Assembly: GCA_963833225.1 (NCBI GenBank)
Contig: CAWHXD010000007.1
Coordinates: 480,001-544,000, forward strand
Source: an uncultured Chloroflexia bacterium
GTDB taxonomy: Bacteria > Chloroflexota > Limnocylindria > Limnocylindrales > CSP1-4
DNA length: 64,000 nucleotides
Reading direction: 5' to 3'
Of the stretch, positions 1 through 64,000 are shown piece by piece (the first letter of the stretch is position 1; each line of letters begins with the position of its first letter). Made by a program: the position numbers and the translations under genes. The notes below the pieces were generated by a model. The model saw nothing but the letters and a program-made list of their open reading frames with translations, was not told where the DNA came from and ran no database searches.

Positions 1-1149
1 CTCGCGCTGTTCGCCCTGGGGCTGCTGGGCGGGGGGCTGGCGCCGTCGATGCCCGTGCTCGTGCTCGCGCGGTTCGTGCAGGGGCTGGGGGGCGGGGCCG
101 TGGGACCCACGGCGTACACCGCGATCGGCCGCTGCCTCCCCGAGCGCCTCCAGCCCCGGATGTTCGCCATGCTGTCCACGGCCTGGGTGGTACCCGGGAT
201 CATCGGGCCTACGCTGGCGGCCGTGGTCGGCGAGCTGACCAGCTGGCGCTGGGTGTTCCTTGGTCTCCTGCCCATGCTCCTGGTCGCGGGCGGCCTGGCG
301 TTCCAGGCGCTCCGTCGCGTGGACGGCTCCAGCCCGGGCGCCATCCCCGCGGGTCATCGCAGCGTGGCCCGCTTCGTCCGCGCCGTGGCTGCCGCCGGTG
401 GCGCGGGCCTCCTGGTCGCCGCGCTGGGGGCAGAGGCGCCGCTGGTGATCGTCGCGGGGACGCTTGCCGGTGCCGCGATCCTGCTTCCGGCGTTCCGCTC
501 GCTCACGCCGCCTGGCACGCTGGTGCTGGCCCTGGGTGTCCCGGCGGCGGTCCTGCTGCGCGCCGTGATGACGTTTGCCTTCTTCGCGTCGGACGCCTAC
601 ATCCCGCTGCTGCTCCAGACCTGGCGGGGGACACCGGCCACGCTCACGGGCCTCGTGTTCACGGCCACGACCGTGGCCTGGACCGCGGGCACCTGGTACC
701 AGGCCCGGCACATCGACAGACGCGGCCCGGTCGTGTTCGTCGCGCTCGGGTTTGCCGCCGTCGGCCTCGGCGCCGCGCTCACCCTGCCGGCGCTGATCCC
801 GGGCGTCCCCCCCGAGATCGCGCTCCTCACCTGGATCCCGCCCGGGATCGGCATGGGGCTGATGTACTCGGCGGTCACGCTGGTGGTGCTGCGCGGTGTC
901 AGCCACGCGGAGCAGGGGAGCGCCGCCTCCTCGATCCAGCTCGCGGACATCCTGGGCACAGCCCTCGGGACCGGGGTGGCCGGCGCCATCACGGCTGCCG
1001 GCGAGCGAGCCGGCCCCGAGGGGCTGGGCTGGGCGCTCGCGGCGGTGCTCTCGATGACCGTGGTCGTGAGCGTGCTGGGGCTTGCCGGCTCGCGCCGCCT
1101 GGGGCCTGCATCTGCCTCGCAGGCCGGATGGGGGGCTGCGGTAGACTAG
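1..1149 (+). CDS. MFS transporter (drug:H+ antiporter-like), 5'-truncated by window edge
   Basis: Frame open from base 1; many TM segments; motifs ARFVQGLGGG and GPTLAAVVGELTSWRWVF typical of MFS DHA2 transporters. Confidence 0.85.
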   Translation, partial: LALFALGLLGGGLAPSMPVLVLARFVQGLGGGAVGPTAYTAIGRCLPERLQPRMFAMLSTAWVVPGIIGPTLAAVVGELTSWRWVFLGLLPMLLVAGGLAFQALRRVDGSSPGAIPAGHRSVARFVRAVAAAGGAGLLVAALGAEAPLVIVAGTLAGAAILLPAFRSLTPPGTLVLALGVPAAVLLRAVMTFAFFASDAYIPLLLQTWRGTPATLTGLVFTATTVAWTAGTWYQARHIDRRGPVVFVALGFAAVGLGAALTLPALIPGVPPEIALLTWIPPGIGMGLMYSAVTLVVLRGVSHAEQGSAASSIQLADILGTALGTGVAGAITAAGERAGPEGLGWALAAVLSMTVVVSVLGLAGSRRLGPASASQAGWGAAVD

Positions 1150-1214
1150 CGATGCGGCTCGCCCAGCGCCCTGGGTCTGGCCCCCGCATCACCACGTTGA
1201 GGTTTCCGACCCGA

Positions 1215-1736
1215 ATGTCCGCCGAGACGCTTCGCGCGAAGATCCGCGAGATCCCCGACTTCCCGAAGCCCGGCATCCTGTTCTACGACATCACCACGCT
1301 GCTCAAGGACCCGGCTTCCTACAAGGAGTCGATCGACCTCATGCTCGAGCCCTACCGGGACGAGCACGTGGACATCGTGGTGGGCATGGAATCGCGCGGC
1401 TTCATCTTCTCCGCCCCGATGGCCTACCAGCTGGGGACCGGCCTCGTCCCAGTCCGCAAGCTGGGCAAGCTGCCGGCCGAAACGCTGACGGTGGAGTACG
1501 CCCTGGAGTACGGCTCCAACACCCTGGAGATCCACCGGGACGCGATCGCCCCCGGGCAGCGGGTGCTCATCGTGGACGACCTCCTCGCCACCGGCGGCAC
1601 GGTGCGCGGGACGATCGAGCTGATCGAGCGCCTGAAGGGCGAGGTCGTCGGGCTGGCGTTCCTCGTGGAGCTCGACTTCCTCAAGGGTCGTGAGCGGCTG
1701 GAGGGCCGCAAGGTCACCAGCGTCATCCAGTACTGA
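1215..1736 (+). CDS. apt: Adenine phosphoribosyltransferase
   Basis: IREIPDFPKPGILFYDIT, ESRGF, YALEYG and PRPP motif VLIVDDLLATGGT; ATG at 1215. Confidence 0.97.
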   Translation: MSAETLRAKIREIPDFPKPGILFYDITTLLKDPASYKESIDLMLEPYRDEHVDIVVGMESRGFIFSAPMAYQLGTGLVPVRKLGKLPAETLTVEYALEYGSNTLEIHRDAIAPGQRVLIVDDLLATGGTVRGTIELIERLKGEVVGLAFLVELDFLKGRERLEGRKVTSVIQY

Positions 1737-1780
1737 GCCGGTGAGCGCGGCCGCGCGACCCACCGGCGCCGGGACCCCAC

Positions 1781-3226
1781 GTGAGCGAACCCGTCAAGCC
1801 CCCTGATCCCGACCGTCGACGCTTCTTCCGGCAGTTTGCCGGCGACGTCGCCACGTCCGTTGGCTCGGTGATGGGCGCGGCGCAGACGCTCCAGGCGTCG
1901 TCCACCGAGGCCGCCCGCGAACTGCTCGGCAACCCACCCGCCGCGTTCGCGGGAGCCGGGGTGACGGTCGGCGGCCTGACCACGCTGACCACGGCCGCCC
2001 CCTCGCTGGAGCCGCAGGATGCCTCGACGGCCGGCTGGCGAACCCCGTTCCGCTGGGACGGCGACGTCTGCCGGATCGTCGACCAGCGTCGCCTCCCGGA
2101 CACGCTCGTGGACATCGAGCTGCGCGGCACGGTGGACGCCGTCAGCGCGATCAACGACGGCGCGTTGGTGGGGACGCTCGTCCAGGCCCAGGTCGGTGCG
2201 GTCGTCCTCGCGCTGGTTGCCAAGAACGGCACCGCGTCGCGGTCGTTCGCCCGGCGGGCGACGATCCGGGGTGCCGCGAACGCGCTCCGACTCGCCCGGC
2301 CTGGCTCGGCCGCCATGGGTGCCGTGGTGGACCGCATGCTGGCGCTGCTGGAGCTGGCCGGCCTCGACGCATCCGGCGACGAGGTGGCGGCGCTGTTCCA
2401 CGACGAGGCGGAACACGTGATCGGCGAGGCGATCGAGGACCACGGCAGCGTCGTTGGCCACCTGGTCGGGGTGCTGCCCGGCGGCCCCGCGGATCCACTG
2501 CACGTGCTGGTGGCAGGGAGCACGGGAGCGATGGGCGGCGGCCAGTACGGGACCGCCCTGTCCGCGGTGCAGGCGGTCCATCACGCCGGGCGGCCGGTCC
2601 ACGCCATGGTCACCGAGGGCCGCCCGCGCTTTGAAGGTTCCCGGATCGCCGCCTGGGAGCTCCGACAGGCCGGGGTTCCGCACGCGGTGGTGACCGATGG
2701 GGCGGCCCCGGGCTGCATCGCGGCGGGCGAGGTCGAGGCGGTGCTCGTGGGCGCAGACCGGATCGTCGCCAACGGCGACGTGATCGTGACCGCCGGGGCG
2801 TACCCGCTCGCGCTCGCGTCCGCCGCGGCCGGCATCCCGTTCATCGTGTGTGCCCCGACCAACGTCCTGGACCTCGCGCTGGCCGATGGCGGCGCCGCAA
2901 CGATCGAGGAAGGGCGGCCGACCCCCGTCCTGCGCGCCGGCGGCAGCCGAATCGCCCCGGAGGGAACCCAGGTCCGCAACCCGGTCCAGGACCTGGTGCC
3001 GGCATCGCTCGTCACCGCCATCGTCACCGACGCGGGCGTGGCCCGGGCGCCATTTCGCGATCCGCTGGCGGCTGCCGCGGCGGCAGCTGCCGAGCGGCGC
3101 ACCCGGGCCGCGGGCTACGCGGCGCTGGTCGCCCAGCGCGCGGCCGCGTCGACGATGCCCAACACGACGCCCGCGCCGGTTGACCTTGCCGCCCTCCGCA
3201 ACCCGCCGCGGAATCCGGGGCCCTGA
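1781..3226 (+). CDS. Methylthioribose-1-phosphate isomerase (MtnA)/eIF2B-family protein with degenerate active site
   Basis: IVDQRRLP, YGTAL, EGRPRFEGSRIAAWEL, VGADRIVANGD, EEGRP, VRNPVQD follow MtnA, but the VRGAPAIG, THCN and NKIG motifs are substituted. Confidence 0.85.
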   Translation: MSEPVKPPDPDRRRFFRQFAGDVATSVGSVMGAAQTLQASSTEAARELLGNPPAAFAGAGVTVGGLTTLTTAAPSLEPQDASTAGWRTPFRWDGDVCRIVDQRRLPDTLVDIELRGTVDAVSAINDGALVGTLVQAQVGAVVLALVAKNGTASRSFARRATIRGAANALRLARPGSAAMGAVVDRMLALLELAGLDASGDEVAALFHDEAEHVIGEAIEDHGSVVGHLVGVLPGGPADPLHVLVAGSTGAMGGGQYGTALSAVQAVHHAGRPVHAMVTEGRPRFEGSRIAAWELRQAGVPHAVVTDGAAPGCIAAGEVEAVLVGADRIVANGDVIVTAGAYPLALASAAAGIPFIVCAPTNVLDLALADGGAATIEEGRPTPVLRAGGSRIAPEGTQVRNPVQDLVPASLVTAIVTDAGVARAPFRDPLAAAAAAAAERRTRAAGYAALVAQRAAASTMPNTTPAPVDLAALRNPPRNPGP

Positions 3227-4215
3227 TGGCCACCGCGGCGATCGGCTCCCGGGCAGGTGTGCTCGCTCGCAGCACCACCGATCGGGTGCGCTTGCGCGAG
3301 TTCCTTGAGCGGGACCGCCTGTTCGCCGCCTACGCGATCTGTGACCTCTCGGAGCGCGAGTTCAGCCGGACCCGGTGGGGCATCGCCACGTCGGGTGACG
3401 AGCTGATCGCGGTCGCCCTCGAGTACAGCGGCGTGACTCCCCAGCCGATGTTCGTGATGGGCGAGCCCGACGGGATCGCGGCCATCCTGCGTGACGTGGT
3501 CCGGCCGCGGGTGGCGTATGTCGCAGCCCTGTCGGAGTCGATTCCGGCGGTCACCCAGCACTACCGGCTGGAACCCGGGCCTGAGATGGTCCGGATGTGG
3601 GTCGACCGCACCAGCTTCCAGCCGACGACCGCCCAGGTCGAGCGCCTCCTGCCCGTGGACGCCCACGACCTCAACCGCCTCTACCAGCTGGGGTTCGCGG
3701 CATGGCTGCCGCCGTCCGCCATCACGGAGGGCGTCTACTACGGCATCCGAGTCAACGGCCGGCTCGTCGCCGCGGCCGGGACCCACGTCATCGGTCGGGA
3801 GGCCGGTCTCGCGGTCGTTGGCAACGTGCTGACCCACGTCGACCACCGCGGGCGCGGATACGCCAAGGCCGTCACCAGCGCCGTGACCGCCGAGCTCCTC
3901 CGGTCGTGCGACCAGGTGGTCCTCAACGTCCGCGCCGACAACCCGCCGGCGATCGCCGCCTACCGGCACCTCGGCTACCGGGACCACTGCCGCTTCGAGG
4001 AGCGCCTCGCCCGGCGGACGACCCCGTCCTGGCCCGACATCATGGCTCCGTTCCGGCGGCTGTTCGCGGCCTGGCGTCCGGGGCCCGATGAGCCCGCCAC
4101 CGTGGACCAGGCCCACCAGATGTGGCCGGCTCCGACCGCCGCTCCCTTGCCATCCGATCAGATGCCGGCGCTGTCCGCCGACGATGAACCCGCCAGTTCC
4201 CAGGAGCTCACATGA
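3226..4215 (+). CDS. GNAT acetyltransferase (FR47-like C-terminal domain)
   Basis: [16 protein letters not shown] acetyl-CoA motif A; [13 protein letters not shown] motif B; start overlaps upstream stop. Confidence 0.88.
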
Positions 4216-5489
4216 CCGACGCCGCCACCCATGTCCCACACGACGTGACCGACCTCTCGCTTGTCGACGAGGGCGTGCGCCGCATCGAGTGGGCGGAGCG
4301 GGAGATGCCCGTCCTGCGCCTGATCCGCGAGCGGTTCGAGCGCGAGAAGCCGCTCGCCGGCATCCGGATCGGCGCCTGCCTCCACGTCACCACCGAGACG
4401 GCGAACCTGATGCGCACCCTGGCCTCGGGGGGCGCGGCGGTGCACCTGGCGGCCTCCAACCCGCTGTCGACCCAGGACTGGACAGCCGCCGCCCTCGTGG
4501 CCGCCTATGGCATCTCGACCTACGCCCGCCGCGGCGAGGACAACGCGACGTACTACGCCCATCTGCGCGCGGTGGCGGACGTCCACCCGCAGATCACGAT
4601 GGACGATGGCTGCGACCTGGTGTCGCTGCTCCACAAGGAGCGCCGCGACCAGCTGCCCGAGATCATGGCCGGGACCGAGGAGACGACCACCGGTGTGATC
4701 CGCCTGCGGGCGATGGCCGCCGACAACGCGCTCGCCTTCCCGGTCGTCGCGGTCAACGAGGCGGAGACCAAGCACCTGTTCGACAATCGCTACGGGACCG
4801 GCCAGTCCACGATCGACGGCATCCTGCGGGCGACCAACATCCTGATCGCCGGCCGCAACGTGGCGATCGCGGGCTACGGCTGGGTTGGACGCGGCATCGC
4901 GTCACGCATGGCCGGTCACGGGGCCCACGTGGCCATCATCGAGGTGAACCCGGTCCGGGCGATCGAGGCGCTGATGGACGGCTACCAGGTCATGACCGCC
5001 GGCCAGGCGGCGTCCTGGGGCGACCTGTTCGTGTCGGCGACCGGCAACCTCAACGTGTTCCGGCGCGAGCACTTCGCCGCCATGCGGGACGGCGCGATCA
5101 TGGCCAACTCCGGCCACTTTGACGCCGAGCTGGACCTGCCGGCGCTGCGCGAGATGGCCGAGGGCCACGTCCGCGACGTGCGCCCCAACGTGCAGGAGTA
5201 CGACCTCGGTGGCAAGCGGCTCAACCTCATCGCCGAGGGGCGGCTCGTGAACCTCGGCGCGGCCGAGGGTCATCCGGCGGCCGTGATGGACATGAGCTTC
5301 GCGAACCAGGCGCTGGCGGCGGAGTACGTCGCCCGGCACCACGCGGAGCTGGAGCCGCGGGTCTACAACGTGCCGGAGGCCATCGACGCCGAGGTCGCGC
5401 GGCTCAAGCTGGCGGCGATGGGCATCACCCTCGATCCCATGACCCCCGAGCAGCTGGCCTACGTGTCCTCCTGGCAGCAGGGGACCTAG
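4212..5489 (+). CDS. ahcY: Adenosylhomocysteinase (short form)
   Basis: [68 protein letters not shown]. Confidence 0.98.
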
Positions 5490-5491
5490 GC

Positions 5492-7508
5492 GTGGCCGAC
5501 CCGAGCCCGCGGAGCCCCGAGGACGGCCGGCGCCCGGCGCCGTACGGGAGCTGGGTCTCGCCCATCGACGTCGAGCTCGTCGCCGGCACCGTTGTCGCGA
5601 TCGGCGAGCCCTGGCTGGACGGGGACGACGCCTACTGGCTCGAGAGCCGGGCCGCGGAGGGCGGTCGTCGGACGCTGCTGCGCCATGGGCTCGACGGCCG
5701 GACCGTGGAGCTCACGCCGGCACCGTTCCGGGTCGGCAGTCGTGTCCACGAGTACGGCGGCGGCTCGTTCGTGGTGGACGCCGGCCGCGTGATCGTGTCC
5801 TCGGTCACGGACGGACGGCTGTGGCAGGTGGATCCTGACGGCGCATCGGACCCGGTCGCGCTCACGCCCGAGGGCCCGTGGCGCTACGCCGACGCACGGT
5901 TCGACCCGAGATCGCCGCGCCTGTACGCCGTGCGTGAGACCCACGATGCCGCGCACCCCGACGATCCGCTGCTGGTCGTCAACGAGCTGGTCGCCATCGC
6001 GCTCGACGGATCGGACGGGCCCGGCCGGCTCCTCGTGGGCGGCCAGGACTTCGTGGCCGGCCCGCGCCCGTCACCGGACGGCCGGCTCCTCGCGTGGCTC
6101 GAGTGGGACCACCCCGAGATGCCCTGGGACTCGGTCCGGCTGCGGGTCGCCGAGGTCCTCGGAGACGGCTCGCTGGGCGAGGCGAGCACCGTCGCCGGTG
6201 GCCCCGGCATCAGCGTGGTCGAGGCCAGCTGGAGTCACGCGGGCGTGCTGCACGCGGCGTGGGACACCACCGGCTGGTGGAACCTGTACGCGTTCGACGG
6301 CCCCGACGGGGTGGCCGGCCCCGCCCGGAGCCTGGCGCCGATGGACGCGGAGATCGGCGGCCCGTCCTGGATCTTCGGTGACTCGTCGTATGGCATTGCC
6401 GATGACGGCGCCATCCTTGCCGTTGCACGCCGTGACGGCCGCGCCGAGCTGGTCCGGCTCGGTCCGGATGGGGTCGCGGTGCGGCTCGACACGCCGTGGA
6501 CGGACTTCGGGAGCCTCCGGGTGCACGGAACCCAGGCGCTCGCGACGGCCTCCGGGCCGCACGAGGGCACGATCCTCGTCCGCCTGGACGCCCGCACCGG
6601 CGAGGCGGTCGGGGTGCTCGCGCGCTCGCTGAACGTCCCCCTCGATCCGTCCGTCCTGCCGGTCGCGGAGCCGATCACGTTTCCCACCAGCGATGGCGCA
6701 ACCGCGAGGGCCCTGTACTTTGCCCCCACCAACGATGCCGTTCGCGGACCCGAGGACGAGCTTCCGCCGCTGCTCGTCCTGGCGCACGGCGGGCCAACGT
6801 CGGCCGCCACCTCGGCCCTGTCGCTGGACCGTGCGTTCTTCACGTCGCGCGGGATCGCGGTGGTGGACGTCGACTACCGCGGCTCCACGGGGTACGGACG
6901 GCCGTATCGAGATGCCGCTGCGCGGCCAGTGGGGGATCGCGGACGTCGAGGACTGCGTGGCCGCGGCCCAGTTCCTCGTGGCCCGCGGCTCGGTCGACGC
7001 GCGGCGGCTGGCGATCCGCGGCGGCAGCGCCGGCGGCTACACCGCCCTGGCGGCGCTCGCGTTCCGGCCGGAGGTGTTCGCCGCGGGCATCAGCCGCTAC
7101 GGCATCGCGGACCTGGAGCTGATCCACCTCGACGGCCACAAGTTCGAGTCACGCTACGACGAGGGGCTGCTGGCTCCCTGGGACGAGGAGGGCCGCAAGG
7201 TCTTCCGCGAGCGCTCGCCGATCCATTTCCTGGACAGGGTCCGCGCTCCGCTGCTGCTGTTCCAGGGCCTGGACGACAGGGTCGTGCCGCCCTCGCAGCT
7301 GGACGCCATGGTCGCGGAGTTCACGGCGCGCGGCCTGCCGCACGTCGCCATGACCTTCGAGGGCGAGGGTCACGGGTTCCGCAAGGCCGAGACGCGCCGC
7401 GCAACCTATCGCGTGGAGCTCGCCTTCCTGGGGCGCGTGTTCGGATTCGCGCCCGCGGATGACGATGTCGGGCCCCTGGAGGTCCCAGGTCTCGACCGAC
7501 CCCGGTGA
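5492..7508 (+). CDS. S9 prolyl oligopeptidase/acylaminoacyl peptidase; +1 frameshift near 6915 (probable sequencing error)
   Basis: [32 protein letters not shown] in the first frame; GGSAGG, DRVV, EGHGF (Ser-Asp-His triad) in the second frame. Confidence 0.9.
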
Positions 7509-7554
7509 TACCCTCGCTCGACCTGCCCCAGCGCCCGCAGCGCCCGGAGAATCC

Positions 7555-8739
7555 ATGAGCATTCTCGACGCGTCCCAGTATCTGTTCACGTCCGAGTCGG
7601 TCACCGAGGGCCACCCCGACAAGATGTGCGACCAGATCTCGGACGCCATCCTGGACAGCATCCTCGCCGTTGACCCCCACGCCCGGGTGGCGTGTGAGAC
7701 GGCCACCACGACGGGTCTCGTCCTCGTGTTCGGCGAGATCACGACGTCCACCTACGTCGAGTTCCAGAACGTGGTGCGCGACACGGTGTGCGACATCGGA
7801 TACACGAAGGCCGAGTACGGCTTCGACTACGAGACGTGCGGCACGATCGTCAGCGTCAAGGAGCAGAGCCGGGACATCGCCCAGGGCGTGGACCGGGCGG
7901 AGGAGCTTGGAGCCGGCGACCAGGGAATGATGTTCGGGTTCGCCTGCCGCGAGACGCCGGAGCTGATGCCGCTCCCGATCGCGCTGGCGCACCGCCTGGC
8001 ACGTCGCCTGTCCGAGGTCCGCAAGGACGGGACGCTTCCCTACCTCCGGCCCGATGGCAAGACCCAGGTCACGGTGGAGTACGACCGGGGCCGTCCGATC
8101 GGCGTGCGAACGGTGGTCGTGTCCTCGCAGCACGATCCAGATGCCGAGGACCGGATCCGCGACGACATCATCGAGACGGTGATCCTGCCCGTGATCCCGG
8201 CGCACCTCCGCGCCGTGGACCCGGTGATGCACGTCAACCCCACCGGGCGGTTCGTGGTCGGCGGTCCGATGGGCGATGCCGGCCTCACCGGCCGCAAGAT
8301 CATCGTGGACACGTACGGCGGGATGGCCCGCCATGGCGGCGGTGCCTTCTCGGGCAAGGACCCGACCAAGGTGGACCGGTCGGCCGCCTACGCGGCGCGC
8401 TGGGTCGCCAAGAACGTGGTCGCAGCCGGCCTTGCGGACCGCTTCGAGCTCGAGGTGGCGTACGGGATCGGCATCGCCGAGCCGCTGTCGGTGTCCGTGG
8501 ACTCGTTCGGGACGGGACGCGTCGACGATGACCGGATCCTGGACCTGGTCAGGCGTCACTTCGACCTGCGCCCGGCGGCGATCATCCGTGACCTGGACCT
8601 GCTGCGGCCGATCTACCGCCAGACGGCGGCCTACGGGCACTTCGGCCGCGACGACCTGGACCTGCCATGGGAGCGAACGGACCGGGCGGCAGCCCTCGCC
8701 GCGGACGCGGGGATCACGGAGCCGGCCGCCGGCGCCTGA
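7555..8739 (+). CDS. metK: S-adenosylmethionine synthetase
   Basis: [28 protein letters not shown] signatures. Confidence 0.98.
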
Positions 8740-8770
8740 CCGGAGCCGCCCAGCCTGGGGGAACGTCCCG

Positions 8771-9856
8771 ATGTATGTCGTCATCATGGCCGGCGGTGGG
8801 GGCACGCGGCTGCGGCCCGTCAGCACGTCCGGGCGCCCCAAGCCGTTCCTGCCGCTGCTGCCCACCGGCGAGACGCTCCTCCAGCGAACCGTCCGCCGTC
8901 TTCTCGGCCCAGAGCTCGGTCTGAACCCGGGCTCCGTTTCCGTCGTCGCCTCGGCCGCCTATGAGCCGCTGGTCCGTGCCCAGGTCCCGGAAGCGGCCGT
9001 CGTGGTGGAGCCGGCGGGGCGGAACACGGCCGCCGCGATCGCCCTTGCCGCCCTGGCCATCGACCGTGACGACGCCGAGGTGATGGTCGTGCTCCCCGCC
9101 GACCATCGCATCGACCCCGCTCGAGAAGGCGCCTTCAGGACCGTCCTCCGGGCGGCGGCCGACCATGTCGCGACCGGGCGGTTCGGCATTCCGAGCCCCC
9201 TGGTGACCATCGGGGTCGGCGTCACCCGGCCGGCGACCGAGTACGGCTACCTGCGGCCCGTGCTGGCCCGTGCCGAGCGCGTCGCGGGCCTGGACGTCTA
9301 CCCGCTCGAGGCGTTCGAGGAGAAGCCCGATCCCCTCCGCGCCGTGGACCTCGCGACCCTGCCCGGGATCGCGTGGAATGCCGGGATGTTCCTGTGGCGC
9401 CGAGGGGCGATCCGGGAGGCGTTGACGGCCTACGCCCCCGACGTCGTCGACGCGATCTCGGCGGGGCTTGCGGCCGGCGACCTTGCCTCGGCCTACCCGA
9501 CGATCGCCCCCCGATCGATCGACTACGCGGTGATGGAGCCCGCGGCGGCTGCCGGGCTGGTCGCGATGGCGGCGATGGACGTCGGGTGGACGGACGTCGG
9601 CACCTGGCCCGTGCTGCTCGAGGTGCTCGGCGCTGCCGGGATCGACGGTGCCGTGGTGGAACCCGGGACCCGCTTCGACACCCGTCCGGGAGACCTGCTG
9701 GTCGAGCGCGGACGGGAGGGGCTCGTCGTCGGCGAGCCGGCGGGCGGTACGATCACCACCGATCAGCCGGTCGCGCTCCTGCACGAGGCCCGTGAGGCCC
9801 GCGCCCTCGTCCAGGCCCTGCTCGACCGGTGTACCGCAGCGGAGGACCAGGCGTGA
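8771..9856 (+). CDS. manC: Mannose-1-phosphate guanylyltransferase
   Basis: VIMAGGGGTRLRPVS, EPAGRNTA, PADH, FEEKP, WNAGMF, SIDYAVME, GWTDVGTW. Confidence 0.9.
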   Translation: MYVVIMAGGGGTRLRPVSTSGRPKPFLPLLPTGETLLQRTVRRLLGPELGLNPGSVSVVASAAYEPLVRAQVPEAAVVVEPAGRNTAAAIALAALAIDRDDAEVMVVLPADHRIDPAREGAFRTVLRAAADHVATGRFGIPSPLVTIGVGVTRPATEYGYLRPVLARAERVAGLDVYPLEAFEEKPDPLRAVDLATLPGIAWNAGMFLWRRGAIREALTAYAPDVVDAISAGLAAGDLASAYPTIAPRSIDYAVMEPAAAAGLVAMAAMDVGWTDVGTWPVLLEVLGAAGIDGAVVEPGTRFDTRPGDLLVERGREGLVVGEPAGGTITTDQPVALLHEAREARALVQALLDRCTAAEDQA

Positions 9857-11334
9857 CCAACCACTCGGAGGCGCCCGCGCCCATCACGATCAAGTTCGGC
9901 ACCGACGGCTGGCGGGCGCGAGTGGCGGACGAGTACACCTTCGAGAACGTGCGCCGCTGTGCGGACGGCGTCGCGCGCTACGTCGTCGATCGCGGTGAGC
10001 AGGCGAAAGGGGTGGTGATCGCCTACGACCGGCGGTTTGCCTCGGAGCACTTCGCCGCGGCCACGGCGGAGGTCCTCCTCGCGCACGACATCCCGATCGC
10101 GATCTCGCGAACCGGCGTCCCGACCCAGATGAGCTCCTACGAGGTCGTGCAGCGCGGGGCGGCGGCGGGCGTGGTGATCACCGCCTCGCACAACCCCTGG
10201 ACGGACAACGGCTTCAAGATCAAGGCACCCACCGGCGCGGCTGCCGGGGCGGAGATCCTCGCGGTGGTCGAGGCCGGGATCGCGGCCAACGCGGGGCGGG
10301 CGATCGACCGGCGGCCGTTCGCGGACGCCGAGGCCGCCGGGCTCGTGGAATGGTTTGACCCGTTCGATGGCTACGAGCAGTTCGTGCGCCGGACCATCGA
10401 CCTCGACGAGCTCAGGGCGGCCGATGCCTCCATCCTCGTCGAGCCGCTCTACGGGGTCGGGTCGGGCTGGATCCCTCGCCTGCTTGCCGGTGGACGGATC
10501 CGGGTCACCGAGATCCACAGCGAACGGAACCCGTTCTTCGGCGGCGTGAACCCGGAGCCGATCCGTCCGCACATCGATGCCGCCCTGGCCCAGATCGCGG
10601 CCGGCGGGTTCGACCTGGGCCTGCTCCTCGACGGTGATGCGGACCGGGCCGGGGCCGCCGACGAGCGAGGCGTGTTCCTCCATCAGCTCGAGGTCACCGG
10701 GCTGCTGATGTACTACCTCGCCGAGCACCGGGGCCTGCGCCAGCCGGTCGTGGTCAGCGTGAACAACACGTCCACGGCCGCAACCCTCGGCAAGCACTAT
10801 GGCATCGAGACCCACGAGGTGCCGGTCGGGTTCAAGTTCATCGGACCGCGGATGATCGAGACCGGCGCGATGCTGGGCGCCGAGGAGTCCGGAGGCTACG
10901 GCTTCGGGATGCACCTGCCCGAGCGCGACGGGATCTACGCGGACCTCATGCTGCTCGACCTGTTCCTGCGCGAGAAGGCCCGCGGCCATGCCCCGGTCTC
11001 GCGGGCCGTGGAGCTGTTCCACGAGCTCGCCGGGCCCTCGTTCTATCGACGCATCGACGTCCACTTCGACCGGCCGTCGTACGAGGCGGTCAAGGCGAGG
11101 GTCCTGGGCGAGCTCCGCGACCAGCCCCCGGCGGCGCTCGCGGGCGAGCCGGTGGTCCGCACCCAGGTCCTGTCCACGAACGACGGTTTCAAGTGGTTCC
11201 TGGCCGACGGTTCCTGGCTGCTCGTCCGCGCCAGCGGCACCGAGCCCCTGGTCCGGGTCTACACCGAGGCAAGCTCCGCGGAGCTCCGCGAGGAGCTCGT
11301 GCTGACCGGCGAAAAGGTCGTCCGCGGCGGCTGA
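9853..11334 (+). CDS. manB: Phosphomannomutase/phosphoglucomutase
   Basis: KFGTDGWR, TASHNP, DGDADR, GAEESGG, RASGTEP; SD ggagg before GTG 9853. Confidence 0.92.
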   Translation: MTNHSEAPAPITIKFGTDGWRARVADEYTFENVRRCADGVARYVVDRGEQAKGVVIAYDRRFASEHFAAATAEVLLAHDIPIAISRTGVPTQMSSYEVVQRGAAAGVVITASHNPWTDNGFKIKAPTGAAAGAEILAVVEAGIAANAGRAIDRRPFADAEAAGLVEWFDPFDGYEQFVRRTIDLDELRAADASILVEPLYGVGSGWIPRLLAGGRIRVTEIHSERNPFFGGVNPEPIRPHIDAALAQIAAGGFDLGLLLDGDADRAGAADERGVFLHQLEVTGLLMYYLAEHRGLRQPVVVSVNNTSTAATLGKHYGIETHEVPVGFKFIGPRMIETGAMLGAEESGGYGFGMHLPERDGIYADLMLLDLFLREKARGHAPVSRAVELFHELAGPSFYRRIDVHFDRPSYEAVKARVLGELRDQPPAALAGEPVVRTQVLSTNDGFKWFLADGSWLLVRASGTEPLVRVYTEASSAELREELVLTGEKVVRGG

Positions 11335-11488
11335 ACGCTCCTGTCGACCGGGACGATCTGCAGGGCTGACCGCCCTTTCCCGCGGGGTGTAGGCTTGGGT
11401 CAGCGACCGCCATCACCGGTCCGCGGATCCGACCGGACGGCGGCCCTCGTGGACGCTCCGCGAAGGGGCGACTGGAGGTAGGTCGGCG

Positions 11489-11767
11489 ATGCACTCCTCT
11501 CTCATCGGCAAGGTCGAGAAGGCAAATCGCTACGCTCGTGAGCTGGACCGCATCTCGCTCGAGCGGGTCGCCCTGACGTTCCGCGGTGACAACGACACCC
11601 ATCACGTCAGCCTCGATGCCGGTCAGTGGCATTGCACGTGTCATTACTTCGAGAGTTGGGGTTCCTGCGTCCACCTGCTCGCGCTGCAGAAAGTCTTTGG
11701 CGTGATGCTGCCCGATGAGGCGCAGGTCTCGATCTTCGACGCAACGGCCGTGGGCGCCACCGCCTGA
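11489..11767 (+). CDS. Small SWIM-type zinc-finger protein
   Basis: CxC...CxH pattern (WHCTCHYFESWGSCVH); SD ggaggt upstream; followed by hairpin. Confidence 0.8.
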   Translation: MHSSLIGKVEKANRYARELDRISLERVALTFRGDNDTHHVSLDAGQWHCTCHYFESWGSCVHLLALQKVFGVMLPDEAQVSIFDATAVGATA

Positions 11768-11790
11768 GAGCCCACCCCTCAGATCAGGGA

Positions 11791-11820
11791 ACGACGCCGC
11801 CGGTTCACCGGCGGCGTCGT
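11791..11820. terminator. Hairpin between convergent genes (probable bidirectional terminator)
   Basis: Perfect 13-bp stem acgacgccgccgg-ttca-ccggcggcgtcgt. Confidence 0.75.
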
Positions 11821-11832
11821 CGATTCAGGCGG

Positions 11833-12495
11833 CTATCCGGCGGGCCGGAGGCGCCAGTAGTACGCGGCGCTGCCACCCCCCGCGAAGGTGACCTCGACCT
11901 TGAGGGTCCACGGCCCCGCCCCAGAGGGCCCCGCGAACACGGTTGAGTCGGCGGCGCCACTCGCGTACCCCTCGACCTGGCCGGGCCGGCCGCTACGGAT
12001 CGCAGCCCAGGCGGCCGTCCACGAGGCGACGGGGACCTCGGGCATGAACGACAGCGTCCAGGGACCCTTGCCGCCGGCCGCCCGGCCGGCCCGGACGACG
12101 ATCCACGGGGAATCGGAGCCTCCGTCTCCCCACGTGTAGCCGCCCAGGGTCCCGGGAACCAGAACCGCCTCCGCGTCCGCCAGCAGCGCTTGGGGCGGGC
12201 TTGCCGGGATGTCCGTCGCGGGGGTTGGCGCGGGGGTCGTGGGCGCCTCGGTCGGGGAGCTGGTCGGCGTCGCCGGCGGCGCAGTCACCGGCGCCGCCGT
12301 GGGAGGCGTGGTCGCCGCCGCCGATGGCTCCGGGGAGGCCGCCGATGGCGAGGGTGCGGCGAAGCTGGCGGTGCAGCCGGCCGCGAGCATGGCTCCCAGC
12401 ACGGCGGCGACGACCGGTCCGGAGGTGAGCCGGTGCCTGCGATGGCGAACGAACGGCCGGACTGACATCGAAGACCTCTCCTGAGAACGGGCCAT
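11833..12495 (-). CDS. Lipoprotein with Pro/Thr-rich linker
   Basis: Hydrophobic stretch ending LAAGC (lipobox); P/T/A linker; Trp/Tyr-rich beta domain; start uncertain. Confidence 0.7.
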   Translation of the reverse strand: MARSQERSSMSVRPFVRHRRHRLTSGPVVAAVLGAMLAAGCTASFAAPSPSAASPEPSAAATTPPTAAPVTAPPATPTSSPTEAPTTPAPTPATDIPASPPQALLADAEAVLVPGTLGGYTWGDGGSDSPWIVVRAGRAAGGKGPWTLSFMPEVPVASWTAAWAAIRSGRPGQVEGYASGAADSTVFAGPSGAGPWTLKVEVTFAGGGSAAYYWRLRPAG

Positions 12496-12502
12496 GGGCG
12501 GA

Positions 12503-13510
12503 TCAGCGGGGCGCGACCGACAGCGGGCACGTGCCGTTCGGGCACGTCGACACGGTGACGGTGAGTCGGTCGGAGGAAGAGCCTCGCAGCCCCTCGTTCG
12601 ACGGCCGGCGGAACACCGCGCGGACGGTGGTGGGTGACAGCAGGTACAGGCCCGCGGTGTAGGTGCCGGCCGACGCCCGGGTCATGGTCAGGGCGTCGGT
12701 CCAGCCGGACGATGTCCGTCGCTGGAGCACCAGCACCCGCCCAGACACCAGATTGTTCGACAGCTTCCCGGTCCCGGCGCTGCGCAGGGTGGCGGTGAAC
12801 GAGACCCAGCCGGCCCCGGGCAGCCAGGTGGTCGACGCACTGATCGTGGTCTCGCTCGGCACGTCGAGGCAGGTGCTGTAGAGCGTGCTCGTGGTCCGGA
12901 CGTCGTAGACCTGCTGGAGGGTCGCCACGTCGCAGCGTCCAAAGGCGTGGGCGTTGTAGCCGTCCTCGGGTTTCACGCGCGAGTACGTCTGGACGACGGC
13001 ATCGCCGTAGTCGGAGTCGTCCGGCAGGTTGACGTGGTGATCCAGGCCGAGCACGTGGCCGAGCTCATCGAGGGTGATGTTCTCGGCGTCGAAGCAGCCC
13101 CTTGGCCGGCCCGTCGCCTCGCACCAGCGGAGCGTGCCCCAGTCGAACCGGTGGCCGTTCTCGCGCAGGTACACCGCGAACCATGTCGGAGCGTCGCGAC
13201 GGAAGCACGCGAGGCCGTTCTCGCCGCACGGCGCGCTGACGCCGTACGTGATCGTGCTGTCCGCGCCGCTCGCGTGGTCAAACGTGGGTGCCTTGCTCTC
13301 GCGGGTCGTGTTGGCATCCTCGATCGCGTCCTTGATGGCCGTTTTGATGGCGGCGGGCGGCGCGCCACCCGCGCCCCAGCGGTACGTGAGCACCTGGTTC
13401 CGGTTGAACGGGTTGCCCATGAACGGGTCCGGCGTGGCCGCCGTCGCGGCCGGGGCAGCCATGACCAGGACGGCGAGCGCCAGGGTGATGGTGCGGATGG
13501 AGTTCCTCAT
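12503..13510 (-). CDS. Secreted matrixin/metzincin-like protein with variant DELGHxxGxxH motif and C-terminal Ig-like domain
   Basis: Signal peptide MRNSIRTITLALAVLVMAAPA; TLDELGHVLGLDHH; several Cys pairs. Confidence 0.75.
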   Translation of the reverse strand: MRNSIRTITLALAVLVMAAPAATAATPDPFMGNPFNRNQVLTYRWGAGGAPPAAIKTAIKDAIEDANTTRESKAPTFDHASGADSTITYGVSAPCGENGLACFRRDAPTWFAVYLRENGHRFDWGTLRWCEATGRPRGCFDAENITLDELGHVLGLDHHVNLPDDSDYGDAVVQTYSRVKPEDGYNAHAFGRCDVATLQQVYDVRTTSTLYSTCLDVPSETTISASTTWLPGAGWVSFTATLRSAGTGKLSNNLVSGRVLVLQRRTSSGWTDALTMTRASAGTYTAGLYLLSPTTVRAVFRRPSNEGLRGSSSDRLTVTVSTCPNGTCPLSVAPR

Positions 13511-14580
13511 CGGGCAGCTCCTGGATGCGTGCGGAACGGCGAGCTGTCAGGGTCAAGCAGACGGATCCCCCTGCCCCCGGGCCCGTCGCGTGCCACCACG
13601 GGAACGGTGCCCAGCTCGCCCTCGGCGCCCGCGGTTCCGGTCGATCCCTCGGCGAGCGGCATGCCGAGCCCGGTGGTGGTGGTCATCCCGCCGGCTCCGC
13701 TGAGCGTGACCACCGCGACCTCGTCACGGGCCGTCTCAACGACGAGCCGGTCGCCGGCCCGCCCACCGATCGCGGCCGCGAAGGCCCCGGCGGCAAGGGT
13801 CGTCCGGCGCCCGGAGGCGAGGTCCACGGAGATGACGGGGCAAGGGAGCCCGTTGCAGGCGGCGCGAGCGATGAGCGAGCCGCCGACGGTCCCGAGGCCG
13901 GCCCCGATGTCGCGCACCAGCGTCACGGCGCCGCTCGCGGGGTCGAGGACGCGGACCCGGCAGCCGACCGGGGTGCACGAGGACACGGTGAGCCGTCCGC
14001 CCCGATCCAGCACCAGCGTCGTGACGAACGTCGGCCCCAGCCATCGGTCGGGGGCCAGGCCGGCAAGGACTCGATCCGTCCCTCCGTCCGGCCGTCGACG
14101 CCAGACGCCGAGGTCCGTGCGGGTCGCGCGGTCGACGTGGTGCTCGTACAGCGTCTGCCCGTCCGGCGCGAGGACCGCGCTCCGGACCACCGCGGCCTCA
14201 TCCGCCAGCGCCGTGGCGCAGCCGCGGGCGATGTCCAGCAGCCGCAGGTGCGATGCCGTCCCGTCGTCTTCGCCGGTCAGCACCATGCCGTTCACGGGCC
14301 CCGAGGCAAACGACTCCGGCGCGAGGTCCAGTGACCGGCCGACCTCGCCGTCCATCCCGATCGTGAGCGTCTGGCCCTCCAGCGTCCCCGTTCGGTCCAG
14401 GACAGGGTCCAGCTGGTACCAGGTCAGGGCGCCGGAACGCAGGCCGGCTTCCGACGTACAGGGCGGCGGCTCCCACCGGGGCTCGGCGACGAGCGGGCTC
14501 ACGAGGTGCCCGGCTCCAAGCGCGCCGGCGGTGACTGCGGCCAAGAGCGGCGAGACGGCCAGCCATCGCGCGGACTCCAT
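13507..14580 (-). CDS. Secreted/membrane-anchored beta-propeller-like hypothetical protein
   Basis: Strong SD (ggaggagga on minus strand); N-terminal hydrophobic segment; short beta repeats (LAPDGQTLY, VLDPASG, VDLASG); overlaps next start. Confidence 0.65.
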   Translation of the reverse strand: MESARWLAVSPLLAAVTAGALGAGHLVSPLVAEPRWEPPPCTSEAGLRSGALTWYQLDPVLDRTGTLEGQTLTIGMDGEVGRSLDLAPESFASGPVNGMVLTGEDDGTASHLRLLDIARGCATALADEAAVVRSAVLAPDGQTLYEHHVDRATRTDLGVWRRRPDGGTDRVLAGLAPDRWLGPTFVTTLVLDRGGRLTVSSCTPVGCRVRVLDPASGAVTLVRDIGAGLGTVGGSLIARAACNGLPCPVISVDLASGRRTTLAAGAFAAAIGGRAGDRLVVETARDEVAVVTLSGAGGMTTTTGLGMPLAEGSTGTAGAEGELGTVPVVARDGPGGRGIRLLDPDSSPFRTHPGAAR

Positions 14581-14693
14581 TGCTGGTTCCTCCTCCGGCG
14601 GGTGCTGGGTGGGCGGGAGGAGGGCGAGGTGGCTATCTTCGCGGTGACCAATTACCTGCCACTTATCCCGGGGCCGGGTGGTACGCTCCGCGG

Positions 14694-14825
14694 GTCAACG
14701 GGACCCGAGGTCCCTGCAGATCCGACGCGGTCTGGTCGCGAAGCCGGTGTGATTCCGGCACAGTCCCGCTACGGTGACCGCCCCCTGGGGCGGAAGTCCG
14801 GTCGCCGACCCGCCGTCGCCGCTCG
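14694..14825 (+). ncRNA. Cobalamin riboswitch
   Basis: Core gaagccggtgtgattccggcacagtcccgctacggtga and B12-box-like gaagtccggtcgccg; extended -10 TGgTACGCT at 14679-14687; upstream of btuFCD. Confidence 0.88.
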
Positions 14826-14870
14826 AGCCTTCGAGAGAAAGGTCAGGCGTTTCGTGCGATCCACCGCCTG

Positions 14871-14908
14871 ACCCCCGCTTCGATCAGAAGCGAGGGGTCT
14901 TCCGTTTT
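14871..14908 (+). terminator. Riboswitch expression-platform terminator hairpin
   Basis: accccc-gcttc-gatca-gaagc-gaggggt stem followed by cttccgtttt; another hairpin gtcaggcg...cgcctgac just upstream. Confidence 0.6.
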
Positions 14909-14935
14909 CCAGCCCACCCGATTCGGAGTTTCTGC

Positions 14936-15901
14936 GTGGCCGCACGTCCATTCCGCCCCATCCCAGCCCTGGCCGGCCTGCTGCTGGCCGCCATCCTGGC
15001 CGCCTGCTCGGCGGCGCCGCCTGCAACGCCCACCGCCGTCACCCTGACCGACGACGAGGGCACCGTCGTCGCGATCCCGGCCCAGCCGGCCAGGATCGTC
15101 ACCCTGACACCGGCCGCGACCGAGACCCTGTTCGCGCTCGGCGCCGGCGACCGGATCGTCGGCAAGAGCGAGGACATCCTGCTCTACCCACCGGAGGCCG
15201 GCGCCATACCTGACGTCGAGAAGTTCGACGGGTCCGCGATCGTCGTCGACATCGAGCAGATCGTGGCCGCCAAGGCCGATCTCGTGATCGCCGGCGGCAA
15301 CTACGGCACTCCGCCCGACGCGGTGCAGAAGCTGCGCGACCTGGGCATCCCGGTGGTCGTCGTGTACGCACCGGACGTGGCCACCGTGTTCACGGACATC
15401 GAGCTCATCGGCCGGGCGATCGGCACGCCCGACGAGGCCGCCGCCATCGTCGAGCGCATGCAGACCGAGTTCGCCGGCGTGGCCGACGCCGTCGCCAATG
15501 CGCCGACGCCGCGCGTCTACTACGAGATCGACGCGACCGGCGCCTTCTACGGCCCCGCGGACGAATCGTTCCTCGCCGAGATGATCTCGCTGGCCGGCGG
15601 CGACCCGGTCACGACCGGTTCGCCGGACAAGTACGACATCCCCGCGGAGCGGCTGCTCGAGGCGAACCCCGAGGTGATCCTCCTCGGCGACGCCGCGTAC
15701 GGCGTGACGGCGGCCGATGTCGTCGCGCGCCCGGGCTGGGACACGATGACCGCGGTCAAGGACGGCGCCATCCGCCCGATCGAGGACACGATGATCACCC
15801 GGCCCGGACCGCGGCTATTCCTGGGCCTGCAGCTCCTCGCCTCGACGATCCACCCGGATCTCGCGATCCCGTCGTCCAGCCCGATCCCGCCCGTCCCGTG
15901 A
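14936..15901 (+). CDS. btuF: Cobalamin ABC transporter substrate-binding lipoprotein
   Basis: LAAC lipobox; PARIVTLTPAATETLFALG; TRPGPRL; downstream of B12 riboswitch. Confidence 0.88.
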   Translation: MAARPFRPIPALAGLLLAAILAACSAAPPATPTAVTLTDDEGTVVAIPAQPARIVTLTPAATETLFALGAGDRIVGKSEDILLYPPEAGAIPDVEKFDGSAIVVDIEQIVAAKADLVIAGGNYGTPPDAVQKLRDLGIPVVVVYAPDVATVFTDIELIGRAIGTPDEAAAIVERMQTEFAGVADAVANAPTPRVYYEIDATGAFYGPADESFLAEMISLAGGDPVTTGSPDKYDIPAERLLEANPEVILLGDAAYGVTAADVVARPGWDTMTAVKDGAIRPIEDTMITRPGPRLFLGLQLLASTIHPDLAIPSSSPIPPVP

Positions 15902-16977
15902 GCTCGTCCGCGGCCACCGTCGGCGACACGGGGGCACGGCTCCTTGCCGCGTCGCGAACGCGCGACCGGCGGACCGTGCTCGTCGTGGGCGGGCTCGTGG
16001 TCGCGGCGATCGGCGCTGTCCTGGGCATCGGCCTGGGCAGCGTCGCGGTCCCTGTGGGGGACACCATCACGATCGTGCTTGACCGGCTGCTCGGCACCCA
16101 CCTCTCGAGCGCCGACCCGGCGCTGGCCGCCATCGTCTGGGACCTCCGCGTGCCGCGTGTCCTGACCGCGATGGTCGTGGGCTCCGGGCTCGCCGTCGCG
16201 GGCGCCACCTTCCAGGGGCTGCTGCGGAACCCGCTCGCGGATCCGTACGTGCTGGGCACGGCGTCGGGGGCCGCGCTCGGTGCCGCCCTCGCGCTGCTGA
16301 TCCCGGTGCGGGCCCTCGTCCTGGGCTTCGGGCTCGTGCAACTGTTCGCCTTCGTGGGCGCGCTTGCCGCGATCACCACCGTGTACAAGCTGTCGCGGGT
16401 CAGCGGCCTCGCGCCGCTGACCAGCCTGCTGCTCACCGGCTACGCGGTGGCGTCGCTCCTGTCGGCCGGGCTCGCGATGGCGATGTACGTCTCGGGCGCG
16501 GCGCTCCGCCAGATCTTCAACTACCTCCTCGGGAGCTTCCAGATGGCGTCGTGGGAGCGACTGCTGGGAGCGCTGCCGATCGTCGTGCTGGGGACCATCC
16601 TCATCCTGTCCCGGGCGAAGTCGCTCAACGGGCTGCTGCTGGGCGAGGAGCCGGCCAGCAACCTGGGGATCAACGTCGGGCGGGAGCGGGCGCTGCTGCT
16701 CGCCCTCGCCTCGCTGGTCACCGCGGCCGCCGTCACCGTCAGCGGGCTCATCGGCTTCGTGGGCCTCGTGGTGCCCCACGTCGTGCGCCTGCTCACGGGT
16801 CCCAACGCGCGCTCGGTGATCCCGATCTCGGCGATCTGGGGCGCCAACCTCCTGATCTTCGCCGACCTCGCCGCGCGGGTGGCCGGGGACATCCCGGTGG
16901 GCGTCGTGACCGCCGTCATCGGAGCCCCGTTCTTCCTCGTGCTGCTGCGACGCGCCCGTACCGGGTACGAGCTGTGA
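15898..16977 (+). CDS. btuC: Cobalamin ABC transporter permease (FecCD/BtuC family)
   Basis: RVPRVL, RNPLADPYVLG, GLIGFVGLVVPH, IPVGVVTAVIGAPFF. Confidence 0.9.
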   Translation: MSSSAATVGDTGARLLAASRTRDRRTVLVVGGLVVAAIGAVLGIGLGSVAVPVGDTITIVLDRLLGTHLSSADPALAAIVWDLRVPRVLTAMVVGSGLAVAGATFQGLLRNPLADPYVLGTASGAALGAALALLIPVRALVLGFGLVQLFAFVGALAAITTVYKLSRVSGLAPLTSLLLTGYAVASLLSAGLAMAMYVSGAALRQIFNYLLGSFQMASWERLLGALPIVVLGTILILSRAKSLNGLLLGEEPASNLGINVGRERALLLALASLVTAAAVTVSGLIGFVGLVVPHVVRLLTGPNARSVIPISAIWGANLLIFADLAARVAGDIPVGVVTAVIGAPFFLVLLRRARTGYEL

Positions 16978-17741
16978 GCGGCGCGGCGCTCCGGGTTGAC
17001 GGCGTGACCGTCGTGGCCCGGGAGCGGGCGATCCTGTCCGACGTCACGTTCCACCTGGACCACGGCGAGCGGGTTGCGCTGATCGGGCCCAACGGTGCCG
17101 GCAAGTCCACGCTGCTGCGGGTGCTGGCGGGCGTCCTGCGGCCGGTCGCCGGTCGCGTCGAGATCGAGGGGACGCCGATCGCCGACCTCGAGCGATCCGC
17201 GATCGCCCGTCGCCTGGCCGTGGTCCCGCAGCAGACCGCCCTCCCGTTCTCGATGCGGGTCGAGGAGGTGGTGGCGCTTGGCCGGCTGCCACACGAATCC
17301 GCCCTCCGGGGCGCGGGGCCCGCCGACCGCGCGGCGGTCGCGGCGGCGATCGACCGCGTCGGCCTTGGCCACCTGCTTGGCCGCGACGCGCGCGAGCTGT
17401 CCCTGGGCGAGCGGCAGCTGGTCCTGATCGCGCTCGCCGTCGCCCAGGAGGCGCCGGTGCTGCTGCTCGACGAGCCGACCGTCCACCTTGACCTGCGCCA
17501 CCAGGTGGAGGCGATGGAGCTCCTGCGCGACCTCAACGAGCGGGACGGCACCTCGCTCGTCGCCGTCCTCCACGACCTGGGGCTGGCCGCCCACTTCTTC
17601 CCCCGGCTGGTGATCGTGGAGCACGGCCGGATCGTGGCTGACGGTCCGCCGGAGGAGGTCCTCACGGACCAGCGGATCCGCGACACGTTCGGGGTGGCGC
17701 CGGGCCTGGTGCGCCTCGCCGCGGGGGTCAACGGCAGCTGA
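16974..17741 (+). CDS. btuD: Cobalamin ABC transporter ATPase
   Basis: Walker A GPNGAGKST, LSLGE signature, LLLDEPT, VLHD. Confidence 0.9.
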   Translation: MSGAALRVDGVTVVARERAILSDVTFHLDHGERVALIGPNGAGKSTLLRVLAGVLRPVAGRVEIEGTPIADLERSAIARRLAVVPQQTALPFSMRVEEVVALGRLPHESALRGAGPADRAAVAAAIDRVGLGHLLGRDARELSLGERQLVLIALAVAQEAPVLLLDEPTVHLDLRHQVEAMELLRDLNERDGTSLVAVLHDLGLAAHFFPRLVIVEHGRIVADGPPEEVLTDQRIRDTFGVAPGLVRLAAGVNGS

Positions 17742-17792
17742 TCGCGAGGTTGCGTCAACGCACCACGAGCGCCGTCCCGGTACCCTGTGCGG

Positions 17793-18515
17793 GTGCCCCA
17801 CATCCGAGCCGCCGTCCTTGGTCTCGCGCTCACGCTGCTGTTGGCCGCGTGCGGTGCGGCGGCGCCCTCCTCGGCTGCCACGTCGGGAACCGACACGACG
17901 CCCGGCGTGACGGCGGCGCCCGGCGAGTCCGCCTCGCCACTCGAGACAGCGACGCCGGGCGGCAGCGAGGCGCCGACCGCCACCGAGACGCCCGCGCCGA
18001 CGGATTCGCCCGTCGCAACCGACGAGCCCACGCCGACCGAGGTCCCGAGCGGACCCGTGGAAACCGTGGTGCCGGACCCGACCCCCGGCACCGCCGACGC
18101 CTGCTCCGGCAGCGACAAGAACCGCGAGTTCTTTGATGTCGTCGCGCGCTCGGTCAAGTGGCCGGTGCTGTGCGGCGTGCTGCCCAAGGGCTGGTTCGTC
18201 AAGACCGGGCACTACTGGACGGCCGGCGGCGGCAGGATGTATGTCGAGTACGACGGCCCAGGAACGTCGAGGCTGGGGCTGTACGAGGGCGGGTACTGTG
18301 CGACCGAGGGTGGCTGCGATGTCAGCGGGCCCGATGCCTCGGCGCTCGGCGGTGCGCCGCTGGGGCCGCTGGCAGGCACCCTGTACCAGACCGCAGACGG
18401 CTACGCGATCGTCGTCGCCTCCGGCGAGAACCCATCCTGGTTCATGACGACCATCGGCCTCGACCAGGCAACCACCCTCGCGCTCGCCGCGAAGGTCGCC
18501 GAGGTAGGCGGCTAG
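17793..18515 (+). CDS. Lipoprotein with P/T-rich stalk and Cys-containing C-terminal domain
   Basis: LLAAC lipobox; TACCCT -10 six nt before GTG 17793 (alternative start 17787). Confidence 0.72.
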   Translation: MPHIRAAVLGLALTLLLAACGAAAPSSAATSGTDTTPGVTAAPGESASPLETATPGGSEAPTATETPAPTDSPVATDEPTPTEVPSGPVETVVPDPTPGTADACSGSDKNREFFDVVARSVKWPVLCGVLPKGWFVKTGHYWTAGGGRMYVEYDGPGTSRLGLYEGGYCATEGGCDVSGPDASALGGAPLGPLAGTLYQTADGYAIVVASGENPSWFMTTIGLDQATTLALAAKVAEVGG

Positions 18516-18553
18516 CCGACCGCACCCGCCCACTTCGGGCGCACAATGGTCGT

Positions 18554-19684
18554 ATGCAGATCGCCGACTTCGAGCTGGAGCGGTTCTTCGCCCGGTACGA
18601 GTTCGCCGTGCGCCACCTCCTCTGTGCCTCGGACGTGGAGGGCTGGCCGATGGGGGACCTGCTGGCCCTCGCGGATGCCGAGACCGCCGCCCTGTGGCGA
18701 GACCTCCGCCTGGGCTACACGGAGGCGCCCGGCCACCCGCTGCTGCGGGCCGAGATCGCCACCCTGTACGAGTCGATCACGCCCGACGAGGTCCTCGTCT
18801 TCAGCGGTGCCGAGGAGGCGATCTTCATCGCGGCCAACGTGATCCTCCGGCCGGGTGACCACGCGATCGTGGCCTGGCCGGCGTACCAGAGCCTCCACGA
18901 GGTGGCGCGCGCTGTCGGTGCGGACGTGACGTTGCACGAGCTTCGGGCGGAAGGCGGCTGGGCAGTCGACCTTGACCGGCTCCGCGACCAGGTGACGCCG
19001 CGGACCCGCCTGATCGTCATCAACGTGCCCAACAACCCCACCGGGTCGATCCCGGACCCGGCCACCTACCGGGCAATCGCGGACATTGCCGCGGATGCCG
19101 GCGCCACGCTCCTGGTCGACGAGGTGTACCGGTTCCTGGAGCACGATGGCCTCGCGCTGCTCCCCGCCGGAGCGGACGTCGGCCCGCACGGCGTGAGCCT
19201 GGGCGTGATGTCCAAGTCGTTCGCGCTTGCCGGGCTCCGGATCGGCTGGCTGGCCACGCACGACGCCGGCCTCCTGGACCGCGCGACGCGGTTCAAGGAC
19301 TACACCACGATCTGCGCATCGGCGCCCGCGGAGATCCTGGCGCTGGTGGCGCTCCGGGCGAGGGATCGGGCGCTCGCCCGCTCGCGGGGGATCGTGGACG
19401 CGAACCTCGCCCTGCTCGACGCGTTCTTTGCCCGCCAGGCCACCCGGATCGGCTGGGTGCGGCCCAGCGGAGGTCCGGTCGGGTTCCCAGAGCTGCGGAC
19501 GGGCGTCCCCGTCGACCGCTTCGCGCAGGACCTGCTCGAGTCGGAGGGCGTGCTCATCGCGCCCGGTTCCATCTTCGGCCACCCCGGCCACCACTTCCGG
19601 CTGGGATTCGGCCGCACGGACATGCCGGTGGCGCTCGCGGGGCTCGAGCGTTTCCTCGAGCGTGGCGTGGGGGCAGATCGCTGA
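18554..19684 (+). CDS. PLP-dependent aminotransferase class I/II
   Basis: GAEEA, PNNPTG, VDEVYR, MSKSFALAGLRIGW. Confidence 0.92.
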   Translation: MQIADFELERFFARYEFAVRHLLCASDVEGWPMGDLLALADAETAALWRDLRLGYTEAPGHPLLRAEIATLYESITPDEVLVFSGAEEAIFIAANVILRPGDHAIVAWPAYQSLHEVARAVGADVTLHELRAEGGWAVDLDRLRDQVTPRTRLIVINVPNNPTGSIPDPATYRAIADIAADAGATLLVDEVYRFLEHDGLALLPAGADVGPHGVSLGVMSKSFALAGLRIGWLATHDAGLLDRATRFKDYTTICASAPAEILALVALRARDRALARSRGIVDANLALLDAFFARQATRIGWVRPSGGPVGFPELRTGVPVDRFAQDLLESEGVLIAPGSIFGHPGHHFRLGFGRTDMPVALAGLERFLERGVGADR

Positions 19685-19806
19685 CCAAACCGCTGACCGG
19701 CCCCCGACCCGGGGACCACCGGCCCCCCGAACCGGACGTTCCGGCCCTCCGCGCCCGGTGCTCCGCGAGGCATCCTCCCGGTGCGCCACCTGCACGGAGT
19801 CCTGAC

Positions 19807-20511
19807 ATGCGTTCTCGCGCGCCCCGCCGCGCCACCTTCCGCCTTGCCCTGGCCCTCGTCCCGGCCATCCTGCTGCTGCCCGCCGTCGGCGGCTGCGGAG
19901 CGACACCCGAGGTCCCGGGGGCCAGTGGGATCATCGTGGGCACCGGGGACGTGGTGACCGAGCTCCGGGAGCTCGCGCCGTTCACCCGTGTCAGCGTCGG
20001 TGCAGGCCTCAAGGTGATCATCGGCGAGGCTGCCGAGCAGCAGGTCAGCGTTGGGGCGCAGCAGAACCTGCTCCCGGCCATCCGGACAGCGGTCGTCGAC
20101 GGGCAGCTGATCGTCACCATCCCATCCCCGGGCGTGACCGCGACGCAGCCGATGTCGCTCACGCTGCGCATGACGCAGGTCGAGTCCGTCGCGCTTTCGG
20201 CCGGGTCCGTGGGCTACCTCGAGCACACCGGCGCCGCCCTCAACCTCGACGTCTCGGGTGGAGCGGAGATCACCGTGATCGGCGCCACGCCGGACCTGAC
20301 GCTGACCGCGTCCACCGGCTCGCACGCCAAGCTGGGTGAGCTCGTCGCCCAGCGCGCGGAGATCATGGTGAATGACGGGTCCTCGGCGGACCTCAACGTG
20401 GTCACGGCCCTGACGGGCACGGCGGACGGCGGTGCGACGGTCACGCTGATCCACAAGCCGGCGCAGGTCAGCGTCGCGACCAGCTCCGGGGCGACGGTCC
20501 AGGGCGGATAG
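19807..20511 (+). CDS. DUF2807 (GIN/head-domain) lipoprotein
   Basis: Signal ending VGGC; GTGDVVTELRELAPFTRV, NLLPAIRTAVVDGQL, S-G-G beta-helix repeats. Confidence 0.8.
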   Translation: MRSRAPRRATFRLALALVPAILLLPAVGGCGATPEVPGASGIIVGTGDVVTELRELAPFTRVSVGAGLKVIIGEAAEQQVSVGAQQNLLPAIRTAVVDGQLIVTIPSPGVTATQPMSLTLRMTQVESVALSAGSVGYLEHTGAALNLDVSGGAEITVIGATPDLTLTASTGSHAKLGELVAQRAEIMVNDGSSADLNVVTALTGTADGGATVTLIHKPAQVSVATSSGATVQGG

Positions 20512-20550
20512 CGCAGCCGATCAGGCCTCCGGCGGCCTGGACGGAGGCGA

Positions 20551-21741
20551 TCAGGCCCGCTTGCGCGGCAGGTCCAGGAACGGCAGCTCGACGACGGTCG
20601 CTGCCACGCGGCCCCGGCGACCCTCGACCGTCCACTCCACCTGGAGCGCGGCGCCGATTCGCTCGTGGCGTGCCGGGACGAAGGCCAGCGCGATCGCCTG
20701 CTTGAGGATCGGGCTCCAGCCGTGCGAGGTGGACTTGCCGACCTGGCGGCCGTCGGCGAAGACCGGGACGGGCGAGCGGTCGACATACGGACTGAGCCCG
20801 GGCGGCAGGCCCTGGGCATCGAACAGGCCCTCGATGTCGTACCAGTCGAGCTGCAGGCCCACGAGGCGGCGGTCTGGCCCCCCGGCGGCGACCTCGGCGG
20901 CGAGCGCGCGGCGACCCACGTAGTCGCCCTTCTCGAACGACACGAGCTTGCCGAGCCCGAGCTCGAACGGGCTGTAGCTCTGCTCCGGGTTCATCGCGTG
21001 GCGAGCTGACGTGTAGTCGACGTCGAGCATGATCAGCCCGGCCTCGAGCCTCACGACATCGAGCGCGTCCATGCCGGCGGGGCGGATCGCGTACGCCTTG
21101 CCCGCGGCAAACAGCGCATCCCAGACATCAGGTGCGGATCCCGCCGGGATCCACAGCTCGTAGCCGAGGTCGCCCGTGTAGCCCGTCCGGCTGACGTCGA
21201 TCGCGACGCCGCCGATCATGGCCGCCCGACGGCGGAAGTACCGCAGGTCCTCGAAGCTCTCGCCGCTGGCGGCTTCCAGCACCGCCCGGCTGAAGGGACC
21301 TTGCAGGGCGAGCGCGGCCACCGTCTCGGAGACGTCCTCGATCTCGACTTCGAGCCCGGCGGCATTCATGGTGAGCCACCGGTACTGCGGGTCGGCCGCG
21401 GTCCAACGGAGCTCCTGCTCCCCGACGCGGTGCACCGTCCCGTCATCGATGACCTTGCCGTGCTCGTCGCACCACGGCGTGTAGAACACCTGGCCGACCT
21501 GCAGCCTCGACGCGTCACGGGTGATGACGCGGTCGGCGAGACGGAGGGCGTCGGGTCCGGTGACCCGGTACTTGTACAGCGGGCTGACATCGATGACGGC
21601 GGCCGCCTCGCGGATCGCGTTGTACTCGATGTCGTGGAAGTCGGCGTAGACGGAGGACGCGAAGTAGCCCGCCCACTCGCGCCACTGCATCTTCCGGTTC
21701 ATGGCCGCGGCGCGCGGATGGAACGGGGTGCCGACGCTCAC
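20551..21741 (-). CDS. Aminomethyltransferase (GcvT family, THF-binding), not the canonical glycine-cleavage T protein
   Basis: TPFHPR, EYNAIRE, DVSPLYK, GKVIDDG, SRTGYTGDLGYE, RLEAG; no gcvH/gcvP nearby. Confidence 0.9.
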   Translation of the reverse strand: MSVGTPFHPRAAAMNRKMQWREWAGYFASSVYADFHDIEYNAIREAAAVIDVSPLYKYRVTGPDALRLADRVITRDASRLQVGQVFYTPWCDEHGKVIDDGTVHRVGEQELRWTAADPQYRWLTMNAAGLEVEIEDVSETVAALALQGPFSRAVLEAASGESFEDLRYFRRRAAMIGGVAIDVSRTGYTGDLGYELWIPAGSAPDVWDALFAAGKAYAIRPAGMDALDVVRLEAGLIMLDVDYTSARHAMNPEQSYSPFELGLGKLVSFEKGDYVGRRALAAEVAAGGPDRRLVGLQLDWYDIEGLFDAQGLPPGLSPYVDRSPVPVFADGRQVGKSTSHGWSPILKQAIALAFVPARHERIGAALQVEWTVEGRRGRVAATVVELPFLDLPRKRA

Positions 21742-22022
21742 GAAGACCCTCCAGGCTGGTGACCGGCCAAAGTATGCAGGAGATCCCTGCCGACTGGACG
21801 GGGTGGCCCGATCGCGCTTCGGTCTCAGAGCGCCCTGACCGGGATGGTCCGAGCGGTCATGCGCTCGTCGCGGGATGGCGCCAGGTTGGTTCTCAGCAAG
21901 ACCTCAGGAACATGGCCGTACGATCAGCCGGGCTGCCGCTCGGTGGCTCTGACCGCCAAGCTGGGCCGCGGTCGCCATACCGGCGCAGCGACGCTCTGCG
22001 ATCTGTCCTGGGGTCACCCTCC

Positions 22023-22571
22023 ATGCGGCGTTCCATCTCTCTCGTCGTGGCGTCTGCGGCGTTCCTGGTGGCCGCCTGCGGCGGCGGCTCCGGCACGGCG
22101 CCGACGTCGGTCGCCGGAACGTCCGACGCACCGGTCGCATCGGACGCCGCTCCGGCGGGCGCAACGGGCGACCAGTTCGGCGGCGACGTCTGCTCCGCCC
22201 TGACCGGGGCCGATATCGAGGCTGCGACCTACCAGCAGGGCAAGGCGACGTTCGACAGCACGGACACGCAGAAGGACGCCAACGGCAATGCTGTCGTGTG
22301 CCAGTACCTCGTCACGTTTGGTGACAACCCCTCGGTCGTCGCCGCTGCCGTCACCTTGTTCGACGACAGCGAGGCGACCCATCGCAACCAGGTGTTGCTG
22401 ACCAGCTCGCCCGAGCCCGTCAGCGGCGTCGGGACCGACGCCAGCGTCGTGATGGCCGCCCCGGGCTGGTACGAGGTCTGGGTCACCGCAGCGCACGGCC
22501 AGTTCACCGTGGCGGCCCAGGACAAGGCGACCGCGATCGCCCTCGCGACGATCGCTGCAGGGCGGGACTAG
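22023..22571 (+). CDS. Lipoprotein (DUF3558-like Cys pattern)
   Basis: MRRSISLVVASAAFLVAAC lipobox; DVCSALT...VCQY; PVSGVG. Confidence 0.75.
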   Translation: MRRSISLVVASAAFLVAACGGGSGTAPTSVAGTSDAPVASDAAPAGATGDQFGGDVCSALTGADIEAATYQQGKATFDSTDTQKDANGNAVVCQYLVTFGDNPSVVAAAVTLFDDSEATHRNQVLLTSSPEPVSGVGTDASVVMAAPGWYEVWVTAAHGQFTVAAQDKATAIALATIAAGRD

Positions 22572-22799
22572 ACGTCGGTTCCCGCAAGCTCCCAGGCGGG
22601 ATCGGGACGTGCTGCCGCCACTGGACTGATGCCGGCCGAGCGCTGACAGCCGGGGATCGCTGCCGCCACGAACCTGCCCGATTGGGCACGCGAGTTGCAC
22701 CGTGGGCGCGCCGGCGAGCCCTACAGTGGACTCCAACGTTCGGAACGAGACATGAAGGCGCCGCGTCCCGGACGCCGGCGGCATGGGTGGTGGTCGCGA

Positions 22800-24467
22800 G
22801 TGTCAGATCTGGCGCGTCCGACAGGCGTGGAGCGGCGAGGCTCGACCGGCCACGGTGACGCACGCTCCTCGCCGGGGCCGGCCCCGGCATCTGCGCCGGT
22901 GTCGGCGGGCGCGGAGCTGGACGGCACGGCGAAGGGCCTGCTGCTTCTCCAGGCGGCGGCCGGGAACGGGGCGGTGACACGACTGCTTCAGCGGGTCGCG
23001 GCGATCCCTGGAGGCAGCCCGATGGGACGCCCGGGCCTGGCCGAGCCCGCCAGGGCAGCTGCGGTCACCCGCACGGCCCAGCGCGTCCCCCAGGAGACCA
23101 ATTCGGAGGTGCCGCCCGGTCTCCGTGGCAGCCGTCTCTCTGAGCTGGACGAGTTCCTCGACCGGTTCAACACGCCCGAGGACGAGGTCATCACCCTGCT
23201 CGGCGAGATGGACGGGAGCGACAGGCGCGCCGTGATCAGCCGCTACCGGGACCGTCTGGCGGACACTCTCGATGTGGGCGAGATGAAGCGTGCGGTCGTG
23301 AACCTGCGGGCGCCGCTCCGGGTCGCGCTCGACTGGATCGATGCCGCGGCCCTCATCACCCGTTCGATCGACTACGTGGAGATCCAGAGCCTGGTCACCG
23401 GCGCGTCCCAGGCCGAGCGCGACGCCGTCGCCACCAACCACTACCGCGACTTCTTCGTCAAGGTCTGCACCAACAACACCATGATCGCGGCGCTCAGGGA
23501 CCTGCGGTTCCCGTGGGCGACGGCCCGGCAGTGGGCGCGCGAGGAGGGCACCGAGACGTTGGACCTCGCACGCTCCCTGGCGAGCGCCGGTGTGATCCCC
23601 GTGTCCGGGCTCACGAGCTTCCTCGGGGCGGCCACCCGCGGCGCCACGGCGGCTCGAGAGCACCTGCGCAACCTGTCCGACGACGCGCTGGCCGAGCTGC
23701 GCACGAGCCCCGTCCCCGCCGACGTCATCCGGGACACGTTCGGGTCGAGGGCGGCGCCCGTGCTGCGCGTGCTCAACGGCGAGATCTCGTCCGGCGAGGC
23801 GAACGTCACCACCAGCGAGGACCTGCTGGCGGGCCCGACCACGGGCCCGTTCACGTCCATGCACTTCGGGGGCGACAACCGGTTCAACGTCGCCTACCGG
23901 CGCGACCGGGTGAACGTCAGCGTAGGGGTCGAGCTCACCGCGGCGGACGACCGCGCGCGGGAGCTGCTGCCGACGGCGAAGCAGATCTGGCTGCGCCGGA
24001 TCCGGGCCGCCTGGGGCAGCCGGTTCCGGCTCACCAACGGCCAGCGCACGATCCCGCTCCGGTTCATCATCAACCTCGACTCCGGCCCCAACCATGTCAA
24101 CGTCCACTCGGGGGTCTGGGCCTGGCCGAACCTCAATGCCGGCAACTGGTTCGCGCCCGATCACGAGCAGGTTCCCCAGCAGGAGGAGGCCGTGTCGCAG
24201 GCGCCCGTCCACGAGTTCGGCCACCTGATCGGCAACGTCGACGAGTACAACCGGACGGCCGAGCACTACGTCCAGGTGACCGGCCAGCCCGTGACCAGTG
24301 CCGGGACGGTCCCGGAGACCGACACGAAGGGAGTCACGCGGTACACGAACTCCCTGAGCCTGATGGGCTCAGGTTCCACCGTGGAACCGCGCCACATCGA
24401 CAACATCCTCGGCTGGGTGAACGCCAACCTGCGGACGGGTGAGCCCGCATTCCACGTCGCCACCTAG
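22800..24467 (+). CDS. Putative secreted effector: LQxxAGNxAV leader, helical repeats, C-terminal zinc metallopeptidase
   Basis: LLLLQAAAGNGAVTRLLQR; HEFGHLIGNVDEY with SLM Met-turn; start uncertain (22695, 22752 or 22800). Confidence 0.75.
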   Translation: MSDLARPTGVERRGSTGHGDARSSPGPAPASAPVSAGAELDGTAKGLLLLQAAAGNGAVTRLLQRVAAIPGGSPMGRPGLAEPARAAAVTRTAQRVPQETNSEVPPGLRGSRLSELDEFLDRFNTPEDEVITLLGEMDGSDRRAVISRYRDRLADTLDVGEMKRAVVNLRAPLRVALDWIDAAALITRSIDYVEIQSLVTGASQAERDAVATNHYRDFFVKVCTNNTMIAALRDLRFPWATARQWAREEGTETLDLARSLASAGVIPVSGLTSFLGAATRGATAAREHLRNLSDDALAELRTSPVPADVIRDTFGSRAAPVLRVLNGEISSGEANVTTSEDLLAGPTTGPFTSMHFGGDNRFNVAYRRDRVNVSVGVELTAADDRARELLPTAKQIWLRRIRAAWGSRFRLTNGQRTIPLRFIINLDSGPNHVNVHSGVWAWPNLNAGNWFAPDHEQVPQQEEAVSQAPVHEFGHLIGNVDEYNRTAEHYVQVTGQPVTSAGTVPETDTKGVTRYTNSLSLMGSGSTVEPRHIDNILGWVNANLRTGEPAFHVAT

Positions 24468-24477
24468 GATGGGCGGG

Positions 24478-25242
24478 ATGAGTGAGCACACCGCGCGACT
24501 GGCGTTCCCGCTGGTGTTCGCCGTCTCCGGGGCCAGCCCCAAGGTCGACCTGACCCTGCGCGTCCAGGAGGACGGCAGCTTCGTCGTGGACGTGATGACC
24601 GAGCGGTCGCTCGCGCAGCAGCCGCCGGCCCGGCTCGGCAGCTTCCGGGGCCGGCTGCCGGCAGCGACGCTCGACACGCTGGCCGCGGTGATCATCTCGT
24701 CCCGTGATCGCGGTCCAGCCGCGGCGGCCCCGGTGGGGCTGCCGCCGGGTGCGGTCGCGCGCCTCGTCTCGGCGGGCGAGGAAGCGCCGGTGCCGGCCGT
24801 CGGGGAGGAGGCGCTGCTCACGTCGCTCGACCAGCAGATCGCCGAGGCGGCGTCGAGCGCGCTGGCGGATCCCGTGGCGGCCATCGTGGCGGAAGCGCGC
24901 GAGGGCGGCGAGGGTCCCATGCTCGCGCTGACCGCGACCGGCAGCGAGCCGTTCCGGCTGCTGCTGTTCGCGTCGGACACGCCCGGGTTCTGGGTGCGGA
25001 CATGGATTGACACCCCGGCGGGCCAGGAGCAGCTGGCCTACGAGGCCGTGGAGCGCCTGGTCACCGCGGGCGCCATCCCGGACGGGCCTGTTGACCTGCA
25101 GCCGGGTGGCGAGATCACCGTCCCGCTCCCGTCGGGGGCGGAGCCGGGTTCGGCAGGGGGCTTCATCGCCTGGCGGGCCGGGCAGGGTCCGGAGCGGCGG
25201 ATCGTGACCGCGTCATGGGCGCTGGCCCCCACGCGAACCTGA
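24478..25242 (+). CDS. Hypothetical protein, candidate immunity/partner of upstream metallopeptidase
   Basis: Good high-GC codon usage; 10 nt after upstream stop; TAGGAT -10 seven nt before ATG. Confidence 0.6.
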   Translation: MSEHTARLAFPLVFAVSGASPKVDLTLRVQEDGSFVVDVMTERSLAQQPPARLGSFRGRLPAATLDTLAAVIISSRDRGPAAAAPVGLPPGAVARLVSAGEEAPVPAVGEEALLTSLDQQIAEAASSALADPVAAIVAEAREGGEGPMLALTATGSEPFRLLLFASDTPGFWVRTWIDTPAGQEQLAYEAVERLVTAGAIPDGPVDLQPGGEITVPLPSGAEPGSAGGFIAWRAGQGPERRIVTASWALAPTRT

Positions 25243-25406
25243 ACCGCGCGCCCGCCGGGATGTCGGCGCTCTCCCGCATGGCCCCGCGACGTCATCCACC
25301 AGGGCCAGGGTCTCCTCCGGGACGTGTCGGCTAGACTGCATGCACGTGATGCAGGTTGGATAGCGACCGCGACCAGCGCGTCGCCTGGACCGACTGGAGG
25401 GTGGGC

Positions 25407-27047
25407 GTGCCGCAGCGCTACGACGCGGTGATCATCGGCGGAGGGCACAACGGGCTCATCTCCGCCGCGTACCTGGCCCGCGCCGGCCTCAAGGTCGTGG
25501 TGCTCGAGCGCCGGCACGTCCTGGGCGGCGCCGCGGTGACCGAGGAGATCGTCCCCGGGTTCCGGTTCTCGGTTGCGAGCTACGTCGTGAGCCTGCTTCG
25601 GCCGGAGATCATCCGGGACCTGCAGCTGCCGAAGTTCGGGCTGGACATCCTCCCGCTCGACGGCACCTTCACCCCGCTGCGCAAGGGCGAGGGCCCCGGC
25701 TCGACCAAGCGCAAGCCGGTCGGCGACTACCTGTGGCGGGTCAACGACCATGGCCGGACCATCCGCGAGCTGCGTCGCTGGAGCAAGAACGACGCCGAGG
25801 CGTACGAGGAGTACGGCCAGCTCATGGTGGACATGGCCCGGTTCATCAAGCCAATCCTGGGGATCGTGCCCCCTGACCCCACCGACAACGACCCTCGCCC
25901 GCTGCTGCCGCTGGCCAGCCTGGCCCGCCGGTTCGCGCAGCTGCCCGAGCGCCAGCAGGCCGTGTTCGTCCAGCTGATGACGATGTCGGCCAAGGACTTC
26001 CTGGACCAGTGGTTCGAGACGGACCCGCTCAAGGCCACGATGTCCGCGTCCGGGATCATCGGCACCTACCAGGGGATCAACTCGCCGGGCACGGCCTACG
26101 TCCTGCTCCACCACTACATGGGCGAGATCGACGGCGCCTTCCGCGCCTGGGGCATCCCCAAGGGCGGCACCGGCGGCGTCTCCTACTCGATCGCCCGTGC
26201 CGCGCAGGCGCTGGGCGCCGAGATCCGCACCGAGGCCCCGGTCGCGCGGATCGTCGTCAACAACGGCAAGGCCACCGGCGTCGCCCTCGAGAGCGGCGAG
26301 GAGATCGAGGCCTCGGTCGTCCTCTCCTCGGCCGACGCCAAGGTCACCTTCCTCGACCTCCTCGAGCCCGGCTCCCTTCCCCCCGAGTTCGAGCAGGAGA
26401 TCCGCCGCTTCAAGTTCCGGGGCAGCTCGGGCAAGGTCAACCTCGCGGTGGACCGGCTGCCGGACTTCACCTGCCTGCCGGGCGAGGGCGAGCACCTCCG
26501 CGGCGCCATCAGCTTCAGCCCGTCAACCCGGGAGATGGAGCAGGCGTACGACGACGCGAAGTACGGGCACTGGAGCCACCGCCCGTACGTGGACATGATC
26601 ATCCCCACCCTCGTGGACCCGCAGATGGCGCCGCCCGGCAAGCACGTGATCAGCTGCTTCGTCCAGTACGCGCCCTACAAGCTGGCGCCCGAGCTGGGGA
26701 CCTGGGACGACAACGGCAACCGGGAGGCGTTCGGAGACGCGGTGGTCAACCGGATCGCCGAGTTCGCCCCCAACATCCGGGACATCATCATCGGCCGCCA
26801 GGTCCTCACCCCGCTCGACATCGAGCGGACGATGGGCCTCACGGAAGGCAACATCTTCCAGGGTGAGCTCACCCTGGAGCAGCTGTTCTTCAACCGGCCG
26901 GTGCCCGGCTACGCGCGGTTCCGCACCCCCGTCCAGGGCCTGTGGCTGTCGGGCTCGTCCACGCACCCCGGCGGCGGTCTGATGGGCGCGAACGGGCGCC
27001 TGGCCGCGCTCGAGGTCCTCAAGTCCCGCGGCCGGAAGGTGGCCTGA
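25407..27047 (+). CDS. FAD-dependent oxidoreductase, phytoene dehydrogenase-like (PYROXD2-like)
   Basis: IIGGGHNGL, LERRHVLGGA, GNIFQG, THPGGG; SD ggagg before GTG. Confidence 0.92.
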   Translation: MPQRYDAVIIGGGHNGLISAAYLARAGLKVVVLERRHVLGGAAVTEEIVPGFRFSVASYVVSLLRPEIIRDLQLPKFGLDILPLDGTFTPLRKGEGPGSTKRKPVGDYLWRVNDHGRTIRELRRWSKNDAEAYEEYGQLMVDMARFIKPILGIVPPDPTDNDPRPLLPLASLARRFAQLPERQQAVFVQLMTMSAKDFLDQWFETDPLKATMSASGIIGTYQGINSPGTAYVLLHHYMGEIDGAFRAWGIPKGGTGGVSYSIARAAQALGAEIRTEAPVARIVVNNGKATGVALESGEEIEASVVLSSADAKVTFLDLLEPGSLPPEFEQEIRRFKFRGSSGKVNLAVDRLPDFTCLPGEGEHLRGAISFSPSTREMEQAYDDAKYGHWSHRPYVDMIIPTLVDPQMAPPGKHVISCFVQYAPYKLAPELGTWDDNGNREAFGDAVVNRIAEFAPNIRDIIIGRQVLTPLDIERTMGLTEGNIFQGELTLEQLFFNRPVPGYARFRTPVQGLWLSGSSTHPGGGLMGANGRLAALEVLKSRGRKVA

Positions 27048-27049
27048 CA

Positions 27050-28664
27050 ATGGCGAGCACGATGAACCCGTACGACGCGATCGTCGTCGGCGCCGGACAC
27101 AACGGCCTGACCGCGGCCGCCTACATGGCCAGGGCCGGGCTGCGGGTCCTGGTGCTCGAGGCGCGCCCGATCGTGGGTGGCGCCGCCGTGACGGAGGATC
27201 TGGGTGGGGTTCGCGTGCCGTCCCTCGCCCACACGGTCGGGCGGCTCAAGCCGTCCGTCGCCCGGGAGCTGGACCTCGCCTCGCACGGCCTGTCGCTGGT
27301 CGCCCCAGAGGTCCGGGTCTTCGCGCCGCAGGCGGACGGCCGCGCGGTGACGCTGTACGCGGACCTCGCCAGGAGCGTCGAGGCGCTGCGCGTGTTCTCC
27401 GAGGATGACGCGACCGCGTTCGTGGAGTACGACCGCCGGGTTCGGTCCCTGTCGCAATTCCTCGCCGACCTCGGTGAGGAGGCCCCGCCGGACATCGCCG
27501 GCCCGGGATTCGGTGACGCGCTCCTTGGCCTGCGCCTGGGCCGCGCGTTCCGAGGGCTTGGCAAGCACGACGGCCGCACGATCCTGCGGGTGCTCGCGAT
27601 GGCCGCCGCCGATTTCGTGGCCGAGTCGTTCGGGTCCGAGCCGATCCGGGCGACGACCGCGTGGCGTGGCGTGCGCTACACCGCGATGGGCCCGTGGTCC
27701 GCGGGCACGACCTCCGTGCTGCTCGCGGACGCCGCCGGCAACGACGGTGGGGCCGCGGGCGAGACCGTGTTCGCCAGGGGTGGACCGGGCGCGCTCTCGG
27801 ACGCGCTGGCGTCCGCGGTTCGCGCGGCCGGCGGCGAGATCCGGTGCGACGCGAGGGTCGTCGCGGTGACCACGACCGACGGTGCCGTCACCGGCGTCGC
27901 GCTCGCCTCGGGCGAGGAGATCGCGGCGCCCGCCGTCGTCTCGGGTCTCGATCCCAAGCGCCTGCTCACGTCGCTCGTCGACCCGGTCACGGTGGGGCCG
28001 TCGATGCGCTGGCGCGCCGGCAACATCCGGACCCCGGGCACCGTGGCCAAGGTCAACCTCGGTGCTGGATGGCCTGCCCGATTTCCCCTCGACCGAGGGC
28101 GACATCCGCAAGCTCCGCGGCCGGATCCAGGTCGGGACGACGTCCATCGACCACGTCGAGCGGGCGTTTGACGCCAGCAAGTACGGGCTCCTGCCAGCAT
28201 CGCCGGTCCTCGAGGTCACCATCCCGTCGCTGGTGGACCCGTCGCTGGTCGCCGGGGCGCCCGAGGGGACCCAGGTGATGAGCGTGCTGATGCAGTGGAT
28301 GCCGCCGAAGCTCACGGCGGACGACTGGGCCGGACGCCGCGACGAGGTCGGCGACCTGGCCGTCAAGGCGCTCGAGACGGTGGCGCCGGGTCTCGGCTCC
28401 CGGGTCACGGCCCGCCAGGTGCTGACGCCGGCGGACCTCGAGGCCGAGTACGGGCTCTCCGGCGGTCACCCGCTCCACGCCGAGCCCGCGCTCGACTCGT
28501 TCTTCCTGTGGCGCCCGCTCCTCGGCTGGGCCCGCTACCGGATGCCGGTGGACGGGCTGTACCTCGCCGGGTCCGGGGCGCACCCGGGCGGTGGCGTCAC
28601 CGGCGTTCCCGGGCGCAACGCCGCCCGCGAGGTGATCACGGATCGCAAGAAGCGCCGGAGATAG
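27050..28664 (+). CDS. Second phytoene dehydrogenase-like FAD oxidoreductase; +1 frameshift near 28061 (probable error)
   Basis: VVGAGHNGL in first frame; PVLEVTIPSLVDP, GGHPLH, AHPGGGVTG in second frame. Confidence 0.88.
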
Positions 28665-28686
28665 GCGCCGCCCGTGAGGAGAGTCC

Positions 28687-29751
28687 CTAGCGGCGGTCCA
28701 TGCGTGCCTCGTCGCTGAGGCGCTGCTCCTCGGCGCGGCTGGACTCCGGGACCGCGTCGGGGCCGGCTTCGCGCTCCAGCGACCAGTCCCACTCGCGCAG
28801 CTGGCGGAGCAGGCGTCGGCCGGTCAGATCGAGATGGATCGGGGTCACGGATATCCGCCGGTTCACGACGGCCGTGAAGTCCGTGCCGGGGACCGAGATC
28901 CCGGATGGCGGCGGCCCACCGATCCAGTAGTAGGGCAGTCCGCGAGGGTCGAAGCGACGGATCAGCTCGTCTTGGTAGACGCGTTTGCCGACCCGGGTGA
29001 CCTCGAAGCCGCCGCACTCCTCGATCGGGACGGCGGGCACGTTGACCGACAGCAGCTCGCCCCGCCGGAGTCCGTGCTCGAGGACGTTTCGCGCGACCAC
29101 GGCCGCAGCCGTTGCCGCAAGCGCGAAGTCGATGTGCTCCTCGTACTCCTGGCTGATCGCGAACGCGGGGCAGTTGTTGATGACGGCTTCCATCGCGGCC
29201 GAGACGGTCCCCGAGTACGTGATGTCGTCACCCAGGTTGGCGCCGTAGTTGATGCCCGACGCCACCAGGTCAAAGCGATCGTCGAAGAAGCCGAGGAAGG
29301 CAAGGGAGACGCAGTCCGTCGGGGAGCCGTCCACGGAGTAGCCGGTCGAGCCGTCGGCGAGCGTCCGCTCCCGGACGCGCAGCGGGCGCATCAGCGTCTT
29401 GGTGTGACCCACCGCGGACTGGTTGAGATCGGGGGCCACGACCGTCACGTCGCCGATCGGGTCGAGCGCGAGCTTGAGCGCCAGGATCCCCCGCGATTCG
29501 ATGCCGTCGTCGTTGGTGACCAGGATTCGGGGACGGCTGGTCCATGACCCGAGCGGACGCCCGATGCGCTTGAGGGCACGTCGCTTCCCGCGCGGCCCGG
29601 CGACGGGCTCGCCCCGCTCCTTGTCCAGGTCGCGTCGCTCCGAGCGGGCCCGCTCGCGGGTCATCTCGGGGGCGTCGGGCGTCACCGCGCCCTCGCCGTC
29701 GTCGCCGGCCGCGCGGTCCTCGCCCTCGCGGTCGTCACGGTCGTCGCTCAT
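28687..29751 (-). CDS. surE: 5'/3'-nucleotidase SurE with charged N-terminal extension
   Basis: ILVTNDDG, NQSAVG, GSPTDCV, SGINYGANLG, YSGTV. Confidence 0.95.
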   Translation of the reverse strand: MSDDRDDREGEDRAAGDDGEGAVTPDAPEMTRERARSERRDLDKERGEPVAGPRGKRRALKRIGRPLGSWTSRPRILVTNDDGIESRGILALKLALDPIGDVTVVAPDLNQSAVGHTKTLMRPLRVRERTLADGSTGYSVDGSPTDCVSLAFLGFFDDRFDLVASGINYGANLGDDITYSGTVSAAMEAVINNCPAFAISQEYEEHIDFALAATAAAVVARNVLEHGLRRGELLSVNVPAVPIEECGGFEVTRVGKRVYQDELIRRFDPRGLPYYWIGGPPPSGISVPGTDFTAVVNRRISVTPIHLDLTGRRLLRQLREWDWSLEREAGPDAVPESSRAEEQRLSDEARMDRR

Positions 29752-30998
29752 GCAGGCTCCGTTCCCGCTTCCTCCTCGGGCGCCTGGACGGGGTGCGCCT
29801 GGAGCGTCTTCGCCGCCAGCACCTCGTCAACATCCTCGTCCACGCCGGGTACCGGCTCGCGCGGCCGGCGAACGGCGCGACCCTCACGCCGCGCGATGCG
29901 CTTCGCGGCCCGGTCCGCCACGGAGCCATGCTCCTGCGAGCGGGCCACCCAGTGGAAGAACAGGGCAGAGATCACGGCGGCGATCGGGATGCCAAAGATC
30001 GCGCCGGCGATGCCGGCGACCCGCAGGCCGACGACCACCGATCCGAGCACCACGATCGGGTGGATGCCAACGGCACCGGCCATCAGGCGTGGCTGGAGGA
30101 CGTTCATGGTCACGAACCAGGCGATCGCCATCAGGATCAGGACCGGCAGCACGGGGCCATTCGGTGTCAGCAGCGCGACCAGGACGGGGGGTCCCCAGGA
30201 CACGAACGGGCCGAAGAACGGGATCATCTGCAGCAGACCCGCGATGACCGTCGTCACCGCCGCGTACTGCAGCCCGAAGCCGATGTTGATGACGGCGGTG
30301 AACACGCCGAACACGAAGCCCATGATCAGCTGGCCGCGGAGGAACCCGCCGAAGGAGCGCGCCACGCTGGCCTGGAGCACCTTCGCCTGTGGCACGTACG
30401 CCGGCGGGACCAGGCGGAACAGGAAGGCCATGATGTCGCCACGATCGAGGGCCATGTAGATCGACAGGATCACGAGGATCAGGATGTTGCCCAGGATCCC
30501 GATGCTCGCGACCGCGACCGACTGGAGGGGCTGGATCAGCTCTCCGGCGAAGACCTGCAGGTTGCGCACGATCTCCGGGGCCTGCCCGACCAGATCCACG
30601 TTGAGGCCGAACGACATGAGGCGTGCCTGCAGCTCCGAGAGGAGGGAGGCGAGCTCCGCTTCGAGCGTTGGGGCATCGCGGATGAACTGGGTGATCGAGG
30701 CGAGCAGCGAGGACGAGAGCTGGATGATGATCCCGACCACGATCCCCACGATCGCGACGTAGACGAGGATCACGGCGGCCGCCTGCGGGACCATCGGCAC
30801 CCTCGCCACGGCCTTGATCAGCGGCAGCAGGGCGAACGCCAGCAGCCACGCCAGGAAGAACAGCAGGATGATGTCGCCAAAGGCGGTGAGGACCGTGCCC
30901 GCGTCGCTGACGACCACGAACGCGAGCGCGACGACCGCCAGGATGAGGACCGCATCCAGCAGCCGGCGCTGGCGTTCCGTGAGCAGCTCGTCGGGCAT
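29748..30998 (-). CDS. AI-2E family transporter
   Basis: Multiple TMs; FLRGQ, IPFFGP, LQPRLM, IHPIVV, GAIFGIP. Confidence 0.9.
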   Translation of the reverse strand: MPDELLTERQRRLLDAVLILAVVALAFVVVSDAGTVLTAFGDIILLFFLAWLLAFALLPLIKAVARVPMVPQAAAVILVYVAIVGIVVGIIIQLSSSLLASITQFIRDAPTLEAELASLLSELQARLMSFGLNVDLVGQAPEIVRNLQVFAGELIQPLQSVAVASIGILGNILILVILSIYMALDRGDIMAFLFRLVPPAYVPQAKVLQASVARSFGGFLRGQLIMGFVFGVFTAVINIGFGLQYAAVTTVIAGLLQMIPFFGPFVSWGPPVLVALLTPNGPVLPVLILMAIAWFVTMNVLQPRLMAGAVGIHPIVVLGSVVVGLRVAGIAGAIFGIPIAAVISALFFHWVARSQEHGSVADRAAKRIARREGRAVRRPREPVPGVDEDVDEVLAAKTLQAHPVQAPEEEAGTEPA

Positions 30999-31127
30999 AG
31001 CCAGAGACTACGACGCCACGGCCGCCCGCGGAAGGTGTTCCGGGCGCCGCATCCCCAGATCAGGGCTGCCCGTTCGGGCAAAGCGCGTCCCTGCGCGTTG
31101 ACGCGGCAAGAGCCGCTGCGAGATGCT

Positions 31128-32552
31128 GTGGCGACCTTGGAGCACGAGCGCGCGTCCCACACGCGCCGGGCACCCGGCCCTCAAACCGCATCGGGCGGTC
31201 GGCCGGGACGGTCCAACGCGCCCGGGACGCGCGTTGATGGACCGCTCACGGAGGTCGCGCTTCTCCAGGTGCAGCGGGTGGCCGGCAACGCGGCCGCCAG
31301 GGCGCTCGTCCAGCGCCAGCCGGAGGGCCCAGGCGACGTCCCCGCGACCGAGGCCGGCACGCCGGCGGCGGGGACCTCCGAGACGACCCAGACGGAGCGG
31401 AGGACGCTGCGCTTCGGATCCACGGGCGAGGACGTCAAGCTGCTCCAGATGAAGCTGCACCAGGTTCGAGAGCGGGAGCACGATCGGGACGCCAACCGGC
31501 GCTCCCGGAGGGACGGCATCTTTGGGCCATTGACGCGCCAGGACGTGATCGACTTCCAGGGGGACACGGGGCTGGATGCCGACGGGGTGGTGGGACCGAG
31601 GACTTGGAATGCCATCGACTCGCTGGTGCCCGGCACGCCCACCGAGACCGGGGAGGCCGCGGCCGACGAGCAGTTCGATGCTGCTCGGGCGCTCAGGGAT
31701 GCCGCTCGCTACGACGAGGCAATCGCGATCTTCGAGGCGCTCGCGACCGGCTCGGCCACCCCCGAAATGGCCACGACGGCGCTGGCCAATGCGGGTGTCT
31801 GCCACATGCAGCGCGGCCGGTTCGGGATCGCCGTCGCTCGCTTCGAGCAGGCGCTGGCCGGTCGCTTCAACCAGGAGGCCCTCCGGGCTGGGATCCTGGA
31901 GGACCTGGAGAAGGCGCGCCGGAACGAGTTCCGCGACGATCCTCCGGCTGACCCTGAGCCGCTCCCCGCGGGTGCCGACCCCACAGCGGCCGGTCGCGAG
32001 GGTGGCGGGGTCACGGAGCGCCAACCGGTCAAGAGCGGCGACTCCGGGCCGGCCGTGGACCTGTTGAAGGGCAAGCTCCTCCACCTGATGGTTGGCTGGC
32101 CGCCCCCGCTGCCCGCTGGCGACACGTTCGACTCCCCGACCGCGGAGAGGGCCCGTGAGTTCCAGGAAGCATGCGGCCTCACGCCGTCGGGCGAGGCCGA
32201 TGCCTCCACCTGGCACGCATTGGACAGCTTCACCAAGGCTGACGTGCCCCTCTCTGTCCTGGCGCCGATGCAGGCCCGGTTCGGGGAGGCCGTCGTGCTT
32301 CAGAGGGCCGACCCGGCAGGCGCGCTGCCGATCTTCGAGGGCCTCAGGGACCAGGCCCGGACGCTCGGCCTTCACGAGATCGTGAAGTACTTCGAGGGAT
32401 ATATCGGGCGCCAACACCGTCGACTGTCGAACTTCCCCGAGGCGCTCAATCATTTCAACCTGAATCTGGCCCGGAACATCCCGAACCCGGCCCATTTCAA
32501 TGCCGTCCTGGAGGAGCTGCGCAAGGCCCGCGCGGGCATCGGGGAGGAGTGA
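31128..32552 (+). CDS. LQxxAGNxA-leader protein with two peptidoglycan-binding (PG_binding_1) domains and TPR-like helices
   Basis: LLQVQRVAGNAAARALVQR; TLRFGSTGEDVKLLQ...DGIFGPLT...FQGDTGLDADGVVGPRTW; second degenerate copy (GDSGPAV...FQEACGLTPSGEADASTW); start inferred. Confidence 0.78.
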   Translation: MATLEHERASHTRRAPGPQTASGGRPGRSNAPGTRVDGPLTEVALLQVQRVAGNAAARALVQRQPEGPGDVPATEAGTPAAGTSETTQTERRTLRFGSTGEDVKLLQMKLHQVREREHDRDANRRSRRDGIFGPLTRQDVIDFQGDTGLDADGVVGPRTWNAIDSLVPGTPTETGEAAADEQFDAARALRDAARYDEAIAIFEALATGSATPEMATTALANAGVCHMQRGRFGIAVARFEQALAGRFNQEALRAGILEDLEKARRNEFRDDPPADPEPLPAGADPTAAGREGGGVTERQPVKSGDSGPAVDLLKGKLLHLMVGWPPPLPAGDTFDSPTAERAREFQEACGLTPSGEADASTWHALDSFTKADVPLSVLAPMQARFGEAVVLQRADPAGALPIFEGLRDQARTLGLHEIVKYFEGYIGRQHRRLSNFPEALNHFNLNLARNIPNPAHFNAVLEELRKARAGIGEE

Positions 32553-32600
32553 CGATGGCTCGGGCTGCCAGCCCCCGCGGACGGTAGCCCCGGCCTGCCC

Positions 32601-33620
32601 CTACCGCAGCCCCATCTTCTCCTTGACCTCGGCCATCGTGGCCTCCGCCATGGGCTTGAGGCGGTCCGCGCCGGCTTCGAGGATGCCGTCGATCTCGCGC
32701 GGGTTGGCCATCAGCTCCGCGTAGCGCTCCCGGGCGGGGGCGTAGCGGTCGATGATCCGCTGGGCGAGCAGCTTCTTGGTGTCCACGCAGCCGGTGCGTG
32801 CCGTGCGCTCGCCGTCCTGGATGTCCTCCCAGTCGTCGCCGAAGAAGCGGTGCAGCCCGCAGACGTTGCAGACCTCCGGGCGACCGGGATCCGTGCGCAG
32901 GATCCGCTGCGTGTCGGTGACCATGCTCATCACCTGGCGCCGGATCTCGTCCGGCGAGGCCAGGATCTCGATCGTGTTGCCGACCGACTTGCTCATCTTC
33001 TTGACGCCGTCCGTACCCAGGACGACGGGCGCGGAGGTGTAGACCGCCTGCGGCTCCGGGAACGTGTCGCCGTAGCGGTGGTTGAACGCACGGACGATCT
33101 CGCGTGACAGCTCGAGATGCGCCGCCTGGTCCTTGCCGACCGGCACCATCGACGCCTTGTAGATCACGATGTCGGCCGCCTGCAGCACCGGGTACGTGAG
33201 CAGGCCGTGGTTCACGTCGTCGGGCTGGTTCGCGATCTTGTCCTTGTACGTTGGCGTCCGCTCCAGCCAGCTGACCGGCGTGACCGTGGACAGCAGCCAC
33301 ATCAGCTCGGTGTGCTCGGGGCGGTGGCTCTGGACGAACAGCGTGCAGCGCTCCGGGTCAAGACCGAGCGCCAGCAGGCTGGCCGCCATCTCGCGCGTGC
33401 GCACCCGCATGGCGTTCGCATCGTGGGTGCTGGTCAGCGCGTGGTAGTCGACGATGCAGTAGATCGCCTCGTACTCGTACTGGAGCATCACGTAGTTCCG
33501 GATCGCGCCGAGGTCGTTGCCCAGGTGGACGATCCCGGACGGCTGGATGCCCGAGAAGATGCGCGGACGGGGTGCCGGGGCCTCCGCTGGGGCGGGGGAC
33601 GGCATGAGCTCGATGGTCAT
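32601..33620 (-). CDS. trpS: Tryptophan--tRNA ligase
   Basis: FSGIQPSG, HLGN, YPVLQAADI, VPVGKDQ, KMSKS. Confidence 0.97.
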   Translation of the reverse strand: MTIELMPSPAPAEAPAPRPRIFSGIQPSGIVHLGNDLGAIRNYVMLQYEYEAIYCIVDYHALTSTHDANAMRVRTREMAASLLALGLDPERCTLFVQSHRPEHTELMWLLSTVTPVSWLERTPTYKDKIANQPDDVNHGLLTYPVLQAADIVIYKASMVPVGKDQAAHLELSREIVRAFNHRYGDTFPEPQAVYTSAPVVLGTDGVKKMSKSVGNTIEILASPDEIRRQVMSMVTDTQRILRTDPGRPEVCNVCGLHRFFGDDWEDIQDGERTARTGCVDTKKLLAQRIIDRYAPARERYAELMANPREIDGILEAGADRLKPMAEATMAEVKEKMGLR

Positions 33621-33754
33621 TGGGGCGGAGTGTATCGGAGCGGAGGCCTGGGTCAGGGGGGTCGATGCCCGGCACGCCAGGTCGGTCCCTCGCGCCCACG
33701 CGCCTGCGTTCGCTACCATCGCGCCCACACCCTTCCGCTGCGAGAGCCCATACC

Positions 33755-34876
33755 GTGAGCGTTCAGCCCCTGCGCGTCGGCGTGATCGGCGCCGGCACCG
33801 TCGGCCGCGAGGTCGTCCGCGCCTTCCTCGAGCGGTCGCCCCGCCTGGTTCCACCCGACGGTGCGCCACTCGTGCTGACCGCTGTCGCCGAGAAGCTCAC
33901 CGACCGGGCGATCGCGGGCGGGATCCCGGCGGAGCTGCTGACAGACGCGCCCGCCCACCTGGTGGCGAGCGGCGACGTCGACGTGGTCGTGGAGACGATG
34001 GGCGGCGACGAGCCGGCTCACACGCTGGTGGCCGCCGCGCTCGCCGCGGGCAAGCACGTGGTCACCGCCAACAAGCACATCGTGGCCCACCACGGCCCGG
34101 AGCTGGAGCGGCTCGCGCGCGACAGCGGGGCCACGTTCCGGTTCGAGGCGGCGGTCGGCGGCGGGATCCCGGTGCTCGGTCCGATCGCCCAGGACCTGAC
34201 TGCCAACCGGATCTCACGTGTGCGCGGCATCGTCAACGGCACCACCAACTACATGCTCACCGCCATGGCCCACGAGGGTCGGGACTACGCGGAGGTGCTC
34301 GCGGAGGCCCAGTCGAAGGGGTACGCGGAGTTCGACCCGACGGCCGATGTCGAGGGCCTGGACGCGCTCAACAAGCTGGTCATCCTGGTACGGCTGGCGT
34401 TCGGTGCCTGGGTTGCCGTCGACGCCATCGACAACCGGCCCGGCACCACGAGCGGGTCCCGGGGCATGCCCGGCATCACGGGCGTGACCGCGGACGACGT
34501 GGCGACGATGACCCGCGAGGGCCGCGTGCTGCGACTCATCGCCACGTCGCGCCTCGCCGACGATGGCGCCATCGAGGCATCGGTCGTCCCGACAGCCGTC
34601 CCGGCTGGATCCGCGTTCGGGCGCTGCGACGGGGTGCTCAACCGGATCGAGGTGGATGCCACGCCGGTGGGCCGCGTCGCGTTCGAGGGACCCGGGGCCG
34701 GCGGCCCGGCCGCGGGCGCGGCCGTGCTCAGTGACCTCGTCTCGATCGCCCGGGGCCTCGGGTCCACCTGGGCCGGCTCGGCCGTGGCGACCGAGCTGTC
34801 CGCGATCGAGGTCCGGCCGGTCGCTGCCGAGTGCGTCGCCGGTCCGTCGGGCGCCTGCTACCCGGTCGGGGACTGA
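33755..34876 (+). CDS. hom: Homoserine dehydrogenase (no obvious C-terminal ACT domain)
   Basis: [47 protein letters not shown]. Confidence 0.95.
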
Positions 34877-34881
34877 CCCGC

Positions 34882-35961
34882 ATGTCTGCCCCGCTGCCGC
34901 CCCGGCCCAGCCTCGTCGGGCGCTACCGCGAGTTCCTGCCGCTGACCGACGCCACGCCCGTGGTGTCCCTGGGCGAGGGGGCCACGCCGCTGATCCCCGC
35001 CCGGCGCCTGGGGGCGAGCATCGGCGTCCCCAACCTCCACCTCAAGTTCGAGGGGATGAACCCGACCGGGTCGTTCAAGGACCGGGGCATGGTGATGGCC
35101 GTGGCGAAGGCCCTCGAGGCCGGGGCACGGAGCGTGATCTGTGCGTCGACCGGCAACACCTCGGCTTCGGCTGCCGCCTACGCCGCCGCCGCGGGTCTCG
35201 AGTGCGTCGTGGTGCTGCCGGCCGGCAAGATCGCGCTGGGCAAGCTGCTCCAGGCCCTGGTGTTCGGAGCCCGGGTCGTGAGCGTCGACGGCAACTTCGA
35301 CGACGCGCTGCGGGTGGTCCGCGCGCTGTCGGAGCAGGACGAGCACCCGATCACGCTCGTCAACTCGCTCAACCCCTACCGGCTCGAGGGGCAGAAGACG
35401 GCGGCCTTCGAGGTCTGCGACGACCTGGGGCGAGCGCCCGACATCCTCGCGATCCCGGTCGGCAACGCGGGCAACATCAGCGCCTACTGGCGCGGCTTCC
35501 GCGAGTATCGCGACGCGGGCCGGATCGGGGCCACGCCGCGGATGTGGGGGTTCCAGGCCGCCGGCGCCGCGCCGCTGGTGGTCGGACACCCGATCGACAC
35601 GCCGGAGACGATTGCCACCGCCATCCGGATCGGCAACCCGGCGTCGTGGGACCTCGCGATCGGCGCCCGCGACGAGTCGGGCGGGCGGATCGATGCGGTG
35701 ACCGATGACCAGATCCTGCACGCCTACCGCGAGCTGACGCGACTCGAGGGGGTGTTCTGCGAACCGTCGTCGGCTGCGTCGGTGGCCGGGGTGACGATGG
35801 CCGCCGCGGCCGGCGAGGTCGACCCCGACGCGCTCGTCGTGTGCGTCCTGACCGGGAACGGCCTCAAGGACCCGCACACCGCGGAGAGCGGGCTCAGCGT
35901 CGAGATGCTCGAGGCCGAGCCGACCGTCGCCTCGGTCTCCCGGGCGCTCGGCTGGTGGTGA
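34882..35961 (+). CDS. thrC: Threonine synthase
   Basis: [31 protein letters not shown]. Confidence 0.96.
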
Positions 35962-36974
35962 TGCCCCCGGGCAAGGTCCCGATCGCCAACCCGCCGGTTC
36001 CGCCCCCCGCGCCGCTTGACGAGGCGGCCTGGGCATCGCTGGTCGGCCGGCGCCTGGTCATCGATGTGCCCGCCTCCACGGCCAATCTCGGGGCGGGCTA
36101 TGACTGCCTGGGCCTCGCGCTCGACGTGTGCAACACGGTGTCCGTGGTGGCGGTTGAGGGTGACGGCGGGCTGGAGCTCGAGGTGAGTGGCGAGGGCGTC
36201 GGCGAGCTGCCGGCGGTCCGGGACAACCGGTTCGTCGCGGGGCTGGAGAGCGCGCTCGAGGCGTCGATCGGGCCGCGACCCGCCGCCATCGGCTGGCGGA
36301 TCGCGATGCACAACCGGATCCCGCTCGCCCGCGGCATGGGCTCGTCCGCGGCGGCGTCGGTGGGCGGGGTGGTCGCGGGTCACGTGCTGGGCGGCCGGCG
36401 TCTTACCGAGGGCGAGCAGCTGCGGTTGGCGACGGCGCTCGAGGGCCACCCCGACAACGCCTCGGCGGCGCTCCTTGGCGGGTTCGTCGTGTCGGCACAC
36501 CTGGGCGAGCGGGTGGAGGCGGTGCGCTTTGATGCCCCCGATGGGTTGCTCGCCGTGCTGTTCATCCCGGAGCGGCGGCTGTCCACGGCGGACATGCGCC
36601 GCGTCCTGCCGGCGGAGGTTCCGCTGCGGGACGCCGTCTCCAACATGAGCCGGATCGCGATCGGTGTCGCCGGCATCGCCAGCGGCCGGTACGAGCTGCT
36701 GGCGGACCTCACGGTGGACCGGATCCACGAACCCTACCGATCGGTCGCCTACCCGCAGCTGCCCAGGCTCACGGGCGCCGCCCGGGCGGCAGGGGCGCTC
36801 GGAGCGTTCCTCTCGGGGGCCGGATCCACGGTGCTGGCGTTCGTCGCGCCGGGTGCCGATGCCGGACCCGTGGAGCGGGCGCTCGCCGAGGCCGCCGCCG
36901 CCGTGGACCTCGAGGGGCGCACGGCCATCGTGTCGCCGCGGAACGCCGGTCCCACGGTGGTCGAAGGCGCCTGA
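35961..36974 (+). CDS. thrB: Homoserine kinase
   Basis: PASTANLGAGYD, PLARGMGSSAA, EGHPDN, SGAG. Confidence 0.95.
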   Translation: MPPGKVPIANPPVPPPAPLDEAAWASLVGRRLVIDVPASTANLGAGYDCLGLALDVCNTVSVVAVEGDGGLELEVSGEGVGELPAVRDNRFVAGLESALEASIGPRPAAIGWRIAMHNRIPLARGMGSSAAASVGGVVAGHVLGGRRLTEGEQLRLATALEGHPDNASAALLGGFVVSAHLGERVEAVRFDAPDGLLAVLFIPERRLSTADMRRVLPAEVPLRDAVSNMSRIAIGVAGIASGRYELLADLTVDRIHEPYRSVAYPQLPRLTGAARAAGALGAFLSGAGSTVLAFVAPGADAGPVERALAEAAAAVDLEGRTAIVSPRNAGPTVVEGA

Positions 36975-37021
36975 AGCCCGGCTCGCGACCGCCTCCGCTC
37001 GCCCAGAGTCGGCAGCCGGAC

Positions 37022-37696
37022 CTAGGGCAGCCGGACCTCCGGGGCCGCCGTGCCCTCAGGCACGAACGTGTCCGGCTGGGGCTCGCCACGGACCATGGAC
37101 AACGGGACGGTGCCGCCCCACGCCGGCCACGTCTCGTCGCCGGCGTCCTCGTGAAGGCCCTCCGCGCGGACCTTGGCCGAAGCCTCGGACAGGTCGATCC
37201 ACATCACGGATGTCGCCTTGCGGTCCGACGCGGTCATGGGCCGGAGCTGGGCCCAGCGGCCGGGGAACAGGTGCTCCACGAACGCCGCGAGCGCGGCCTC
37301 GGCCTCGGCGTCGTCAGTCACCAGGTGGGCCGTGCCGAGGGCCATGACCGACCGGTAGTCGAGCGAGTGGTTCATCCCGGTCCGCGACAGGACCAGCGAG
37401 TCCAGGTGGGTCACGGTGACGCACACGCGCTGGCCGTCGTTCGCCCGGAGCATCCGGCTGGCGGCAGATCCGTGCCAGTACAGCCGATCACCCTGGCGCC
37501 AGACGGCCGTTGGCGTCGCATACGGCTGACCGTCCTGCACCCAGGCCACGGTGCCGGCGATCGCGCTGTCGAGGACGGCATCAACCGTCGCGCGGTCGTA
37601 GTGACCGCGCTTCGGCTTGCGCCGCACGCGGACACGATCGGACGGCGGACCGGGAGACGATCCCGGTGTCGGGCCCGCGGGACGCTCCGGGCTCAC
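37022..37696 (-). CDS. Pyridoxamine 5'-phosphate oxidase-fold flavin-binding protein (NimA-like)
   Basis: RGHYDR, QPYATPT, LYWHGS, HSLDYRSV, ASAKVR. Confidence 0.88.
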   Translation of the reverse strand: MSPERPAGPTPGSSPGPPSDRVRVRRKPKRGHYDRATVDAVLDSAIAGTVAWVQDGQPYATPTAVWRQGDRLYWHGSAASRMLRANDGQRVCVTVTHLDSLVLSRTGMNHSLDYRSVMALGTAHLVTDDAEAEAALAAFVEHLFPGRWAQLRPMTASDRKATSVMWIDLSEASAKVRAEGLHEDAGDETWPAWGGTVPLSMVRGEPQPDTFVPEGTAAPEVRLP

Positions 37697-37920
37697 TTGC
37701 GGTACAGGATCCAGAGCGTGACGCCCGTGGGCGGTGGCGCGTAGCCGTAGGCCGGGTTGGGAGCGCCTGCTCCTGTCGACACGGCCCCGATGTTCGTGAT
37801 GCGCCAGCCCTCGGGCGCGCGCCTGGCCGCGTCGGCGGCCACCCAGTCCCACAACGGATCACCCAGGGTCGTGTCGGCGGTGACGAGGAGCTGGTCGTCG
37901 CCGATGAGCCGTTCCTTCAT
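37693..37920 (-). CDS. Small hypothetical protein (75 aa)
   Basis: SD gagga before ATG; stop overlaps downstream GTG start. Confidence 0.6.
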   Translation of the reverse strand: MKERLIGDDQLLVTADTTLGDPLWDWVAADAARRAPEGWRITNIGAVSTGAGAPNPAYGYAPPPTGVTLWILYRK

Positions 37921-38020
37921 CGAGTCCTCGTTGCACTGCTACGTGGAAGTGGACGGTGACAGGGTACGCGGCTCGGGCGGCGCCGGCAGCGTGTTGACGC
38001 GCCGTCGCAGACTGCGAGCC

Positions 38021-38206
38021 ATGGACGGGCTCACGCGAGCGATCGGCGACGGGATCACGAGCCTGGTGGGTGGGTCCCTCGGCTTCATCTGGTCCGCGTT
38101 CAGTGGGATCGTGGCCGCCCTGAGCGCGGCGCTGCCCGCCGGCGCGCTGCCGGTCATCGTGGTGGCCGTGGTGCTGGTCGTCTTCTGGCGGGTGCTCCGG
38201 CACTGA
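38021..38206 (+). CDS. Small membrane protein (61 aa)
   Basis: Hydrophobic segments ending FWRVLRH; CAGACT -10 seven nt before ATG. Confidence 0.6.
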   Translation: MDGLTRAIGDGITSLVGGSLGFIWSAFSGIVAALSAALPAGALPVIVVAVVLVVFWRVLRH

Positions 38207-38271
38207 CCGGCGCCCGTCGGCCGCAGGGATGTGGAACGAGGTCCCGGCGTGGACCGCGGCCTCCACTCGGG

Positions 38272-38724
38272 TCAGGCCAGCCAGCGACCGTCACGCATCA
38301 CGTCACGTCCACGCTGCTCGCCATACCCCCGGTATGCCTGGATCCGGACCGGCCGCAGGCGGAAGTAGCGCCAGTCATCCCCCTCCTCGGCCGGATCCCA
38401 ACCGACGGCGTGCCGGAACGCGGCAGCGATCTCACCCGCGTCCGTCATGGCGGGCGTCGTGCCCCTGACCACGACATCGAGCATGACCACGTCGGCCGGC
38501 GACCCGACCGCGACCCTCGCCCGGCCCGTCTCGTCGAGGTTGCGGGCCGTTGGGCTGCCGTCCCGGGTGGCGACGACCAGCTCGGTGCCGTTCCAGGCAC
38601 CTGAGACGGCGATGAGGTGGGCGCCGCCCGCGCGGCCGGCCGTGGCAAGCCAGGCGTCACCTTGCTGGTCGAGAAGGGCGGTCGCATCCGCGCGGCGCTG
38701 GACGGTCGATCGTTGCTCGCTCAT
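38272..38724 (-). CDS. Pyridoxamine 5'-phosphate oxidase-family split-barrel protein
   Basis: DAWLAT, HLIAVS, SPTARNL, GWDP, LRPVRIQAYR. Confidence 0.82.
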   Translation of the reverse strand: MSEQRSTVQRRADATALLDQQGDAWLATAGRAGGAHLIAVSGAWNGTELVVATRDGSPTARNLDETGRARVAVGSPADVVMLDVVVRGTTPAMTDAGEIAAAFRHAVGWDPAEEGDDWRYFRLRPVRIQAYRGYGEQRGRDVMRDGRWLA

Positions 38725-38809
38725 GGGGCGAGCGTAGCTGACTCATTGGTCCTACGGAAGTGCCATTGCGGCGCCAACACATTGATCCAATCGCGGTACC
38801 ATCGCGTGA
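38725..38809. promoter_or_regulatory. Divergent leaderless promoters with candidate MocR operator repeats
   Basis: TACCAT seven nt before regulator GTG; TACGCT six nt before the minus-strand ATG; CATTG repeats at 38744, 38764, 38780 and an inverted CCAAT. Confidence 0.5.
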
Positions 38810-40321
38810 GTGGACGTGCACGTGACGCTCGGTGCGCGCGGGGACCGTTCGGCGCGCATCTACCGCCAGCTCCGGGCTGGGATCCTCGATGGTCGCCTCC
38901 GGGCGGGCGAGCGGCTGCCGCCCACCCGTGATCTCGCGTCGCAGCTGGCCGTATCGCGCAATACCGTTGCCACCGCCTACGAGCTGCTCACGGCGGAGGG
39001 CTTCGTCATCGCCAGGGTTGGGGCCGGAACGTACGTGGCCGCGGATCGCCCGGAGCCGCCCGTCGGGGTTGGGGATGCGACGACGCTCGCCGGGGGGCCC
39101 ACCACCCGGTCTGCCATGCCGCGACCGAGGGCCGGCTGGGAGGCGCTGATCGCCACGTCCCGGCCCGCCGCCACGCCTGTCGGCCCGCCGCCACGCTTCG
39201 ACTTCCGCGTCGGGGCGCCGGACGCGAGGCTGTTCCCGCTCGCGGCATGGCGGCGGATGGTCGGCCGGGCGCTCGAGCCGGCCCTGATCGGCACCGGCGC
39301 GTATGGCGACCCGGCGGGAGATCCGGCACTGCGCGCCGCGCTGGCTCGGCACGTCGGGGTGTCACGAGCGGTTCGCGCTCGCCCCGAGGACATCGTGGTC
39401 ACCAGCGGGGCACAGCAGGCGCTCGACCTCGCCGGGCGGGTGTTGATCGAGCCCGGTGGGTGCGTCGCCGTGGAGGAACCGGGTTACCCGCCGGCTCGCC
39501 GGCTGTTCACCGCGCTCGGCGCGCAGGTCGAGCTCGTCCCCGTCGACGCCGATGGTCTGCGCGTCGACGCCCTGCCCGACGCCGCCCGCCTCGTCTACGT
39601 CACGCCATCGCACCAGTTCCCGCTCGGGGTGACGATGTCCATGGCACGGCGAACGGCGCTGCTCGCCTGGGCAGAGCGCCACGACGCGGTCGTGATCGAG
39701 GACGACTACGACAGCGAGTTCCGGTTTGGCGCGCGTCCGCTCGAACCACTCCAGGCCCTCGATCGGGGCGGGCGCGTGCTGTATGTCGGGTCGTTCTCCA
39801 AGACCCTGCTGCCCGCGCTCCGGCTCGGGTTCCTCGTGGCGCCCCCCTCGCTCGGCGACGCGCTCCGGGCGGCGAAGGGTCTCGCCGACTGGCACGGGGA
39901 CCTGCCGACCCAGGTGGCGATGGCCGGCTTCATCGACGAGGGGCTGCTGGCCCGTCATCTGCGACGGGCCCGTCGCGCCTACCAGGACCGACACGAACGG
40001 CTGGTCGCGGCGATGGACCGCGAGCTCGGCGCCTGGCTCGAGGTGATCCCATCCCACGCGGGGCTGCACGTCTGCGCGCGGCTGCGTGCCGCGGGCGTCG
40101 TCGACGTCGACGGTGTCGTCGATCGCGCGCGGGCGCATGGCGTGGCCGTGGAGCGGCTCGACGCCTACTGCGCCGGCGAGCCCCAACCCGGCCTCGTTGT
40201 CGGCTACGGCTCGATCCCGATCGGGGCGATCGACGAGGGGATCACGCGTCTTGGGGAGGCGTTCCGGGCAGGAGGAGTGGAACCTCAGGGGGTGCCAAGG
40301 CCGCCCACCACAGGCGAGTGA
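38810..40321 (+). CDS. MocR/PdxR-family GntR regulator with aminotransferase domain
   Basis: LPPTRDLASQLAVSRNTV wHTH; VTPSHQFPLG, IEDDYDSEF, GSFSKTL. Confidence 0.95.
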   Translation: MDVHVTLGARGDRSARIYRQLRAGILDGRLRAGERLPPTRDLASQLAVSRNTVATAYELLTAEGFVIARVGAGTYVAADRPEPPVGVGDATTLAGGPTTRSAMPRPRAGWEALIATSRPAATPVGPPPRFDFRVGAPDARLFPLAAWRRMVGRALEPALIGTGAYGDPAGDPALRAALARHVGVSRAVRARPEDIVVTSGAQQALDLAGRVLIEPGGCVAVEEPGYPPARRLFTALGAQVELVPVDADGLRVDALPDAARLVYVTPSHQFPLGVTMSMARRTALLAWAERHDAVVIEDDYDSEFRFGARPLEPLQALDRGGRVLYVGSFSKTLLPALRLGFLVAPPSLGDALRAAKGLADWHGDLPTQVAMAGFIDEGLLARHLRRARRAYQDRHERLVAAMDRELGAWLEVIPSHAGLHVCARLRAAGVVDVDGVVDRARAHGVAVERLDAYCAGEPQPGLVVGYGSIPIGAIDEGITRLGEAFRAGGVEPQGVPRPPTTGE

Positions 40322-40672
40322 CGCATGGAGCCGGCCGCCTGTCGGCCGGCAAGCCGCCGGTCGGCGCCGTTCGGGCCCGGGCGGGAGCTGGACGGACGGC
40401 TGGGTCTGGCGACGATGTCGACCTGCCCGTACCCCATCAACACCCGGATGGGGCTTCGCCTGGATCGGCTTGATCGCGATCTGGATCAGATCCAGCGTGG
40501 GCACACGGGAACCGCGCGACCAAACCCGGTTGTCGGGTCCCGGGCCCCGAGGGGAGTGGCCGATCTCGATGCAGATGGCGTTCAAGGAGCCGCGGACAGC
40601 ACTTGGGGAGCCGCCGCTGGCGCCCGCAACCCGGGCCCGGTGCCCGCGCTCAGGACTCGGCGAGACGGGACG

Positions 40673-40933
40673 CTAGCGCTCCGCTCCCGGGGGCCCGTCC
40701 CCATCGCCGGCCGCGTCGTCGGCACGCCGGGGGCCGCCCTGCGGGGGCGGGGTCCAGGCGTGGCTTGCGTACCGCAGCTGGCGCTGGAGCAGCTCGTCGT
40801 CGAGGCGACGTGCCTCCTCGAGCAGCAGCTCCCGGTCCCGGGCCTGCTCGTCGGCGACCGGCCCGGCTCCCGGGTCGGTGTCCGGCCCCTCCGGCTGCGC
40901 CCCGCCACCCAGGATCCGTCGCAGGAAGCCCAT
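40673..40933 (-). CDS. Small hypothetical protein
   Basis: MGFLRRILGGG...LLQRQLRYA...; starts 2 nt after upstream stop. Confidence 0.65.
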   Translation of the reverse strand: MGFLRRILGGGAQPEGPDTDPGAGPVADEQARDRELLLEEARRLDDELLQRQLRYASHAWTPPPQGGPRRADDAAGDGDGPPGAER

Positions 40934-40935
40934 CG

Positions 40936-41700
40936 TCAGGCCTCTCGCCCGAGGCCCATGAACGCGAGAACCTCGGCCCACGCCGCCGTCGAGGCCTCCT
41001 CGAACGCCTCCTGCTTGCGGTCGAAGAACGAATGCGGCGCGCCCGGGTAGGTGATCACGCGGTGCTCGACGCCGGCAGCCCCGAGTGCCGCGTCGAATGC
41101 CTCGACGGACCCTGCGTCGATCCCCTGGTCCGCGCCGCCGAAGATCCCCAGCACCGGTGCCTCGAACGAGCCGGCGACCTCTGCCGGCGCGGGGGTGCCG
41201 TTGCGCGACTGGCCGGTCGGCCACCCATAGAACCCGACGACACCAGCCAGGCCGAGCCCGAACCCATCGCTCAGGAACGCGAGCCGTCCGCCCATGCAGA
41301 AGCCGATCGTGAACACGCGGGTCACGCCCGTTGCCGCCCGGAGCCGCTCCACCGCGGTCGACACATCGGCCCGGAGACCGTCGTACGTCGTCTGCGGCAC
41401 GTGCGACGCCCAGTCGAAGCCGGGTCCGCGGTCGCCGATGCCGGCAGTCCGCCCGAAGTAGTCGATGGCGATCGCGTCGACCCCGTGCTCGGCGAACCGC
41501 AGCGCCAGGTCCCGGTAGTAGCCGTGGAGACCCCGGACATCGGGCAGGACGACCATGCCGGCGCCGCTCGGCTCCGCGGCCCTGGCGAGCCAGGCGGCGA
41601 ACCGGTTGCCGTCCGGGGCCTCGAGGGCGATCTCCGCGGAATCGAGGGAGCCACCCTCGATCGGGGTGATCGGCGGTCTCGAATCGTCGTCGAAGCACAT
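40936..41700 (-). CDS. Dienelactone hydrolase family protein
   Basis: GFCMGG nucleophile elbow; GGADQG; PHSFFD. Confidence 0.92.
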   Translation of the reverse strand: MCFDDDSRPPITPIEGGSLDSAEIALEAPDGNRFAAWLARAAEPSGAGMVVLPDVRGLHGYYRDLALRFAEHGVDAIAIDYFGRTAGIGDRGPGFDWASHVPQTTYDGLRADVSTAVERLRAATGVTRVFTIGFCMGGRLAFLSDGFGLGLAGVVGFYGWPTGQSRNGTPAPAEVAGSFEAPVLGIFGGADQGIDAGSVEAFDAALGAAGVEHRVITYPGAPHSFFDRKQEAFEEASTAAWAEVLAFMGLGREA

Positions 41701-41813
41701 GGATGGGCACCTCCGGGGGCAGCAGGTGCGCTGATTGTGGCGCAGGCGCGCGATGCGTGGCGTGGACCACGCTCCGGGCCGGAATCCGCACCCCCTCTTG
41801 TAGAATGCGAGCC

Positions 41814-43118
41814 ATGCCCAACCCCCTCGTCGTCATGAAGTTCGGCGGCTCGTCCGTCGCCGGCGCCGAGCGCATCAAGCGCGTCGCCCGCCGGATCGCA
41901 CGGGATCGTGCCAACGGGTCCGACCTGGTCGTGATCGTGTCCGCGATGGGCGATACCACCGACGAGCTCCTCGCCCTCGCTGCCGCGATCACCGACGAGC
42001 CGGATGCCCGCGAGCTGGACGTGCTGCTGGCCACCGGCGAGCACCAGAGCGCCACCCTGTTGTCGATGGCCCTGCAATCGATCGGCGTGCCGGCGATCAG
42101 CCTCACCGGTCCCCAGGCCGGCATCACCACCGACGGCCGCTACGGCAAGGCGCGCATCGCCGGCATCGACCCCAGGCGCGTCCGGGCAGAGCTGGCGTCG
42201 GGCAAGGTCGTGATCGTCGCGGGCTTCCAGGGGATGAGCGCGGCGGCCCTCGCGCACATGGAGATCACGCCCTCGGCGAGCGATGTCCACGGCGCCGAGA
42301 TGACGACGCTGGGCCGCGGCGGCTCGGACACCACGGCGGTCGCGCTCGCCGCCCAGCTGCGGGCGGACCGCTGCCAGATCTTCACCGACGTCAAGGGGAT
42401 CTACACCGCGGATCCGCGGATCGCCACCGAGGCGTGCCAGCTCCCGGTCGTCGGCTACGAGGAGATGATGGAGCTCGCCCACCAGGGCGCCCAGGTGATG
42501 CAGGTGCGCGCGGTCGAGCTCGGCTGGGTCAACAACGTCGTCATCGAGGTCCTCAGCTCGTTCGAGGACGCTCCCGGAACGCAGATCAGGGAGGACCCGC
42601 TCGTGGAGCAGCGGAACAAGGTCCGGGGGATCGCCCACGACCGCAACGTCGCCAAGGTCACCCTGGTGGACGTGCCCGACAAGCCGGGTGTCGCCCGCGG
42701 GGTGTTCGGCCCGCTGGCCGAGGACGGCATCAACGTGGACATGATCGTCCAGAACGTCGGCCACGGAGGCTCGACAGACCTGTCGTTCACCATCCCTCGC
42801 GTGGAGCTCGCGAAGGCCAAGCGGATCCTGGATCCCCTCGTCCGCGAGCTCGGCTTCCGCGACATGACCACGGACTCGGCGGTGGCCAAGGTGTCGATCG
42901 TCGGTGCCGGCATCCACAACGCGCCGGGTTATGCGGCGACGATGTTCGGGACGCTCGCCGATGCCGGGATCAACATCGAGATGATCTCGACATCCGAGAT
43001 CCGGATCACCACCATCATCTCGGAGGACCGGGTGGAGGAGGCGGTGCGCGCGCTCCACGCGGCCTTCCAGCTGGAGCGGCCGGAGAGCGTCGAGGCGGCC
43101 GGCGCTGCCGCGAGCTGA
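41814..43118 (+). CDS. lysC: Aspartate kinase
   Basis: MKFGGSSV, SAMGDTTD, TTLGRGGSDTT, two ACT domains; TAGAAT seven nt before ATG. Confidence 0.97.
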   Translation: MPNPLVVMKFGGSSVAGAERIKRVARRIARDRANGSDLVVIVSAMGDTTDELLALAAAITDEPDARELDVLLATGEHQSATLLSMALQSIGVPAISLTGPQAGITTDGRYGKARIAGIDPRRVRAELASGKVVIVAGFQGMSAAALAHMEITPSASDVHGAEMTTLGRGGSDTTAVALAAQLRADRCQIFTDVKGIYTADPRIATEACQLPVVGYEEMMELAHQGAQVMQVRAVELGWVNNVVIEVLSSFEDAPGTQIREDPLVEQRNKVRGIAHDRNVAKVTLVDVPDKPGVARGVFGPLAEDGINVDMIVQNVGHGGSTDLSFTIPRVELAKAKRILDPLVRELGFRDMTTDSAVAKVSIVGAGIHNAPGYAATMFGTLADAGINIEMISTSEIRITTIISEDRVEEAVRALHAAFQLERPESVEAAGAAAS

Positions 43119-43128
43119 CGGCGCCAGG

Positions 43129-44034
43129 GTGGCCGACGCCGTCTCCGCCAGGGCGATCCTGAGCCGCGTCGAGCGGTTCGCGTCGATCGGCAGCACCAAC
43201 GACAAGGTCCGGGAGTGGCTGATGGACGCCGCGCCCGAGGTCTGCCTCGCCGTCGCCGATGCGCAGACGGCGGGCCGGGGACGATTCGACCGCGTCTGGA
43301 CAGCGCCCGCGGGCGCCGCGCTGCTGCTCTCGCTCGGCTTCCGGCCCACGTGGCTGGCACCCGACCGGACGTGGCGCCTGGCGGCGACCGTCGCGCTCGC
43401 GATGTGCGATGCGGCCGAGGACACGGCTGGGCTGCCGGTGGGCGCGGTCCGTCTCAAGTGGCCGAACGACCTGGTGATCGAGGTCGCCGGACCGAACGCG
43501 CTGCTGACCGGCGCGAACACCCCGGGCGAGGCCGCCGCGCGCCTCGGCGGCCCGTTGGAGCTGCGCAAGCTGGCCGGCCTCCTGGGCGAGACCGATGGCC
43601 TCGGAACGGACAGCCCGCGGGTCGTCGTGGGCATCGGCATCAACGCGGACTGGGAGCGGGTCGACTTCCCGCCCGATCTTGCGCACGCGATGACCAGCCT
43701 GCGCGAAGCGTCGGGCGGCCGCCCGATCGACCGCGAGCTGCTGCTCGAGTCGTTCCTGGACCATCTCGAGGCCCGCCTCGCTGCACTGCGGGCCGGCTTC
43801 TTCGACATCGCTGTCTGGACCTCTCGCCAGGCGACGAACGGCCGGCTGGTGACGCTCGAGGCCGGCGACGGGTCGGCATCGGAACCGCTGGTCGCCATGG
43901 GCGTGGACGCGTCGAGCGGCGCGCTCGTGCTCGAGGACGACTCCGTCAGCGGCGGCGAGCGCCATGTTCACGCCGGCGAGCTGATCCGGGTCCGCCTGGC
44001 GTCATCCGGGCAGGCACCACGGGACGGGGTGTAA
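43129..44034 (+). CDS. birA: Biotin-[acetyl-CoA carboxylase] ligase (no HTH)
   Basis: STND, QTAGRGR, KWPND, RKLAGLL, GIGIN. Confidence 0.93.
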   Translation: MADAVSARAILSRVERFASIGSTNDKVREWLMDAAPEVCLAVADAQTAGRGRFDRVWTAPAGAALLLSLGFRPTWLAPDRTWRLAATVALAMCDAAEDTAGLPVGAVRLKWPNDLVIEVAGPNALLTGANTPGEAAARLGGPLELRKLAGLLGETDGLGTDSPRVVVGIGINADWERVDFPPDLAHAMTSLREASGGRPIDRELLLESFLDHLEARLAALRAGFFDIAVWTSRQATNGRLVTLEAGDGSASEPLVAMGVDASSGALVLEDDSVSGGERHVHAGELIRVRLASSGQAPRDGV

Positions 44035-44054
44035 CGACATGGCCCGCGCGGTGT

Positions 44055-44687
44055 TTGGAAGCCAGTGAGCGTCAGACGGGAACCGTCGTCGTCCTCGATC
44101 GTGATCGTTTCCTCGTCGAGACCGCGCGCCGGGATCCTGCCCAGTTCGACGCCCTGTACCGGAAGTACCTCGCCCAGGTGTACAGCTTCGCCCTCTACGA
44201 GCTCGCGGACCATCACGCCGCCGAGGATGCCACCGAGCGCACGTTCCTCCGTGCGCTGGCGGCGCTTCCCCGGTTTCGCGAGCAGGCGCGCCCCGAGGAC
44301 GGCCCCGAGGCTTCCTCGTTCCGTGTCTGGCTGTTCCGGATCGCCCGCAACGTCGTGGCCAACGAGCGCCGGGCCAGGCGCCGCCGCCCGGCCGAGTCGC
44401 TGGATCTCGCCCTGGGCGCCGGCCTCGCCCTTGCGGACGGCACGGACCTCGAGGCGCAGGCCGTGACCCACGACCAGGCGTCCGAGGCGCTTCGAGCGCT
44501 CCGGGCGCTCCCCGACGACCGGCGCCGCGCCCTCACGCTGCGCTTCGTGGAGGAGATGAGCACCGCCGAGATCGCCGGGGTGCTGGGCCGGTCGGAGGGC
44601 GCCGTGCGAGTCCTGATCCACCGGGCGCTGGGCGCCGTCGCCCGCGAGCTCGGCCACGACCGCGGCTCGCGGGGGTCAGGCTCGTGA
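44055..44687 (+). CDS. ECF sigma-70 factor
   Basis: FDALY, AEDATERTF, FRVWLFRIARN (region 2); LRFVEEMSTAEIAGVLGRSEGAVRVLIHRA (region 4); TTG start inferred. Confidence 0.9.
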   Translation: MEASERQTGTVVVLDRDRFLVETARRDPAQFDALYRKYLAQVYSFALYELADHHAAEDATERTFLRALAALPRFREQARPEDGPEASSFRVWLFRIARNVVANERRARRRRPAESLDLALGAGLALADGTDLEAQAVTHDQASEALRALRALPDDRRRALTLRFVEEMSTAEIAGVLGRSEGAVRVLIHRALGAVARELGHDRGSRGSGS

Positions 44688-45302
44688 GCGCGCTGCGACT
44701 GCCGGACCGCGACGGAGACCAGGTTGATGCCCTGGTGGCGGATCGGTACCTCGACGCGCTTCTCGCCGCCGGCGACCGGCGCGCGCTGGACGCGCCGGCG
44801 GACGCGGCGCTGGATGCGGAGCTCCGAGACACCGCCCGCGTCCTGCGCCGCTCGCTCGTGCGTGTTCACCCCTCGTTCCGGTTCGAGGAGCGACTCGCGA
44901 ATCGCCTCTCGGACCTTGCCGCGGCCCAGGCTCGTGCCGGCTCGGCCGGCGCCGGTCGTGGAGCGACGATCCGGTTCCCGGGCGGGCCCGGGGCGGCGGA
45001 CACCGTCCTCGACGCGGACCCGCTGCTGGCGGCGATCCTTGCCGGCGACCTGGATCCCGACCGACGAGACCGCCATCGACCACGCCGGGCCGATGGGGTC
45101 TGGCCGTCGCCCGCTGCTGGTCGGCGGCGCCGCGATCACGTCGGCGGCGCTCTCGATCGTCGGCGTCGCCATCGTCGCCTGGCGCGCCTCTCGACCGGCA
45201 TCCCGGTCCGCGACGGCGGGCGCCATGGCCCGCGCCGCCCGGACCGCACACGCGCGCCGGGCCGCGGCCCTCGCCGCTGTCCTCAGCGGAGGTCATGCCT
45301 GA
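44684..45302 (+). CDS. Putative single-pass membrane anti-sigma factor; +1 frameshift near 45058
   Basis: Overlaps ECF stop; PSFRFEERL motif typical of anti-sigma N-domains; TM LLVGGAAITSAALSIVGVAIVAWR in the shifted frame; stop overlaps accD ATG. Confidence 0.65.
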
Positions 45303-46154
45303 TGCCCGTCAAGTTCCCGCAGTTCCGGTCCCGCCGGGACGCGATGCCGGACAAGATGTGGACCCGATGCCCCTCCTGCGAGGAGCAGCTGTTCAACAAG
45401 CACCTCGAGAAGGCGCTCAACGTGTGCCCCTCGTGTGGGCATCATTTCCGGCTCTCCGCCCCGGTCCGCCTCGGCCAGCTGCTGGACGAGAGCACGTTCC
45501 AGGAGCGCGATCCGGGGCTGGTCAGCCTTGACCCCCTCGGGTTCACGGACCAGAAGCCGTACCCGGACCGCCTCGCCGCCGCGCAGCTCGCGACCGGCCT
45601 CAAGGACGCGGCGGTCTGGGGATACGGGACGATCGAGGGACAGCGCATCGCGATCCTGGTCATGGACTTCGGCTTCATGGGCGGCTCGATGGGGGCGGTC
45701 GTCGGGGAGAAGGTCGCGCGGGCCGCCGAGGGGGCCCTCGCCGAGCGCGTGCCGCTGGTCATCGTCTCCGCCTCGGGCGGGGCCCGGATGCAGGAAGGGA
45801 CGATGGCGCTGATGCAGCTGGCCAAGACGATGGCGGCCCTGGAGCGGCTCCGCGCCGCCGGTCTGCCGTACGTGTCCGTGATGAGCGACCCGACCACGGG
45901 CGGGGTCTTCGCCTCCTATGCCGTGATGGGCGACGTGAACCTCGCCGAGCCCAACGCCCTGATCGGCTTTGCCGGCGCGCGCGTTGGCGCCGGGACCATC
46001 GGCCAGGAGCTGCCGCCGGGCTTCCAGCGCTCCGAGTTCCTGTTCCGGCACGGCTTCGTGGACCGGATCATCGCCCGCCCCGATCTCCGGGGCGAGCTCG
46101 CCAGGATCCTTCGCTACCTCGCTCCCCAGCCAGGTGGAGGCCGGCCGTGGTTGA
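45302..46154 (+). CDS. accD: Acetyl-CoA carboxylase carboxyltransferase beta; +1 indel near 46125 hides the stop at 46152-46154
   Basis: WTRCPSC...CPSCGHH zinc finger, FMGGSMG, SGGARMQEG, TTGGV, GFAGARV. Confidence 0.95.
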
Positions 46155-47172
46155 CCGTCTCCTGGGCCGCAAGGACAACGCCCCCGAGCCGGTTGCGGTC
46201 CCCGAGCCCGCCACCTCCGCCGAACGCAAGGCCGAGGTCTGGAGCCGGGTCCAGCTGGCGCGCAACCTGCGCCGCCCCCGGATCCTGGATCTGCTCGCGG
46301 TCATGGCGGACGAGTTCGTCGAACTCCACGGGGATCGCTTGTTCGGGGACGACGAGGCGATCGTGGCCGGGTTCGCGATCATCGGCGGCCACCGCGTCGC
46401 GGTCGTCGGCCAGCAGAAGGGCGCCGATACCGAGGAGAACGTCCGGCGCAACTTCGGGATGCCGCACCCGGAGGGCTACCGCAAGGCGATGCGGATCATG
46501 GAGCTCGCCGAGCGATCAGGCCTCCCGGTCGTGACGTTCGTGGACGTGCCAGGCGCACACCCGGGCGCCGAGAGCGAGGAGCGGGGGATTGCCGATGCGA
46601 TCGCCCGGTCCGTGGGTCTGATGACCCGCCTCCGGACCCCGATCGTGACCGTGATCACGGGCGAAGGGGGCTCGGGCGGCGCCCTCGCGATCGCCGTCGG
46701 CGACGTCGTCCTGGCGCTCGAAAACGCGGTGTATGCGGTCATCAGCCCCGAGGGATGCGCGAGCATCCTGTGGCGCACCACCGACGAGGCCGCCTCGGCT
46801 GCCTTCGCCATGCGCATGACCGCGCAGGACCAGCAGGTGCTGGGCGTCGTGGACCAGGTCATCGCGGAACCCGACGATGGGGCGCACACGGACCCCGTCG
46901 AGACCGGCCGGCGCCTCAAGAAGGCCGTGGTGGCCGAGCTGGATCGCCTCACGGCCATCCCCGTCGACGTGCTGCTCGACCAGCGCTATCGTCGATATCG
47001 GGCCCTTGGCCCGTACACCGAGATCGCCGCGCCACCCCAGGTCCCGCCGGCACCGCCCCGCCAGGGCTTTGCCGATCGCCTCCGCGGTCTGATCGAAGCC
47101 GGCCAGCGGGCGATGCCCGCGCCCCTGCCCGTTGGACGCCGGCAGGATCCCCCCGCGCGCGAGGACGTCTAG
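46147..47172 (+). CDS. accA: Acetyl-CoA carboxylase carboxyltransferase alpha
   Basis: ELHGDR, NFGMPHPEGYRKA, GEGGSGGA, VISPEGCASILW; SD ggagg before GTG. Confidence 0.96.
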   Translation: MVDRLLGRKDNAPEPVAVPEPATSAERKAEVWSRVQLARNLRRPRILDLLAVMADEFVELHGDRLFGDDEAIVAGFAIIGGHRVAVVGQQKGADTEENVRRNFGMPHPEGYRKAMRIMELAERSGLPVVTFVDVPGAHPGAESEERGIADAIARSVGLMTRLRTPIVTVITGEGGSGGALAIAVGDVVLALENAVYAVISPEGCASILWRTTDEAASAAFAMRMTAQDQQVLGVVDQVIAEPDDGAHTDPVETGRRLKKAVVAELDRLTAIPVDVLLDQRYRRYRALGPYTEIAAPPQVPPAPPRQGFADRLRGLIEAGQRAMPAPLPVGRRQDPPAREDV

Positions 47173-47175
47173 CTC

Positions 47176-47747
47176 ATGCCCGAACCCCGTCACTCGAGCG
47201 ACCGGACCGCCGCCCAGCGGCGCGCGGATCACGAAGGCCTCGCCCGGCTGTCCGAGACGCTCGTGCCCGCGCTCATCGCCAAGCTCGACGTGTCGGGCCT
47301 CGGTGAGCTGGAGGTCCGCGAGGGCGACTGGAGGATCCGGCTGCGCCGCCCCGCGGGCACCACGCCGGCCCGACGTGAACGGCCTCGAACCGGCGCCCTG
47401 ATGGGCGGCGCTCCTGCCGCCGCCCGCACGCCCGTGGCCGGTGATCCCGTCGAGCCGCGCGATCCACACCGGGTCTCGGCCACCGCGCCGGCCGTCGGCG
47501 TGTTCCGCACCGTCGGCAAGATCGGCGGCCGCGTCCGGTTGCGGGCGACCGGATCGGCGTGGTCGATCTGCTGGGCATTCCCCAGGACGTGGCGGCACCG
47601 GTCGACGGCATCCTCGTGGAGTTCCTGGTCGAGAGCGGGGAGCCCGTCGAGTACGGCGAGGAGGTGGCGGTCGTGGCGGAGCCGGTCGTGGACCGGATCG
47701 GCGGCGACCCCGCTGGCGGCGCGACCACCGCGGACGGGGAGGGCTGA
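47176..47747 (+). CDS. BCCP-like protein lacking the biotinylation lysine (BADC-like); frameshift near 47538
   Basis: BCCP N-terminus (LDVSGLGELEVREGDWRIRLRR), Pro/Ala linker, biotinyl barrel APAVGVF...GDRIGVVDLLGIPQDVAAPVDG...GEPVEYG; DLLG replaces EAMK. Confidence 0.8.
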
Positions 47748-47749
47748 CG

Positions 47750-49122
47750 ATGGTCTCCCGTGTCCTGATCGCCAACCGCGGCGAGATCGCCCTGCGGATC
47801 CTGCGGGCGTGCCGGACCCTTGGCCTCGAGGCCGTGGTCGCCTACTCCGAGGCGGACCGCGCTTCACTGCCCGCGATGATCGCCGACGAGGCGATCTGCA
47901 TCGGGCCGGCTGACGCCCGCCGCTCGTATCTCTCGGCCCCCGCCATCATCTCGGCGGCCCTCGTGACGGGCTGCGACGCGATCCACCCGGGCTACGGGTT
48001 CCTGTCCGAGGACGACGCCTTCGCCGACGCCGTCCGCGCCCACGGGCTGACGTTCATCGGTCCCAGCGCCCCGGTGCTGGAGCGGTTCGCGTCCAAGGAG
48101 GAGACGCGGCGGCTGCTGGCCGCAGCACGGCCTGCCCACGATCCCTGGCTCAGGGCTCCTCGTGGACGAGCAGCAGGCGCTCGACGAGGCCGAGCGGATC
48201 GGCTACCCGGTCCTCCTCAAGCCGTCCGCCGGTGGCGGCGGCAAGGGCATGCGGATGGTCCGCTCGCCCCGCGAGCTGGCGGCGGTCCTCCCGATCTGCC
48301 GCTCCGAGGCCAGGGCAGCCTTCGGTGACGACTCGCTGTACCTCGAGAAGTGGCTCGAGGACAACAGGCACGTCGAGATCCAGGTGGCCGTGGACCGCTT
48401 CGGGCGCGGCGTCCACCTCTGGGAGCGTGACTGCTCGGTCCAGCGGCGTCACCAGAAGATCCTCGAGGAATCGCCCTCGCCGGCGATGACCGCGGCCGGC
48501 CGGGCCGAGCTCGCCGAGCGGGCCATCCGCGCCGTGGTCGCGGCCGGCTACGAGAACGTGGGCACGCTCGAGTTCCTCGTCGATGCCGAGGGCAGCGCCT
48601 TCTTCATCGAGATCAACTGCAGGATCCAGGTGGAGCATCCGGTGACCGAGATGCTGACGGGCATCGACCTCGTGGCGCTCCAGATCCGGATCGCGTCCGG
48701 CGAGCCCCTCGGCCTCACTCAGGCCGACATCCCGCAGCGCGGCCACGCGATCGAGTTCCGGATCAACGCCGAGGACCCGGAACACGACTTCCGGCCCGGC
48801 GCCGGGACCATCGAGCGGTTCAACGCGCCCGGCGGGCCGGGTGTCCGGTTCGACAGCCACGCCTATGCCGGGTACGAGGTCCCGCCCTACTACGACTCGC
48901 TGCTGGGCAAGCTGGTGGTCTGGGGTCCCACCCGGGAGGCCGCGATCGCCCGCGGCCGGGCCGCCCTCAGCGAGCTCGTGACCGACGGCGTGGTGACGAA
49001 CGCCTCGATCCATCGCGCCATCCTCGTCGTCCGAGCCGTTTCTGGAGGGCCGGTTCACCACCAACCTGCTCGACCGGATCGGCAGCGCCGCCTTCCTCGC
49101 GGCCGAGGAGCGCGCGTCGTGA
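47750..49122 (+). CDS. accC: Biotin carboxylase; +1 frameshifts near 48125 and 49025 (probable errors)
   Basis: LIANRGEIA, HPGYGFLSE, GGGGKGM, RDCSVQRRHQK, RIQVEHPVTE, YYDSL. Confidence 0.95.
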
Positions 49123-49204
49123 GTTGCACCCCTGCACGCAACGGCGAGCCTGCCGCGTGCGCGAACCACCACACTGCCAGCTGACCCAGACCTTGGAGCC
49201 CCCC

Positions 49205-49708
49205 GTGACCGATGCCAACCCCACCAGCAACGCCTCGCCGGACGCCACGCCGCCCCTCGCCGCCCCGTTCTCCGTCAGTGATATCCAGGGCCTGATCCCG
49301 CACCGCTGGCCGTTCCTGCTGGTGGACCGGATCGTCGAGTACGAGCCGGAGGAGAAGCGGATCGTTGGCATCAAGGCCGTGACCGCGACCGAGTGGTTCT
49401 TCCAGGGGCACTTCCCGGGCCTGCCAGTCATGCCGGGTGTCATCCAGGTCGAGGCGCTGGCGCAGACGATGGCCGTCTACGTCTCCAGCCAGCCGGGCTT
49501 CGGTGACCGGATCGGGCTGTTTGCCGGGATCGACGAGGTCCGCTTCAAGCGGGTCGTGGTGCCCGGCGACACGCTCCGGCTCGAGATCACGATGGAGAAG
49601 CTGGGCAGCCGCTTTGGCAAGGGCCGGGGCGTGGCTTCGGTGAACGGGGAGGTGGCCTGCGAAGGGCTGCTGTCGTTCGTCATCCCGCCGGCCGGGGTCC
49701 TGCGGTGA
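49205..49708 (+). CDS. fabZ: 3-hydroxyacyl-ACP dehydratase
   Basis: IPHRWPFLLVD, FFQGHFP, MPGVIQVEALAQ. Confidence 0.95.
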   Translation: MTDANPTSNASPDATPPLAAPFSVSDIQGLIPHRWPFLLVDRIVEYEPEEKRIVGIKAVTATEWFFQGHFPGLPVMPGVIQVEALAQTMAVYVSSQPGFGDRIGLFAGIDEVRFKRVVVPGDTLRLEITMEKLGSRFGKGRGVASVNGEVACEGLLSFVIPPAGVLR

Positions 49709-50451
49709 CCCGGATCGCGATCCTGTCCGACGTCCACGGCAACTCGGTTGCCCTGGAGGCCGTGCTCAAGGAGCTCAAGCGCGAGAAGCCGGACTTCGTG
49801 CTCGTCGCCGGCGACCTCGTCCTCAACGGGCCGGACCCCAATGGCACGATCGACGCGCTGCGCGGCCTCGAGGGCGACGGCGGGATCATCGTGTCCGGCA
49901 ATACCGACATCGCGGTCGGGGACTTCGACTACGGGTCGGCGTTTCCGCAGTACCAGGATGGCGTGCCCGACACCGTCACCGCGGCCACCGAGTGGGCGCA
50001 TGACGAGCTGGGTGACGCGCAGCTGGACTGGCTCCGGCGGCTCCCGGCGGAGCGGCGCATCCGGGCCGGTGACGACCAGCTGGTGCTCGTCGTCCACGCG
50101 TCGCCCGGGTCGCAGACGCGTGGCTTCGACCAGACGCTGGAGGCGAACATCATCTTCGAGCGCGCGGCAGCGACCGATGCCCGGGTGATCTGCGTCGGGC
50201 ACACCCACCTGCCCGAGGTGCGCGACCTGGGCTGGAAGGTGATCGTCAACGACGGCTCGGCAGGCTTCGTGTTCGACGGCGACCCGACCGCGTCGTGGGC
50301 GATGGTGACCATCGATGGCACCGAGGTGGCCGCCGAGATCCGGCGCACCGAGTTCGACGTGCTCTCCGTGGCCAACGCGATCAGCGCCCGCGGTCTGCCG
50401 GGTGACGTCTACCGCGCCGCGACGGTGCGCACGGGGAAGCTGGTCCGATGA
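49705..50451 (+). CDS. Calcineurin-like metallophosphoesterase
   Basis: SDVHGN, GDLV, GNTD, VHAS, GHTH, NDGS. Confidence 0.92.
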   Translation: MTRIAILSDVHGNSVALEAVLKELKREKPDFVLVAGDLVLNGPDPNGTIDALRGLEGDGGIIVSGNTDIAVGDFDYGSAFPQYQDGVPDTVTAATEWAHDELGDAQLDWLRRLPAERRIRAGDDQLVLVVHASPGSQTRGFDQTLEANIIFERAAATDARVICVGHTHLPEVRDLGWKVIVNDGSAGFVFDGDPTASWAMVTIDGTEVAAEIRRTEFDVLSVANAISARGLPGDVYRAATVRTGKLVR

Positions 50452-51719
50452 CCTGGCAGTGGCCGGTGCGGCCACCTCGTGTCGTGATCACCGGGATGGG
50501 CGCCGTCACGGCGCTGGGACAGGATGTGGGCTCCACCTGGGACGGGCTCGTCGCGGGCCGGTCGGGTGTCGCCCGGATCACCCAGTTCGACCCGGAGCGC
50601 GTGAGCTCGCGGATCGCGGCGGAGGTCAAGGATTTCGACCCGTCCGCCGTGCTGGACCGCAAGGACATGCGCCGGACCGACCGGTACATCCAGTTCGCGC
50701 TCGTCGCCGCTCGCCAGGCGATGGACCAGGCGGGGTTGCCCGGTCGCCTTGACGAGGCGATGGGCGTCCGGACCGGCGTCATCGTCGGGTCGGGCCTGGG
50801 CGGCGTCCACACCCTGTTCGACAACGTGCTCCTGATGGCCGGGCGCGGACCGGACCGGATCTCGCCGTTCTTCATCCCGATGGGCATCGCCAACGTGGGT
50901 GCCGGGCAGATCGCGATCGCCACCGGCGCCATCGGCCCCAACTTCGCCACCGTGTCGGCGTGCGCGTCGGGCGGCCACGCCCTGGGCGAGGCCTGGGAGA
51001 CCATCCGCCGCGGCGATGCGGACATGATGCTCGCGGGCGGCGTCGAAGCCGGCATCCACGAGGCCACGGTCGGCGGGTTCGCGTCGATGAAGGCGCTGTC
51101 GACGCGCAACGACGACCCTGAGGCCGCGTCCCGGCCCTTCGACAGGGGCCGTGACGGCTTCGTCATCGGCGAGGGCGGCGGGGTGCTGATCCTCGAGACC
51201 CTCGAGCACGCCGAGGCCCGGCATGCGGTTCCGCTCGCGGAGCTCGTGGGCTACGGGGCAACGGCGGACGCGTCGCACATCACGCTGCCGGCGCCCGGGG
51301 GGATCGGCGCGGTCCGGGCCGCCCGGCGCGCCCTCGAGAAGGCCGGCATGGACCCGGCCGAGATCGTGCACGTCAACGCCCATGCCACGTCCACCCCCGA
51401 GGGCGACAAGGCGGAGCTGCAGGCGATCCGCACGATCTTCGGGGATCACGCTCCGGCGGTCTCCGTGGCGGCCCACAAGTCCATGATCGGCCACACGCTT
51501 GGCGCGGCCGGCGCGATCGAAGCGATCGCCACGATCTGCGCGATGCGCGAGGGGTGCATCCCGCCCACGATCAACCTCGTCGACCCCGACGATCTCGCGC
51601 AAGGCCTGGACCTCACCCCCAACACCGCCGTCCGCCGGCCGGTTGCGGCCGCGATGTCCAACTCGTTCGGGTTTGGCGGGCAGAACACGGCGCTCGTCTT
51701 CCGGAGGTGGGACGGATGA
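50448..51719 (+). CDS. fabF: 3-oxoacyl-ACP synthase II
   Basis: VVITGMG, SACASG, SRPFD, NAHATST, KSMIGHTLGAAG, NSFGFGG. Confidence 0.96.
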   Translation: MTWQWPVRPPRVVITGMGAVTALGQDVGSTWDGLVAGRSGVARITQFDPERVSSRIAAEVKDFDPSAVLDRKDMRRTDRYIQFALVAARQAMDQAGLPGRLDEAMGVRTGVIVGSGLGGVHTLFDNVLLMAGRGPDRISPFFIPMGIANVGAGQIAIATGAIGPNFATVSACASGGHALGEAWETIRRGDADMMLAGGVEAGIHEATVGGFASMKALSTRNDDPEAASRPFDRGRDGFVIGEGGGVLILETLEHAEARHAVPLAELVGYGATADASHITLPAPGGIGAVRAARRALEKAGMDPAEIVHVNAHATSTPEGDKAELQAIRTIFGDHAPAVSVAAHKSMIGHTLGAAGAIEAIATICAMREGCIPPTINLVDPDDLAQGLDLTPNTAVRRPVAAAMSNSFGFGGQNTALVFRRWDG

Positions 51720-52414
51720 CCGGTGACGAGTCGCAGCCCGAGCCCGCAGAGGAGGTGTCGATGACCGAGCCCGGCCTGGTTGAGCCCATCGCGGTGGGCC
51801 CCGGCGAGCCCGAGGCGTCCGCTGGCAACGGCGCAGCGGGCGATGCATCCCCGGTGCCGGCAGCCACGGGACCCGATGACGAGCCCATCGCGGGCGGCTC
51901 CGTGACCGACGCGCCCACCGACCCGTCGGACACCTCGCTGCTCGCCCTCGTGGACCAGCTGACCGTCCTGCTCGAGCGGAGCGACCTCGGGGAGCTCGAG
52001 GTGGCCGCGGGCGACACGACCATCATCCTGCGGTCGCCGGCCGCGATCGAGCGCCCGGCCGCGGCGGCCTCATCGCCCGCGGTCGAACCGACGCCCGCCG
52101 CCGATGGTGGGTCCTCGTCCTCGCCCGCCGCGCAACCCCCGGCCCAGGTCCCCGCCCCGGTGGTGGCGCCGGCCAAGCCGTCGGTCAAGGCGCCCCTCAC
52201 GGGCATCTTCTACGGCGCGCCGTCGCCGGGAGCCACCGCCTACGTGGCCGTTGGCGATCACGTTGCCGTCGGCCAGATCATCGGCCTGATCGAGGCGATG
52301 AAGCTGTTCAATGAGATCAAGAGCGACCTCGCCGGCCGCGTCGTGCGCGTCTGCGCCGACAATGGGGCGCTGGTCAAGGCCAGGCAACCGCTGATCGAGG
52401 TCGAGCTCGCATGA
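51716..52414 (+). CDS. accB: Biotin carboxyl carrier protein with acidic N-terminal extension
   Basis: APLTGIFYGAPSPG thumb; intact IEAMKLFNEI motif (Lys codon 52301-52303). Confidence 0.93.
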   Translation: MTGDESQPEPAEEVSMTEPGLVEPIAVGPGEPEASAGNGAAGDASPVPAATGPDDEPIAGGSVTDAPTDPSDTSLLALVDQLTVLLERSDLGELEVAAGDTTIILRSPAAIERPAAAASSPAVEPTPAADGGSSSSPAAQPPAQVPAPVVAPAKPSVKAPLTGIFYGAPSPGATAYVAVGDHVAVGQIIGLIEAMKLFNEIKSDLAGRVVRVCADNGALVKARQPLIEVELA

Positions 52415-53609
52415 CGTCCCCTGCGACGCGCTCAGTCCGCCTCACCGGCTGGGGTCGCTACGCCCCCGCCCAGGTGCTCACCAACGCCGACCTGGAGCGC
52501 ATGGTCGACACCTCCGACGAGTGGATCGTCAGCCGCACCGGGATCCGCGAGCGGCGGGTCGCGGCCGCCGACGAGACGACCGCGTCGATGGCGGCCGTGG
52601 CTGGGCTGCGGGCGATCCACACCGCCGGCCTCGCGCCCGAGGACATCGACCTGATCATCCTCGCCACGCTCACGCCCGACTACTGGATGCCGTCCACGGC
52701 GGCGCTGGTCAAGGAGGCGATCGGCAACTACGAAGGCGGCTGCCTTCGACGTCGCGGCCGCCTGCTCCGGCTTCGTGTATGCCTACGCGACCGCGTCCGC
52801 CTACATCGCGTCCGGGATGGCCCAGCAACGCGCTCGTCATCGGGGCGGAGCTGCTGACCCGGTTCCTGGACTACTCGGACCGGAGCACCTGCATCCTGTT
52901 CGGGGACGGCGCGGGGGCCGTGGTGCTCAGCGCCAGCGACGAGCCAACGGCGCCGATCGGCATCGAGATGACGACCGAGCCCCAGGGCGCGTACATGATC
53001 TGGCTCCCGGCGGGTGGCTCCAAGAGCCCGCCGTCGGCCGAGACGATCGCCCGCGGCGAGCACAAGATCCGGATGGAAGGCCGCGAGACCTATCGCTTCG
53101 CCACCCGGACCCTCGCCTCCACCGCCCTCGCCGCCGTCGCCAAGGCGGGCCTGACCCAGGGCGACATCGACCTGATCATCCCGCACCAGGCCAACATCCG
53201 GATCATCGAGGCGGTGGCCAAGGGCCTGGACCTGTCGATGGACCGGATCTACGTCAACCTCGACCGCTACGGCAACACCTCGGCCGCGTCGGTGCCCATC
53301 GCGCTCGCCGAGGCGGTGAATGAGGGCCGCGTCCAGGCCGGTGACAAGATCGTGTTCGTCGCCTTTGGCGCCGGCTTCACGTCCGGCGCGGTGGCCATGG
53401 AGTGGACCGCCGACCCGGCCCGCGGCCGTGACGCCGACGACGCCGTCCGGGCGGCCGATGTCCGGATCCGGCTGCCGCAGGACTGGGATTCCGTGGATCC
53501 CATCCCGCCCGCGCTGGCCGAGATCCTCGCCCGGCCACTGCCCGGGCACATGGACCTGTCCGACGTCGCGCCCGGCGAGCCCGAGCACGCCCACCAGCCC
53601 ACACACTGA
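52411..53609 (+). CDS. fabH: 3-oxoacyl-ACP synthase III; +1 frameshifts near 52729 and 52822
   Basis: DTSDEWIVSRTGIRERR, AACSGF (middle frame), LFGDGAGA, PHQAN, GNTSAAS, FGAG. Confidence 0.94.
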
Positions 53610-53656
53610 CCGCCCAGGCCCCGCCCGGCCTTGAGCCCCGGAGGAAGGAACGCCAC

Positions 53657-54406
53657 ATGCTCGATCTCAACGGCAAGGTCGCCCTCGTCACCGGAGGGTC
53701 CCGCGGCATCGGCCGCGCCGTCTCGCTGATGCTCGCCCGGCAGGGAGCCAACGTGGCCTTCATCGACCGCGAGGCGTGTCTCCTCGACGACCACACCAAG
53801 AGCGACGTGGAGGCCCTTGGCCGCCGATCGGTGTGTGTGGGCGGCGACGTCACCAGCCCGGAGTCGTGTGCCGAGACGGTGGAGGCAGCGCTCAAGGCGT
53901 TCGGGCGCATCGACATCCTGGTCAACAACGCGGGGATCACCCGCGACGACCTCGCCATGCGGATGAGCGACCAGGCCTGGGCCGACGTGATCAACGTCAA
54001 CCTCACCGGGTCGTTCTACATGGCCCGGGCCGTCCTCCGCCCGATGCTCAAGCAGCGCTCGGGGCGGATCGTCAACATGTCCAGCGTGTCCGGCCAGATG
54101 GGCAACGCGGGTCAGGCGAACTACTCGGCGTCCAAGGCGGGGCTGATCGGCCTCACCAAGGCCCTTGCCCGCGAGGTCGCCTCGCGCGGGATCACGGTCA
54201 ACGCCATCGCTCCCGGCTTTGTCGTCACGGAGCTCACCGACACGCTCCCGGACGGCGTGAAGGACGCGATCAAGGGCGCCACGCCGCTGGGCCGCTTTGC
54301 CACGCCGGACGAGATCGCGGCGGCCGTCACCTTCCTCGTCTCGGACGAGGCCGGGTACATCACGGGCCAGGTGCTCGGGGTGGACGGCGGCCTCGCGATG
54401 ATGTAG
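53657..54406 (+). CDS. fabG: 3-oxoacyl-ACP reductase
   Basis: TGGSRGIG, NNAGITRD, GNAGQANYSASK, VDGG. Confidence 0.96.
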   Translation: MLDLNGKVALVTGGSRGIGRAVSLMLARQGANVAFIDREACLLDDHTKSDVEALGRRSVCVGGDVTSPESCAETVEAALKAFGRIDILVNNAGITRDDLAMRMSDQAWADVINVNLTGSFYMARAVLRPMLKQRSGRIVNMSSVSGQMGNAGQANYSASKAGLIGLTKALAREVASRGITVNAIAPGFVVTELTDTLPDGVKDAIKGATPLGRFATPDEIAAAVTFLVSDEAGYITGQVLGVDGGLAMM

Positions 54407-54408
54407 CG

Positions 54409-54981
54409 GTGCCGTTCAGCGTCGAGGAGACCGCGATCCCGGAGGTCCGGATCGTCCACCCTGAGCGCTATCACGACGGCCGCGGGTGGCTGGCCGAGAT
54501 CGTCGCGCTCCCCGCGTTCGAGGAGCTGGACCTGCCGACCCGCTTCGTCCAGGTCAACCAGTCGCGCTCCGCCCGGGGCGTCGTGCGCGGACTGCACTTC
54601 CAGTGGGAGCCGCCCCAGGGCAAGCTGATGCGGGTGGTCCACGGACGGGCGTTCATGGTCGCCGTCGACGTCCGGCCCGGTTCACCGACCCTTGGCAGGG
54701 CCGTGACGCTCGAGGCCTCCGACGAGGACCCTGTCCTGTTCTGGGCGCCGGCCTCGTTCGCGCGCGGGTTCTGCGCCCTTGCGGACGCCACCGAGATCGA
54801 GTACTTCTGCACCAACCCCTACAACCCCGCGTGCGAGACCGGCGTCCGCTGGGACGATCCCGCCCTGGGGATCGACTGGCCGATCCTCGCGCCCCGGCTG
54901 TCAGCGAAGGACGCCGCGGCGGGCACGCTCGCGGACTGGCTCGTGCGGCCGGAGTCGGAGGCCTTCCGCTACACAGGCTGA
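54409..54981 (+). CDS. rfbC: dTDP-4-dehydrorhamnose 3,5-epimerase
   Basis: DGRG, FVQVNQS, RGLHFQ, QGKL, DVRPGSPT, WDDP, LSAKD. Confidence 0.88.
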   Translation: MPFSVEETAIPEVRIVHPERYHDGRGWLAEIVALPAFEELDLPTRFVQVNQSRSARGVVRGLHFQWEPPQGKLMRVVHGRAFMVAVDVRPGSPTLGRAVTLEASDEDPVLFWAPASFARGFCALADATEIEYFCTNPYNPACETGVRWDDPALGIDWPILAPRLSAKDAAAGTLADWLVRPESEAFRYTG

Positions 54982-55072
54982 GCACCTCCGCGGTCCGGGC
55001 ACCGTCCGTCCGGGGCAGCTCGGTACCTTCGGTTGGTGCCATCTGTCACCCGCCGGGTGCAGCATCGCTGCC

Positions 55073-56929
55073 GTGGAGCCACTCAGCCCTTCGCCGCGAA
55101 GCGTCCGTCCGGGTCCGCATCTGGCCCCCGGCCGGGTGCACATGCTCGTGTTTGCCGGTGGCCTCGTCGTCCTCCTGCTGGGCGTCGCGGGCTGGATCGT
55201 CCAGGGTGGCCCCCGGGCGTTCGAGGACCTCGTGGTGGTCCTGGACCTCACGATCGGCGGCACGATCCTGTGCACGGGTTCCCTCGTGGGACGCGCCCGC
55301 TCCGCCGAGGCCCGTCGCAGTGCGCAGCTGGCGATGCTCCAGCACGCCGCGAGACGGATGACCGGGAGCCTGACCGCCGAGGACGTCGGACGAGCGGTGG
55401 TCGAGGAGACGCGGCGCGTCATCGACTACCACAACGCCCGCGTCTACCTGCTCGAGCGGCCCGACGATCTCGTGGCCGTCGCCTTCGAGGGTCGAGTGGG
55501 CGCATACGACACGGTGGATCTCGAGATCCTGCGGACGAAGGTCGGAACGGGGTTCACAGGTTGGGTGGCCCAGCAACGGACGCCGATCCGCGTCGATGAC
55601 GCCGAGGGGGATCCGCGTGGGGTGACGATCCCGGGCACCGAGCCCGTGGAGGAGTCCATGCTCGTCGTCCCGATGCAGACCGACGACCTGCTGGTGGGCG
55701 TCGTCACCCTGTCCAAGCTGGGTCTTCACCAGTTTGACGACCAGGACCTGCGCCTGCTCATGACGCTTGCCGACCAGGCCGCCACCGCGTTCACGCGCGC
55801 CCGCCACCTTGCCGACGCCGATCGCCTGACCGCCGAGCTCCGGCAGCTGCTCGAGATGAGCAGCGCGCTCTCGCGTTCGCTCGACCCGGCGGCCGTTGCG
55901 GACCTCATCGCCATGCACCTTGCCGGCGCGGTCGGAGCTGCGTCCGCCCAGATCAGCGCCTGGGAACCACAGGAGGACAGGATCCGAACGCTGGGCTGCC
56001 ACCCGGCAGGGGAGCGCAGTCGGTTCGAGGGCGTGTTTGACCTCGGCCAGTATCCGTTGACGCGTGATGTCCTCCAGCGGCGCATGATCGCGAGCGTCGA
56101 TGTCGCCGACCCTGAGGCGGACCCGGCCGAGGTTGCGCTGTTGCAGGCCGAAGGTGAAGGGGGCCTCCTCATGCTGCCCCTGGTAGCCAAGGACGAGGCC
56201 ATCGGTCTCCTCGAGCTGATGTTCCCCGGCCGGCCACTCCAGGACCCGGTCCTGATCACGCTCGCCCGGACGATGGCCCACGAGGCGGCGATGGCTCTCG
56301 AGAACGCGCGGCTGTACGAGACGGCGCGCACGCTGGCCGACCGGGACCCGCTGACCGGCTTTCACAACCACCGGTACCTGCACGAGCGCCTGACCGAGGA
56401 GGTGGTGCGGGCCACCCGCACGCGCCAGCCGCTCAGCGTGCTGATGCTCGACCTCGACGACTTCAAGCTGGTGAACGACGCGTTCGGACACCTGTACGGC
56501 GACCGGATGCTGGCCCACGTGGCGGACCTGATGCGCGGCGCGCTGCGATTGTCGGACGTGCCGGCCCGATACGGGGGCGACGAGTTCACCGTGATCCTCC
56601 CCGAGACGCCTCGCGAGGGAGCGGCCAGGGTCGCCGAGCGCCTGCTCGAGGCGTTCCGGGGCTCGCCGTTCGTCGCCGACGGGCGTCAGTCGCTGCCCGT
56701 CGGGGCATCGCTCGGGATCGCCACGTACCCCGACGACGGGCGGACGGCGACGGAGCTGATCATGATCGCTGACCGCGGCCTCTACCAGGCGAAGAACGCC
56801 GGTGGCAACCGTGTGTCGTCGGATGATTCCCCCGACGCCGCGGCCGGCGAAGCCGATGGGCCTTCGCCAGACACCACCACCCGTCGGACGGCGGTTGCGG
56901 GGCCTCAGGTGGGGTTCGGGCGCTCCTAG
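55073..56929 (+). CDS. Membrane-anchored GAF-GAF-GGDEF diguanylate cyclase
   Basis: Two TMs, two GAF domains, DPLTG, DLDDFK, RLSD I-site, RYGGDEF. Confidence 0.92.
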   Translation: MEPLSPSPRSVRPGPHLAPGRVHMLVFAGGLVVLLLGVAGWIVQGGPRAFEDLVVVLDLTIGGTILCTGSLVGRARSAEARRSAQLAMLQHAARRMTGSLTAEDVGRAVVEETRRVIDYHNARVYLLERPDDLVAVAFEGRVGAYDTVDLEILRTKVGTGFTGWVAQQRTPIRVDDAEGDPRGVTIPGTEPVEESMLVVPMQTDDLLVGVVTLSKLGLHQFDDQDLRLLMTLADQAATAFTRARHLADADRLTAELRQLLEMSSALSRSLDPAAVADLIAMHLAGAVGAASAQISAWEPQEDRIRTLGCHPAGERSRFEGVFDLGQYPLTRDVLQRRMIASVDVADPEADPAEVALLQAEGEGGLLMLPLVAKDEAIGLLELMFPGRPLQDPVLITLARTMAHEAAMALENARLYETARTLADRDPLTGFHNHRYLHERLTEEVVRATRTRQPLSVLMLDLDDFKLVNDAFGHLYGDRMLAHVADLMRGALRLSDVPARYGGDEFTVILPETPREGAARVAERLLEAFRGSPFVADGRQSLPVGASLGIATYPDDGRTATELIMIADRGLYQAKNAGGNRVSSDDSPDAAAGEADGPSPDTTTRRTAVAGPQVGFGRS

Positions 56930-57039
56930 TCCAGTACGGAAGTACCACGACCGGGTCGCCGACGGTACGGTCCAGGCAACTTGCCGCCGACCTGCCGAGG
57001 CCGCATGCTTGGCCCAGGGTGCGATACGGGGAACGCTCC

Positions 57040-58452
57040 ATGGGCAACACCGGGCTGCGCGACGATGTGCGAGCCCTGACCCGGCACCCGCTTCTCCTCT
57101 CGCTCCTGGTCCTGGGTGTGGTCGAGGTCATCCGCTTCCACCTGCAGCCGAGCGCGCTCGACGCGGCCGCCATCGCGCTCGTGGCGGTGGTTGCGCTGGC
57201 CGCGGCGCGTGAGCGGGGACGGGTGGCGGAGGGCGAGGGGAGCCGGCGGACCGAGGCCGAGTCGTTCGCGAGGATCCTTCGAGGCCTGTCCCGGTCCGTG
57301 TCCCCGGATGCGATCGTCGAGGCGATCATGGAAGAGCTCGGAACCGGGACCGGGGCGGACCATGTGGCCGTCGTCCGCCGCCGGCCCGAGGCGCTGAACC
57401 TCGAGGCGATCCTGTCACCGACGCGCGCCGGTGCCCCGGCCTCGCGCACCACCCTCCCGTTGCGCGAGCTCGAGGATCCGGCGATCGACCTGGCGGCCGC
57501 CGAGCTGGCGATCGCGGCGGCCCGGGGCCGCCGGCTCACGGCAATCCCGATCGAGCCAGATCCGGATGGCGATCCGGATCTCGTCCCGCTCGGTCTCGCG
57601 GGACCCAGGTCCGGCGGTCGGCAACCGCACGCGCCGGCCGGTACGGCGATGGCCGTCGAGGCCGGCAGGTCACCGGCCGCGACCAGGATCTCGCGGGAGC
57701 GCCGCGCGTCGCATGCCACCCCGGCTCGCGAGGGCGCCGATCAGCGAATCGCCGACCGGATCGGCGACCGCCTCCGCGATGTCTACGGCCTCGGAAACCT
57801 GCTCGCCGCACCACTCCGGGTCAACGGGCGGGTCGAGGGGGCGATCGTCCTGTCACGGAGGCTGCGAACCGCCTGGCCGGAGAGCACCCACGAGTTCCTG
57901 GAGGCCGCCGCGGTCGAGGCGTCGGCGGCCCTGGCTCGCGTCTACTCCCTGCGTGACGCGGAGGCCCGCGCGACCACGGATGCGCTCACCGGCCTGCCCA
58001 ATCGCCGCTACTTCGACGAGTACCTGGGCCTCCTGGGCCGGCGGCGCCGGGCTGAGGACCGGGTGGGCGTGCTGATGATCGACATCGACCGGTTCAAGAA
58101 GCTCAACGACACCTTCGGCCACGCGGTGGGCGACCACGTGCTGCGTGAGGTCGCCCAGGGGATCGCCAATGCCGTCCGGGAGGGCGACGTGCCGTCTCGC
58201 TATGGGGGCGAGGAGTTCGCCGTCCTGCTCAAGAATCCGTCCCCGGAGATCGCGGCAGAGGTGGGGGAGCGGGTCCGCCGCGCGGTCGCTGGCCTGGACC
58301 TGCGGCGCATGGGTGTGCCGGGGGTGTCCGTGTCTGTGGGCGTCGCCGTGGCCGACCAGCCGGACATCCCGCTCGAGGCGGTCGTCAACGATGCGGACCG
58401 TGCGCTCTACCGGGCGAAGCGCGCTGGGCGCGACCGGGTGGTGGCCGCGTAG
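57040..58452 (+). CDS. Membrane-anchored GAF-GGDEF diguanylate cyclase
   Basis: Two TMs, DALTGLPNRR, DIDRFK, REGD I-site, RYGGEEF. Confidence 0.92.
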   Translation: MGNTGLRDDVRALTRHPLLLSLLVLGVVEVIRFHLQPSALDAAAIALVAVVALAAARERGRVAEGEGSRRTEAESFARILRGLSRSVSPDAIVEAIMEELGTGTGADHVAVVRRRPEALNLEAILSPTRAGAPASRTTLPLRELEDPAIDLAAAELAIAAARGRRLTAIPIEPDPDGDPDLVPLGLAGPRSGGRQPHAPAGTAMAVEAGRSPAATRISRERRASHATPAREGADQRIADRIGDRLRDVYGLGNLLAAPLRVNGRVEGAIVLSRRLRTAWPESTHEFLEAAAVEASAALARVYSLRDAEARATTDALTGLPNRRYFDEYLGLLGRRRRAEDRVGVLMIDIDRFKKLNDTFGHAVGDHVLREVAQGIANAVREGDVPSRYGGEEFAVLLKNPSPEIAAEVGERVRRAVAGLDLRRMGVPGVSVSVGVAVADQPDIPLEAVVNDADRALYRAKRAGRDRVVAA

Positions 58453-58678
58453 TGGCCGCGTAGGTCGCCAACGCTCTCCGGGCTCCTCGCATCGGCCCCG
58501 TTCCGCGCTGCCGGTCCCGCGCCGGTCCCGGCGCGCCGGGCCCTGGTCCGCGCCGGTCCCGGGCGCCCGGCGCTCGTCCGGTGCGGCGATGCGCTGGTGG
58601 AGGCCCCCGGCGCCCAGGACGTGCGCTCCCGCCGGCCGTTCCGGCCTGCGCCGGTCGCCCGGCGCCCACATCGTCTCG

Positions 58679-58746
58679 CCACGCGACCGTTGGGGCTCCG
58701 CGCGACCGCTGGTGGCCCACGCGACCGCTGGTGGCCCACGCGACCC
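58679..58746. repeat. Tandem 19-bp repeat upstream of polX
   Basis: cgcgaccgctggtggccca twice exactly (58701-58738), plus a degenerate upstream copy and a partial downstream copy. Confidence 0.75.
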
Positions 58747-58762
58747 TCGTACCATGAGGGGC

Positions 58763-60660
58763 ATGCCCCGCCGCGATGCCTCGCCGATCCTGCCGCCCCT
58801 CGATGCCGACCAGCCCGAGGGGTCGGAGGCGGTCAACGGCGCTGCCCGCCAGGCGCTTGCCAACGGGGACCTGGCGCGGATCTTCCATGAGATCGGGGAC
58901 ATCCTCGAGCTCACGGGTGAGATCCCGTTCAAGACGGTTGCCTACCATCGCGCCGCGGATGCGATCGAGCGAGCGGCATTCGACGTCGCATCGGCCTATG
59001 GCGCGGGTGACCGGCGCCCGATCCCCGGGGTTGGCCAGGCGATCAGCGACAAGATCACCGAGCTGGCCAGGACGGGACGCATGGCCTATCACGAGCGCCT
59101 GCGCGCCGAGATCCCGCCCACGCTCGTGGAGCTGCTGCGGATCCCCGGCGTGGGACCCAAGACCGTGCGCCAGGTGTGGGAGACGCTCGGGATTGCGACC
59201 CTCGAGGACCTCAGGGCGGCGGCCGAGGCGGGTCGCCTGCAGGGGCCTCAAGGGCATCAGCGCCGCGACCGAGCAGCGCATCCTCGAGGGGATCAGGCAG
59301 CTCGAGTCGCGGCCCCGGCGACTGCAGATCGACCAGGCCCAGCGACTGTCCGACGACCTCGCCTCCCAGCTCGCTGCCCGTGCCAGGCGTCGTGCGTGTC
59401 GTGCAGGCTGGCTCGCTTCGGCGGCGCCGTGAGACGGTGGGCGACCTGGACCTGCTCGTCGAGACGGAAGACCCGGACACGGCGATCGACCGGTTCATCA
59501 ACCTCGGGGTCGCGGACCGGGTGCTCGGGGCCGGCCATGCGAAGGCGGCGATCGCCCTGGCTCGGGGCCCGCAGGTGGACCTGATGGTGATGCCACCGGG
59601 CGAGGCCGGGACATACCTCGTCCACTTCACGGGCTCGGCCGACCACAACATCGGGCTCCGGGGGATCGCGCGCGACCGTGGCTGGAGCCTGTCCGAGAAG
59701 GGCTTCGCCCGGATCGGCGACGACGGCGAGCTGCTCGAGGGCACGGACGCGGAGCTCCGGACGTTCGTGGACGAAGAGGGCGTCTATGGCTTCCTCGGCC
59801 TTGACTGGGTTCCCCCGGAGCTGCGCGAGGATCGAGGTGAGATCGAGGCGGCGCGCGAGGGCCGGCTGCCATCCCTGGTGATCCCTGGCGACCTCCGCGG
59901 CGACCTCCACAGCCACTCCGAGTGGAGCGACGGCGTCCACTCCATCGAGTCCATGGCCGAGGCCGCCCGGGCGCGCGGGTACGCCTACCAGGTGCTCACG
60001 GACCACTCCCAGGGCCTCGCGATCGCGCGCGGCCTCGACCCTGAGCGCGTCGAGCTGCAGCGGGCGATCATCGCCAGCCTCAACGCGCGCTTCGCCGCGG
60101 AGGAGGCCGCCGGACGCCTCCCGGATGGCGCGGATCCGGGCGGCTTCCGGCTCCTCCATGGCTGCGAGCTGGAGGTCCGCGCGGATGGCGAGCTCGACTA
60201 CGACGAGGACCTGCTGGCCCGCTTCGACCTCGTCGTCGCGTCGGTCCATGTCGCGCGCCGGCAGCCACGCGCTGAGCTCACGCGCCGCACGCTCAACGCG
60301 ATCCGAAGCCCGCACGTGGATGTCATCGCCCACCCGGCCGGCCGGATGATCCAGGGCCGGGATGACCTGGACCTCGACTGGGATGCGGTGTTCGAGGCGG
60401 CCGCCGCCACCGGCACGGCCCTCGAGATCAACGGGTCCCCGCACCGGCTCGACCTGGCGCCGGAACGGGCGCGCCGCGCGATCGACGGCGGCTGCCTGCT
60501 GTCCATCGACTCCGACGCGCACAGGACCGAGGAGCTGGGCTACGTCCGCTGGGGCGTGGACCAGGCTCGGCGCGCCTGGGTGGAGCCGCGGCATGTGCTC
60601 AACACGCGGACACGTGAGGAGCTTCTCGACTGGGTCGCGGGCAAGCCCGGTCGCCTGTGA
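58763..60660 (+). CDS. polX: DNA polymerase X / PHP exonuclease; +1 frameshifts near 59243 and 59378
   Basis: HhH IPGVG motifs, GSLRRRRETVGDLD, QVDL, FTGS, PPELRE, PHP motifs DLHSHS, TDHS, DSDAH. Confidence 0.93.
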
Positions 60661-60685
60661 CCTGCCCGACGTACCATCGCCCGCG

Positions 60686-61516
60686 ATGACCACCCGCCAG
60701 ATCGACGCCACCCTGGCCCGTCGCGAGCTCGTCCTCGTGGCGACGGTCCTCGTCGCCTTCTCGCGCCTTGTCGAGCGGCCGGATGCATTCCTGTTGGCTG
60801 GGCTGCTGCCGGTCGTGATGCTGGTCGCGGGATCCGCCGTCATGCGCTCCGACGAGCTCCGCGTCCGGCCCTTCGAGGCGCTGCTGATCCCGGCCGCGCT
60901 CTCCGGTGGCGCGGCGGCCGCCCTGCAGCTCGTCCCCGCGGGGCTCGGACTGTTGCCCGCGCTGGCGGCCTTCGCCTTCGTCCTCGACCGGATCCTCCGG
61001 TTCGAGATGCGTCTCCTCGACCAGGCCACTGGCGCCACGGACGCGGATCGCGCCCGCCTGCTGGTCGCTGTCGTCGTCACCGCGTTCGTCGCCTTCACCG
61101 GGATCGCGGGCCTGGTCCCGGGCGGCCTCTCCGAGCCGGGCATGTCCGGCGCCGATTCCGGTCTCACCGAGGGCTGGCTCGTGGTGCTCGCGGTCGACGA
61201 CGCGCTCATGGCCCTGCTGCTGGGCTACCGCGTCGCCGCGGCCCGCTACGGGAGCGCGCGCGACGCCGTCCGCTCCGCGCTGACGTACGCGATCGTGATC
61301 GCGGTCGCTGCGGGCGCCATCCGCGCGATGGATCTGCCCCAGCTCGTCGGTCCCGCCGTGCTGACGCTGGTGTTCTACCTCTGGGACGCGCTTCACGCGT
61401 CCGCTCCCGCGCGCCGGCGTGAGCCACGGTTCCTGTGGGAGACGATCCTCCTGGCGGTGCTCGCGGTCGTCGTGGCGGCCTGGAACCTGCGGCTGCGCGG
61501 CCTGATCCCCGTTTGA
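60686..61516 (+). CDS. Polytopic membrane protein of unknown function
   Basis: About 8-9 hydrophobic segments; TACCAT eight nt before ATG. Confidence 0.75.
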   Translation: MTTRQIDATLARRELVLVATVLVAFSRLVERPDAFLLAGLLPVVMLVAGSAVMRSDELRVRPFEALLIPAALSGGAAAALQLVPAGLGLLPALAAFAFVLDRILRFEMRLLDQATGATDADRARLLVAVVVTAFVAFTGIAGLVPGGLSEPGMSGADSGLTEGWLVVLAVDDALMALLLGYRVAAARYGSARDAVRSALTYAIVIAVAAGAIRAMDLPQLVGPAVLTLVFYLWDALHASAPARRREPRFLWETILLAVLAVVVAAWNLRLRGLIPV

Positions 61517-61632
61517 CGGCCGGGCCGGTCAATGCTAGAAACACGTGCCCGCGAGTTGCGCCGGTTCTGCGTGCCATGCCTTCGACACGCGACCATGCGA
61601 CGCTCCCGATGGACCGAAAGGACGACCTCCAC

Positions 61633-62490
61633 GTGACCTTCCCTGAGATCGATGCCGCCGCCCAGACGCCCGCAGGCCTGACGCGCCTGAAGCGGCAGCT
61701 GGCCGAGCAGGCGATCGCGCACGCGACCGCCGCGCGGTGGAGCGATGCGGCCGAGACCAACGAGCGCCTCCTGGAGCTCGGCGCCGATTCCGAGGCCGAG
61801 AACCGGCTCGCCAAGGCCCTTTGGGAGCTGGGCGAGCTCGGCACGGCCCGCGAGCACTACCAGAAGGCCCTCGCGCTCGACCCGACCAACCGCATCGCCG
61901 AGCGCAACATCGACCGGCTCAAGGTGCTCCTGGTGGAGGCGGGCGAGAAGACCGTCCCTGCCAAGCCCGGCTCGAAGGCGCCGGTGAGCATCTTCGTCGA
62001 GGAGACCGGCAAGACGGGCTTCGCCTACCTCACCAACCTCCCCCGGTCGGCCGAGCTTGCCCAGGTCAACCCGGGCGACACCGTCGAGCTGACGCCCGAG
62101 GGCAACCGCCTGATCGCGATCAGCAACGGCATTCGCATCGGCGTCGTCGAGCCGCGTGTCGCGGCCCGGCTGCTCAAGCTCATCGCCGACGGCAACATGT
62201 ATCTCGCCGGGGTGACATCGCTGGGCGACCGGGACGTCCGCCTGATCATCCGCGAGATCTTCCAGGACCCGCGCAACTATGGGAAGGTCAGCTTCCCGAC
62301 CGCCGCCAAGTCCACGGACCTGCGCCCGTACACCAAGGGCACGCTGGTCCGGGAGGAAGAGGAGCTCGAGGACGACCTCGAGGACGACGTCGAGGACGAG
62401 GAGATCGAGAACCTCGACCGCGTCCTGCCGCCCGAGGAGACCACGGACGAGGCGTTCGTCGAGGAGACGGACGAGCTCGAGGAGCCGTAA
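61633..62490 (+). CDS. TPR protein with HIRAN-like domain and acidic tail
   Basis: TPR (NRLAKALWELGELGTAREHYQKALALDPTN); FVEETGKT; D/E-rich C-terminus; SD aaagga before GTG. Confidence 0.8.
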   Translation: MTFPEIDAAAQTPAGLTRLKRQLAEQAIAHATAARWSDAAETNERLLELGADSEAENRLAKALWELGELGTAREHYQKALALDPTNRIAERNIDRLKVLLVEAGEKTVPAKPGSKAPVSIFVEETGKTGFAYLTNLPRSAELAQVNPGDTVELTPEGNRLIAISNGIRIGVVEPRVAARLLKLIADGNMYLAGVTSLGDRDVRLIIREIFQDPRNYGKVSFPTAAKSTDLRPYTKGTLVREEEELEDDLEDDVEDEEIENLDRVLPPEETTDEAFVEETDELEEP

Positions 62491-62618
62491 GCCGGGTCGG
62501 TGTAGACAGACGGCCCCCGCCGCCCTCGGGCAAGGCCGGCTGCGGGTGATCCAGCCCGATCACTCGATCTGGGTCCCCTCCGCTCGTTCCTTCGCCGTCT
62601 CTGCCACAATCTCTGGCC

Positions 62619-64000
62619 ATGGCTGGTCGCGCTCTGCTTCTCCGCGCCGATCCGGGCTTTAGCCTGCCGGCCTACGAGCGCTTCGCACCGCCGCCCCCAC
62701 CGGCGCTGGTCGCGGCGCGGCTAGAGGCCGCCTCGTCGCCCGGCGACATCATCCTGGATCTGTTCGGACGCGGCGGCTGGGTCGCGCGGGCAGCCATCGA
62801 CAGCCAGCGCAAGGCCGTCAGCCTGGAGAGCACCGCGCTCGACCGGCTCCTCGCCGAGATCGTGCTCCGACCTCCTGACCTGCGTCACCTGGACGCGGCG
62901 ATCCAGTCGCTTGCGGCCTCGGCCCGCGGGGAGTCCAGCCTCAAGGCCTCGATCATGGACCGCTATGCGAGCCGGTGTGCCACCTGCGGCCGGCCGGTGA
63001 TCCTCGATGAGCTGACCTGGGTCGCCGAGTCAACCGACGAGGATGGCCACGCGGCCGGGCCGCGCCCGATCCGCAAGCACTACCGATGCCCCGTGTGCCG
63101 GGACCAGCTGGGCGGCGGCGAGCAGCGCCAGGCACCCGTGGACGCGATCGACATCGAGCGCGCTCTCGATCGCGAGGGCGCCGGGATCCGGCACCAGCTC
63201 CGCGACCGCTTCCCAACCCTCGAGGGGGGCGAGGCTCTCGCCGACGAGCTGCTCGACCTGCACACGACCCGACAGCTCGTCGCCCTCGCGGCGATCCTCG
63301 AGCGGGCCGAGAATGACCTCCGCGCCGCCTCCATCGCGGCGGCGATGCGACTCGCCCTCCTGCATGCCGTGGCCCCCGCGAGCCGCCTGGCCACCTCGGC
63401 GGGTCGGGTGGCTCCGCTCCGGATCCAGGGTGGTCACGTCAAGCTGCCCGCCAACGCGCAATGGCGCGAGCGAAACCCGTGGCTCGCCTTCGAGGATGGG
63501 GTCCGCGCGGTCCGCGGCTTCCTCCAGCGGCTGGAGAGCGGTGCCTGGGGCCCGGTCCCGGCCCGATTTGGCGATGACCTGCGGAGCCTCGCCGAGGGCG
63601 CCGCCACGGCGGTCGTGAAGCAGGGGACGCCGGCGGCGCTCGATGCGCTGGGCATCGAGGCCCGCCACCAGGCAGGGCTGGGCGTTCGTCCGCGGGTCCG
63701 ACTGGCGGTGGGGACGCCGCCCCTCCGGCCGGTTGCCGAGCGCCTGGCCTGGACCTACCACGGGACCGCCTGGGCCCTCGGCCGCGAGGCCGCGGCCACG
63801 CTGCCCCTGGAGCCGCTGTTCGGACCGTCGGTGCGCCCTACCTGGGGCTGGCAGGCCGCCGCGATCACGCGCGCGTTGCGGGCCGCCGAGCCCGTCCTCG
63901 CCGGGGATGCCCGGGTGGTGTTCCTGCTCGAAGGCGATGGGCCCGAGTCGCTCGTCGCCTGCACGCTGGGCGGGGTGACCGCCGGCTACCGGATGGCGGG
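62619..64000 (+). CDS. Large DNA amino-methyltransferase-fold protein with zinc ribbon and degenerate motifs; runs off window
   Basis: Hand translation: PGDIILDLFGRGG (motif I-like), CATC...CPVC, VRLAVGTPPL (DPPY position); CACAAT eight nt before ATG. Confidence 0.7.
   Translation, partial: MAGRALLLRADPGFSLPAYERFAPPPPPALVAARLEAASSPGDIILDLFGRGGWVARAAIDSQRKAVSLESTALDRLLAEIVLRPPDLRHLDAAIQSLAASARGESSLKASIMDRYASRCATCGRPVILDELTWVAESTDEDGHAAGPRPIRKHYRCPVCRDQLGGGEQRQAPVDAIDIERALDREGAGIRHQLRDRFPTLEGGEALADELLDLHTTRQLVALAAILERAENDLRAASIAAAMRLALLHAVAPASRLATSAGRVAPLRIQGGHVKLPANAQWRERNPWLAFEDGVRAVRGFLQRLESGAWGPVPARFGDDLRSLAEGAATAVVKQGTPAALDALGIEARHQAGLGVRPRVRLAVGTPPLRPVAERLAWTYHGTAWALGREAAATLPLEPLFGPSVRPTWGWQAAAITRALRAAEPVLAGDARVVFLLEGDGPESLVACTLGGVTAGYRMA

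Follow-up and report, generated by a model that had tools for sequence, protein, structure and literature searches.

A conserved biotin carboxyl carrier protein (BCCP) paralog, which lacks both the biotinyl lysine and the thumb loop, sits tightly between accA and accC within an extensive fatty-acid gene cluster of a soil/freshwater Chloroflexota bacterium. The carrier AccB of this lineage has in turn lost the V-E-Y-G motif that the paralog, here called gene X, has kept, and this is the new point of the present analysis. We lean towards the view that X is a non-biotinylatable BCCP paralog which adds a fifth, non-catalytic subunit to acetyl-CoA carboxylase (ACC), with an anchoring or assembly role analogous to that of plant BADC.

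Gene context of X

The window, i.e. the whole stretch of DNA that was analysed, has a length of 64,000 nucleotides. The genes of its fatty-acid cluster follow the order birA, ECF sigma factor and putative anti-sigma factor (both labels were read by eye from translations), accD, accA, X, accC, fabZ, phosphoesterase, fabF, accB, fabH and fabG. The relevant features are listed below.

43129..44034, + strand: birA, biotin-protein ligase, heading the cluster (ORF translation)
45302 (about)..46150, + strand: accD, carboxyltransferase beta, just upstream of accA (zinc-ribbon motif in the translation; tblastn synteny)
46147..47172, + strand: accA, carboxyltransferase alpha (Pfam ACCA, E 6e-111)
47176..47747, + strand: gene X, BCCP paralog without biotinyl Lys and thumb (ORFs, translations, TIGR00531 matches to both pieces)
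47230..47352, + strand: N-terminal helix and two-strand BCCP assembly motif of X (L-G-E-L-E-V ... R-I-R-L-R-R)
47470..47684, + strand: biotinyl-domain fold of X without thumb (model pLDDT 97-98, Foldseek, 8-residue gap)
47541..47542, + strand: two extra letters that break the frame of X, probably an assembly error (two contigs, orthologs)
47565..47576, + strand: hairpin tip D-L-L-G of X, where BCCP has E-A-M-K (sequence, alignments)
47646..47657, + strand: V-E-Y-G motif of X (within the predicted biotin carboxylase contact)
47750..49120, + strand: accC, biotin carboxylase, frame-broken (ORFs)
50448-51719: fabF
51716..52414, + strand: true AccB, between fabF and fabH (TIGR00531 E 9e-31, 107 bits)

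The stop of accA is followed after 3 nt by the start of X, and the stop of X after 2 nt by the start of accC. The initial annotation had placed X in the slot before accC and the real accB behind fabF, and this arrangement was confirmed in the window and in related loci. The accA-X order, whose conservation it had proposed to check, is kept as well. Among 22 Chloroflexota loci taken from named records, X is followed by accC in all 22 and preceded by accA in 21, the remaining locus being cut at the contig end; birA lies upstream of accD in 16 of these 22 and in most loci of the class (tblastn). In the class Limnocylindria, X follows accA in 12 of the 12 loci covering the region (two more, making 14, cover fabF-accB alone), and this was seen in all five families sampled. 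Genomes of family f3 and some of f4 have fabD inserted between X and accC. X was found alongside an AccB with EAMK in the window and in L111, the sole fetched class locus that spans both genes.

Architecture of X and its missing hallmarks

From its N-terminus, X is made up of a helix/two-strand segment, then a Pro/Ala linker and lastly a biotinyl-domain fold. In the window it is read in two frames: frame 1 (47176-47538) covers the N-terminal segment and the linker and runs into the first part of the C-domain, and frame 3 encodes G-D-R-I-G-V-V-D-L-L-G-I-P-Q-D-V ... G-E-P-V-E-Y-G ... with the stop at 47745-47747. The two broken pieces matched positions 8-90 and 111-154 of TIGR00531. Since their matches to Pfam and NCBIfam were weak, an intact ortholog was taken as query in their place. 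The intact ortholog covers positions 8-154 of the 156 positions of TIGR00531 with 55 bits, compared with the curated cut-off of 115.2, and the five class X proteins compared with this model scored 32-55 bits, below the cut-off; no curated NCBIfam model claims X, TIGR00531 with these scores being the best match. The intact ortholog P0002 (183 aa) was aligned to the window AccB by BLASTP with 30% identity across the whole architecture; the alignment leaves 8 residues unmatched precisely where the thumb is, and it sets D-L-L-G opposite E-A-M-K.

Two hallmarks of BCCP are thus missing from X, namely the biotinyl Lys in the E-A-M-K hairpin and the ACC-type thumb loop. The Gly codon ggc at 47574-47576 occupies the biotinyl Lys position; this replacement had been pointed out in the initial annotation, whose coordinates and content match the sequence. 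Its further observations that the whole EAMK motif is changed and that the thumb is absent agree with D-L-L-G at 47565-47576 and with the 8-residue gap against the window AccB, and the retention of GEPVEYG and of the N-terminal assembly segment, which it had also described, can be seen in the translation, the segment also in the structural model.

The AlphaFold model of an X ortholog, calculated with alignment A1, had a mean pLDDT of 83.4. It contains a helix (12-40) and two strands (44-49 and 52-57) with block-mean pLDDT of 82-90, a linker of low confidence and a C-domain with pLDDT of 97-98. The top Foldseek matches were biotinyl domains, i.e. 5gua (rmsd 1.4 over 69 columns), 1bdo (rmsd 1.6 over 76 columns), 4hr7_G and Arabidopsis BCCP1 (9a87). 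By sequence, the best solved relative is the full-length E. coli BCCP (E 1.3e-19), and the alignment with 4hr7_B (residues 27 onwards) begins at the N-terminal motif and continues to the end, with the thumb left as a gap.

The frameshift in the window copy

Between an Arg codon and G-D-R-I-G, the window copy of X has 5 nt in comparison with one codon in the orthologs. Contigs of two runs from two studies were both without the 2 letters at 47541: the contig of run X3 record 17 (265 nt, 4 other letters differing) covers 47474-47740, and that of run X4 record 27 (436 nt, 15 other letters differing) covers 47299-47736. Because these near-identical contigs from two other studies lack the two letters, the insertion at 47541-47542 is most likely an assembly error. 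Without it, X forms one open frame of 189 codons. The initial annotation had argued that the indel, being upstream of the motif, cannot explain it; this holds for the insertion as now mapped, since the frameshift lies upstream of the tip motif, which was not created by it.

Other genes of the cluster are broken too. The frame of accC changes at least twice, close to 48122 and close to 49000, and its C-terminus is odd in comparison with its orthologs; one letter at 48122 is missing from a contig of run X1. In fabH the frame changes twice. The source genome consists of 20 contigs and has a completeness of 86%, and the breaks in X, accC and fabH therefore look like assembly indels and not like decay. 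The public runs each contained at most 0.20 of the words sampled from the window, and none of them was an RNA run.

Conservation and selection

All 24 of the 24 genus genomes gave DNA matches to X, and the loci fetched from across the class contained intact orthologs. The profile of alignment A1 (93 members) matched all 151 genomes sampled from the class, with 44/44 in f1, 6/6 in f2, 49/49 in f3, 50/50 in f4 and 1/1 in f5; the tally without the seven unpublished genomes G102, G122, G126, G131, G139, G145 and G156, which enter this count alone, is 144/144. The f2 genomes, in which all six matched the profile, have a size of 1.0-1.4 Mb. Because the profile scores overlap those of AccB in f3 and f5, six loci of these two families were read, and each showed a protein of ~135 residues after accA with the tip Q-S-L-G.

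The search with P0002 returned 2054 proteins at E 1e-3 or better. Those listed carry the name 'acetyl-CoA carboxylase biotin carboxyl carrier protein' or 'biotin/lipoyl-containing protein' or are called hypothetical; where the listing gives an organism, which it seldom does, this is Candidatus Limnocylindrales or Chloroflexi. The tip was DLLG in 117, DMLG in 3 and EVLG in 1 of 121 close homologs. An all-against-all library gave 2223 matches (237 at 1e-10 or better), and the best 150 representatives at 50% identity comprised 140 with [DEN]-x-L-G, 8 fragments without the region and 2 that were otherwise odd. A Lys at the tip was found in none of these 150 best representatives and in none of the 121 close homologs, and x-x-L-G is present in all 93 rows of A1; orthologs retaining MK, which the initial annotation had named as evidence against its reading, were thus not encountered. 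In the V-E-Y-G motif of X, E155 and G157 are invariant, and V154 and Y156 show a conservation of 90% or more.

The dN/dS ratio, also suggested in the initial annotation, was calculated by NG86 for 12 genus-level loci (66 pairs, one duplicate locus dropped) and was below 1 for X. The median values for X were 0.137 for the N-terminal segment, 0.36 for the C-domain and 0.51 for the linker, compared with 0.19 for accA and 0.11-0.14 for accC. X is under purifying selection, which is strongest on the N-terminal segment; this segment evolves as slowly as accC, whereas the C-domain is relaxed relative to accC.

A dead or dying accB duplicate, or an artefact of poor assembly, might be suspected from the frameshift in the window copy and from the other broken genes of the window, accC and fabH. 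This explanation has next to no probability. Both the artefact and the pseudogene are contradicted by the two independent near-identical contigs without the 2 extra letters, by the intact orthologs across the class, by dN/dS below 1 and by the new, strictly conserved motif that has replaced E-A-M-K. Nor is X the strain-specific decaying duplicate that the initial annotation had considered as a counter-case, given its presence in 24/24 genomes of the genus and 151/151 of the class.

Relatives beyond the class

Among 301 genomes sampled from the phylum (a tally that includes the unpublished G313, which was counted only here), matches outside the class scored 88 bits or less. Twenty of the best of these were fetched, of which 15 were Lys-less and 5 were canonical with EAMK. 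The 15 Lys-less tips read DVLG, EVLG, ETLG, EALG, EVLR, ESLN, EALN, EVLN, EVMM or EALA, and the proteins span at least eight Chloroflexota families (f22, f25, f27, f29, f33, f34, f38 and f41). As several of these Lys-less relatives retain a loop of thumb length, the loss of the Lys seems to have preceded that of the thumb.

Eight loci outside the class were annotated with Pfam. The gene immediately upstream of the Lys-less gene was efp in six and the gene immediately downstream was xseA in six, and pepP, aroQ or topA were found nearby. The Lys-less homologs there are not beside ACC genes, and therefore a role in ACC is not implied by their context. The order efp-accB(-accC) is a widespread old neighbourhood, present for example in Bacillus and cyanobacteria, and it is not known to reflect a functional link. 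On this view, the Lys-less gene would be the positional heir of the ancestral accB in both contexts, as efp-X elsewhere and as X-accC in the class. The remark of the initial annotation that the real accB is the displaced copy fits the same picture.

These neighbours also bear on the possibility that X acts outside ACC catalysis, as an apo-BCCP mimic titrating BirA, as a transcription regulator through its N-terminus (a role put forward for AccB of E. coli), or as a partner of efp/xseA. The position of birA at the head of the X cluster and the recurrence of efp and xseA (6/8 each) around the Lys-less homologs outside the class would fit such a role, and regulation of expression by the N-terminus of AccB is a subject of a passage of PMC11160672. 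However, the efp neighbourhood is more simply taken as the ancestral accB position, the hairpin recognised by BirA is the most changed part of X, and the best-conserved surface of X coincides with the predicted contact with biotin carboxylase (BC) described below. A role of this kind is thus improbable.

Reciprocal loss in the carrier AccB

The window AccB has E-A-M-K at 52292-52303 and the thumb. Its V-E-Y-G is replaced by L-V-K-A-R-Q, the end reading ...N-G-A-L-V-K-A-R-Q-P-L... in place of the canonical BCCP G-Q-x-V-E-Y-G-Q-P-L. Among the homologs of the window AccB that were listed, EAMK was present in 120/120 and V-E-[YF]-[GD] in 0/120, as against 239/254 proteins of the X family with V-E-[YF]-[GD]. 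Outside the class, ten genomes bearing a Lys-less copy were checked (G327, G395, G440, G365, G247, G269, G245, G261, G221 and G285). In all nine with an AccB found, it was fabF-linked, with E-[AT]-M-K and the thumb and without V-E-Y-G; G365 has an additional accB-accC pair that keeps V-E-Y-G, and in G285 (76% complete) the Lys-less copy was found and no AccB. In G438, G431, G434, G195 and G403, where no Lys-less copy was found, AccB keeps the motif in five of five, as V-E-Y-G in four and as I-E-F-D in one. Similarly, the cut-off of TIGR00531 was passed in 0/11 X-bearing genomes and in 5/5 of the others. Since the compared genomes are kin and were chosen by the presence or absence of X, the association between Lys loss and V-E-Y-G loss may reflect a single old event that has been counted repeatedly.

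The relation of the two types was also analysed with trees. A careful IQ-TREE run on 78 proteins and 178 columns, for which the genus loci were thinned and one in three of the canonical BCCPs of other phyla was retained, separated 27/27 EAMK proteins from 51/51 Lys-less ones by one branch (98/93). When the tip tetrad and a few flanking columns were dropped, the tree holding the Lys-less proteins together beat the free quick tree (p-AU 0.80). In the free trees the class X proteins were not one group, and the Q-S-L-G proteins (f3, f5) were placed on a long branch; a single clade of all class X proteins was not rejected (AU test p 0.83), and synteny too is compatible with a single origin. For a second tree ten Lys-bearing BCCPs were added, comprising the fabF-linked AccBs of nine genomes and, from G365, the one linked to accC. 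In this tree 13 fabF-linked AccBs without V-E-Y-G group together (SH-aLRT 86) within the Lys-bearing side. The trees, built from short proteins with some long branches, are consistent with one old accB duplication.

Predicted docking of X on biotin carboxylase

The complex of AccC (alignment A2, 34 rows) with X (A1) was modelled, and the median of three runs was taken. The model had a score of 0.81 against 0.00 for the best control; as a like complex of E. coli has already been solved (4HR7), the score shows likeness rather than binding, and it may reflect memorisation of the solved E. coli BC-BCCP complex by the model. Of 157 solved complexes, 116 reached this mark, as did 2 of 215 mismatched pairs; these are only rough counts because our own alignments were used for the AccC-X model. 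The runs had at least 48% of contacts in common, and the partner pLDDT was at least 65. The predicted interface comprises residues 34, 49-53, 59, 64-65, 67-69, 71-73 and 98 of AccC and residues 103-106, 128-129, 131 and 153-158 of X, the latter corresponding to P-A-V-G, the L-L-G tip and A-V-E-Y-G-E. Conservation of at least 90% was found for 7 of the 13 interface residues of X and for 9 of the 57 other C-domain residues (Fisher p 0.007).

It has been reported that in 4HR7 the E. coli BCCP binds BC at the helix 64-73 (a section of bioRxiv 10.64898/2025.12.30.697075), and that in active E. coli ACC tubes BCCP is parked at that non-catalytic BC site (a section of PMC11160672). The first 30 residues of the E. 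coli BCCP form an alpha/beta/beta motif that was modelled to multimerise (same section of PMC11160672). The model of AccC-X places the V-E-Y-G face of X on the BC helix where E. coli BCCP parks, which suggests that V-E-Y-G would be the docking face of X.

The same prediction could be turned into a negative role, in which X is a dummy carrier that competes with AccB for BC and lowers ACC activity. X has a carrier architecture without the Lys and is predicted by the model to dock on BC, and an inhibitor model for BADC (Salie 2016, Keereetaweep 2018) is described in part of PMC11926652. Nevertheless, the 3-nt and 2-nt gaps to accA and accC argue that X is made together with the catalytic subunits rather than under particular conditions, genomes of 1.0-1.4 Mb have retained it, and AccB is without V-E-Y-G, the face through which X docks in the model, which argues against competition for that site. 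We therefore regard inhibition as unlikely, although slightly less so than a role outside ACC.

Proposed role of X

Our preferred reading, in which X is a non-catalytic anchor or assembly subunit of ACC, would start from an old accB duplication followed by a division of labour between X and AccB. X would have stayed at the ancestral accB position and would have kept the face (P-A-V-G, hairpin tip, V-E-Y-G) for docking on the BC N-domain helix, a non-catalytic 'parking' site. It probably joins AccB via the shared N-terminal motif and would thereby anchor or assemble the BC-BCCP sub-complex. The fabF-linked AccB, because it has kept the Lys and the thumb and lost V-E-Y-G, would be a pure shuttle devoted to biotin. 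The initial annotation had read X as a regulatory or structural ACCase subunit, and this reading gains support from the Lys-less orthologs, the conservation, dN/dS below 1 and the slot before accC.

A broader version can be put forward more tentatively, and we hold it to be possible rather than probable: an ancient split of the carrier, across much of the Chloroflexota, into an 'anchor' and a 'swinging arm' with complementary losses, giving a five-subunit ACC. The anchor would have kept the docking face and the oligomerisation motif and lost the Lys and later the thumb; the swinging arm would have kept the Lys and the thumb and lost the docking face.

If this broader version is true, X and AccB would be the bacterial equivalent, of independent origin, of BCCP and BADC in plants and a natural experiment splitting parking from carrying. 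Non-biotinylated BCCP look-alikes have been supposed to be a plant and algal speciality, and it is still debated whether they act as glue or as inhibitor. A bacterial counterpart would offer a simple system for reconstitution, with five genes and without transit peptides or isoforms. As the partner carrier is without the complementary motif, the parking of BCCP on BC, which has been seen in E. coli crystals and filaments (parts of bioRxiv 10.64898/2025.12.30.697075 and PMC11160672), would become testable apart from catalysis. There is also a correction to annotation to be made, in that the label 'acetyl-CoA carboxylase biotin carboxyl carrier protein' has been given to thousands of these proteins though they are unable to carry biotin.

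Comparison with known systems

X resembles bacterial AccB/BCCP (E. coli AccB, TIGR00531, 1BDO, 4HR7) in the N-terminal segment, the Pro/Ala linker, the biotinyl fold, the slot before accC and the V-E-[YF]-[GD] motif. It differs from them in having D-[VLM]-L-G for E-A-M-K, in the deletion of the 8-residue thumb and in scoring 32-55 bits against a cut-off of 115.2. The C-domain of X is matched best by thumb-less biotinyl domains such as that of the Pyrococcus horikoshii BCCP (5GUA, 2D5D; rmsd 1.2-1.4 over 67-69 columns), which differs from X in that its biotinyl Lys is present and it is a real carrier. The full-text literature searches found no description of a Lys-less BCCP in bacteria, and none is described in the portion covered of the Chloroflexus ACC paper (PMC11077971); such non-biotinylated ACC subunits have so far been described from plants and algae only.

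Small non-catalytic subunits are also represented by the actinobacterial epsilon subunits AccE/PccE, which help acyl-CoA carboxylases to assemble or work. They are not known to have a BCCP fold or a sequence relation to X. According to the initial annotation, plant BADC proteins also have Gly at the biotinyl Lys position. Both BADC of plants and algae (Arabidopsis BADC1-3) and X are BCCP-like, are without the biotinylation motif and coexist with a true BCCP; no BADC chain was among the 35 PDB sequence matches of X. Bacterial subunits of the epsilon kind are alluded to in a passage of PMC11926652, in which BADC is called 'unique to the plant htACCase' and is said to lack the AMKL motif, and a passage of bioRxiv 10.64898/2025.12.30.697075 describes BADCs as lacking the biotinylated loop. 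For BADC, binding to BC and BCCP has been suggested, either in the role of 'glue' or in that of an inhibitor (sections of PMC11926652, PMC11889953 and bioRxiv 10.64898/2025.12.30.697075), and by analogy X may work in the manner of the 'glue' view (PMC11926652, PMC11889953). Unlike BADC, X is bacterial and is encoded in an operon between accA and accC, and it is further set apart by the absence of the thumb and by a partner AccB without V-E-Y-G.

Residue at the former biotinyl-lysine position

In the window, the BCCP-like gene between accA and accC (gene X) encodes Gly in place of the biotinyl Lys. Among the related BCCP-like proteins without this Lys from other Chloroflexota, the position is in some cases occupied not by Gly but by Arg (E-V-L-R; loci L118 and L121, family f41) or Met (E-V-M-M; locus L126, family f33). 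Since either residue can replace Gly, the constraint at the tip seems to be not Gly itself but the absence of Lys together with a hydrophobic third residue, which is Met in E-V-M-M and Leu otherwise. In G261, a genome outside the class that carries a Lys-less copy, a 391-residue single open frame (L142:1751-2923) was also found, with two biotinyl domains in tandem and E-A-M-K-M in each.

Variation of the acc loci within the class

The X proteins of families f3 and f5 are short (about 135 residues) and have the tip Q-S-L-G. X and accC are separated in family f3, and in some genomes of f4, by an inserted fabD gene (malonyl-CoA:ACP transacylase), in some cases together with additional DNA (L099-L104, L109, L110, L112). 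One genome of family f2, about 1 Mb in size, has accD and accA in a single open frame of 659 residues (L107:1289-3265), which suggests that the carboxyltransferase is fused in this small-genome family.

Other features of the fatty-acid cluster in the window were as follows:

44100-45300: ECF-type sigma factor and putative anti-sigma factor (judged from translations), between birA and accD
47750-49184: accC, with the frame broken in two or more places, around 48122 and around 49000
49705-50451: putative metallophosphoesterase-like gene (judged from translation), between fabZ and fabF
52411-53609: fabH, with two frame changes around 52740-52830

The putative anti-sigma frame has no stop before accD and continues into it, and the putative metallophosphoesterase gene overlaps both fabZ and fabF by a few bases. 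The letter at 48122 in accC is missing from a near-identical contig, and the window assembly seems to contain numerous small indels.

Neighbourhood of Lys-less genes in other Chloroflexota

The order (topA/aroQ)-pepP-efp-[Lys-less BCCP-like gene]-xseA(-xseB) was conserved (L114, L115, L123, L126, L127, L131). This pepP-efp-xseA setting looks like what the ancestral efp-accB position would be once accC had been relocated.
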